Shown here: positions 1-64,000 of the stretch, in pieces
Layout of the letters: the number at the start of each line of letters is the position of its first letter
How positions within the stretch are numbered: the first letter of the stretch is position 1
Notes under the pieces: generated by a model
Databases searched by the model: none
The model's input: only the letters and a program-made list of their open reading frames with translations
Told to the model about the DNA's origin: nothing
Made by a program: the position numbers and the translations under genes
Source of the DNA: Scyliorhinus canicula
Taxonomy: Eukaryota
Direction: 5' to 3'
NCBI RefSeq assembly: GCF_902713615.1
Contig: NC_052146.1
Coordinates: 130,737,875-130,801,874 of the forward strand
Length of the DNA: 64,000 nucleotides

Positions 1-93
1 TAGCAGCACTGTTTGTAGCTGCTCCTGTAATATCGTTATTGTAAATAAATATTGGTGTGGTGACGGAACTCCTGCCTCCCGTGGATTACTGCA

Positions 94-366
94 ACTGCTG
101 AAAACATTTATAATTCCAAATTCACTAAATGATCAAGAGATAGTCTTTTCATGGCAGAGAGATCAACAGTACACCCGCTCTGTCTGGCTTCCGCTCCAAC
201 ACTGAAAACAAAACTAAAACACACCCTGCAGCAAACAGCCTAAAACGAAAGTAAAAAGCTGACAGACAGCCCAGCTCCACCCACACTCTGACATCACTAA
301 TACACACTCATTTCTTAAAGGTACATTTCCTAAACACCCATTTCTTAAAGGTACTCTCATATGACA
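94..366 (-). mobile_element. LTR fragment related to the LTR at 2492-3138
   Basis: Minus strand begins TGTCATATGAGAGTACCTTTAAGAAATG and contains gtgggtggagctgggctg, resembling TGTCATGGGAGTGTCCCTTTAAGAAATG...gtgggtggagctgag at 2492. Confidence 0.5.
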
Positions 367-727
367 AAATAAACTCAAGGACTTATATCATTACAAGAAT
401 ATAACATTGATAAATGTTGACCAGGGCACCCTTCTCTTTTTGAATTCTGCCTTACAGCACCTATGGCCACCAGAACATACAGAAGGTGTCTTGGTTTAAA
501 GTCTCATCCAAAAATCAATGGCCTGGGATTTTCTTTGAAAAGTTGTATTGAAGCAATGTTACAATTGTGGGAAAATGCCCATTATTGTTATGTCAAGAGA
601 ATTTGGAGGTTGGATAGAAATGGGTGCAAACTACTTACTCCTGATTTTTTTTCAGTACTGTGTTGAACCCGCAAAATGTTCAACAAAAGTCTCACTTTGG
701 CCGTACAAAACTGCGGTTCAAATATAT

Positions 728-900
728 TTGGATTGGATTGGGTTGGTTTGTTGTCACCTGTACCGAGGTACAGTGAAAAGTATTGTTCTGCGTGCAGCTC
801 AAACAGATCATTCTGTACATGAAAAGAAAATACATAATAGGGCATACATAAAAGACACAATATAAATGCATAGACTCAGGCATCAGGTGAAGCATACAGA
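728..900 (-). mobile_element. 3' tail of Rex1/Babar-type LINE
   Basis: (ttgga)n followed by ttgtcacctgtaccgaggtacagtgaaaag, the reverse complement of the tail at 51100-51157. Confidence 0.7.
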
Positions 901-2491
901 AGGTGGGGTACTACTACTCAGTAGTTAGAAAGGGTTCTAAATCTGTGCTGACACTTTTCAGCAGAGCAGGACTCAGAGCTATAATTCTATGGAGTTAATT
1001 TTAAGTGTTATTTTTTATTTGTCCTTACCTGAAACCCACAATTAATTTCCTGTTGATCAAAATATTTTGGTTAACTCCTCTGATGGCTCAGGGAATAAAT
1101 TGAAAGAACAGTTGATCCATACAGACCATGAAATTCTCCATTTGATCTGAGGACTATGCAGAGTCCTGCTGAGCTAGCAGTAGGAGCGTTAGAATGAGTC
1201 AGCAGTTGTGAATTGGGATTGAGAATATCAGACAAGCTTCCGGTGTCTGAATAATATTAGGAGACCAATGCTGAAAGTGCATATGAGTATAAGTTGGATG
1301 AATACAAGCTATGTTTTTTTTAATAAATATTTTTATTAGGTTTTTCAATTTTTTTAACATAAAATACATTACACACATTCAACTAACATTTAACAATCGC
1401 TTCCTCAACCTGAAAACATTTAATTAACTAACGACGCCCCTCCTTTTAGCTGCTGACTGAGGCTAATTCCTTCAAGTGAGATATGAACAGACGCCATCTC
1501 TTGTGAAACCCCTCCTCATTCCCTCTTAAACTAAATTTAACCTTCTCTCGGCTCAGAAAATCTATTGCATCTCCCAGTCATACTGAGGCACAGGGTGGAG
1601 AAACTGACCTCCACCCCAATAGGATCTGCCTCTCGCCACCAGCGAGGCAAAGACTAAGACACTTGCTACTGCCCTTGTCCGGCAAGTCCTACACCCCGAA
1701 TATGGCTCCCAGTGGTTGGGTTCTAGGTCCAACCGTAACACTGTCGGCATGGTGCTAAAGAAGTTGTCCCAGAACATCCTCAGTATCACGCATGACCAAA
1801 ACATGTGTACATGATTGGCCGCTGCCTTCCCACATCTGTCACAAATGTCCTCAACCCCTTCTCATTCTCGACCTCGTCAAATGTGTTCTGTGAACTACTT
1901 TCAATTGTATTGGTGCCAATGTCACACATGAGGTCGATGCATTTATCCTCCATAAAATTTCGCACCAAAGCCCTTCTTTCAATGTCTCCCTAATTCCTCC
2001 TCCCATTTGGCCTTACCCTATTGAGGGATTCTGATCCTGCTTCCATAGTTTTTCTATAAATAGCAGAGGTAACTCCACCTTCTATCCTCAACACCATCAA
2101 CACCTCCTCCAGCAAAGAAGAAGGGGGTAGGTATCATTGAAACATCTCCCTTACAAAAGCCATATCTGTGTATATCTAAAGGCCTCCCTCCTTGGGAGCT
2201 CATATTTCCCCCTCAATTCTTCAAATGTTGCAAACGACCTTCAAGAAGAAGTCTTTCAACATGATCACACCTTTTTCCTCCCAGTCTTGAAACCCAGCGT
2301 CCATTCTTGCAAGTTTAAACAGATGGCTTTCTCGAACTGGCAGTAATTTTGACCCTGCATAATTTAAAATGTTTATGAAACTGCTTCTATATCATCAGTG
2401 TTGACACTACAACCGAGCTCTTTGAGTATTTCCGTGGTATCAATGAATGTGGTGCTGTTGCCAGCACCCACGGCCTCGACCCTTTACACAC

Positions 2492-3138
2492 TGTCATGGG
2501 AGTGTCCCTTTAAGAAATGTTTTGTCTTATCACATGGCTTCAGTGATGACATTCTGTGGGTGGAGCTGAGTTGTGGCTTTTGCTTTGGTTTGGGGCTGTT
2601 TTGTGGCTCTGAGGTTTTTTGCTTTAAGTTTCACATTTGGCTGCTGTATTCAGACAGACAAGTATCTTGGTGTCTCTCTGCATTTTAAAAGCTGTTTCCA
2701 GATGACTTGATAACTTAAAAAGAAATAACTGTTTTCTGGAAGATATTCAAACCTGCTGTTTTGGGAAGGATACAAGAGCGTCCATAACAGGTCTTGAGTG
2801 CTGTGTGCTGGGCCACACCTTTGAAAAGGGGTTTCTGGTTTCTGGGATTCTGTTACTAAATTGGAACAGCTTAAAGGGGGAATTTATTAAAGGTTATACA
2901 TAGAGTACTGTAGCTGTGTGGGGTATTTATGTTTGTAGTTGATAAAAATGTTTACTGTGTGTGTTTATAAAAATGTTAACTAAATTCGTAGAATAAACTT
3001 TGTCTTTGATTAAAAGTGCTTAAGGCCTCTGTTGAGTAACACCTGAAAGGTAGACCCATAACCAACATTAGTAATCAGTTGTAGTTCAGGTGAACTCCAT
3101 GATATATTTTGGAGCTTTCTAAACCCTGGCCCATAACA
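2492..3138 (+). mobile_element. Solo LTR inserted in the L1
   Basis: TGTCA...TAACA termini, AATAAA near 2992, interrupts LINE ORF2 sequence; no clear TSD. Confidence 0.6.
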
Positions 3139-4611
3139 ATGCCCCTTCCTCCATCTGCAACCAAACCGTACCTGGTTCTCAACTGCAGCATTGAACCTTC
3201 TTGGCATTCACTGTCCAATAACAGTGCTGAAGATTCGGCAGGGCTAGGCCACCCATTGTTGCTCCCCCTGACACAATGATTTACAAATCCTCGGGACCTT
3301 ACCAGCCCATATAAACAAAGAGATCAATCCTTCCACACCTGTAAAAAAGGTTTTAGTTAAAAAGACTGGGAGACACTGAAATAAAAACAAAATCCATGGC
3401 AGAACATTCATTTTTACCCCTCACACTCAGCCCGTAAACAATAGGGGCAGAGTATCCCATCTTTGTAAGTCTTCCTTAACCCTTGCTTTTAGGCTTGTAA
3501 AATTCAATTTGCGGAACTGAGCCCAGTATTGAGCTACTTGTACCCCAAGTAGTTAGTTACTGATCGAAATGGAATGTCTTCCATGCTCTGTCCTTCCCTC
3601 AGTGCTGAGATTGAAAAGCACTCACTTTTTTCAAAATGTAACTGCTGAAAAGGTTACAAATGTTTCCAAGCGTAGCCATTGGGCTAGATATATACAAAGG
3701 TAAATCGTTGGCATATAATGACACCCTGTGTTCCACCCTTTCCTCATTATCCTCTTCCATTGATTTGAACTCCTCAGCACAATGGCCAAGGGTCCCTTCT
3801 CTAAAGTAAACAGTAGAGGGGACATGGGGCACCCCTGTCACATTCCCCTCTACTATTGCTGAAAGTATTCCAAGCTCATTTTGCTCATTTGTACACTTGC
3901 CCTCGGATCTGATTTGACCCAAGCTGCGAACTTAGGCCGAATTCTAAACTGTTCCAACGTCGCAAACAAATACTTCAATTCTACTCTATCAAACGCCTTC
4001 TCTGCATCTAATGCCATTATCACCTCCTACTCCTTTCCCTCTGCCAGCGTCAAAACCACGTTTAACAGATGTCGTACATTTGAAGCTAACCGTCTCGCAG
4101 TTACGAATCCCTTCTGGTCTTCCCCTATTATCCACGGCGGGCACTTCTCTAATCTAAGAGCCAACACCTTTGTCAATATCTTTACATCCACATTTAATAA
4201 TGATATTTGCCGATATGACCCACACTCCATTGGATCTTTATCTTTTTCCAACACTCGTGAAATCAAAGCTTGCCTTAGCATCTCATCCCTTTACTGCATC
4301 TTCAAATATTATTACCAGTAGTGAAGCCAGCTTATCCATAAATTTCTTATAGAACTCCACCGGGAAACCATCCAGTTCTGCTGCCTTCCCCGTCTGCATC
4401 TTCCCTGTTCCAATATGTATTTCCTCCAACCCTTTGGGCCCCTCCCGTCCGGCCTTATCTTCTTCATCTAGAATAGGAAATTTCAATTCCTCGAAGAATT
4501 TTTGCTTATCCCACTCATTTTCTGGGGGCTCTAATCTATACAAATTTCTAGAACATTTTTCCAACACCTTATTCGCCTGTTCCAGTGTTGACATCAACCT
4601 CCTCGTTTCAT

Positions 4612-4972
4612 ATAGAATCATATAGAATTAGAATTTACAGTGCAGAAGGAGGCCATTCGGCCCATCGAGTCTGCACCGGCTCCTGGAAAGAGCACCCTAC
4701 CCAAGGTTAACACCTCCACCCTATCCCTATAACCCAGTAACCCCACCCAACACTAAGGGCAATTTTGGACACTAAAGGCAATTTATCATGGCCAATCCAC
4801 CTAACTTGCACATCTTTGGACTGTGGGAGGAAACCGGAGCACCCGGAGGAAACCCACGCACACACGGGGAGGATGTGCAGACTCCGCACAGACAGTGACC
4901 CAAGCCGGAATCGAAACTGGGACCCTGGAGCTGTGAAGCGATTGTGCTATCCACAATGCTACCGTGCTGCCC
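4612..4972 (-). mobile_element. HE1/V-SINE-type tRNA-derived SINE with CR1-type tail
   Basis: Head GGGCAGCACGGTAGCA, B-box-like GTTTCGATTCC, V-type core ggtttcctccgggtgctccggtttcctccc, ttcta-repeat tail; TSD gtttcat at 4605-4611 and 4974-4980. Confidence 0.9.
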
Positions 4973-6010
4973 TGTTTCATCCCAGACTTGCATAATCTCC
5001 TTCGAGGCCACCTGATGTCTAAGTTTGCTTGCTAACGTCTGACTACCTTTGTCCCCACACTCATACACTGTCTTAACTGTCATACCGCTTTCCTGGTCGA
5101 TAGCAAATCAAACTTCATTTGAAGCTCCTTCCTGCTCCAGTGTGGGTTTCTCCGCATACTTCCCATCTACCTCCAACATTTCATCCACCAGACATTGGTG
5201 TTCCTCCCTCACTTCCTATCCAACTGTGCCTTGTATGTGATCAATTCCCCCTGCACTCCTGCCTTTAGTGCTTCCCAAACCATTGAGGGCAAGACCTCCC
5301 AATTATTATTACGCATAATATATTCATCAATAACTCCACTTATCCTTCCGCATAAACCTGAATCTGCCAACGATTCCACCTCTACCCACCATGGCGGTCT
5401 TTGAATCGGCCCCTTCGCCAAGACTACCTCTACCAAGTGTGGGACATGGTCTGAAGTAACAATCTCAGAATAATCCGCTTTCCTCATCCCCGGTAATTGC
5501 GCCCTCCCTATGATGAAAAAAATCAATCGTTGAAAATACATTATGTACAGGAGAGAAAGGGTATTCTTTTCCCTCAAGGTGTAAAAACCGCCAGTACCAC
5601 TGATCTTCCCTCCAATGTACCTTTGACTATGACGTACCTGCCCCCTTGATCTATTATCGCATGTTCCATCTGAAATTTAACCATTTTGCTCACCAATATT
5701 GTCAGCCCTCGGGCCCTGCTATTAAAACCCAAGTGGGGTATCTGACTCACCCATCCCTTTGGAGCTGCTACTGATCCTTTATCCTCAAATGAGCCTCCTG
5801 AGGCAGCACCACATCAGCTTTCAAACTCTTCAGATGTGAGAGGACTCTTGACCTCTTCACCGGACCTCCCAGTCCCCTTACGTTCCAAGTCACAAACTGG
5901 ACTGGGGGTTTCTCACCTCTCCTCTCAACCAATTTAACCATCACCCTTCCAAGGGATATGTCTGCCCCCGCCAGAATTTCCAATTCCTCACCTCATTTTT
6001 ATAACCTTTG

Positions 6011-6245
6011 AGGGCAGCACAGTGGCCTAGTGGTTAGCACAACCGCCTCACGGCACTGAGGTCCCAGGTTCGATCCCGGCTCTGGGTCACTGTCCGTGTG
6101 GAGTTTGCACATTCTCCCCGTGTCTGCGTGGATTTCGCCCCCACAACCCAAAAGTGTGCAGAGTAGGTGGATTGGCCACGCTAAATTGCCCCTTAATTGG
6201 AAAAAATAATTGGGTAATCTAAATTTATTAAAAAAAAATAAAAAT
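6011..6245 (+). mobile_element. Short HE1-related SINE ending in poly(A), with 15-bp TSD
   Basis: gggcagcacagtggcctagtgg...ggttcgatccc head, A-rich end; TSD tttttataacctttg at 5996-6010 and 6246-6260. Confidence 0.85.
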
Positions 6246-8340
6246 TTTTTATAACCTTTGGCCTTACCCGCCCGTTGAGCCCAACCCTTATTTCATATCT
6301 CTGTCAGCCAGCTTCTCCTACTCCTCCACCCTATCCCATAAATCCCCCAGATATTTAGTCTTGAAACTATTTTCATTATCTTTATGCTATTCCCCATTCA
6401 CTCACACCAGCTTACCAGCGGGGTGGCTCTCATTAAAGCCCTTTACATTAATGGCTCAGATATTAGGGACTTCACGTTGCCCTTCTCCCCTACTTCCCTC
6501 TTTTTAAAAATATTTTTTATTTGTTTATCTATTTTTCCCCCTAAATATTATATGTTTTTTCTTTTTCTTCCCCCTCTTAAACATACACATTCTTTACCCC
6601 AAATTATTTCCGAAACATTTATATACAATCCTAATATAATACAAACAGCCAAATATGTTAACAACAAACATCAAAACCGTATAAAATGGAGATATCTATA
6701 ACAAAACATTACATCAAACCAATCCAACCTAATAATAATATCAAAGCCTCACCGCAAGACTTAATTAAGGGCAAAGGTCTTTGGAGTTGAATGTCACTCG
6801 TAACCTTGGCGGTTAGACCATTCTGAATCGTACATCCTCCTTATCGTGTGCTGCTTTCGCCTTGCTGAAAGATATATGTTTTTTTGCAAGCTCAGTTGTC
6901 ACACCTTGACAGATGTGAATGGCGTTGACTTCCCATCTCACTTCACTTTCAGTTTCGCCCATTACAATACTTAGCCTGATATCTGCTGAAGCAAACGATC
7001 ACTGCTATTGGCGATTGGTTCGCCTATGATTTTGGGCGAAGTGATCGGGGGCCCTGTCTAGCTCAGAGAGTAACCTCCTCTTCTTCACTCAACAGCTTCG
7101 CAAACATTCTGGCAAAGTATTCTGTTGGTCTCTGGCATTCCAGCCCCTCTGCCAAACCCACAATCTGAAGATTATTCCGTCTTGACCGGTTCTCCAAGTC
7201 TTCCATCTTTGTCCTCAAGTCATTGTTGATGCTATGAACTCTTGCTACCTCTATTTTCAGAAATTCTAGGTGGCCACTATGTATTGATAGTGCCTCTTCC
7301 ATCCTTTCAAAACTTCCCCATATTCCTGCACTGTCACTGATGCCTTGCTCAAAGCCTCCTTTATTGCGGCCAACATATCCTCTAGTGACTGCTTCAGAGT
7401 TTTCATCATTTATTTACCTTGTCTTCCAAAGTGTTTGGTGAGTTGTATTTCAAATTCAGCAGCCATGATTTCTAAGAGGATATCTACTGTGACAAGTGTA
7501 GCAGTACCATCTGACGGTTTTATTTCTGCCATTTTGATTGTACTTTTATCTTTATTTTGAACGACTGTGGTAAGCCACAGCAGCACTTTGGGGGGGGGGG
7601 GGGGGGGTGGTCCACTACTGTGGTAAATGCAGCAGCAGCATTTAATGAACCGGGGTGGTTGAGGGTGGGGGGGGGGGGGGGGGAGGAGGGGGGGTTGGGG
7701 GTGGGGGGGGAGGGGGGGTTGGGGGGGGGGGGTGAGGGGGGGTTGGGGTGGGGGGGGGCCCCTTTTAACTACCTGCGCACTTTCAGCAGCAGCATTTGGC
7801 CGATTTCTTTTTTTTATTGTTGTAAGTGCACCAGCGTAATATCAACAGCAGCATCTGATGAATTCACTCCCGCCATTTTGACCACACTATCTGACGGCAT
7901 TATCACCTCCACCCTACCTTCCTCGGGGCTCGAGCCTTCATTCATCACCATTGATGAAGAAACACCCATCTCTGTCCTTTTGTTCAACAGTTATTGCTGG
8001 GCTCGGCGTGCCTTTAAAATTGATAGTCACCGGAACCAATCTTCGGCGAATTGAAAACAAAACAGCGAAAGAAGAGCGAGAATCTAGGATATCAACGGGA
8101 ACAATTCCAGGGAATTTTTTTTTAATCCCAAAAGAAAAGGGAGGAAGAAGAGCGATAGTTGAAGATGTCAATGGAACTAATCTCCAGTGAATTTTGTTTA
8201 AAAAAGGGAAAGAAGAGCAAGAATTGAGGACGTTGACAGGAGCCACCAACTTGCGGCCATCTCCTACATATCGTCAACCAGAATGGTTGAGGAGAAGCTA
8301 GATGCCCATTGAAATAATATAGTCTGTCAGTGGTTACAAG

Positions 8341-8686
8341 AGGCACAGTGGCACAGCAGTTAGCAATGTTGCCTCACAGCGCCAAGGCCCCAGATTTGAC
8401 TCCGACCTTGGATGACTGTCTATAAGCAGTTTTCACGTTCTCCACGTAACTGCGTGGGTTTCCCCCGGGTGCTCCGGTTTCCTATCACAGTCCAAAGATG
8501 TGCAGGTTAGGTGGATTGGCCATGTAAATTGCTCCTGAGTGTCCAAAGATGTGTAGGCTACGTTACGGGGTCATCGGGATAGGGCGAGGGAGCGGGCCTG
8601 GGTGGAGTGCTCTTTTGGGGGGTCCATACAGAATTGATGCGCTGAATGGTCTCCTTCTGCACTGCAGGGATTCTATGATTCTATGA
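8341..8686 (+). mobile_element. HE1-type SINE
   Basis: tRNA-like head, V core, tail ttctgcactgcagggattctatgattctatga. Confidence 0.85.
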
Positions 8687-9033
8687 AGCCTGGATTTCGA
8701 ACTGAGTGTCAGCATAGTACTTGCACAATTCATTTCAAATGACTCATTGCCAACATTAAGATAATTCTAGGCCTCATTGTTGCAGCCACACACATGGATA
8801 ATATGAGCTAAGGGAATGATCCACACCTACAGGACTGCATCCCAAAAAGGAATCAGCACTTTATGAGGCAAAGGGCAAAATGTGGCAGGGACAAGAATTT
8901 CTCATTGACTCCATGAGCCACAGATACACTGTCGCTAAACTATCACATTAGGAAACATCTGATCCTTAACAAAGTAAATTATCAAGCAAGAAGCCTATTC
9001 ACTTACCGAGATTAGCTAAAGATTAATGGTGAT

Positions 9034-10363
9034 TGATGTACCATCAATTCACTGCAAGACGACGAGAGTGAGGGAACATAGGCTTTATTACCCAAGAACC
9101 TGCCTGCCTGAGACTGCTGTAACAACTGAGCGCCGCCCCCAGGCAGCCACCTCGGGGTAGTTAGAAATATAGTCCACGAGGAGGACGTAGTCCCGGCCTT
9201 TTGCGTGAAAGAGATCAATGCCAACCTTGGTCCATGGGGACGATACCAGTTCATGCGGCTGCAAAGTCTCTTTCGGCTGAGCCGGCTGGAACCGTTGGCA
9301 TGTTGGGCAATTGAGGACAGTGTTGGCGATGTCCTGATTGATGCCAGGCCGATATACTGCCTCTCGGGCTTGCCAGCGACACTTTTCCACCCCCAGGTGA
9401 CCCTCGTGGAGTTGGCGAGGATAAGCTCCCGCATGCTCTGGTATTATTATCCTGTCCAGTTTCATTAGTATGCCATCGACCACTGCCAGATCATCTTTTA
9501 TATTATAGAACTGTGGGCACTGGCCGTTTTGCCATCCATCTGTGAGATGGCGCATGACCCGTTGGAGTAGTGGATCCCTGGCCGTTTCATGGCGAATCTG
9601 TACGACCCTTTCATCAGTGGCCGGAAAATTGGATGCGCAGAACTCAACATGGGCGTCGATCTGGCAGACGAAGTCCGACTGCTCGCACGGCATGGTGATG
9701 GAGCGAGAGAGTGCATCGGCTACAATGAGCTCCTTGCCCGGGGTGTAGACCAGGTCGAAATCATAGCGTCGGAGTTGAGGAGGATACGTTGTAGGCATGG
9801 CGTCATATCGTTGAGGTAGTTCTGTATGATGTGAACCAGTGGCCTGTGGTCCGTTTCGACCGTAAACTTGGGGAGTCCATACACGTAATCATGGAATTTG
9901 TCAATCCCCGGGCGTGGAGGAGGCATTGCTTGAGGGCGTCGGAGGGAGGCGTTGCAGAGGAGTCGAGGTAGGCCTCAAAACAGCGGAGCCAGTGGGGGAA
10001 GATTTCCTTAGCTTCTGCAGCTCGTGCGTCGAGTTCTAGTTTATCAGGCTTCAGAGTGGTTTCCATAGTGATGTCTTTAGGTAATAAATTGACGTACCAA
10101 CAATTCACCTCAAGATGATGAGAGCGAGAGAACATAGGCTTTATTACCCAAGAACTTGCCTGCCTGAGACTGCTGTAACAACTGAGTGCCCCCCCCCCCC
10201 CCCCAAGGCGGCTGGTCTATATACCGTCCGGGGGGGCAGAGCCAGGGGCGGAGCCCACCAGGGTTCCAGTCCAATACATGGAAGGAGATCACATTACCAT
10301 TGCTTGGCCATAGGCCACAGTACTATACAGACAACTTATATTATGGTGAATACATTCACCACA
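9034..10363 (-). mobile_element. Chimeric, deleted Gypsy LTR element (family C): 5' LTR 10090-10363, gag start, foreign RNaseH-integrase fragment, partial 3' LTR 9034-~9150
   Basis: 5-bp TSD GTGAT (9029-9033 and 10364-10368); gag METTLKPDKLELDARAAEAKEIFPHWLRCFEAYL; pol piece ETDHRPL...YTPGKELIVADALSR...HEGHLGVEKC...CPTCQ...VGIDLF. Confidence 0.85.
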
Positions 10364-13084
10364 GTGATCTTTACAGCGCCAAGTCTCAATTTACTGACAA
10401 ATGCACAATATTTGAAAAGAACTGTGGTCATAAGTCTATTACCAACCAATGTGATTCACTGCTACAAAACGTTCCAAATATTGTCAAAATTATGTTCACA
10501 AATGGGTGGCGAATGTTACATGCCGTGATTTAAAATTTTGGGAGATTTCTTGGCTCAATGGTAACATTCTTGCCTCAGAAGTTTGTCAGTTCAAGTCCCA
10601 CCAGTGAACTGAGCCTCTCGCCAAAGCTGATACTTCAATCACAGAATTACTGCAGTACAGAAAGAAGCCATTTGGCGCATCGAAGCTGTACTGGCCCTCT
10701 GAAAGAGCACTCTACCTAGGTCCAAGCCCCCACCCTATCCCTGAAACCCTACCTAACCTTTTTGGACTCTCAGCAACAATTTACCATGACCAATCCACCT
10801 CATCTGCACATCTTTGGACTGTGGGAGTGATGCACGATCAATTGCAGAAAGACAAGAGTTGAATACGACTGAGGCTTCATTACACTGAGATGTGTGGCCT
10901 CCTACAGCAGCTGGCGAAATGGCTGCTGTACGGGGCGCACACATATTTATACTCTACCTACTGGGTGGAGCCAGCAGGCAGGGACTACCCCCGTACCTGT
11001 AGTACAGGGTCTTACCACACCCCCCCAATATATACAACAGTGGTGCTTACCACATTCACACCCTGTTAAAATTGAGTCCGGCGGGGGTGGCGGAGAACTA
11101 TATACGGAACAAGTTTTAATATACAGAGGCAAAACATCTTTGGAGTCCAGTACAAGGTGCTTTAACAGTCCCGAACCAATTACAGGTTTAGCCGGTCCAG
11201 GGCCTTGATCTGACTTTGGGAGCGACGCAGTGGTGGCGGCGATTCCGGTGTCGGTCTGGTCCTCGGTGACTCCGGGAGCATGCCGAAATCCTCCTCATCC
11301 TCGGGCGTGGGCAGGGGGAGGATTGATGGTTCTGGGGAGGTTGCTGCTGGGTGCGCCAGGGGAGGGGAAGGTGGCGCCGGGCCAGAGGGGTGTGTGTTTG
11401 GGGAACCTGCTGGTGCCAGGTCCCTGAGGGAGACAGTATCCTGACAGCCATCGGGGTACGCTACGTAGGCATACTGGGGGTTAGCGTGGAGTAACTGCAC
11501 CCTTTCAACCAACGGGTCCGCCTTGTGGAGTCATACGTGCTTACGGAGGAGTACGGGTTCTGGAGCTGCGAGCCAAGTCGGGAGCGACACCCCGGATGTG
11601 GACTTCCTCAGGAAGGCGAATTGACGTTCATGGGGTGTGTTGTTAGTCGCAGTGCATTAGAGCGACCGAATGGAGTGCAGTGCAATGCATTGGGGAGGAC
11701 CTCCTGCCAGCGGGAGGCCGGGAGGTTCCTGGAACGGAGGGCCAGTTGGACGGCCCTCCAGACCATCGCATTCTACCTCTCCACCTGCCCGTTTCCCCGG
11801 GGGTTATAGCTGGTCGTCCTGCTGGAGGCGATACCCCTGCTGAGCAGGAACTGACGCAGCTCATCACTCATGAATGAGGATCCCCTGTCGCTGTGGATGT
11901 AGGCGGGGAAGCCGAACAGAGAGAAGATTGTGTTGATGGCTTTGATGACGGTGGCAGACGTCATGTCGGGGCATGGGATGGCGATGGGGAATCTGGAGTA
12001 CTCATCGACCACACTGAGGAAATACGTGTTACGGTCAGTGGAGGGGAGGGGCCCTTTGGAATCCACACTGAGGTGTTCAAAGGGGCGGGAAGCCTTGACC
12101 AGGCACATGCAGTGAGCTGGTAGAAGTGCAGTTTGCACACCGCACAGACCTGGCAGTCTCTGGTGATTGCCCGTACTTCTTCGATGGAGTAGGGCAGATT
12201 GCAGGCTTTGATGAAGTGGTATAACCGTGTGACTCCTGGGTGACAAAGGTTGTCGTGCAGAATCCAGAGACGGTCCGCCTGTGTGCTGGCACATGTACCT
12301 CGGGATAGGGCATAGGGGGGCTCGTTGAGCTTACCGGGGTGAATCAAAATCTCGTAGTTGTAGGTGGAGAGCTCGATCCTCCACCGCAAGATTTTATTGT
12401 TTTTGATCTTGCCCTGCAGTGTTTGTTTAAACATGAAGGCTACCGACCGTTGGTCAGTGAGGAGAGTAAATTGCCTGCCTCCAATGCCACACAGCTTCAA
12501 CGATGGCCTGGGCCTCTTTTTCGCTGGAGGAGTGTCGAATTTTGAAGGCATGAAGGGTTCGTGAAAAGAATGCCACGGGCGTCCCTGCCTGGTTGAGGGT
12601 GGCGGCTAGGGCAATGTCTGATCCGTCGCTCTCTACTTGAAAGGGTAATGTCTCGTCGACTGCGTGCATCGCGGCCTTGCCGATGTCGGCCCTAATACGG
12701 TTGAAGGCCTGTTGAGCCTTGGCCATCAGGGGGAAAAGAGTGGACTGGATGAGTGGGTGGACCATGTCCACATAGTTTGGGACCCACGGGGCATAGTAAG
12801 AAAAGAACCCCAGAAGGCCTTGGGGAGTGGGGAAGGGGGAGTTCCATGAGGGGGAGCATGCGGTCGGGGTAGGGCCCCAGAACACCGTTCTGGACCACAT
12901 AGCCGAGGATGGCTAAGCGGTTCGTGCTGAATACGCACTTCTCCTTGTTATAGGTGAGGTTTAGGAGAGTGACGGAGTGGAGAAATTTGGCAAGGTTGGC
13001 ATCTTGGTCTTGCTGATCGTGGCCGCAGATGGTGACATTGTCTAGGTGCGGGAAAGTGGCCTGCAGCCCATACCGGTCAACCAT

Positions 13085-13268
13085 GTTTAGCACAGGGCTT
13101 AATCGCTGGCTTTGAAAGCAGACCAAGCAGGCCAGCAGCACGGTTCGATTCCCGTACCAGCCTCCCCGAATAGGCGCCGTAATGTGGCGACTAGGGGCTT
13201 TTCACAGTAACTTCATTTGAAGTCTACTCGTGACAATAAGCGATTTTCATTTAATTTCATTTCATTCA
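13085..13268 (+). mobile_element. tRNA(Lys)-like SINE with Rex1-type tail, inserted in the RT of family B
   Basis: gtttagcacagggc...ggctttgaaagc...ggttcgattccc head; tail ttttcacagtaac...gtgacaataagcga(tttca)n; splits the RT ORF. Confidence 0.8.
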
Positions 13269-15295
13269 GTCCATCTCCCTTTGGAAGTCCGAGACCCCGT
13301 TGGTGACGCTGAATGGAACCCTAAGAAAATGGTAGAGGCGGCCATCTGCCTCGAAGGCAGTGTATGGGCGGTCTGCCTTATGGATGGGGAGCTGGTGGTA
13401 GGCGGATTTTAGGTCTACAGTTGAGAAGACCCGGTACCGTGCAATCTGATTGACCATATCAGATATGCATGGGAGGGGGTACGTGCCGAGCTGCGTGTAC
13501 CAATTGATGGTCTGGCTGTAGTCCACGACCATTCAATGTTTCTCCCCAGTTTTCACCACTACTACTGGGCCCTCCAGGGGCTTTTGCTGGCCTCAGTGAT
13601 GCCTTCCCGAAGCAGCCGCTGGACCTCGGACCTGATGAAGGTCCTGTCCTGGGTGCTGTACCGTCTGCTCCTGGTGGCGACAGGTTTGCAATCCAGGGTA
13701 AGGTTTGCGAATAGGGAAGGTGGGTCGTCCTTTAGTGTCGCGAGGCCGCACGCAGTAAGGGGTAGTAGGGGCCCGCCGAATTTCAATGTTAGGCTCTGGA
13801 TGTTACACTGGAAGTCCAGGTCGAGTAGCAGGGCAGCGCAGAGGTTGGGGAGGACGTAGAGGCGGAAGCCGCTGAATTCTATGCCCTGGATCGTGAGTGT
13901 GGCTATACAGTACCGCCGGATCACCACGGAGTGGGACCCAGAGGCCAAGGAGATTCTCTGATTGGCGGGATGTACCGCGAGGGAGCAGCGCCTTACTGTA
14001 TCGGGATGAGTGAAGCTTTCGGTGCTCCCGGAGTCCAGCAGACAGGATATGTCATGCCCATCGATCTTCACGCTTGTCGAGGTGGTGGCTAGATTGTGCG
14101 GCCGAGACTGGTCAATCGTGACCGAGGTGAGTCGCGGCTGGTCGTCGCTGGTGTCGGACGATGGGGTGCCCGGGAGGCACGGGTCCTGGTACGATGGTGG
14201 CGCCCATGTGCCGTGGGGAGACAAGAGGTGGACAAGATGGCGGCGCCCACGGGCCGCATGTGGCGGGGGTTGAAAGAGATGGCGGCGTCCATGGGCCACA
14301 CTTGGTCTGAGGAGGGGACGATGGTGGCGCCCACTGGCTGCACGTGGTCCGAGGAGGGGAAGATGGCGATGCCCACTGTCAGTACGTGGGGGGGGGGGGG
14401 GGGGGGGGGGGGAGTTCGGGGTGATAGCGGCGACTGAGCGGGTCTGGCACACCGTGGCAAAGTGCCCCTTCTTGCCACAGGCCTTGCAAAGGGCGCTGCG
14501 GGCCGGGCAGCATTGGCAGGGATATTTTTGCTGCCCACAGAAGTAATATCTGGGGCCCCCAGGGTTGGCTGGCTAGCGCGTGGCACAGGTGTATGATTGG
14601 CTGAGTGGGGTCCCCGGTGGGGCGGCCGTATGCGGAGTCCACGATGTGTAGGAGGAGTGGGCCGCGTGGCTGGGGGTGTAGGCCTGGATATTGCACGAGG
14701 CGAGTGTCATCGATAGCGCCAGCTTTTTGGTTTCCGTGAGGTCGAGCGTGGCCTCCTCTAAAAGTTGCTGGCAGATGTGGTTGACCCTATCCCCGTGACG
14801 AAAGCGTCCCGCATGAGGGGGTTCGAATGTTCCGTGGCCGTGACGGCCTGACAGTCACAGTCTCTGACCAGGGGAATTAAAGATCGCCAGAAATCTACGG
14901 ACTGACCAGCGAGCTGACTACGAGTAGAAAGTATGTATCTGGCGAAGAGCGTGTTCGTCCGCTGGGCGTAGTTCCCTTTCAGTAGCGCCATGGCTTCATC
15001 GTAGGTTGGCGCGTCCTGGATAAGCGGAAAAACTTTGGATCTCAGCCGCGAGTAGAGGATCTGGATCTTCTGAGCTTCCGGAATTGGGTCTGGTGCAGAC
15101 CTGATGTAAGCTTCGAAACAAGCTAGCCAATGTTCAAAGTCCTTTTTGGCATTGCTTGATTGCGGATCCAGCTGCAGGCGATCCGTCTTGATGCGGAGGT
15201 CTGTCTTCTGAAAACTTTAGTGGAATAAATTGATGCACGATCAATTACACAAAGACGAGAGTTGAATACAACTGAGGCTTTATTACACTAAGATG

Positions 15296-15514
15296 AAAAT
15301 GAAAAAATGAAAAATGAAAATCGCTTATTGTCACGAGTAGGCTTCAATGAAGTTACTGTGAAAAGCCCCTAGTCGCCACATTATGGCGCTTGTCCGGGGA
15401 GGCTGGTACGGGAATCAAACCGTGCTGCTGGCCTGCTTGGTCTGCTTTAAAAGCCAGCGATTTAGCTGAGTGAGCTAAACCAGCCCCTAGTGAGCTAAAC
15501 CGGCTCCTGTGGTT
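15296..15514 (-). mobile_element. Same tRNA(Lys)-like SINE, inserted in the 5' LTR of family B
   Basis: Reverse complement of the 13085-13268 family; absent from the partner LTR. Confidence 0.85.
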
Positions 15515-17499
15515 TGTGTGGCCTCCTACAGCAGCTGGCGAAATGGCTGCTATACGGGGAGCACACATATCTATACTCCACCTACTGGGCGGAGCCAGCA
15601 GGCAGGGACTACCCCCGTACCTGTAGTACTGGACCTTACCACACCTCTCCTAATATATACAACAGTGGTGTTTACCACAGGGAGGAAACTGGAGCACCCG
15701 GAGGAAACACACACAGGCACGAGTGTGAAAGTGCAAATTCCACACAGACAGTCACCCAAGGCCAGAATTGAAATGGGTCCCCGGTGCTGTGAGACAACAG
15801 TAATCACCATGTTAGCACTGTGTTGCCCATAATATTTATCTGATATTAATATTTATCCTTCTAACAACATCACTAAAGCAGATTATCTTGTTAATATCTC
15901 GTTATTTTTGGGAGTTTGCTGTGTATAAATGAAATGCAATGTAACAGTGGCTACATTTAAAAAGCATTTTGTTGGCTATAAAGCAACTTGCTAATCTCTG
16001 AGGCTATGAATGGTGCTATGTTAATGCAATGCATTCTTCTTTCACCAGTTTACAATGTCATCAGTATTAGTTGAATTTCTGCTTTTTAATCCATTTCCTG
16101 TCCAGTTCGATATTCTCTAACTTTCTCTCAACAATTAATAATTGCTTCAGGGTTTCGCTGGCAGATGTTCCTTATGCTCAGGTTAAAATATGGCTTCCAA
16201 CATGTTACTACTATTTCTAGACCCCATAAAAATGAAAGTGCCATGATGTTTTTTTTTCAGGGCATTGTGAGAGGACTAAATCCTATGCAGTTCTGTAGGG
16301 TAGAATTAAGGGCCCGCAGAAACCTCTCCAAGATCAATGCATGGACAGCTTTGATCTCAGAACGTGCTCCTTTTGATTCCAGCTCTCAAAGTGTCTGCCT
16401 TGTCTCCTGAGAGTTCTGGAATCAAGCCTTTTCTTTAATCTCCCCATCATTAGTGCTGCTTACACAGGAAGTTGACACTTCCCAAAGACCTCTGGGACTT
16501 TTGCTCTCGGGCTGAATTCTAAGGTTTGCACATCCACTGAAATTTCTTAACCATTTTCTACTTTCTCTTGCTGTTATATAAAAACATCCCGCACCCTGTG
16601 TCCTAGAACCAATTCCATTTTAACCTAAACATCTTTTATATTTAAATAGTATTTGCTAACCAATGCTTCGTTTTGCTCTCTTGCACTTAACAATTTGTAA
16701 TATATTAATGGAATCAAATATATTGCTTCTGAGGAAAGAAATAGGAATGAAATGAAAGGCATTTAGATTCTGTACATCAGTGGGAATCTCATATGGCTTT
16801 TATTGATGTATTTATTTATTCATGTTTTCCCTTTGTTTTTCAGTCCTGCTGCTCTGCGTGGAGTGGAGGAATAAAGTGAATGACAAATTCTGTGGCATTT
16901 TTTAAGCGCTGGTTGAAATAAACAGGTTCGCAACTTCATTTAAAATAAATGTCTAGGCATTTTACAAAAATGCATTAAGAGCTTTGCTAAAATTAGCGCT
17001 GAGGCATATTAGTCACCAGAGAGGCTAGTGGACTCCCTGGTGGTGGGAGGATATCTGCAAGTTACAACGTGATATTGTGAATAAAAATACATCCAAACTC
17101 TTTTTTTTAAGCTATCTTTCAAAATCTGCCAGGAATTAAAACTGTAACAGTGACAGACACAAAAAAGCCAATCAGTTATAAAGAGCTTGCATCGAAATTG
17201 GAAGGTAGTCAAACCATCAGTAATTGCCAACCCTTATCAAGGCACTAAGTGTTGTCAATGATCAAGAACCCTCAAAAATCAATCAGCGGTGCTCTGGGGG
17301 AATAAAGGATACTCCACAGTACGGAAGTTGTAATGAAGGTTATTGAAAACCAAGGAAAAGCCTTGGGGGACAAAAAGGAACAGTTTCTGTAGGGAAAACT
17401 AAGTTGCCTTATCACATTGGAAAGAACTGCACACCGATTGGTCAACAGATCAGTGAGGATAATACATCTGAGCTCTCTTGGGCCTAGCACTGCATTTAT

Positions 17500-17812
17500 A
17501 TTATCTGTACTATCACTCTCACTCAGGTATGTACAGAATTGTAAGTCGCAAGGCCTCCTGTTACATTGTTTGACTCCATACCTCCCCCCCTCCGACATTG
17601 ATGGCCCAACCAACTCTTGGAACTCTTCTGTGAAGTCTCTTCACCTCACTAACCTCTCTCGCCACCTTCAAAAGCATCTTTAAAATGGACGTCTTTACCA
17701 TGCTTTCAGTGACTTACCCCAACCTATTACCTGCTTGGTGTCTGGCTCTTCACCTGTAAAGCACCTTGGGACATTTCAATGCTTGGAAAGGGTAACATAA
17801 ATGTGAGTAGTT
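17500..17812 (+). mobile_element. Old L2-like LINE 3' end
   Basis: tggaactct...ttcaaaagcatctttaaaa...tgtaaagcaccttgggacatt...ataaatgtgagt resembles L2-type tails; very diverged. Confidence 0.35.
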
Positions 17813-18250
17813 GTATCCACTACAGTAAAATGGCTGCAGAACCTAATATAATTAAATATTATTGGTTGTCTGAAGGTAGTTCAGTAGCTATCACCTGATG
17901 CTGAATAGGAACGGTCACTTTTGGAGATGGCCCCAGCTATGTTTCAGTATCTATGTTGGGTATGTCTTTTGTCTTTCACTATGCATGGGTTACATGATAT
18001 TTTAGTGTGAAATATCAAACTAAGTTCAGATTGAAATTGCCCAGAATCAAGTCTGTCATAACATAAGATTCAAACTGTAAAATTTAATAGAACAATAATT
18101 TTTGAATGAAACAATCACGCGTTGGAAATTACATACATACAAATTAGGAGCAGGAGTAGGCCACTCGGCCCCTCGAGCCTGCTGTGCCATTCAGTAAGAT
18201 CATGGCCGACCTGAATGTAACCCCAAACTCACATTCCTCCTGTCCCCGAT

Positions 18251-18815
18251 AACATAGAACATAGAACATATGGTGCAGAAGGAGGCCATTCGGCCCATCG
18301 AGTCTGCACCGACCCACTGAAGCCCTCACTTCCACCCTATCCCCGTAACCCACCAACCCCATCTAACCTTTTTTGACACTAAGGGCAATTTAGCATGGCC
18401 GATCCACCTAACTTGCACGTGTTTGGACTGTGGGAGGAAACTGGAGCACCCGGTGTGGTAAACCACTGTTAGTATATTATATGTATTGTGGTAAACTGTT
18501 ACTGTATTACATGTATTGTGGTAAACCACTGCCTGATGGCTCCGCCTCCCCTCAGGCTCGGTATAAAGGTGGCCGACCTCCGGCCCTGCCCCAGTTCGGG
18601 ATCAGAGGCCAGGAGGCTTTCTGTTTAATTTATTAAAGCCTCAGTTTTGTTCACTACTCGTCTTGTGTTGATTGATGGCACATCACGGAGGAAACCCACG
18701 CAGACACGGGGAGAACGTGCAGACTCCACACAGACAGTGATGCAGCGGGGAATCAAACCTGGGACACTGGCGCTGTGAAGCCACAGTGCTATCCACTTGT
18801 GCTACCGGGCTGCCC
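18251..18815 (-). mobile_element. HE1-type SINE split by a solo LTR
   Basis: (catagaa)n tail at 18251, V core interrupted at gagcacccgg|, head ends ...gctgccc near 18815. Confidence 0.85.
18454..18685 (+). mobile_element. Solo LTR of the Mag-like lineage
   Basis: TGTGGTAAACCACTG...GGCACATCA; TATAAA, ATTAAAGCC; threefold tgtggtaaa repeat in U3; flanking duplication reduced to CGG. Confidence 0.85.
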
Positions 18816-19777
18816 ACTAACCTTTCACCCCTTTGCAGAAAATGGGTACCAACACAAGATGGCTGCTGACAATGCTTCCACGTACTTATCGGCCCATGTG
18901 CAGAAGTCAATGATGCCATTTGCAGGAGACACCAGTCCATCCTCATAAATGGCAATAGCTTATTTTTGGCAGGCTTCAAACTTCTAATAATTAATCTTAT
19001 TTCATTGCCCATGTATCCCCAGAATGATTTACACCACAAAAAATAACGCACCCAGGTGGACCATTCCTCTGAGCTAATTAACTGCCTGATGTGAAACTTC
19101 AAGCAATTGCACATTTCCTCAGCCCTGGGGTGAGTGGGGACTCAGGACACTGTTCACTGTCTCTCCTGCTTTCTCTCGCTCCCCAGCCATTTCTTTTGAT
19201 ATTTGATCTTTTAATAAATTTCCAAAAAGACACCAACACAATGTGTCATTTTAATTGGGGTTTGAGGATGAGCGGACGGAATGGTTCCATTTGCCACTTT
19301 CTCTTTCCAGCCCTGTCTGTGAAGTTTGCGGTAAACTGTCGATGGAGCACATTGTTAAACATGTTAACATGATGCTGCTAGGCCTGTAATATTGGCAATT
19401 CCAGGGTAGTGATGACTGTATATGCCCTACTGCAAATTCCCTACTATAAAGATGGTGGCCATGCATACAACTATGCATGAGCAGTCTTGGCAGCACATGG
19501 ATGCATTGAAAACTTGCAATTCAATGAGTCTCAGCAGACTCATGGTCAGGCAGAGTATTGTAGTTTATTTGACTCTGATTAGCTATCACTGTGAGGCAAT
19601 AAGATGTGTTAAACTCTTTGCATTAATTTGATCAGTAAATAGCAATGATGCATTGCAGCATGCAGCCAACTGTGTTTGACTAATTTTAAATTCTCTGTCT
19701 TAAAGAGTCATTACATTTGTTCTTAAGCTACTGTGCATTCTTATTGTGTTAGTGAGCACTCTTAATGTACAAACATA

Positions 19778-22476
19778 GGGCACGATTCTCTGGAAAGATT
19801 TCTACTTGGTGTAATGAACAGGAATTGATGCGAGCTTTCCAGTGCTCGGCCCAGCGAGGCCGGCAATGCTATTCAATGTTAATTGGTCCACTTAATGAGG
19901 CCTCATGGGCTTCTCGCCGCAAATGAAGGCTTGCCAGCTGATTTGCCGGCACTGCACTTGCCAGCCCCCCCCCCCCCCCCCCCCCCCCGCCCGCACTAAT
20001 AAGGTCGAGCAGCACTTAAGTTGCACTTGCTCAGCCAACCCAAGCCAGATCACAATGATGGTGCCCAGAAAACCAGCCCCAAGGCTCGGGACACTGACCT
20101 GTGGAGGGTGCTAGATGCTTTGGAGGCCAGGAGAGATGCCCTATTCCCCCGAGGGTCCAGGAGGGTCAGCTACAAGGCAGCCTGGGATGAGGTAGCCATC
20201 CCACCACTATGAGCCACGTGTGTGGCTAGCGATGCCCCCTTTGTGTGTCTCCTCAGTTAAGTTCTCCCACAATCGCCGGGAGAGGGTCCAACTGTGTGCC
20301 AGATGTGCCAGATATCAGGATCCTCACCACCTTCAAGGAGCATGCCCTGAATGTGACCAGTGTGGCCGAGAACAGGGCATTCACCAATACGGAGGCTGGC
20401 GGACGCCGCAGAGATGAGGAACCACCGAGGAGGACCTGTCAAACGTGAGTTGTTATTGCCTTAATGACTGACCCATTCTCCCATAGTTCCTCCAGCCGAC
20501 AGCGCCGGCCCATCCCAGGTGGCACCCTCTCCAGTTTCCCATGAGACCACCTTGGAGGAGAGCTCTGAGGATGCCACCATACTAGCCACACCACAGCTGT
20601 CATCCCCGCCCTCCAACGACGCAGATACATGCTCAGTGGGAAATGTTAGTGGTCGGGCTTCCGGGGCACAAGCTGGTGAGCACCACACTGCTACTGATGT
20701 ACAGGTGAAAGCAGGAATCCCCAGGCGAGGCAACAGTCGGAGGTCTTGTGGTTGCTAGGACCCAGCTGGGTCCCAGGCTGACGCTGTGCCTCTGGAAGAG
20801 GACATCCAGCAACTATTGGAGATGTTAGGGTGAGGCTGGGACATTCAGATGGAGCAGTCAGTGACACTCCAGCAGATACATAGCCGCTTGGAGGAGTCCC
20901 AGAAGCTACGGGCAACATCTCGTTGCCGGTGATCCGTGGCACAGAGGCCAACACTGCTAGGATGGCGACCAAAGTTGTGAGCCTGGTGCACGACGTCGGC
21001 GCCATTAGTGAAGGTGTCCAAGATGTGTGCAGTCAGTGATAGCCATAGCTGAGGGTCTCGGCAGATGTCTGTCTCTCCGGGGGTTGTCACCCAGCACCAG
21101 GCTGATCTTGATGAGTTTCTTCGGGACATGCCCCGTTCTCAGGTGGGCATGGCCAAGGCGCTGCGGAGCTTGTCCCGGTCGCATTTGGGCATTGTCGCGG
21201 TACTGCAGAACATGTACGAGTCACTGAGATGGTGCAGACCTAGGGGAACTGCCGGTCCTGGCCGAGCCAGATAACGCAGGGGCAGACGGGGCTCAAACTA
21301 ACTGCCCTCCGTCCCTAGGTGAACCCCATGGCCCTGTGGGCAACGACCGGGAGGAGGGGGTGCTGGTTGCCAACTTGGACCGGTCCCATAGAATGACCAC
21401 CAGCTCCCCTGAGTTCCACCCCTCTGATGAGGCCATGTCTCACAGACAGTATCCGGAACAGGATGACACTGCTGTGCGTGCCGCTGACAAGTGAGCCGGA
21501 AGCCTTTGGCCCCAGAAACCCCAGAGTCCACATTCTTCCGCAATGCGGGCTGACCTCCGAACCCTTGGCCCATCTCTCCAGACATCTCCCCCTCCCCGTG
21601 GCACTCACCCACCTTTCGGCCGTGGACATGTCCCCGGAGCTGTGTCCCACCCCCTGGGTGTTCAGATGTTGGTTGCTGCATGTGTGGTGTTGCCTCCCAC
21701 AGTGTTCAAGCACAGTGTCCCGGCATCAAGGTGTGATTATGATACTCGGCAATGAGCTGCACATGCTATGTGACCCGCCTACGCATCAGAATCTACTTGG
21801 GTTGTGTGAAGTGCTCATCTAACCACGATTGCCAATTCCCGATTAGTAATAGCCTTCAACCACATAGCCAGGGATCTCGGTAGTCGGTGGGGGTTATGGC
21901 TGGTCAGTGGGGCAGCCGGGCAGGGACAAGGGTTGCCCCAGGAACGGGTACACATGATCCAGGATATGGCAAGGTGGTGCCGCGCGCAGTTGAACCCCCC
22001 CCCCTCCCAGTTGCCCCCCCCCCAACCCTGCGATGGCGGCCCGCCCCGGCAGAGGATTCCCCACCCCAGGCGAGAGTCCCCCACCCCCCACTGAACATTG
22101 GGGGTGGCAGGTACTGCTCTGTGCCTATGAGCAAAGATGACAACACACCTCCTCGGCTGCCCGCAGAAGCCCTTCCGCCAGGTTCATGTTTTTCAAAAGG
22201 AGTACTAATCGGCACCAGCCTGGCCACTTTTTGGGGAGGCCGCTGATTGACAGGGGGCCATTGGATAAGGGGTGGCTCACGTTAATTGTATGGAAATAGC
22301 GCTTAAGTGGTGATAATTGTTTCTCTATGGCAAGATCCCAATTTCACCTACAGGAGCGGACCGGTTACATCACAAACTGTTTGGTGCTTGGTGCGGTTCT
22401 CATTTTTGGCCTCTCCCGTATTCACCAGCCTCGGTTTGCTTGAGTGAGAACGCAGCGAGGCCGGAGAATAGCGCCC
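19778..22476 (+). mobile_element. PIF/Harbinger-type DNA transposon, non-autonomous, with decayed Myb/SANT (NAIF1/MSANTD-like) gene
   Basis: TIRs GGGCACGATTCTC / GAGAATAGCGCCC, 3-bp flanks ATA/TTA; peptides PRKPAPRLG..DLWRVLDALEARRDALFP..AWDEVA and HNRRER..PDIRILT; splice-like sites. Confidence 0.8.
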
Positions 22477-23287
22477 TTAGTGAGCTTCCATACCGTGGCT
22501 GTGTACATTGCTGGATGGCCGCGGAGTGGGAGAACTTGGTGTCAACTGGTATGGCACTCTCTATGACATATGGGCGTTACAGGGGCTGGGGTGCAACATC
22601 ATCCCTGGGAATTATGTTTTGGTTTAATTAGTTATGCTTCCTGTCACATTTTTGTTTTGCTTAAAATGCCCCACCAGAGGCTCTCACCCCCTCTTATTCA
22701 GAGATTTTTGTTTAATTTATTGATTTTTGTTTTCCTTAAAACGCATAATGTGCTTCCATTACGAATTTTCCAGAAACATTTCTTGTCAGATAGGGTTATC
22801 TTTGTGTGGTTGGATATAAACAAGCACAAGGAAGATATAAATGAAAACTGGACCTTGAATGTGGTTCTTTTGAACATATTTCCATGAAAGCTAGTATAGA
22901 TCATTTGAAATTCCAATGGTTGCAAGGCAGAGCTGATAATTCATGTGATGCACTATTCTGAATCAAAAAAATCCGATGGTTTGCTTGGTGTCTTTTGATC
23001 TTTAAAAGATAGACCTTTGCAGGCTTACACTTAAAAAGGCCCATTGTTGTTTGTTGACAAGCCAGTTAACCAGTTGAGTGTTTATTGTTTCATATGACCA
23101 TATTTTAATTTGATTAGACTGACAAGGTGTAATCATATAATTGTAATGGGGAACAGCACTGTTGAGCGTCAGATGAAATTCATACTGCAAATGCTCTCAA
23201 CTCTTCTTCAAAGAATTGTTTTCGCTTCTCTTCTACTTCCCTGTTTACTTCTTTCCAAAATGACCTCACCGAACCATAAATGTCTCA

Positions 23288-23395
23288 AATGAAATGAAAA
23301 TCGCTTATTGTCACGAGTAGGCTTCAATGAAATTACTGTGAAAAGCCCCTAGTCGCCACATTCCGGCGCCTGTCCGGGGAGGCTGGAACGGGAAT
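23288..23395 (-). mobile_element. 5'-truncated SINE with Rex1-type tail
   Basis: aatgaaatgaaaatcgcttattgtcacgagtaggcttcaatgaa matches the 15296 copy. Confidence 0.8.
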
Positions 23396-24309
23396 GGTAT
23401 AACTTATAACAAGTTTCCAGTTGGTAACTCGCACAAACAGGTGAGGAAGATGGGATGGCTTCCCTCTTTTCCCAATCCTCGTTTAACCGCAACAGTATTT
23501 GTAAAAAAAGAGTTTGTGCTTGCTAATTCAACAAGTTTTTAACTATGGCTGTTGCGCTTTTTTTTTAGCATGTCTTCACGCACACACATTTTTCCTTTTG
23601 AAGAATGGTGGAAGGATTCCTGAGCTGATTGAATCAGGTTGTGAATGCTCCTTTCGTGGCCAACTAGTCCTGGCGCTGGACTTAAACCCAGAGCTTCTAG
23701 TCCGAAGATTGGGATGCTAATACTGTGCCCCAAGAGCTCACCCATTGTGCTGAAACTATTAAAGACACAAGCAAACAGGTTTCTTTATGTTTTAAAGAAA
23801 GATACAATAGTATTTATTGTACATAACTTGGCCTAAAATATTCCATTTCACATACACACACGCACACTCAAAGTTTACACACGCACAAATAGATTACAGC
23901 GTGGGAGGTTAGATGAAGCACTTTAAAACCCAGTAAAGTAAATGGCTTTTTAAGGTTGTTGACTTGGTTGGCTTCTGGCTGAACTGAGTGGTCCTTCTGA
24001 ATTTGGCATTGATGTTGTTTAAAGATGTAGATGGACAATTCATATCTTGTTTTGAGAGCTGGCTGCAAGGTTGAGCTCCTTTTAACAATGGAGTACCTGC
24101 AAAATCAAAAACAGCAGACAGGGTTCAAAACTTGCAAGTTGCATGGAGAGGGAGAGTGATAGGCAGAGGGAGACCCACACAGGGATATTGCTTCTTCAGA
24201 ATCACATTTCCTTGTGCTGGGCTGCAGAGAAAAGAAGTGCTTAAACACAAGGGGTTAGTTGGCTTGATATATGACCCTCTAACTCAAACTTCCCAGATAT
24301 TCCAAATAT

Positions 24310-25170
24310 TTGATTTGATTTATTGTCACATGTACCGAAGTACAGTGAAAAGTATTTTTCTGTGGCCGAGAGAACGTACACAGTACGTACATAGTAGACA
24401 AAGAATAATCAACAGTGAACATTGACAAATGGTACATCGACAAACAGTGATTGGTTACAGTGCAGAACAAGAAGCCAAACCAAGCAAATACATGATCAAG
24501 AGCAGCATAGGGCATTGTGAATAGTGTTCTTACAGGAAACAGATCAATCCGAGGGGGAGTCGTTGAGGAGTCTAGTAGCTGTGGAGAAGAAGCTGTTCCT
24601 ATGTCTGGATGTGTGAGTCTTCAGACTTCTGTACCTTCTGCCTGATGGAAGGGCCTGGAAGAAGGCAATGCCTGGGTGGGAGGGGTCACTGATAATGCTG
24701 TCTGCCTTCCTGAGGCTGCGGGAGGTGTATCTAGAATCAATATGAGGGTGGCAAGCTTGTGTGATGTGTTGGACTGAGTTCACCACACTCTGCAGTTTCT
24801 TGCGATCTTGGACCGAGCAGTTGCCATACCAAGCTGTGATGCAGCTGGATAGGATGCTCTCTCTCGCATATCTGTAGAGGTTTATGAGAGTCGATGCAGA
24901 CATGCCGAATTTCTTTAGCTTCCGTAGGAAGTAGAGACATTGTTGGGCTTTATTGACTGTTGCGTCAACGTGAGTGGACCAGGACAGACTGTTGGTGATG
25001 GTGGCCTCCAGGAACTTAAAGCTATCGACCATCTCCACTTCAGAGCCATTGATGCAGATGGGATTGTGTGTCATGCTATGCTTCCTGAAGTCTTTGATCA
25101 GTTCCTGGGTCTTTCCAACATTTAGAGAGAGGTTGTTTTCGGTACACCATGCAACCAAGTGATAGCTCCC
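24310..25170 (-). mobile_element. Rex1/Babar LINE 3' fragment (RT C-terminus and tail)
   Basis: ORF 24544-25158 WCTENNLSLNVGKT...LPSGRRYRS...NSFFSTATRLLN; tail gtgacaataa(atcaa)n. Confidence 0.9.
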
Positions 25171-25247
25171 TCCTAGAGTCTGATGTAGTCCTGTAGTATG
25201 GTTGTGGTATGGTGGATTCCAGATGCTTGGCTCACATGATTAGATTA

Positions 25248-26840
25248 CGGGCATGACTCAACCAAAATAAAACAGTCTGTTCTTGCCGGACTAGCTAACT
25301 GGGGTGGGATTCTCCCCTATCCGGCTGGGTGGGGGGTCCCAGCAGGACGGAGTGGCGTGAACCACTCCGGCGTTGGGTCGCCCCAAAGGTGCGGAATCCT
25401 TCGCACCTTCAGGGGCTAGGCCCTCCCCGGAGTGGTTTGCGCCCCGCCGGTCGCCGGGAAAGGGGCTTGACGCCACACCAACTGGCGCCGAAGAGCCTTC
25501 ACCGGCCGGCGCGAGTCGGCGCCTATGCAGGAGCACCAGGGTGTGCTGGCGTCATCCCCGCGCATGCGCAGAGGGATTCGCTTCCACACCGGGAATGGTG
25601 GAGGACCACAGCCTCTGGTGCAGAAGGATAGAGTGCCTCCATGGCACAGGCCCACCCACGGATCGGTGGGCCCCGATCACGGGCCAGGCCGCCGTGGGGG
25701 CACCTCCCGGGGCCAGATCCCCACATGCCCCCCCAAGAACCCCAGTGCCTGCCCGCGCCGCCAGGTCCCGCCGGTAAGGGACCTACTCTAATTTACGCCG
25801 GCTGGACTGGCAACGAACGGGCCTATGGCGGGCCTGAGAATTCATGGAGGCCCGGGGCCCATTGAGTCGCGCCAGTCCCCGCCATTCTCCGAGGCGGGCA
25901 GCGCGACTCATGCCGGGACAATTTTTGGGGGCTGGGAGAATTTGGAGTACGGCGGGGGCGGGATTCATGCCGACTCCCGGAGATTCTCGGACCCGGCCGG
26001 GGGGGCGGCGGGGGGGGGGGGGGGGGGGGGGGTCTGTCTTGTTTCAATGCCCCGGTGGGGAACGCCTCTTGACACCGCACTTTAGCATCATTTCCTGTGC
26101 TGAAGAGCTCTGACGAGCGGAGCGATCCTCAGTGCAGCAAGAGATCGGGATACCATTTTTAAATGACATCCAGATCTCTCGATGCCCCAACCTCCCAACG
26201 GACCATCAACACAGCCCCAGACCCCCCAATGCACCAACTCATCTGTTGGGGTGTCCTCAGGCCCCCCTGCATCCCACCTCATACGGGAAGGCCACTCCCA
26301 GCCCTGATCCTCGGCACGGGCACAATGCCAGCTTGGCACCTTAGCACTGGCAGTCTGGCACCCTGGCAGTACCCCTGCCAGTCTAGCAGTGCCACCTGGG
26401 TACCCTGACACTGCCAGACTGGCACCCAGGTGATACTGTCAGGCTACCAGGCTAACAGTGCGAAGATGCCAGGTGGCATCAACAGTGCCAGGGCACCACC
26501 CTGCCCATGGCCGACCACCCAGCGGCCTCCGATCACCTGAAAGAACCCCCACAGATACCGTTCCGCCTGGTCCCAATTTGGGGATCCAGTGCTGAATGGC
26601 ACCCAGCTGTGGTCTCCTCGGTGGGGCTGATAGATGCCGATAGATTGATTTGGTGTCGGTACGGCTAAGTATGTTCTTAAATTCACTTAGCAGTACAAGA
26701 CTGGGTCCCATGGGCGGGATCCCGATCGCGATGTCCTGCGAGATCTGGTTAGATCTCGCGAGGCGTAACGGCTGTCAGGAATCCTGGGGAAGGCCTCTCT
26801 CAACACAACCGGCTGCATCCCACCCCAATTTCGTGGTCAG
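25248..26840 (+). mobile_element. Harbinger-type MITE with a second GC-rich MITE nested at ~25301-26030
   Basis: Starts gggcatgactcaacc and is homologous in reverse to 42480-43333 (gagatc.cgttagatctc); inner element starts ggggtgggattctccc. Confidence 0.55.
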
Positions 26841-28099
26841 TACATTGCGTTCTACATCTGGGCAAACTCCTTTCATAACCAGAGCCCCATTGTCTAAGTG
26901 ATTGTGTCTAATGGGTTGTCTCCATCCAGGTGAATGTCTGAATGCTTTGCATAGGAGATGGCTCCCATTTATGCTCCTTGAAGGTAATTATTCCTGGTGA
27001 AGCTTTGCAGTCAAGTGTTCTCCATTACAATGGCTTTTGATTGTAGTAGGTACAGTGATGCAAAGATGCCATCTTTGACTGACTCAACGAATTGGAATGT
27101 GGCCCCGAACTTTCCGGCAATTTATGCCGGTGGGATCTTCCAGTCCTGCCAATGGTGCACTCCCGCCATGGGTTTCCCAGTGGCAAGGGGTGCAATCAAT
27201 GGGAAGCCCCATTGACATTGCCAGACCAGATGTCCCCAATGCCGGCCAATGACGAGCTGCCTCCGTTGCCACAAAACACATGCTGGGTTGCACCGAAAAT
27301 CCCACCCATGGTTTTTTAAACATCAATTAGTGGCTGTTAGCCAGTGAATTCATTAAGTCTGTTATATTTTTTATAAAGCATGGCTTCATAGCAGTAGCCA
27401 GCAATTATAACACACTTTAAGAAAATTATTGGACAATGAAGAGGGTGTGAAGCCTAAGAAATGAGGCAATAGTATCTACCAGACAACAATGATTTCAATG
27501 CTACTTTTAACTGATGTTAATTAATTATTGCTTATCTGTGAACTCTGATCACCCATCTAAGAGAAGCATGTTATGGTAGTGGGCATCTACAGCTCAGAGA
27601 TGATATTGGCATATAAATGTAAATGTAAATGATCTTTATTGTCACAAGTAGGCTTGCAATGAAGTTACTGTGAAAAGCCTGGATATTTTCTATCTTTATT
27701 AATTAATAGGGAGCAGCATTGATGCCAGCTGTAAAAAGAATGAATTTGGATTTCTTGCTGATCTTATCGGCATGACAGCAGCACCTAAGGCACTTGGTCA
27801 GAGGTGTGCCACCCAGAATGCTGGATAGGTGCTCATAAGAGTGGGTGGTGCACTGCAAGTATTGATTCATGCGCGCATCATTATCATTTTAAAGTTAGTG
27901 TCCAGTGCAGATTGCTTCCATTGTATTTCATGCTGCATGATCTTGTAATATGGGAGGATCAATCCTTATGCCTATTTGGGCAGGAAGAAGTGGAAGAGTA
28001 GTAAGAGGAGGGTGGATAGGGACAGTATTGAACACCCGCCCTCTTGGGTGTTTGAATGTTGCCTTCTGCCTCTGTGGTATTGAAGCCTCAGGTGTTCAG

Positions 28100-28848
28100 G
28101 CAGAGTGTCCAGGCCTTACGGTCTGGTTGGCATACGGGGCAGTAACTCTCACCAGCGAATGGCACATGCACCCAAGGAATCTACTTGGGGGCTGTAACGT
28201 TCTCAGATTACTACAGTTGCCAATTCCCTATTAGCAATGGCCTTCAGCTGTGCGCCCAGAGGCCATCAGGTCATGGTGGTTGGGAGGACAGATAGGCAGT
28301 ACCCGGAGCTGCCCCCGTTATAGGTACAGACAATCGAGGGGGTGGTGTGGCATGCCCACGGGCCCTGGAGCACCAATCCCCAAGCCCAGGACATTCCCCC
28401 CCCCCACCAATGGCGGTCCACCGCCCTGACAGAGGTCGTTTCCCCCAACCCCCGAGCATTGGGCCAGCAACCCAAGTGCCCCGGGCTGATTGCCCAACTT
28501 CGAAGATGGCTACTCACCTCCTTGGATCCCCACAGCATCTATTCCACCAGTTCACATTTTTAAAAATGTCGACTAATTGGCACCCACCTGCCCACTTGCT
28601 AGGGAGGCGGTTAGATCATAGGAGGCCGTTAGATAGAGGATAATTTCCGTTAATGGTATGAAGATTGGTTTGGTGATTATTGGTTTCCTGCTACACCATG
28701 GCGGGATCCTGATTTCGCCAACGGGAGCGGGCTGGTTGGATTGCAAACCAATCGGTGTGCGGCGCGTTTCCTGATTTTGGCATCTCCCGTGATCTAACGG
28801 CCATGTTGCGCTCAAGCAAAAGCCCAACAAGGCCAGTAGATTGCGGCC
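28100..28848 (+). mobile_element. Harbinger terminal fragment
   Basis: Collinear similarity with 21760-22476 (ttgccaattccc..ttag.aat.gccttca; atggctactcacctc; gatttcgcc); ends agattgcggcc. Confidence 0.6.
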
Positions 28849-29180
28849 ATAGGTTGAGAGCTGAGAGGAGGACGAACTGCTTCTGCAGAGGCTGGTGAAT
28901 TTCTGGAACGTGCTGTCCTATAGTGCGGTGGGGTCTGATTCATTGAATGGTTTCAAGAAAGAGATCGATAGATCTCTGATAAAAAAAACAGGTTAAAGGA
29001 ATGTGGGGAACAGGCAGGGAAGTGGATTTGAGAGTCATGATCTGATTGAATAGGGGAGCAGGTCCGAAGAGCTGAATTGTCTGCTTCTGCTCCTGATTCC
29101 TGGACCCTGGGAATCTCGGAGGGTCAGAGAGACCTTGGTGTGCATGTTTATTGATTCTTTAAGGTAGCAGGACAGGTGGA

Positions 29181-29423
29181 TGTGGTGAGATAACCACTGT
29201 AGTTATGTGTACTGCAGTAGGGGGATGTATGCCTGTACCTGTAATACAGGTTCCTCCGGTCAGCCCCTGCTGGCTAGCTCCGCCCACAGGGAGCTTATGT
29301 ATAAATGTATGAGAGCTGCTCAGACCCTCAGTCTACTGTTGCGGATGGAGGGACAACATCGTACAGCAATAAAGCCTCTATTGTACTAGTCTCTCGGCTT
29401 TGAGTATAATTGTTAGCGCCACA
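29181..29423 (+). repeat. 5' LTR of family A (GC box, TATA-like TATAAA near 29300, AATAAA at 29368)
   Basis: Direct repeat of 33550-33792. Confidence 0.97.
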
Positions 29424-29440
29424 ATTTATTGCTGTACGAT
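29424..29440 (+). promoter_or_regulatory. Non-tRNA primer-binding-site position, complementary to LTR 29358-29373
   Basis: TTTATTGCTGTACGAT is the exact reverse complement of ATCGTACAGCAATAAA. Confidence 0.8.
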
Positions 29441-29452
29441 TTCCCAGTCACC

Positions 29453-32400
29453 ATGGACATCAGAGTCAAGCCTGACCGTCTGCAGCTGGATCCACATTCG
29501 CCTCACGCCAGAAAAGACTTTGATCACTGGCTCGCAGTCTTCGAGGCCTACATCTCTTCAGCAGACCCTCCCCCGACGGAGGCTCAGAAAAAGCAACTCC
29601 TGTACTCCAGACTTAGCTCCAGCGTCTTTCCACTCATTCGAGATGCGACAGACTACACCGCAGCTATGGAACTGCTCAAGGAGAACTATGCACCATCGGC
29701 GAACACCCTGTTTGCGAGGCATCAACTTTCTACTCGCGTCCAGCAGCCGGGTGAGTCGATTGAGGACTTCTGGAGGGCCCTTATACCTCTGGTACGAGAC
29801 TGCGACTGCCGGGCCATCACAGCCACGGAACATTCTGATTTACTCATGCGCGATGCCTTCGTTACAGGCATTGCATCGGACCCCATCCGGCAACGACTGC
29901 TGGAAGGGGTTGCCCCCGACCTCGCGGCCGCAAAGGCCCTGGCGCTCTCCATGACGGCCGCCTCCCGTAGTGCGCACACTTACTCCGCTAGCCACTCGGC
30001 CCACCCGTCCTACCCCTCGTGGACCCCGCAAACGGCTCCCCAGGCCCATCCGTCCCACCCATCGTGGACCCCGCAAACGGCCCCCCCAGCAGCCGCCCCC
30101 GCGCACTATGCCTGCGCTGCCCGCCGCACCGCACCCCCTGGGGGTCCCCACTGTTACTTCTGCGGCCAACAGAAGCACCCTCGCCAACGCTGCCCGGCCC
30201 GCACAGCGACCTGCAAAGCTTGTGGCAAGAAAGGCCACTTTGCAGCGGTGTGTCAGTCCCGGACGGTCGCCGCTATCGCGCCGCCGGTCCCCACGCCTCA
30301 GCCGCTCCCTCAATGGGCCCCGCCGTCCGCTTCCCCCGACCCCACGTGCAATCAGTGGGCGCCGCCATCTTTTGCCGGCCCGCCACGTGCGCCCCATGGG
30401 CGCCGCCATCTTCATCCACCACAGCCATGTGCGTTTTATGGGCGCCGCCATTTTGTTCCGACCCCATAACGTGCGCTCCATGGACGCTGCCATTTTACCC
30501 ACAGGTACTGCGGATGCCGCCATCTCGTCTCCAGGGGCCGCCATCACGGGACACGGGTCGCTACCGCTCCTCGTCGGACTCATCTGACTCAACCGCCGAC
30601 CAACCACTGCTCGCCTCCGTTACGCTCGACCAGTCCCGTCCTCGCAACCTGGCACCCTCTTCCACATAGGTGCTGGTCAACGGCCATGTGACCTCCTGCC
30701 TCATCGACTCCGGGAGCACCGAGAGCTTCGTCCACCTGGACACGGTAAGGCGCTATTCCCTTGCGATCCATCCCGCCGACCGGCAGATCTCCCTTGCCTC
30801 CGGTTCCCACTCTGTCCCGATCCGGGATTTCTGCCTGGTTAAACTCACTGTACAGGGTGTGGAATTCGACCGTTTCCGTCTGTACATTCTCCCCGACCTC
30901 TGCACTTCACTCCTACTAGGCCTGGATTTCCAGTGCAATCTCCAGAGCCTCACCCTCAAATTCGGTGGACCCCTACCTCCCCTCACCGTTTGCGGCCTCG
31001 CGACCCTCAAGGTCGAGCCCCCCTCCCTCTTTGCCAATCTGACTGTGGATTGCAAGCCCGTTGCCACCAGGAGCAGACGGTACAGCACCCAGGACAAGGC
31101 CTTCATCAGGTCCGAAGTCCAGCGGCTGCTTCGGGAGGGTATCATCGAGGCCAGCAACAGCCCTTGGAGAGCCCAGGTGGTAGTGGTTAAGACCGGGGAG
31201 AAGCACAGGATGGTCGTGGACTACAGCCAGACCATCAACCGGTACACGCAGCTCGATGCGTACCCCCTCCCCCGCATTTCTGATATGGTCAATCAGATTG
31301 CACAGTACTGGGTCTTCTCTACTATTGACCTGAAATCCGCCTACCACCAGCTCCCCATCCGTAAATCGGACCGTCCCTACACTGCCTTTGAGGCGGACGG
31401 TCGTCTGTACCAATTTCTGAGGGTTCCCTTCGGCGTCACGAATGGGGATTGGTCTTTCAGCGAGAAATGGACCGAATGGTTGACCGGTACGAATTGCAGG
31501 CCACCTTCCCGTACCTCGACAATGTCACCATCTGCGGCCATGACCAGCAGGACCATGATGCCAACCTTTATAAATTCCTCCACACCGCATCTCTCCTTAA
31601 TCTCACGTACAACAAGGAGAAATGCGTGTTCCGCACAGACCGCTTAGCCATCCTCGGCTACGTAGTCCAAAACGGACTACTGGGGCCCGATCCCGACCGC
31701 ATGCTCCCCCTCATGGAGCTCCCAATTCCCCACTGCCCCAAGGCCCTCAAACGCTGCCTTGGGTTTTTCTCTTATTACGCCCAGTGGGTCCCGCAATACG
31801 CAGACAAGGCCCGGCCACTTATCCAGTCCACACATTTTCCCCTCTCGGCCGAGGCACAACAGGCCTTCGCCTGCATTCGATCTGACATAGCCAGGGCGGG
31901 GATGCACGCCGTAGACGAGACTCTGCCTTTCCAAGTAGAGAGCGACGCTTCAGATGTCGCCCTTGCCGCCACGCTGAATCAGGCCGGCAGACCCGTGGCA
32001 TTCTTTTCACGCACCCTCCACGCCTCCGAAATTCGGCATTCCTCTGTCGAAAAGGAAGCCCAGGCAATCGTTGAAGCGGTGCGGCACTGGAGGCATTACC
32101 TGGCCGGCAGGAGATTCACTCTCCTCACTGACCAACGGTCGGTAGCCTTCATGTTCAACAACACGCAGCGGGGCAAGATCAAGAATGACAAAATCTTGCG
32201 GTGGAGAATCGAGCTCTCCACCTTTAACTACGAGATCTTGTATCACCCCGGCAAGCTCAACGAGCCCCCAGACGCCCTCTCCCGAGGTACATGTGCCAGT
32301 GCACAAGTGAACCAGCTCCGTGCCTTGCACGACAGCCTTTGCCATCCGGGGGTCACCCGCTTGTACCATCTGATCAAAGCCCGCAATCTGCCCTACTCCG

Positions 32401-33437
32401 TCGAGGAAGTACGGACAGTCACCAGAGACTGCCAGATCTGTGCGGAGTGCAAGCCGCACTTCTACCTGCCAGATCGCGCGCGCCTGGTGAAAGTATCCCG
32501 CCCCTTTGAACGCCTCAGCGTGGACTTCAAAGGGCCCCTTCCCTCTACCGACCGCACCACCTACATCCTTAGTGTGGTCGATGAATTTTCTAGGTTCCCC
32601 TTTGCCATCCCATGCCCAGATATGACGTCTGCCACCGTCATCAAGGCCCTGGATTCCATTTTCGCCCTGTTCGGTTTCCCCGACTATATCCACAGTGACA
32701 GGGGATCCTCATTCATGAGCGATGAGCTGCGTCAGTTCCTGCTCAGCAGGGGTATCGCCTCCAGCAGGACGACCAGCTACAACCCCCGGGGAAACGGGCA
32801 GGTAGAGAGGGAGAACGGGACGGTATGGAGGGCCGTCCAGCTGGCCCTACGGTCCAGGAACCTCCCAGCCGCTCGCTGGCAGCAGGTCCTCCCTGACGCG
32901 CTCCATTCCATTCGGTCGCTACTGTGCACCGCAACTAACAGTACACCCCATGAACGTGTTTTTGCCTTCCCTAGGAAGTCCACATCCGGAGTGTCGCTCC
33001 CGACTTGGCTCACGACTCCGGGCCCAGTCCTTCTCCGTAGGCATGTACAGCACCACAAGGCGGATCCCCTGGTGGACAAAGTACGCCTTCTCCACGCCAA
33101 CCCTCAGTATGCCTACGTGGAGTTCCCCGACGGCCGCCAGGACACAGTCTCGCTCCTGGACCTGGCTCCCTCAGGTGCCGATCCCATGCCCACACCCCTT
33201 CCTGCGCCAACCCCAGCGCCCCCCTATTCGTCCCCATCAGGTCCATCCCTCATCCCCCTGCCCACCCTGGAGGACATGGAAGATTTCGGCTTGCTCTCGG
33301 AGTCATCCCGCCAGCAGCCAGCACCAACACCGCCAGCACCTGCACCATCGGGGCCATCACCGCCTGTGCCGACGTCACCACCACAGCTACGCCGCTCACA
33401 GCGGAACGTCCGACCACCGATTCGGCTCAACCTGTAA
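29453..33437 (+). pseudogene. gag-pol polyprotein with 3 lesions (frameshift ~30375, stop 30667-30669, frameshift ~31448)
   Basis: Two CX2CX4HX4C knuckles (CYFCGQQKHPRQRC, CKACGKKGHFAAVC), protease LIDSGS, RT IDLKSAYHQ..VPFG..YLDN, RNase H SDAS/EKEA/TDQ/DALSR, integrase HHCC and VDFKGP/HSDRG/GQVER; no chromodomain. Confidence 0.95.
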
Positions 33438-33549
33438 CCTGCTAACCGGATGGACTCTTGATTTTCCTTGTTGGACCCTCTTGTAAATAGCATCCTTTGT
33501 ATTAGAGTTACATGTCACCCCCGCCGGACTCATTTTTACAGGGGGTGAA

Positions 33550-33792
33550 TGTGGTGAGATAACCACTGTAGTTATGTGTACTGCAGTAGGGGGATGTATG
33601 CCTGTACCTGTAATACAGGTTCCTCCGGTCAGCCCCTGCCGGCTAGCTCCGCCCACAGGGAGCTTATGTATAAATGTATGAGAGCTGCTCAGACCCTCAG
33701 TCTACAGTTGCGGATGGAGGGACAACATCGTACAGCAATAAAGCCTCTATTGTACTAGTCTCTCGGCTTTGAGTATAATTGTTAGCGCCACA
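33550..33792 (+). repeat. 3' LTR of family A
   Basis: Direct repeat of 29181-29423. Confidence 0.97.
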
Positions 33793-34051
33793 GTGGATAA
33801 AGTGGTTAAGAAGGCATACTTTATTAGGCAAGGCATTGAATTTAAGAGCAAGGCATTGAATTTAAGAGCAGGGATGTTATGCTGGAGCTGTATAAAATGT
33901 TGGTCTGGCCATAGCTATGATATTTTCTGCAGTTCTGGAATCTACATTATAGGAGGGATGTGATAGCGCTGGAAAGGTAGCAGATGAGATTTTCCAGGAT
34001 GTTGCCTGGGCTGGAGAATTTTAGTTATGAAGTGAGATTGGATAGACTGGG

Positions 34052-35007
34052 CAGCTACAAAATGGAGGAATCTCTCATCTGTGATTTTGCGGCCAAATCC
34101 TGGATCGTGTGACAGCAGTGTACGTACCGGTCACGTGACCTTCTCTCTATCGCCACTTCTGGTGGGAAGACCTGCCATTTTTAAAAAGAAATTTGGTCCT
34201 GGGACAGCGCAGTGATGTCAGGAGGTGGCAACCTGCCCGGTGGGCACTGTGCTTGTGCACTGTCAGATCTGTCTGAGGGGGCATGCATGCGGATGATATT
34301 TCCTTTTTGTTTTAAACAGCACATGGAGTCCCATGAGTTTTATTTGTGAAGGCTATACACCATTATAGTGTCACGATTGCAGAGGTTTCAAATATTCACA
34401 CAGATTTCACATGCTGATCCTAAATTCCACTTGCCCTGCCCCAGAGGAGAACCACGCAGCATTTATTTTCTGTGATTATCGCTGGTGCCTTGTTCATGGA
34501 TCTCAGTTTGAAGGACAAACAAATTGCTGCAATCCCTGTATATGTAGCTGTCACATACTTCTTCCCCCCTGTGATGGTGTAGGCATTGAAGTACTTGCGG
34601 AAGCCAGTGAACTGGTGCTGACTGCCAGCATCGTGACCCGCCATTCTCACCCCTCACACAAACTTCACCCGTCGCTCTCCGTGTCCTTCACAGGCCCCGT
34701 GCTCCAACAGTCCCACCGCCAGAGGTACCGCCCTCGCCTCCTCCTATTGGTCAGCGGAACAACTGGCTCCGGATGTAACGTTAGGGAAGCTAATCACTCA
34801 GTGAATAACCTGGGTGCCGATCGGATGGAGGAAGGCAAAATGCTGCCGGTCCTGGCAGTCGCGGAGGGCATTCTCAGCCCAAAAGCCAGTCCTGGCCATT
34901 CGGCGCTTCTCCCGCGACCGGGAAGGACACAACCGATTTTTCCGCAACCCTCCCGACACCCGCCCGCGACCCACCCACCGGTCACGACACTGAGTTTGAA
35001 AACCCTG
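34052..35007 (-). mobile_element. Probable hAT-type non-autonomous DNA transposon remnant surrounding the ATP5MK copy
   Basis: Minus strand starts CAGGGTTTTCAAACT (hAT/Charlie-like terminus) followed by gggtcgcg repeats; matching opposite TIR not found. Confidence 0.4.
34299..34700 (-). pseudogene. ATP5MK: Processed copy of ATP synthase membrane subunit k (DAPIT/USMG5); coding part 34644-~34462
   Basis: MAGHDAGSQHQFTGFRKYFNAYTITGGKKYVTATYTGIAAICLSFKLRS resembles vertebrate DAPIT as I recall it (MAGPESDAQYQFTGIKKYFNSYTLTGRMNCVLATYG...YFKLRS); intronless, AATAAA at 34344-34339, decayed poly(A) 34299-34313; stop apparently lost by a 1-nt slip (GAAAATAAA). Confidence 0.85.
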
Positions 35008-35321
35008 AAATAGAGATTTGAAGAAAGGAGCTAACAACATATGTTCCACATTCTCCTCGAGGCCCTGATTGTTTAGGTTGTTTTCTCCTGCTTTTTGCAT
35101 TCCAGAATATGCTCCTAAGATTCTGAGGGAATTTTGGTGTTACGTTGCTTTTGTCAAAGTAAATCACCAATCATAACTGTAAATCGGATTGGGAAAATGT
35201 TGCCCCCCCCCTAAATGTTCATATAATCTCCAGGTTTATTTTGTTTTCAGTTTTTGTTCAGTAAGAATAGTCTTTGCCAATTTATGTCATGTCAGCTTCA
35301 AAACAAAATTTACGTGAAATC

Positions 35322-35725
35322 TGTCATAATATGCAAACATGCACATAATGATATACAGACAGGCAGCTAATTAACACCGAGAACAGGACATGGCCAATGA
35401 GCAGGCAGGACACTCAGGGGTGGTATCTCACTTTAAAAGGCACAAGGCATTCACACTCCGCCTCTTTCCACTGATGAACATCTACAGAGTGAGTCAGGGT
35501 GTATGTACAGTATCACACCTCCAGCACGTGGCTAAGAGCTAGTCTGGTTCAGTCGGACAGAGTAACCACACTTAGGTTAGCAGAGAGTCGAACTCATAGA
35601 GAGCTGTGCTAACTGTGCTACTAGTTCAATAAATCAGATTGAACTAACTTCAAGTTCTGGAGTATCTTTTGGTTAAAGCTGCATCCAGTTGCAGCCTGTG
35701 TTATCCCAGAGTACATAACACAACA
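35322..35725 (+). mobile_element. Solo LTR (different Gypsy family)
   Basis: TGTCATAA...ACACAACA, AATAAA near 35628, 5-bp TSD AAATC. Confidence 0.85.
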
Positions 35726-36250
35726 AAATCTACAGTGCAGATCTACAGCACTTATAAACTAATGACTGTCCGAAATGTTTCATGATAGTTCATTTCCCAG
35801 AATGCTTTTCTTTAATAACGATATTTTGCCTCGTGTAGAATCAAAATCCATATATATATATATTTATAAATTGTATTTACTGTTGTATTTTTGCAGAAGA
35901 ATTGTGGCATGGATCACTGAAAATCTACTGATCGGATTATAATAACACTTAAATTAGATCATACTAATTTGATCTGTTGAACATTAACTCTGTCTTTTGC
36001 TAATTGACAATATATTGGCCATACTCCAGTCCTGTGGCATACATCCAGAATCAGAACCCTAAAATGTACTTTCTAAGACCTTTGATACTTCTTCCCTCTT
36101 CAACTCCCTGAGGATCTGCAACGTTCCCCGTCAGATACTGGCACCTTTATCCTTCCTTACATTGCTCAACTTCTTTAATATTTAGCATTTTCCCCCCATA
36201 TTTGTTATTTCACTTTTAACCAGTTTGACAATAGTGTCCTTCCCCAGTAT

Positions 36251-36560
36251 GGCACGGTGGCACAATGGTTAACACTACTGCCTCACAGCACCAGGGGCCC
36301 AGGTTCAATTCCAACCTCGGTTGATTATCTGTGTGGAGTTTGCACTTCCTCCCCGTGCCTGCGTGGGTTTCCTCCAGGTGCTGCGGTTTCCTCCCACAGT
36401 CCAAAGATGTGCAGGCTAGATGGATTGGCCATGAAAAATTGTCCCTTAGCATCCAAAGGGTTAGGAGGGGCGATGGGATAGGGTGGGCTGTGGGATGATA
36501 TTTCCAAGGGTAAGTGCAGATTTGATGGGCCAATTGGCCTCCTTCTGAACTGTAGGGATC
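36251..36560 (+). mobile_element. HE1-type SINE
   Basis: ggcacggtggcacaatggttaacac head, V core, CR1-type tail. Confidence 0.85.
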
Positions 36561-37842
36561 CCCCATCCCCATCCTGGCATGTTTTTGGCACAGAGGCAAC
36601 TGCCTGGAAAATCCTACCCAAAGTTCTTGTTAAGTGTTTCCTATCTTAACCTCTCCTTTCTGCAAGATTCGTTTTGCAATTCTCCTTTCACTGACATATT
36701 TGGAGAATACATTACTCCAATAGGTTATGGCCTAGATGTGATGTTCTAACAGCCCAGAATGAAGAAGCACAGGACTTCTGTTATCCTTCGTTCATTTACT
36801 CACTCGGATGCAGATCACCATGACTCACTACTGGCGAGGGGTGTTTGACAGTAACATTCCAACATATGTGTCTCCATTGTTAGTCTAATTAAACCCTAAG
36901 AACCAACTACAAACACTGTTGATCATTTATTCCTTCTATAATGAGCACCAGCATGACCATGCTGGAGTACCTGCATGGTCGGCTTTAGGAGCCTGCTCCT
37001 CATGATAGAGTATTAGGAATGGGAGTAGGAAGAGCTGCCGGTGACAGAAGAGGAACAGGAAGCAGACAAGTGGACCATCTAACATAATTTCTTTATTTCA
37101 GGCCATTAAAAATCAGACCTCACCAGGTTGCATTGAGAAGATGGATCTTCTGAACTTGAGCACTTAGTTCTTTGATATCATTAGTGTCTGTAAATGCCTG
37201 GTGAGTTCTGGTAGTGACTATGTTTAGAGCCCATTCTTCATTTATGTGCAGTTGTGTGCGACTATTTTTACAAAACTGCAATTGACAATGAAAATGTGGT
37301 CCAGGGACCAGCTGCTGCAGTACTCCCAGTGACTGGGACTCCAAACCCAATTCAAGTATTTCACATGAATACCCAGATTGCTGCTATTGATTCCATAAGA
37401 TCATAAGAAATGGGCGCAGAGTTAGGCCTATTCAGCCCATTGAACCTTACCCACCATTTTATAAGATCATGGCTGATCTGATCTTGGCCTAAAATCCACT
37501 TTCTTGCCTATTCTCCTATAATCCTCGATTGGCGGGGTGTTTCTCGATGGCCACGGTGGCGAGATCATGGCCCGTACATAAAGGCACTGAGTGCTGAAAT
37601 GAGCTCCCACAGCATCTCGTCATTACTGGCTGTCTCGCCATCTTATTCACCAGTCTCGCGCATCAGCATCTTGCCGTTAACAAGGGCAATCTTCTTTTAA
37701 ACGCTCCCTCACCACTCAATCCCAGTCAACACACTAGTATGGGAGCGTGCAGACGTGCTCCTTACTCTGGGGATGCTGACCTGGTCAGGCTTCTCAATGC
37801 TGTCAGTGAGAGATGGGGCATCCTGAGGGGGTCAGTGGACCT

Positions 37843-51157: not shown

Positions 51158-51579
51158 TACTGGAGAGTTTGCTCCCGATTTCCATTGGCTAGTTTGGCTG
51201 GGGCTCCCTGATGCTACACTCGGTCAACTACTGCCTTGATGTCAAGGGCAGCCAGTCACTCTCACCTCAGCAGGGAAAATTACTGGGATCCACCCTAACA
51301 AAATGGATGCCCACATTGAAATCCACCTGCCCTCCTCTCAATGCCTCTTTGCAATTGGATAATTGGAGGGTCAAAGGATTCTTAATAACACTTAAAAACA
51401 AGTGGAAAAGCAATGTCTCTATGATTTGCCCCCTGGGTTCGTCATAACAGAGTCTGGAGGCTAATCTTTAATTCCAGAACAATGCCGGGCAGGTAGCTTG
51501 CTGTGCCCCAGCTGTCAGCAGCACTGGCTCCTGTGTTGGGGCTGAGTGGCTGCTGGATATCTGGTCCTCCTGTTTAGTG

Positions 51580-51747
51580 GATGCTCTGAGTGACGGGGCT
51601 GACGCTGTGGAGCTGCTGATGTATCTGCCACTGGCCAGGCTGGCGACGTGATGTATTTCCGCTGTCTGCAGCTGATCAAAGCTGCGGAGAGACCTGAGCA
51701 GAGAGCGGGGAAGCAGCCAGATACACACGCCTTCCTGCACGGTAGGT
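51580..51747 (+). promoter_or_regulatory. Possible promoter and non-coding first exon ending at donor ACG|GTAGGT (51741/51742)
   Basis: Apparently non-repetitive, CpG-containing stretch with TGACG/GACGTG half-sites and TTTCCGC; consensus-like 5' splice site; no protein evidence. Confidence 0.3.
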
Positions 51748-52119
51748 CAGCCTGGATCAAGCCGGGAGCGGTGACTGCGTTGGAGATGTGGGCTGAGTGC
51801 GGGGCTTGTTAGTTTTGTGTGGACGGGGAGGGTTTAATCTGTAGCCGGGAACCATTTATTAATGCGGCGAAATCCCGGGCTCTCTGATTTGGAAATCACA
51901 GATGGAAGATATATGTGCGGAGATGGGGGGCACCGGAATTGTGGATTTTGTTTAAATTCTTCCTCCTGCTGCTTTTTTAAAAGTCCTTAGCGTTAAAAAA
52001 GACATCAGCTGCCTTCTTAAAGCACCCTTCAGGGTGCTGAGCCCTGTATGAGTTTGATGACAGGACTGTATTCCAGGTATTTTACATCTATCACAGTCAT
52101 TGGGCAGCTGATGGCCGAC

Positions 52120-54480
52120 CTGGGAGGGGTGGGGGGTCCCTGGGAGGGGTGGGGGGTCACAGGGAGGGGGTGGGAGGCGATTAGAGGGGAGGGGGTTGTC
52201 GGGGGGGAGGGGCTGGTTGGAGGGGGGGGTGTCAGGGAGGGAGGGGCTGGTTGGAGGGGGGTGTGTCAGGGAGGGAGGGGCTGGTTGGAGGGGGGTGTCA
52301 GGGAGGGAGGGGCTGGTTGGGGGGGGTGTCAGGGAGGGAGGGGCTGGTTGGAGGGGGGGTGTCAGGGAGGGGGCTGGTTGGAGGGGGGTGTCAAGGAGGG
52401 AGGGGCTGGTTGGAGGGGGGTGTCAGGGAGGGAGGGGCTGGTTGGAGGGGGGTGTCAGGGAGGGAGGGGCTGGTTGGAGGGGGGTGTCAGGGAGGGAGGG
52501 GCTGGTTGGAGGGGGGGTGTCAGGGAGGGAGGGGCTGGTTGGAGGGGGGGGGGTGTCAGGGAGGGAGGGGCTGGTTGGAGGGGGGTGTCAAGGAGGGAGG
52601 GGCTGGTTGGAGGGGGGTGTCAGGGAGGGAGGGGCTGGTTGGAGGGGGGTGTCAGGGAGGGAGGGGCTGGTTGGAGGGGGGGTGTCAGGGAGGGGAGGGG
52701 CTGGTTGGAGGGGGGGTGTCAGGAGGGAGGGGCTGTTGGAGGGGGGGTGTCGGTAGGAGGGGCTGGTTGGAGGGAGGGGCTGGTTGGAGGGGGGGGTCAG
52801 GGAGGGAGGGGCTGGTTGGAGGGGGGGGTGTCAGGGAGGGGCTGGTTGGAGGGGGGTGTCAGGGAGGGGTGGGTGGAGGGGGGGTCAGGAGGGAGGGGCT
52901 GGTTGGAGGGTGTCAGGGAGGGAGGGGCTGGTTGGAGGGGGGTGTCAGGGAGGGGGAGGGGCTGGTTGGAGGGGGGTGTCAGGGAGGGAGGGGCTAGTTG
53001 GAGGGGGGGGGTGTCAGGGAGGGAGGGGCTGGTTGGAGGGGGGTGTCAGGAGGAGGGGCTGGTTGGAGGGGGGGTCAGGGAGGAGGGCTGGTTGGAGGGT
53101 GGTGTCGGGAGGGGGGCTGGTTGGAGGGGGGTGTCAGGGAGGAGGGGCTGGTTGAGGGGGGGTGTCAGGAGGGAGGGCTAGTTGGAGGGGGGGGTGTCAG
53201 GGAGGGAGGGCTGGTTGGAGGGGGTTCAGGAGGAGGGCTGGTTGGAGGGGGGAGTCAGGGAGGGAGGGCTGGTTGGAGGGGGAGTCAGGGAGGGGAGGCT
53301 GGTTGGAGGGTGGGTCAGGAGGGAGGGGCTGGTTGGAGGGGGGTTTCGGAGGGAGGGGCTGGTTGGAGGGGGGTGTCGGAGGGAGGGGCTGATTGGAGGG
53401 GGGTGTCGGAGGGAGGGGCTGGTTGGAGGGGGGTGTCAGGGAGGGAGGGAGGGGCTGGTTGGAGGGGGGGTGTCGGGGAGGGAGGGGCTGGTTGGAGGGG
53501 GGTGTCGGGGAGGGAGGGGCTGGTTGGAGCGGGGTGTCGGGGAGGGAGGTTCTGGTTGGAGGAGGTGTGTCACAGGGAGGGGGGACTGGTTGGAGGAGGG
53601 GGTGTCACAGGGAGGGGGGAGGGGCCGGGTGGGTGTCGGAGGGAGGGGCTGGTTGGAGGAGGGCATGCCACAGGGAGGGGTGGGCTGGTTGGAGGAAGGG
53701 GTGTCAGAGGGAGGGGGGAGGGGCTGGGTGGGTGTCAGGGAGGGAGGGGTTGGAGGAGGGGGTGTCAGAGGGGGGGAGGGGCTGGGTGGGTGTCAGGGAG
53801 GGAGGGGCTGGTTGGAGGAGGGGATGCCACAGGGAGGGTGGGCTGGTTGGAGGAGGGGGTGTCACAGGCAGGGAGAGGCTGGGGGTGTCAGGGAGGGAGG
53901 GTCTGGTTGGAGGTGGGTTTGTCATGGAGTGAGGGCTGGTTGGAGGAGGGGGTGTCACAGGGTGGCAGTGGCTGGTTGGAGGAGGGGGGTGTCATGGTGG
54001 GAGGGGCTGGTTGGAAGACGGGGGTGTCACAGGGAGGGGCTGGTTGGAGGAGGGGGTGCCACAGGGAGCGGCAGATACAGAGGGTGTCACAGGAAGAGAG
54101 GGAGGGTTTGATTGGTGGAGGGGAGTGGTTAGAGGGTGTCACAGCGAAGTATGAGCTGGTTGGAGGAGGGGGTTTCTGAGAGAGGGGGTGCCACAGGGAG
54201 GGAGGGGCTGATTGGAGGAGGGGGGTGTTACAGGAAGGGGCTGGTTGGAGGAGGGGATGCCATAGGGAGGGAGGGGCTGATTGGAGGAGGGGGTGTCACA
54301 GGAAGTGGTGGTTGGAGGGGCTGGGTGTTTGAAGGAAGAGGTGCCACAGTGAGGAGGGGGTGTTGAAAGTAATGTCACAGATGGGCGGGGGCTGGAAAGG
54401 GTGTCACGAGGGAGGGGGTGGTTTGGATGGGGTATCACGCGGGAGGGTGTGAAGAGGGAGGTAGGGTGTCATGGTGGGGA
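52120..54480 (+). repeat. G-rich minisatellite, ~30-33-bp unit gggagggaggggctggttggaggggggtgtca
   Basis: Dozens of visible tandem units, homogeneous at 52200-53000 and progressively degenerate to the right. Confidence 0.97.
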
Positions 54481-54915
54481 GAGGAAGAGTTAGTGGGAGG
54501 AAGATGAATTGTAACAATGGAGAGTTATGGTTTGTGGGCGAGGGAAGGAGAGAGTTTTACAGTGAGCAGGATAGACAAGTGTAATTGGAGGTGGAATGTG
54601 GTTGTAAAAACAAGGTAATGAGGCTGTAAGACTAAAATAAGTGACGTAATAGGAGTTCAATGGGAAATGGTCAGTGGATGTGGGGGTGGGTGGAAGGTGA
54701 AATTTTACACAGACCAGATATCGCTTTTTTTTTTTAATCGCTATCGATCTAACCATTGACTGGTGCCAGATTTCTTCACACTTGGTATTTTGACCCTTGG
54801 CCGAGTTGGCTTAGTAAAGCACTGGCAAGGGCCTGTAGTCATTCCTTCAAGGCTGCTGGATGGGACAAGGATCCAAGAAAACAGCATTATATCTCTTTCC
54901 TTCCCCATTCACCTT

Positions 54916-55233
54916 GGGTGCGATTCTCCAAAATGGACACGATGGCGCGAAATGGGCGCAGGGACTACTGAACGATGCTGGGGCGGTTCATGCTGCTCCA
55001 GCCTCCCTTCCCGGTGTCAAATGGGGGCTGCGCCAACCCGTGCATGCGCAGTTGGGTTGCGCCAACCAGCGCATGCGTGTGGGACTTCTTCAGTGCACCG
55101 GCCCCTACGCAACATGGCGTGGGGATTCTGGGGCCGGAAGCGGAGCAAAGTAGGCCCATTTGGGGGGGGGGGGTGGGGGAGAGGCTGGCCCGCCGATCGG
55201 TGAGCCCTGATCGCGGGGCAAACCCTATCGGAG

Positions 55234-55272
<39 letters not shown>

Positions 55273-55569
55273 GGAGCGCTTTTCCTCACCGCACAGGCCG
55301 CCCCCCGACCCTTCCTGCAGAGTTCCCGCCGGCAGCAACCAGGGGTGAATGGCGCCGGAGGGACTCTGCCGTTTCCGCGTGGCTGCTCGGCCTATCCAGG
55401 CCGAAGAATTGGCAGCCCGGCCGGGATAGCGGCCCGCGACCGGCGCTGTGCCAAATGCGCCGGCGCAAATGGTGCCGATTCTCCGCACCTCAGAGAATCG
55501 CGCGTCAGGGCGGCGTGGCGTGGTTGCGGTGATTCTCCGGCCCAGCGCGCGGCTGGGAGAATCGTGCCC
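54916..55569. mobile_element. Harbinger-type MITE
   Basis: TIRs GGGTGCGATTCTCC / GGAGAATCGTGCCC; 3-bp TSD CTT. Confidence 0.85.
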
Positions 55570-55823
55570 CTTGTCTCTGAAATTCAAAGCTGATCTACCA
55601 CCACGCATCATTCCAGTATGCAGTTTTGGTACCTTGTGACACTGGACACTTTAACGATGTTGCAGGAAATAATGATAGAGAATGGAATGATGTGAGAACA
55701 TGGGAATAGCACTGGGTTATTAAATCACCTTGAGCCTGCTACAGAGTGCCGCTGGATCATGGCTTCTCCGTATTTTAACTCTTTATACCTGCCTTGACTT
55801 CATAGCCCTTGATTTAAAAAAAA

Positions 55824-56065
55824 TCATCTTTATTGTCACAAGTAGGCTTACATTAACACTGCAATTAAGTTATTGTGAAAAGACCCTGGTCGCCACATTC
55901 CGGTGCCTGTTTGGGAGGCAGAATTCAGAATGCCCAATTTGCTTAACAAGCATGTCTTTTGGGACTTGTGAGAGGAAACCGGAGCACCTGGAGGAAACCC
56001 ACGCAGACACGGGAGAACGTGCAGACTCTGCACAGACAGTGACCCAAGGTGGGAATCAAACATGT
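55824..56065 (-). mobile_element. Hybrid SINE: HE1/V-type head and core with a Rex1-type tail
   Basis: Core ggtttcctccaggtgctccggtttcc joined to cggaatgtggcgacc...ttttcaca.taac...gtgacaataa. Confidence 0.8.
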
Positions 56066-56345
56066 TAATGTAAGCCTACAGTGTTAATGTGAGCCTGCTT
56101 GTGACACTAATAAATATTAGAGATCATTATAGAGATAAGGGTGTACCCAGAGCTCTGTACACTTGTATCAACTTATTCCACTTTGTAGTCCGGTCCTCTT
56201 AAAGTCAAAACCAACACCTCATGAGCCTTACCGAGTTTGTACCATACACTAGCTTTTAATGATTTTTTGTACTTAGAACCCTAAATATCTCAATCTTAGT
56301 TCCTAGCTTCTGGCCATTTATAAAATGACTAGGGTTCCAAAGAGT

Positions 56346-56535
56346 CATAGAACATAGAACATAGAACAGTACAGCACAGAACAGGCCCTTCGGCCCTCAA
56401 TGTTGTGCCGAACAATGATCACCCTACTTTAAACCCACGTAACCCGTATACCCGTAACCCAACAATCCCCCCATTAACCTTACACTACGGGCAATTTACC
56501 ATGGCCAATCCACCTAACCCGCACATCTTTGGACT
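56346..56535 (-). mobile_element. HE1-type SINE 3' half
   Basis: (catagaa)n tail and ccaatccacctaacc core. Confidence 0.8.
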
Positions 56536-56864
56536 GAGTCATATTGGACTCAGTTGTGTTACTCTCCCCACGGTTGTTACTAGACCTGCTGAGCTTTCCT
56601 AGTCCCTTCTGTTTTTGTTACAAAATAACTAGACTCATCTTTCTTGGTTCCATAGTGAATGACCTTGCGCTTCCCCATACTGAACACATTTGCCATAATT
56701 TTCTCCACTCAGTTCATCTAATCAATGTCCCTTTGTAATTTTCGGCATTTATCTACATTATTTATGGGGCTACCTAATTTAGTGTCGTCAACAAACTTAA
56801 GATATTCCTTCATTCAAATTTAGTATAATGGAGTATGTTAGACTAAGTCCCATAAAGGGTATCT

Positions 56865-57760
56865 GTCATAGTCTGTGATGTCATAGAAGGAAGTGACAAA
56901 CTTGTGATCTGAGAGGGTCTAGGAGAAAGCAGCATGGGAAGAAGCTAGTGTAAGGAAGTGTTCTCATAACTATAAATCTTCATAAAGTTTAGTATTTTCA
57001 GCCAGCAGTGTTTGGGAGATATTGAAACTTATGCAGCCCAAAATGATGTTAGAAAAATCTCTACCTCTATGGGATAGTTTCAAGAAAATTGCAGACCTAA
57101 ATTGGGCAGAAACATGGCCAGTGTTTCCTCAATTTCAAGCTGTATTCAGTCTTGCAGCATGCCAGACTGTAAGCAGGTCAGTACACTTTTGTACACAATG
57201 GGTGACTTTGCAGATGGCATTTTAGTAACCCTGGGGATCGATAATGGTATGTCATAAATGCCAAAGTCATTGATGTATCGAAGACATATTTCAATCTCTG
57301 CAATAATACCTTTTGCGGAACACGCAACGTTTAATAAATGTGTCCTGAGACATGGAGAACAGCATTGATACATTTATCAAAGATTTGTAATGGCTGAATC
57401 ATGATCAGATGACTTGCAGTTCCAGGAAGACTTGATGAAGGCGATTGAAATAAATGGACAAACTATGATTAGGAGGCAGAACTGAATGGTAATTAGAGGA
57501 CAAGAGAAACAGACTGAATCCCAAAGTAACAGATGAAGTTGAATTTGTCAGACCTAAGAAAGGGAAAACTGAGAAGGCGACACATGTGACATGAAAAGCA
57601 ATTAATAGCAGCAGACTAGCTGATGTGGAAGAGAAAGACACTGGGCTTGTCCTGCCAAAGAATACCATTGGTAGAAAAAAATGGACCATTTCTAGGCTGT
57701 ATGTTGCCACAGGAAAACATGGGCAGAATACTCCAAAGGAAAAAGCTTTATTTAAAAAGA
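56865..57760 (+). mobile_element. Very old Gypsy LTR/gag remnant
   Basis: aagcaggtcagtacacttttgtacacaatgggtgac = KQVSTLLYTMGD (gag-like), decayed E.A.FNK..Q..E.ID.FI motif and knuckle traces. Confidence 0.5.
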
Positions 57761-57816
57761 AAGAGTCCACGATGTCCATAGGAATAACCCTTCTTGGGAC
57801 AGATTAAAGAAACGGA

Positions 57817-58030
57817 GGGCAGCACGGCGGTGCAGTGGTTAGCACGGCTGCCTCACTCTACTGAGGTCCCAGGTTTAATCCTGGCTCTGGGTCACTGTCC
57901 TTGTGGAGTTCGCACATTCTCCGTTTTGTGTGGGTTTCGCCCCCAGAACCCAAAGATGTGCAGGGTAGGTGGATTTGCCATGCTAAATTGCCCCTTAATT
58001 GGAGAAAATGAATTGGGTACTAAATGCATA
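57817..58030 (+). mobile_element. Short HE1-related SINE (same family as 6011)
   Basis: gggcagcacggcggtgcagtgg...ttgccccttaattgg. Confidence 0.8.
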
Positions 58031-58199
58031 AATCCTGGCAAACGATCATAGGACACACTTTGAAATTGGATATGGAGCAGTAGTTTCAGTTCTTTCAGAC
58101 ACTGAACTATTGCTAAACAAGAGACTTCTTCAACCATCCTACAAAAAGCTACATGGACCAGGAGGGACAGAGCTGAAGGCTCTGGAAGAATTAACAGCT

Positions 58200-61100
58200 A
58201 CTCCAAAGCACAAAGTACTTTACAAAAATTCTGGTCAGAGTAGGGTTGTGTCAAATCTCCATGGAGGCTGGACATTGGGTTTGGACCTATGAGCCAGGTC
58301 AAGGGCATGGGGCACCTGGTCTGATACAACTATGGCAGAATACCTGGCAGTTTGATCTGTGGGGAGAAGAGCTCTATCCAAAAGAAAAATAGTTGATGTG
58401 AGTAAGCATGGTGGACATGAGAGAAGTAGGAAATGTCCCTTGTGTTCTTGTGGAGGAAACACCAATGGTCCACACAACCCATTTGAGTCATGAAGTTGAA
58501 AAGAGCCTTGGAAACACCGGAGAAGGTGGATCTGGAGTTATCCTGCTTTGATTCTGTAACACCATTTAGATCCCCTCTGGAAACAAAAGATGTTGGGTGT
58601 CTAGATTAGGAAGGGAAGATAAAATATGATAAATTTTGTATTATCCCAGTTGGGGGCATAGATATAGATGCTCACCAAAACTACAGGGGTTTTAAAAAAT
58701 GTGCCAGTAACCTTTGTATAATAATGTCCACTAGAGTCTGAGATTAAATTTAAGGGGGAGAACTGCATTCTTTTGTTAATCAAAATTGCTGTCCACCTAG
58801 CTCTGCCATCAAACCTGGAGTGAAACAACTAGCCAACCAATGTTTTCAGTAATCTGGTGTGATCGCTAACATGAAGATACATTTCATGAAGGAATGCAAC
58901 ATCTGTGTACGTTCCCTCGGCCGCAGAAAAATACTTTTCACTGTACTTTGGTGCATGTGACTAAATATCAATCAAAGCTCTTGAGATGTGATAACACTTT
59001 AGAATGCTTTACTGTGCCATTCAACTCCCTAACATTCCAAGTGACTAATCTGATTGAGAACCCTGCACCACCCTGACCGCCTAAGCTAGTCATACATACA
59101 GGAATACTTAATAAAAGGATCAGTAAATTGAATGGAAAAGAAAGTAAAGCCAAAAGGATCCATTTGCATGATAGAGAAATACAGAACAGGCCCTTCGGCT
59201 CACGATGTTGTGCCAAACTTTTGTCGTAGGTTAATCATAGATCATAGAATTTTGGACACTATGGGCAATTCATCATGGCCAATCCACCCAACCTGCACAT
59301 CTTTGGACGGTGGGAGGAAACCGGAGTACCCGGAGGAAACCCATGCACACACGTGGGGAGGATGTGCAGACTCCACACACACAGTGACCCAAGCCGAAAT
59401 CGAACCTGAGACCCTGGAGCTGTGAAGCAATTGTGCTATCCACAATGCTACCGTGCTGCCCTTAAGAACAAATTAATCTACACTCCATTATTCTACCCTA
59501 ATCCATATACCTATCCAATAGCCGCTTGAAGGTCCCTAATGTTTCCAGCTCAACTACTTCCACGGGCAGTGCCTTCCATGCCCCCACTACTCTCTGGGTA
59601 AAGAACCTACCTCTGACATCCCCCCCCCCCCTATATCTTCCACCATTTACCTTAAATTTATGTCCCCTTGTAATGGTTTGTTCCACCCGGGGAAAAAGTC
59701 TCTGACTGTCTACTCTATCTATTCCCCTGATCATCTTATAAACCTCTATCAAGTCGGCCCTCATCCTTCTCCGTTCCAATGAGAAAAGGCCTAGCACCCT
59801 CAACCTTTCCTCATAAGACCTACTCTCCATTCCAGGCAACATCCTGGTAAATCTCCTTTGCACCTTTTCCAAAGCTTCCACATCCTTCCTAAAATGAGGT
59901 GACCAGAATTGCACACAGTGCTCCAAATGTGGCCTGACCAAGGTTTTGTACAGCTGCATCATCACCTCACAGCTCTTAAATTCGATCCCTCTGCTAATGA
60001 ACGCTAGCACACCATAGGCCTTCTTCACAGCTCTATCCACTTGAGTGGCAACTTTCAAAGATCTATGAACATAGACCCCAAGATTTCTCTGCTCCTCTAC
60101 ATTGCCAAGAACCCTACCGTTAACGATTACTGTCAATGCAGGAAATCCCTACCACCCCCACACCATCCCCAGAACAATCATTTCACTCCCGAACCACTAG
60201 AACAAAAACAAAAGTGTGATAATAAACCTTTAACTAAATAAAACTATGAATCAAATCTTAAGCTCGCCATTCTAAACAAGATGAGCGACAGGTATTCCAT
60301 CTTGTATGCATCAGTTCACTAACTAACCTTGTTTATGGTGCATACCCCAATATGAGTTACATTAGATAATACGCCATTGAAAAGTTGCTTGGTCTAACCA
60401 TGTTGTAGAGGTCGAGTGGAAACACACTTGTCGAACATGCCCTTCATTTTGGGAATGTTAAATGGCCTATACAGGTGTTCAAAACACATGATACCCAAGT
60501 ACAAAACCACAAACTTAGTAAGACTGTCAAGAATTAAGTATGTGCCGCTGAAGGAAAGAATCTGTCTTAGCTGGTGCGACAAAGAAGTAATATTCTCTGT
60601 TAAATATGATGTGGAGATGGGCAGGGTGAATCAGCCGTAAGCCAATTCCTTCCTACAGCATGGACTTGATGTTGTTCAATGCTGCATGCCACCTTGCCAG
60701 GTCTGCACTCATGACTTGGTAGATTCTGATTGAGTGGCCCTGGTAAGTAACATCACGGTGCTCTCATAATGGAAGCGGACCACAATGGCTCACGGGGGGT
60801 CACCAGGGCAAGATTTCGGCTGGAGGGTATGATGAGCTTGGTCTAGCTCTGGGGGTTTAAGGAATGTATATTCGCCCACCACCTTTTTGAATAATTCTAA
60901 CAAGCTGTGTTGGAGTTCAACCTTCAGTCACTTCTGGTATATCAACAATGTGTAGGCTTTGTCATCCTGATCGCGTTTTCCAGGTCATCGGCTTTGCCCT
61001 GCAATGGCGCATTCTCCTTAATCGCTGCTCCAGTCAGCCTGGTCTCTGGTGCACTGATCCTGTCCCTATGGGTCCCTGTGGTCTGAGAAGGGCTGGCTCG

Positions 61101-61400
61101 ATGTCAGTAAGGGTGCTGGTGTGAGACGACAACTGAACGAATGGTGTCAAGAGATGACCGAGTAGGTTTGTTGAGCGCAGTGACTAGAATTTTGTTTGTT
61201 AGAAGTGTGGGGGAGCTGGCTGCCATCTTAGCTGTAGCCATCTTGGCAGGGACACTTTTGTCATTTAATATTTTCCGGCCTGTATGTTTTGAATTTTTCG
61301 GCATATTTTTTAAAAACTTGTTCCTTGAGTGTTTAAATTGTTTTTTACGACGGCAAATAACAATATACTGGCACATTAAGAAAGAACTCAAAGAAGGATT
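58200..61400 (-). mobile_element. Second decayed L1/Tx1-type LINE (ORF1 ~60500-61250, endonuclease ~58250-59060)
   Basis: RLVTWNVRELNGTVKHSKVLSHLKS, AILINKR, IYAPNWD; decayed ENRS..Q.L.IV.IPE near 60980. Confidence 0.7.
59170..60124 (-). mobile_element. CR1 (HER1-like) LINE 3' fragment with an HE1 head/core inside its 3' UTR
   Basis: ORF 59498-60136 LVRPHLEHCVQFWSP..LEKVQRRFTRM..FFTQRVV; HE1 segment 59245-59461; CR1 tail at 59170-59225. Confidence 0.9.
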
Positions 61401-61490
61401 GTTGTGAGTGTTGCCAATTTAATGGAACACTATAATAATGTTGCACTTTAGAGTCGCCAGTATGATACTGAGACTCTTTTTAAGATATGA

Positions 61491-62324
61491 TGTTATGTCC
61501 CAATAGCATCGCCAATACTGTGGGTGTTTCTGTTTCTCTTACTGAACCACAAGGCTTTACCGTATATCGGTCAAATGACCACACAGTTAGTCAGTTCAAG
61601 TTCAAAGATGGTTTATTTACACACAAGGGTTACTTCGACATGCAAGCACACTGTACTACACCTATAAACTACAATAACCTATGCTTAACTTCAGGCGACC
61701 GGCACTGTGCAAGTGGATAAGGCCTTTATCTTGATCGCGTGGCTGGTTTAAAGAGGTGGCTCTGTCTCTGCTGGGCTCATCCGTCAGGTAGCGATCGTTG
61801 GTCTTGAACTTGGCTGTCTGGTCATTATGCTGCAGTTGGGCTGGCACAGGCCGGATTCAAAGGAGGCTGGCACAGGTGGGGTCCAAAAGAAGGCTGGCAC
61901 AGGCAGGGTCCAAAAGAGGCTGAACACATGGCTGTGTTCCTTTTTATCCTTCTGAGTTTCACGCTGTTTGGGTCGGTCCTTAATCTTGGGCCCAATAGTT
62001 CGACAGGGCTTCGATCACTGCCTTTGATTTCAGCCAATAAAGGGGTGGGTGCCTTGGTGGCTGGGCGGGTCCTTAGCAGTCATTGACCTTGGCAGTTGGG
62101 CTCTCTGAGTAAAGGGAGTGGCGCCGATCAGTCTGTGGCTGTATCGGTTTCTTGAGTGCAGTCCTATTGTTCTGGGGAAATGGGCCATTAGAATGCAAAC
62201 AAGCGCGGGTTTCGATCAGGTCTAGCTATCTGGGTTGCAAATACACAAGTTCTCTATCTGTCTGAGTCCTGGGTTGGCCACAATTCCCATGATCCTTTGC
62301 AGGTGGCCATCTCAGATGGCTACA
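61491..62324 (-). mobile_element. Long LTR-like element (possibly ERV-type solo LTR)
   Basis: TGTAGCC...ATAACA termini on -, AATAAA near 61617, internal ~28-bp repeats at 61838-61925; no TSD seen. Confidence 0.5.
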
Positions 62325-62357
62325 GGACCAACACCATGTGTGCTTCCCCTACATCGC

Positions 62358-64000
62358 TGATGCACAATCAATGATGACTAAAGCGAGGTTGTAGTACAAC
62401 TGAAGGCTTTAATAAGCTAGATGTTTCCCCCAGCAGCTTGGGTACAGAAAGGAAGCTGCTGGGGTGGCACGGGCTCTTATACCCCACCTTGCAGGGCGGA
62501 GCTACCATATAGGCTCGACCAATAGAAAACATCCATTATCTACCAATGGTGTTCCAGCATTACTAGGTACCGTAATAGCTCTACACAGACTACCACATTC
62601 ACCCCCTGTTTTTACAAAAGTCTGGTGGGGGCGGTGGCTTCATATTACAACATGGTAACGTGGTAGATGTTATGATTATGGAGGTACCGTAATGCCTCCG
62701 TACAGCGTTTTACCTTATTATTGTAACTATTTGCAATTTTATAATTAACTATATACATGTTGAAATGAAGCAATCAGTCGATCGGGGGCCCTGGTCATCC
62801 TCTGTGATCGTCGAAGCATCGGTGGTGACGCCGATGGAGGTTTGGGCGTCTGTGACTCCGGGAGCATGGTTTCGATCTCTGTGGCAGCTTCAACACCCCT
62901 AGACGGCGCTGGTGGGTAAGCTGATTGATCTGGGAAGGGAGCGTCTGGGGGGTGCGTCAATGGGCGGGGGCGGGGGGGGGGGGGGGGGGGGGTGCCTAGA
63001 CAGGGCCATATCGGCGAAGAACTGATCCTCCTGGGAAGGGGGCAGCTGTAAGGTGCACCGGTGGGGTGGGACTGGTGGCGGGGGTTTGCGCGGGGATCTG
63101 TAGGTCTCGTAGGGAGACCGTGTCTTGACGGCCATTGGGGTTTGCCACGTAGGCGTACTGGGGGTTAGCGTGGAGAAGATGGACCCTCTCGACCAACGGG
63201 TCCGACTTGTGCGCCCGCACGTGTTTTCGGAGCAGGATGGGTCCGGGGGCTGCCTGCCAGGTTGGGAGCGAGGTCTTCCTGGGGAAAACAAGGAGACGTT
63301 CGTGAGGTGTTTGGTTGGTCGTGGTGCAGAGCAGGGACGTGGTGCAGAGCAGGGACGTGGTGCAGAGCAGGGACCGGATGGAGTGGACAGCATCCGGGAG
63401 GCGGACTTGAGGTCCACCGTGGAGAAGACCTTGTATTGCGTGATCCTGTTTACCAGGTCAGATATGCGGGGGAGAGGGTACGCGTCCAGCTGCGTAAACC
63501 TGTTGATGGTCCGACTGTAGCATCCTATTCTTCTCCCCGGTCTTTACCACCACTACTTGAGCTCTCCAGGGACTGTTGCTAGCTTCAATGACTCCTTCCC
63601 TCAGTAGCCGTTGGACCTCTGACCTAATAAAGATCCAGTCCTGGACACTGTACCGTCTGCTCCTGGTGGCGATGGGTTTGCAATCCACGGTGAGGTTTGC
63701 AAACAGGGAAGGTGGATCGACCTTGATGGTCGCGAGGCTGCAGACAGTGACTGGGTATAGGGCTGCCGAATTTGAAAGTTAGACTTTGGAGGTTGCACTG
63801 GAAGTCTAACCCTAGGAGTGTGGCTGCGCAGAGGTGGGGAAGGACGTAGAGCCAGTAATTTTTGAACTCCCTTCCCTGGACAATGAGATTTGCTACACAG
63901 AACCCCTTTATCTATCTCTACTGAGTGGGAACCAGAGGTCAGGGAGATTTTTTGATTAACGGGGTGGATGGGGAGAGAACAGCGCCTTACCGTGTCGGGG
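62358..64000 (-). mobile_element. Internally deleted Gypsy (Mag-like) element, family E; 3' LTR 62358-62597, continues past the window end
   Basis: LTR TG...CA plus PPT; integrase C-terminus LHANPQYAYV..QDTVSLRDL; RT N-terminus STVDLKSA fused directly to the integrase end; protease remnant. Confidence 0.9.

Follow-up and report, generated by a model that had tools for sequence, protein, structure and literature searches.

How do LTR retrotransposons that have no tRNA-type primer-binding site (PBS) begin reverse transcription? The question is raised by a 64,000-nucleotide stretch of the Scyliorhinus canicula genome (contig NC_052146.1; hereafter the window), which is dense with related LTR retrotransposons. 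It was originally noted that TGG is missing after the LTR in these elements, and this was the case at all four 5' LTR junctions in the window. We consider it likely that the elements prime their own reverse transcription, with a segment of R pairing to a site after the 5' LTR.

One of the elements, referred to as family A, is a complete insertion extending from 29181 to 33792. Its features, numbered by position in the window, are as follows.

29176 to 29180 (left) and 33793-33797 (right), no strand assigned: target-site duplication GTGGA; both flanks read GTGGA beside the TGTGG...CCACA ends of the LTRs.
29181 to 29423, plus strand: 5' LTR, 243 bp, TGTGG...CCACA; direct repeat with 33544-33792 at 99% identity, the ends having been refined by reading.
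29300 to 29306, plus strand: TATA box, TATAAAT, from a motif scan.
29328 to 29333, plus strand: initiator-like TCAGTC, 30 nt past the TATA box; transcription start predicted from the motif at A 29330.
29358 to 29373, plus strand: 5' arm, the proposed self-primer, ATCGTACAGCAATAAA; its last six bases (29368-29373) are AATAAA.
29374 to 29376, plus strand: GCC, directly 3' of the proposed cut.
29424, plus strand: spacer, a single A that separates the terminal CA of the LTR from the 3' arm.
29425 to 29440, plus strand: 3' arm, occupying the PBS position, TTTATTGCTGTACGAT; reverse complement of 29358-29373 without a mismatch.
29453 to 30469, plus strand: gag ORF with two CCHC knuckles; the LTR-to-ATG leader is 29 nt.
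33550 to 33792, plus strand: 3' LTR; identical arm and AATAAA at 33727-33742, downstream partner absent.

The 5' LTR terminates at 29423 with the sequence ...GCGCCACA. The arms at 29358-29373 and 29425-29440 form 16 of 16 possible Watson-Crick pairs, and the resulting helix is present in the minimum free energy (MFE) fold. Downstream of gag the element encodes protease, reverse transcriptase (RT), RNase H and integrase (IN). This particular copy is decayed, as it contains an in-frame stop near 30667 and its RT domain is divided between two frames, with the break near 31447-31452.

Arms with the same arrangement were identified in three further families, and the LTR end of a fifth family provided a negative control.

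15279 to 15291, minus strand: family B 5' arm, TTAGTGTAATAAA.
15217 to 15229, minus strand: family B 3' arm, TTTATTCCACTAA; 12 of 13 positions paired.
10140 to 10155, minus strand: family C 5' arm, GTTCTTGGGTAATAAA.
10073 to 10088, minus strand: family C 3' arm, TTTATTACCTAAAGAC; 13 Watson-Crick pairs, 2 G-U pairs and 1 mismatch.
47488 to 47499, minus strand: family D 5' arm, AAGTTGATTAAA, with the hexamer ATTAAA.
47426 to 47437, minus strand: family D 3' arm, TTTAATCAACTT; 12 of 12 positions paired, TTTAAT being the partner of ATTAAA.
62357 to 62420, minus strand: family E LTR end (CTAGCTTATTAAA, then GCC ... GCATCA); belongs to a 3' or solo LTR and runs into unrelated sequence.

The four pairings originally quoted for families A to D were located in the DNA with the match counts given for them. 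All four 5' LTR junctions in the window have the same exact order, i.e. the CA of the LTR end, one A, and 12-16 nt complementary to an LTR segment that ends in A(A/T)TAAA. Five 3' or solo LTR ends in the window (the family A 3' LTR, family E at 62357, and the ends at 18686, 37842 and 9033) have kept the hexamer followed by GCC. The partner arm is absent at all five of these junctions, where unrelated sequence is found instead; the family A 3' LTR thereby bears out the expectation that the 3' LTR has no downstream partner. As the partner occurs on 4 of 4 5' junctions compared to 0 of 5 others, we conclude that it is a property of the 5' LTR-to-gag junction. No copy of the sites predicted for family E and for the LTRs at 18632 and 37896 was found within the window; the family E 5' LTR lies outside the window.

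Relatives outside the window were picked by similarity of their gag or pol proteins only, and the DNA around them was inspected subsequently. LTR pairs were found by self-comparison where the locus had both LTRs, while the junctions of L003, L005 and L013 were placed by motif only. All ten outside elements with an identifiable 5' LTR junction contained a helix at the equivalent site, and their arm sequences differed. What had been predicted for family E was in this way borne out in 10 of 10 independent elements. These elements came from Hypanus (stingray), Mustelus (houndshark), Xenia (soft coral), Nematostella (sea anemone), Anneissia (crinoid), Mytilus (mussel) and four further assemblies. 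Their 5' and 3' arms and the number of paired positions are given below.

L001, Hypanus: CTTCCAGTCAATAAAA and TTTTATTGACTGGAAG, 16 of 16.
L002, Mustelus: CTTGCTAATAAAA and TTTTATTAGCAAG, 13 of 13.
L004, Xenia: AGTGTTGAGTAAA and TTTACTCAACACT, 13 of 13.
L016, Nematostella: TATGTTGAGTAAA and TTTACTCAACATA, 13 of 13.
L015, Anneissia (crinoid): TTAGTTGATTAAA and TTTAATCAACTAA, 13 of 13.
L014, Mytilus: GATTTAAGTTGATAAA and TTTATCAACTTAAATC, 16 of 16.
L005, L006, L013 and L003: family-specific arms, 12-16 Watson-Crick pairs, up to 18 with G-U.

Together with the four window families, the ten outside elements make up the 14 elements to which the counts below refer. Five Tara scaffolds (L008-L012) stand outside the ten, as the called gene begins within gag and the sequence contains no 5' LTR. 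TGG was not found within 0-5 nt of the 5' LTR in any of the 14 elements. Between the CA of the LTR and the 3' arm, 13 elements have a single A as the spacer and the mussel element has GT, and the triplet following the proposed cut is GCC in 11, ACC in two and TAA in mussel. A poly(A)-type hexamer lies at the end of the 5' arm in 11 of the 14 elements, or in 12 when the mutated copy in L013 is included; in the Hypanus and Mustelus arms the hexamer is followed by one additional A. The arm of L003 forms a helix of at least 13 bp that ends in GTTAGA, directly before GCC, which is not a poly(A) hexamer. In the Mytilus element AATAAA overlaps the arm by 2 nt only, GCC is missing and the 2-nt spacer GT is present. 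The L005 helix has four further pairs beyond a one-base bulge. In L006 and Nematostella the LTR ends 20 nt past the hexamer, such that U5 is almost nil and the loop is 21 nt.

A distant barnacle relative (L007) contained only a 117-bp repeat pair in which no helix was found, and its gene model is ambiguous. A tRNA-like TGGCGAC site at this locus was dropped from consideration, as it is located ~35 nt beyond the repeat end. The barnacle locus is an observation against the self-priming model.

The pairing was evaluated statistically beyond the hexamer, at helix positions 7-16. The two arms of the same element formed 8.2 Watson-Crick pairs on average compared to 3.9 for arms taken from different elements, and 0 of 100,000 own-versus-other permutations reached the observed pair sum. 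In an 11-element alignment of the 16-bp helix, 92% of the cells were paired, while sliding the partner by 1-3 columns reduced this value to 32-46%. Double changes occurred at 14 of the 16 pairs, and 0 of 500 shuffles of the alignment reached any of five measures. RNAalifold, run without hints, predicted 13 of the helix pairs, 11 of them with compensating changes, and the helix was part of the minimum-energy fold of 9 of the 11 single sequences. The hexamer itself changes jointly with its partner (AATAAA/TTTATT, ATTAAA/TTTAAT, AGTAAA/TTTACT and AATAAAA/TTTTATT). Covariation, which the original prediction had named as a check, was thus present in this alignment, and it extends across phyla. The permutation, the slid-partner controls and the outside loci rule out chance or shared ancestry as the source of the pairing. 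A generic scan for hexamer-anchored inverted repeats also returned AT-rich false positives (26 in 400 kb of reversed sequence), indicating that specificity comes from context, i.e. the LTR end, the spacer and GCC.

It had also been claimed that the pairing reflects selection on RNA structure. The part of this claim that stands is that pairing is kept while the arms change. Covariation alone is no proof of such selection, however, as re-copying of a primer also gives matched changes. Retroviral PBSs are re-copied from tRNA during replication. With the arm as primer, each cycle would likewise copy the PBS anew from it, and matching changes would follow automatically. Copies with near-identical LTRs (97.9-100%) have perfect helices. 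The mismatched helices belong to copies that are older or damaged: the LTRs of family C are 90% alike, the 5' LTR of family B is truncated and the hexamer of L013 is degenerate. Perfect helices in young copies and mismatches in old ones fit a PBS that is re-copied from the primer each cycle.

Having established the pairing, we considered which RNA could serve as the primer. Half-tRNA and internal-tRNA priming are known in other LTR elements, and a host tRNA, tRNA fragment or other small RNA might prime here as well, with the match to the LTR being secondary. However, apart from TTTA(T/A/C)T the site varies from family to family and from species to species, and its match is always in the LTR of its own element, such that no single host RNA could serve all of the families. 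In addition, no site begins with TGG, and no tRNA gene was found within the window. We consider a host-derived primer to be highly improbable. The leader between the LTR and the gag ATG is 16-41 nt and consists largely of the arm itself, which extends into the ATG in L006. Hence the leaders contain no alternative primer site, of the tRNA type or otherwise, and have no room for one. The register at the 5' junctions also bears out the proposal that the 3' end of the hexamer lies where the CCA end of a tRNA would sit. The 3' arm starts one base past the terminal CA in 13 of the 14 elements, as would be needed for a minus-strand primer to specify an integrase-ready DNA end.

The position of the arm within the transcript was then estimated from promoter motifs. 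A TATA-like box is located 58-78 nt upstream of the arm in 8 of 9 elasmobranch LTR copies scanned; a GC-box accompanies TATA in 8 of the 9, and a TCAGT initiator is present in most. The TCAGT-type motif lies 28-45 nt upstream of the arm, and its distance from TATA is 29-33 nt in 5 of the 6 families having both motifs and 39 nt in family C. Based on these motifs, transcription is predicted to start 28-45 nt upstream of the arm, which would place the arm internal to R.

Transcript 3' ends were examined with polyA+ single-cell RNA reads. These reads, mostly sense to the element, cover U3 and R and are joined upstream to the internal sequence that precedes the 3' LTR. Depth of the 3'-biased reads dropped from 56 to 37, 18 and finally 8 across the 50 nt past the hexamer. 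From these data we conclude that the poly(A) region of the LTR is in use at transcript 3' ends, leaving ~12-25 nt of R after the proposed cut. Among the reads listed by the mapping there were no molecule ends, joints or poly(A) loose ends. Logan contig ends were also considered as transcript ends and were rejected, as they are explained by LTR-edge and SNP branch points.

These results bear on a second explanation, namely that the helix is purely regulatory or structural, masking the AAUAAA of the 5' R or acting in packaging or dimerisation, while something else primes. The frequency with which the 5' arm ends at a poly(A)-type hexamer, the restriction of the partner to the downstream side of the 5' LTR, which leaves the 3' copy free, and the use of the LTR signal at 3' ends are all consistent with this explanation. 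Yet masking does not require the partner to start exactly one base past CA, which is what 13 of the 14 elements have. A regulatory stem has no need of exact register, and the position of the helix therefore favours priming. This explanation also leaves priming to some other site, for which the 16-41 nt leaders offer neither a candidate nor room. Moreover, the L003 helix ends in GTTAGA and the mussel hexamer lies mostly outside of the helix, which argues that pairing rather than the hexamer is the conserved requirement. We regard a helix without a role in priming as unlikely.

Masking in addition to self-priming is a separate matter. It is plausible that the helix masks the 5' poly(A) signal, and a dual function in priming and masking is possible on the basis of geometry, in that the hexamer lies within the helix in 11 of the 14 elements (12 with L013) and neither 3' nor solo LTRs are followed by the partner. 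For comparison, the AAUAAA in the R of HIV-1, present at both RNA ends, is contained within the poly(A) hairpin, a stem that could limit use of the 5' copy. The two arrangements share an R-located AAUAAA in a stem that could limit 5' use. They differ in that the HIV-1 hairpin is local and forms at both ends, whereas the partner here lies beyond U5 and at the 5' end only, and the stem occupies the primer site.

According to the self-priming model, 12-16 nt of R, with the poly(A) hexamer as their 3' end, would fold back in the genomic RNA onto their complement, which starts one base past U5. By analogy with Tf1, the RNase H of the element would cut directly after the 5' arm, separating ...AAUAAA from GCC. 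The new 3'-OH would then be extended over the spacer A, U5 and the remainder of R, yielding a minus-strand strong-stop DNA of 21-57 nt that ends in ...GGC. This DNA would transfer to the RNA 3' end, where the matching GCC... follows the hexamer and precedes the poly(A) site. Plus-strand synthesis would re-copy the PBS from the primer, and the arm and PBS would remain matched as families diverge. A point against the model is the short stretch of R left for the first transfer, which would be at most 20 nt in L006 and Nematostella, compared to ~12-25 nt overall.

A primer taken from inside R would be expected to carry a 5' tail of 28-45 nt. Copying of this tail during plus-strand synthesis would result in a mismatched 3' end at the second strand transfer. 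Repeated over generations, it should also extend the helix to the cap as in Tf1, yet the helix stops at 12-16 bp. In Tf1 the tail problem does not arise, as the first 11 nt of the mRNA serve as the primer. The length at which the helix stops suggests that the arm is also cut at its 5' edge, or that RNase H removes the primer once ~13-16 nt have been copied. For the tail problem to be solved, there would have to be a further cut, a stop timed by RNase H or transcription from another start site.

The same arm could instead prime in trans, from the 3' R of the same circularised RNA or from the 3' R of a co-packaged second RNA. The arm occurs in both R copies of every transcript, and priming in trans would avoid part of the topology problem posed by the 21-nt loop of L006 and Nematostella. 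However, the 3' copy is followed by GCC...poly(A), such that the same cut would be needed and the 5' tail would be even longer. The sequences are equally compatible with the cis model, and Tf1, the tested precedent, uses the 5' segment of its own mRNA as the primer (PMC4600332). Priming in trans therefore appears quite unlikely to us.

The PBS of Tf1 and Tj1 is complementary to the mRNA 5' end, which in Tf1 corresponds to the first 11 nt (PMC4600332). Self-priming is established only for Tf1 and has been inferred for Tf2, Tj1, several fungal elements, vertebrate sushi-type chromoviruses, plant Tcn1 and the TAR copia lineage. The elements described here resemble Tf1 and Tf2 of S. pombe, Tj1 of S. 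japonicus and the sushi chromoviruses in having no tRNA PBS and in having a post-LTR site that complements their own upstream transcript. Primer release is proposed to occur by a cut at the end of the RNA duplex in both cases, here by analogy. In contrast to Tf1 and Tj1, in which the pairing segment is the mRNA 5' end, motifs here place the segment 28-45 nt into R, with the poly(A) hexamer at its 3' end. The helix also differs in length, being 11 bp in Tf1 compared to 12-16 bp here.

A large plant survey classified elements as self-primers when a site 0-5 bp past the LTR was complementary to 10 bp or more of the 5' LTR (PMC6317226). The helices here have 12-16 bp (18 with G-U) and start 1 nt after the LTR (2 in mussel), which falls within that rule. 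The plant Tcn1 chromoviruses and the TAR (Houba, Osr-1) Ty1/copia elements were identified by this same rule. They belong to other superfamilies or clades, and the text consulted describes no link to a poly(A) hexamer. These predicted plant self-primers show that self-priming arose in more than one lineage.

The coding regions were examined with respect to lineage. The nucleocapsid of gag contains the motif CX2CX4HX4C twice, and both copies are conserved across the gag alignment. A chromodomain search gave no hit at E<=1 in the IN C-terminus of the window elements or in the Hypanus, Mytilus and Nematostella pols, and a chromodomain was not among the Pfam domains of the best 120 pol relatives. 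These results confirm the earlier statement that the elements have two CCHC knuckles and no chromodomain, and we conclude that they are not Tf1/sushi elements. A single CCHC array is the usual state of chromoviruses, while a pair is characteristic of the Mag clade (PMC2577118). Additional points of likeness to the Mag clade (Mag, SURL, Jule), besides two CCHC arrays in the nucleocapsid and the lack of a chromodomain, are short LTRs, the order PR-RT-RH-IN and a wide metazoan distribution that includes echinoderms. The original assignment as Mag-like holds by features, i.e. two CCHC arrays and no chromodomain, and is not one of placement in a tree with reference sequences.

Relatives of the family A gag were found in Scyliorhinus, Mustelus and Hypanus, which points to a catshark-like elasmobranch as the source of the window, and a gag profile search also reached soft coral, barnacle and many marine assemblies. 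The pol has protein relatives at 50-60% identity in cnidarians, molluscs, a crinoid, a rotifer and nematodes. Taken together, the elements appear to represent a non-chromoviral Ty3/Gypsy lineage, Mag-like by its features, that is widespread in animals from corals to sharks.

The best reading of these results is self-priming of the Tf1 kind in a different, metazoan-wide Gypsy lineage, in which the primer comes from inside R and has the poly(A) hexamer at its 3' end. A more specific version would be that the elements constitute a distinct and ancient class of self-primers in which a single 5'-only helix hides the promoter-proximal AAUAAA, a cut at the end of the hexamer makes the 3' end of the primer, and the effective R is 12-25 nt. 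This class would be ancestral to the metazoan-wide non-chromoviral Gypsy lineage (cnidarians, molluscs, echinoderms and elasmobranchs) and independent of Tf1/sushi. We put this version forward tentatively and consider it possible but doubtful.

In the literature searched, we found nothing that combines self-priming with the Mag clade and nothing that connects the poly(A) signal of an LTR element with a primer site. The original descriptions of Tf1, SURL, Mag, Jule and sushi fell outside this search, and an earlier remark in one of them is possible. If the self-priming model is correct, a large Gypsy lineage across animal phyla dispenses with tRNA and takes its primer from inside R rather than from the cap-proximal end. 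LTR annotation tools that seek tRNA PBSs would label these elements as PBS-less and would need to be changed, and host silencing based on tRNA fragments would be unable to target the primer site. The elements would also provide a natural system in which primer choice and control of the poly(A) site may be coupled. The strict architecture, hexamer and GCC followed by the LTR-terminal CA, A and the complement of the arm, is a simple and testable signature for genome mining.

The loop was also scanned for a second conserved helix, as a counterpart of the U5-IR stem-loop associated with Tf1-type self-priming. This analysis identified a hairpin across the LTR end (AATTGAT..ATCAATT) that is weak and almost invariant, with a consensus energy of -0.45 kcal/mol and one pair with a double change.

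A palindrome of the form AATTGAT-N5/6-ATCAATT is almost unvarying across elasmobranch LTRs (alignment A3). The corresponding site in the window lies at 29406-29426, where family A carries the version AATTGT..ACAATT. The palindrome covers the U5 end and the spacer A, and it reaches two T residues into the PBS. It could be a small hairpin resembling the U5-IR, the stem-loop that adjoins the primer helix in Tf1-type self-priming, and could then compete with the primer helix formed between the LTR arm ending at the poly(A) hexamer and the PBS. Alternatively, the same palindrome could simply be the end-recognition sequence of integrase.

Several of the elements are interrupted or rearranged, as listed below.

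30667-30669, plus strand: in-frame stop in the pol frame of the family A copy.
About 31447-31452, plus strand: division of the family A RT domain over two reading frames.
15300-15480, minus strand: family B 5' LTR with its upstream half replaced.
9032-9140 and 10088-10196, minus strand: family C LTR pair.
L006 6643-6870: tRNA-like SINE insertion of 228 nt inside the 5' LTR of an element from a marine assembly.

The stop and the RT frame split interrupt family A pol despite LTRs that are 99% identical. In family B, tRNA-derived SINE-like sequence together with a run of the (ATTTTC)n type stands in place of the upstream half of the 5' LTR, and the gag start codon of this element is ACA rather than ATG. 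At L006, a locus outside the window that was fetched by gag/pol homology and carries the primer helix, the 3' LTR is free of the SINE that interrupts the 5' LTR. The second family C LTR lies just 1,056 bp downstream of the 5' LTR, is 90% like it, and has no complementary partner after its end; this family C copy has undergone internal deletion or recombination.

Pol identity among the shark, cnidarian, mollusc and crinoid copies was 50-60%, compared to about 30-40% for gag. Four close relatives of this animal Gypsy pol (P0076, P0089, P0136 and P0158), 55-64% identical to the shark copy, are labeled bacterial in public sources, either as 'DDE-type integrase' from a Rhizobiales MAG or as 'transposase InsO', and the gag relative P0019 is labeled Trichuris muris. 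Such labels are probably due to contamination or to metagenome bins that contain eukaryotic DNA. Teleosts were absent from the best 120 pol matches and from all gag matches. Horizontal spread among marine animals might account for the patchy host range of this lineage.

The window also contains a long tandem array:

52183-53750: at least 33 copies, 60-94% identical; unit length ~32 nt, falling to 30 nt in one stretch.

What the first reader, a model, noticed from the sequence alone, without database searches (positions are those of the whole stretch)
31512..31523. Reverse transcriptase with a natural YLDN active site instead of YxDD
Seen: the motif is TAC CTC GAC AAT (YLDN) in family A, CAC CTA GAC AAT (HLDN, 13037-13048, -) in family B and TAC TTG GAC AAT (YLDN, 45713-45724, -) in family D. 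The Leu codon differs among the three while Asn is fixed, so Asn is ancestral to the lineage and not copy decay. Family A has LTRs differing at only 2 of 243 sites, so the lineage transposed recently. Established: the second Asp of YxDD is nearly invariant; D-to-N cripples HIV-1 RT, while Ty1/Ty3 RT keep some polymerase activity with altered metal use. Inference: this is a working two-aspartate RT, possibly co-adapted with the unusual priming structure.
Basis: partly seen in the sequence, partly recalled or inferred. Interest (0 to 1): 0.75.

Follow-up and report, generated by a model that had tools for sequence, protein, structure and literature searches.

The report
Gypsy reverse transcriptase with natural YLDN
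Three decayed Gypsy-type retrotransposons in this shark-like genome carry YLDN instead of the textbook YxDD in their reverse transcriptase, and this is the normal, selected state of a large animal-wide group of such elements rather than damage, so the third "catalytic" aspartate is naturally dispensable there.

Summary
YLDN (31512-31523, +), HLDN (13037-13048, -) and YLDN (45713-45724, -) sit in frame in RT motif C of three Ty3/Gypsy-order LTR elements. The Asn aligns with Ty3 RT Asp214.

All window copies are broken. Copy A has a frame break between motif A and motif C.

The Asn is not decay:
- 92 of 109 relatives found from this query are YxDN, including all 15 rows of the shark/ray clade.
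- The Asn codon varies synonymously (AAT/AAC).
- dN/dS is 0.05-0.19.

The lineage is not uniformly Asn. A search from a YLDD member returned 102 Asp against 10 Asn, mostly from arthropods. A joint tree needs at least 10-11 Asp/Asn switches, and its root is unresolved.

The self-complementary primer site occurs in 4 of 4 assessable Asp-type and 3 of 3 Asn-type elements. Co-adaptation with priming is therefore not supported.

Natural YVDN is already published for nematode BEL/Pao elements. The scan reached the same reading on other DNA of this genome (s1-240131). RT activity is inferred, not assayed.

The parts
29176..29180 (+). Target-site duplication GTGGA, left copy (right copy at 33793-33797)
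   Evidence: Read.
29181..29423 (+). 5' LTR of element A (243 bp, TG...CA)
   Evidence: 2 of 243 differences from the 3' LTR.
29358..29373 (+). LTR segment ending in AATAAA that is the exact complement of the primer-site position
   Evidence: read directly. The same layout is seen in L002, L004, L007, L010, L011 and L012.
29425..29440 (+). Self-complementary primer-binding-site position (16 nt), one base after the LTR
   Evidence: exact reverse complement of 29358-29373.
29453..30469 (+). gag ORF with two CCHC knuckles (30152-30193, 30212-30253)
30670..30945 (+). Aspartic protease (LIDSGST at 30700-30720)
   Evidence: Pfam.
31189..31664 (+). Reverse transcriptase domain of copy A, split by a frame break between about 31431 and 31452
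   Evidence: Pfam RVT_1 on two pieces in different frames; tblastn frames.
31327..31329 (+). Motif A catalytic Asp codon (in TIDLKSAYHQ)
   Evidence: It aligns with Ty3 D151.
31512..31523 (+). Motif C YLDN (TAC CTC GAC AAT); the Asn takes the place of Ty3 D214
31848..32225 (+). RNase H domain
   Evidence: Pfam RT_RNaseH.
32316..32786 (+). Integrase zinc-binding and catalytic core domains
   Evidence: Pfam Integrase_H2C2 and rve; motifs.
33550..33792 (+). 3' LTR of element A, preceded by a purine-rich tract
13037..13048 (-). Motif C HLDN of copy B. The element spans about 10891-15679, with LTRs 92.7% identical.
45713..45724 (-). Motif C YLDN of copy D. The element spans about 44025-48570, with LTRs 93.8% identical.
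63059..63999 (-). Fourth, fragmentary copy of the same lineage, lacking the motif C region
   Evidence: tblastn.

Best explanation
The window holds four decayed members of a Ty3/Gypsy-order LTR retrotransposon lineage. Its features are short LTRs, one gag-pol reading frame, two CCHC knuckles and a self-complementary primer site.

In the branch that includes all sampled shark and ray elements, the normal reverse transcriptase motif C is YxDN. The enzyme most likely works as an ordinary two-metal polymerase. The metals would be held by the motif A Asp and the first Asp of motif C. The third position would have a supporting role, in primer-end or pyrophosphate handling, that Asn can fill in this protein background.

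Shown: the motif, its homology to Ty3 D214, its conservation with synonymous codon change, purifying selection on pol, and an intact, just-inserted YLDN element in a stingray.

Inferred: that the Asn enzyme polymerises and supports transposition by itself.

Across the wider lineage the position has switched between Asp and Asn at least 10 times. Both states occur in elements with identical LTRs, so both are viable.
For: - The motif is in frame in three copies with different Leu codons.
- The Asn aligns with the second Asp of YLDD in Ty3 RT 4OL8, E=2e-32, and the motif A Asp is kept.
- Among relatives of the window protein, 92 are YxDN and 17 YxDD; no other residue occurs at that position. The 15-row shark/ray clade is all Asn.
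- L004 (Hypanus sabinus chromosome) has 100% identical LTRs, a target duplication and a 1327-aa gag-pol ORF without stops. It has two CCHC knuckles, DTGS, TIDLKSAYHQ, YLDN, HHCC and a core integrase motif.
- The Asn codon is AAT in the window copies and AAC in L004, L001 and L007. pN is 0.12-0.26 against pS 0.61-0.76, giving dN/dS 0.05-0.19.
- Published enzymology shows the third carboxylate is not needed for chemistry in LTR-retrotransposon RTs: Ty3 D214N/E and Ty1 D211N.
- Asp-type relatives L002, L011 and L012 are equally young and intact. A joint tree of 222 rows needs 11 changes.
Against: - No enzyme or transposition assay exists for any member.
- In Ty3 and Ty1 the same substitution abolishes transposition in vivo. 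Ty1 D211N lowers kpol 223-fold.
- Every copy in this window is broken, so the window itself shows no working gene.
- Some single-row switches on the tree could be G/A mutations in dead copies.
- No second site co-varying with the switch was found over 7 independent contrasts, so no compensating residue can be named.
- The tree could not be rooted, so the direction of the changes is unknown.
Confidence: 0.8

Rival explanations
1. The YLDN elements are polymerase-dead passengers copied in trans by YLDD-bearing autonomous relatives.
For: D-to-N at this position kills Ty1 and Ty3 transposition. Asp-type relatives exist in the wider lineage. The window's own copies are all defective.
Against: All 15 rows of the shark/ray clade are Asn, including near-identical recently amplified stingray proteins. 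The intact young stingray element is YLDN. RT-RH-IN of Asn lineages is under strong purifying selection and the Asn codon changes synonymously, which is not expected for an unused enzyme. The Asp-type elements are only about 55% identical to the shark ones.
Confidence: 0.07
2. The Asn is adaptive and tied to the lineage's tRNA-free self-priming. In a broader form, Asp/Asn switching tunes metal preference, processivity or fidelity under selection.
For: Both unusual traits occur in the same lineage. Ty1 D211N shifts preference to Mn2+ and alters pyrophosphate handling. Only Asp or Asn is ever seen at the position.
Against: The self-complementary primer site is present in 4 of 4 assessable Asp-type elements and 3 of 3 Asn-type ones, so the two traits are not associated within the lineage. 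No other column tracks the switch.
Confidence: 0.1
3. The Asn is neutral decay of dead copies, or an assembly error.
For: GAY to AAY is a single transition. Copy B shows such decay at the neighbouring Tyr codon.
Against: The same residue appears in three independently decayed copies with different Leu codons. It also appears in about 100 proteins from sharks, rays, cnidarians, molluscs and other animals and in an intact element.
Confidence: 0.02

Closest known systems
Nematode BEL/Pao elements with YVDN (C. elegans Cer7-Cer12; Ancylostoma Atlas virus)
   Same: They show a natural, lineage-wide Asp-to-Asn change at the second Asp of YxDD in an LTR-retroelement RT, found in intact elements with identical LTRs (papers read).
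   Different: They belong to a different superfamily. The window RT's best solved relative is Ty3 RT, and its polyprotein carries RT_RNaseH and rve with no BEL/Pao family hit. Here the motif is mostly YLDN, the hosts range from cnidarians to sharks, and the position toggles repeatedly with Asp.
Engineered Ty3 RT D214N/E and Ty1 RT D211N
   Same: The same residue is changed. The mutant enzymes still polymerise in vitro, which shows that two carboxylates suffice for chemistry.
   Different: The yeast mutants cannot transpose. Ty1 recovers 5-10% through RNase H suppressors. The natural lineage here has amplified recently with Asn, and no compensating site was found.
Mag / SURL lineage of Ty3/Gypsy elements (a lead from the literature, not tested)
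   Same: Shared features are short LTRs, a compact element of about 4.3-4.8 kb, a Gag with two CCHC arrays, and hosts across metazoans including vertebrates.
   Different: No reference Mag or SURL sequence was available to place on the tree. The LTR 5' ends (TGTGGTG) fit the CsRN1 pattern of one LTR survey better than its Mag patterns. Whether published Mag/SURL alignments already show YxDN could not be checked.
Tf1/sushi-type self-priming retrotransposons
   Same: There is no tRNA primer site. The bases after the 5' LTR pair with the element's own RNA.
   Different: This is only context for this finding. Here the pairing partner ends at the LTR's AATAAA segment, and the trait is independent of Asn or Asp.

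Membership tests
Ty3/Gypsy (Metaviridae) LTR retrotransposon | Paired LTRs with TG...CA ends and a short target duplication | tested here: met
   LTRs at 29181-29423 and 33550-33792, with target duplication GTGGA.
Ty3/Gypsy (Metaviridae) LTR retrotransposon | pol domain order protease - RT - RNase H - integrase | tested here: met
   Pfam hits in that order along 30670-33437.
Ty3/Gypsy (Metaviridae) LTR retrotransposon | RT closest to Ty3-type RTs | tested here: met
   The best PDB matches are Ty3 RT 4OL8 and 7Q5B, E about 1e-32.
Ty3/Gypsy (Metaviridae) LTR retrotransposon | tRNA-complementary primer binding site | tested here: not met
   The 16 nt after the LTR are the exact complement of LTR 29358-29373. 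The same holds in six relatives.
Canonical RT catalytic triad D...YxDD | Motif A Asp | tested here: met
   TIDLKSAYHQ at 31321-31350 aligns with Ty3 D151.
Canonical RT catalytic triad D...YxDD | First Asp of motif C | tested here: met
   GAC at 31518-31520 aligns with Ty3 D213.
Canonical RT catalytic triad D...YxDD | Second Asp of motif C | tested here: not met
   AAT (Asn) at 31521-31523. Asn is also found in 92 of 109 relatives.
BEL/Pao YVDN elements of nematodes | BEL/Pao-type polyprotein | tested here: not met
   No BEL/Pao Pfam family was hit. The hits are gag-asp_proteas, RVT_1, RT_RNaseH and rve, and the nearest solved structure is Ty3.
Mag/SURL lineage of Ty3/Gypsy | Gag with two CCHC arrays and a compact element with short LTRs | tested here: met
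   Two CCHC knuckles in copy A and in L004. LTRs are 132-329 bp and elements are about 4.0-4.6 kb. The feature is as described in the paper read.
Mag/SURL lineage of Ty3/Gypsy | Phylogenetic placement with reference Mag, SURL or Jule pol sequences | not testable with these tools
   No reference sequence of these elements could be fetched, and none of the 234 hits carries such a name.

The most novel reading that the evidence does not exclude
Asn-type reverse transcriptases of this lineage are fully transposition-competent on their own. The repeated Asp/Asn switching is not neutral but tunes the enzyme, for example its metal preference, pyrophosphate release or processivity, to host conditions. 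This would be a natural counter-example to the yeast result that the third carboxylate is indispensable in vivo.
Probability: 0.15. Interest if true: 0.7.

Novelty: new variant of a known kind. Interest (0 to 1): 0.45.

Why it matters
The YxDD box is used as the hallmark of a live reverse transcriptase, both in annotation pipelines and in textbooks. In Ty1 and Ty3 the D-to-N change blocks transposition.

This lineage has Asn as a normal state and both states occur in freshly inserted intact elements. That shows the third carboxylate can be dispensed with in vivo in the right background. It also offers matched natural Asn/Asp enzyme pairs for asking what that residue really does.

In practice, YxDN copies of this lineage should not be scored as dead on the motif alone. 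The advance is modest, because natural YVDN was already described in nematode BEL/Pao elements.

Tried and rejected
- **Literature.** Full-text searches for YLDN, YVDN, YXDN, YIDN and YMDN with retrotransposon or reverse transcriptase terms found only the nematode BEL/Pao reports. No Gypsy report turned up, but older subscription papers on Mag, SURL and Jule are not held. One guessed PMC id and one DOI were not held.
- **Naming the clade.** No named reference was available. The LTR-end patterns in one survey were ambiguous.
- **Rooting the tree.** I used a distant Gypsy-like RT that happened to lie in L006. It attached by a 2.7-long branch to single long rows, and the key split had support 3, so polarity is left open.
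- **Compensating residue.** The best columns moved with the switch in only 4-5 of 7 contrasts (p about 0.06-0.13 before any correction), so none is claimed.
- **Primer-site layout.** It could not be assessed in L001 (tandem arrangement), L003, L005, L006, L008 (no LTR pair or rearranged) or L009 (a single collapsed LTR with an uncertain end).
- **Insertion in copy B.** ARAGORN and Rfam found nothing.
- **Steps not run.** The large representative-protein search and structure prediction were not run. The family was not open and the residue equivalence was already given by the Ty3 alignment.
- **Handling of broken copies.** They were read piece by piece.

Full report
**Observation.**
- TAC CTC GAC AAT at 31512-31523 (+);
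- CAC CTA GAC AAT at 13037-13048 (-);
- TAC TTG GAC AAT at 45713-45724 (-).

Each lies in the context ATFP[Y/H]LDNV[T/A]ICGHDQQDH. The window has no N. Its G+C content is 50% and its CpG observed/expected ratio is 0.5. Its closest proteins are from catsharks and a stingray. Nothing in it or in the fetched loci was taken for human.

**Anatomy of element A.**
- The LTRs are 29181-29423 and 33550-33792. Each is 243 bp with TG...CA ends, and they differ at 2 sites, 29271 and 29337. They are flanked by the duplication GTGGA.
- Between them lies a gag ORF with two CCHC knuckles. It is followed by protease, RT, RNase H and integrase in Ty3/Gypsy order.
- The 16 nt at 29425-29440 are the exact complement of LTR 29358-29373, which ends in AATAAA.
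- The copy is not intact. tblastn with an intact relative needs three frames, with breaks near 30376 and between about 31431 and 31452. Motif A (Asp codon 31327-31329) and motif C are therefore in different frames.

**The other copies.**
- Copy B (about 10891-15679, LTRs 92.7% identical) has at least five frame breaks and a ~175-bp insertion right upstream of the motif. Its His is decay of the Tyr.
- Copy D (about 44025-48570, LTRs 93.8% identical) keeps a 365-codon stop-free RT fragment with an internal in-frame deletion.
- A fourth fragment at 63059-63999 lacks the motif region.

**Which residue is it?** phmmer of an intact relative's RT against all PDB sequences gives Ty3 RT (4OL8, 7Q5B) as the best match, E about 1e-32. 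The Asn aligns with the second Asp of Ty3 YLDD (D214). The motif A Asp and the first motif C Asp are kept.

**Is the Asn decay?** No.
- Of 109 relatives with a readable motif found from the window protein, 92 are YxDN and 17 YxDD. No other residue occurs at that position.
- Named sources include sharks and rays, cnidarians, molluscs, a rotifer and others.
- On a maximum-likelihood tree, the 15-row clade that holds the window copies and all named shark and ray proteins is entirely Asn.
- The Asn codon is AAT in the window copies but AAC in three fetched relatives.
- Between families, synonymous sites are near saturation (pS 0.61-0.76) while pN is 0.12-0.26. That gives dN/dS of 0.05-0.19 for RT-RH-IN.

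The element fetched from a Hypanus sabinus chromosome (L004) shows the opposite:
- 100% identical LTRs and a 5-bp target duplication;
- one uninterrupted 1327-aa gag-pol ORF;
- two CCHC knuckles, DTGS, TIDLKSAYHQ, an HHCC zinc motif and an integrase core motif;
- YLDN at motif C.

Several stingray proteins of this family are nearly identical to one another and all are Asn, which points to a recent burst.

**The lineage is not uniformly Asn.**
- The first search was biased towards the query's own kind, so I searched again from a YLDD member (P0097). That returned 114 new proteins: 102 Asp and 10 Asn.
- The named Asp-type hits are largely from insects and spiders, with a whipworm.
- All share the clade's TxCG signature after the motif.
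- A joint tree of 222 rows, with the motif masked, separates an Asn-majority assemblage from an Asp-majority one. It needs 11 changes of state; an RT-only tree of 176 rows needs 10.
- Several switches involve multi-member groups. Some single-row ones could be mutations in dead copies.
- Rooting with a distant Gypsy-like RT found by chance in L006 failed through long-branch attraction. I cannot say whether Asn or Asp is ancestral within the sampled set.
- Asp-type elements are also young and intact. L011 (Pieris brassicae) and L012 (Ischnura elegans) have 100% identical LTRs and ORFs of 1216 and 1210 aa. L002 has 99.7% identical LTRs.

**Link to priming.** The self-complementary primer site, which pairs with the LTR's poly(A)-signal segment, was found in both kinds of element.
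- Asn-type: window A (16 nt), L004 (16 nt) and L007 (12 nt).
- Asp-type: L002 (16 nt), L010 (11 nt), L011 (13 nt) and L012 (16 nt).

That is every element in which it could be assessed. The layout is a trait of the whole lineage and is not associated with Asn. No other alignment column follows the Asp/Asn switch over 7 independent contrasts.

**Mechanism.**
- Established: in Ty3 RT, D151 and D213 are required, while D214N and D214E keep polymerase activity with reduced processivity. All these changes are lethal for transposition (review read).
- Established: in Ty1 RT, D211N keeps polymerase activity with kpol down 223-fold and a preference for Mn2+. It has a pyrophosphorolysis defect and blocks transposition, and RNase H suppressors restore 5-10%. 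Retroviral RTs are inactivated by mutating either Asp.
- Inferred: the Asn-type RT is a working two-metal polymerase that uses the motif A Asp and the first motif C Asp. This protein background tolerates either Asn or Asp at the third position.

**What is known.**
- A natural YVDN is published for nematode BEL/Pao elements: Cer7-12 as cited in the Sinbad paper, and Atlas virus. The Sinbad paper noted that activity remained to be tested.
- I found no report for a Ty3/Gypsy lineage in the held library. The older Mag, SURL and Jule papers are not held.
- The two CCHC arrays, short LTRs and host range fit the Mag/SURL lineage as described in two papers, but membership could not be tested.
- Earlier notes of this scan had already reported YLDN in many windows of this genome. 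One follow-up (s1-240131) reached the same reading. My tests agree with it. They add the Asp-rich arthropod assemblage, the intact stingray element and four Asp-type primer-site cases.

**Verdict.** The co-adaptation idea is not supported. This is a new variant of a known kind, of moderate interest. The direct residue test on an element was referred.

Noticed in passing
window 29358-29373 and 29425-29440: The primer-site position of element A is an exact 16-nt complement of the LTR segment ending at AATAAA. There is no tRNA-type site. The same layout appears in six fetched relatives of both motif types.
   Followed up: partly
window 13088-13262: A ~175-bp insertion interrupts the RT of copy B just upstream of motif C. 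ARAGORN and Rfam find nothing in it. It may be a short interspersed repeat.
   Followed up: partly
window 52188-54055: A G-rich minisatellite with a 32-nt unit repeated about 58 times at about 80% match, with related short arrays up to 54318.
   Followed up: partly
L001 1-7628: On this metagenome contig, pol-bearing units of the shark-type element lie head to tail, about 3.76 kb apart and 98.5% identical. The record name ends in '_c'. It may be a tandem array, a circular form or an assembly artefact.
   Followed up: no
L006 1306-3456: A different Gypsy-like RT with HMDD at motif C lies directly upstream of the YLDD element. Tyr is replaced by His in a 717-aa open frame.
   Followed up: no
window 36252-36449 / 43883-44079 and 15305-15415 / 23287-23395: Further dispersed repeat pairs, 82% and 94% identical, not assigned to any element.
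   Followed up: no
L003 632-663 and 729-760: A perfect inverted repeat of about 32 nt lies upstream of a decayed YLDD element. Its meaning is unknown.
   Followed up: no
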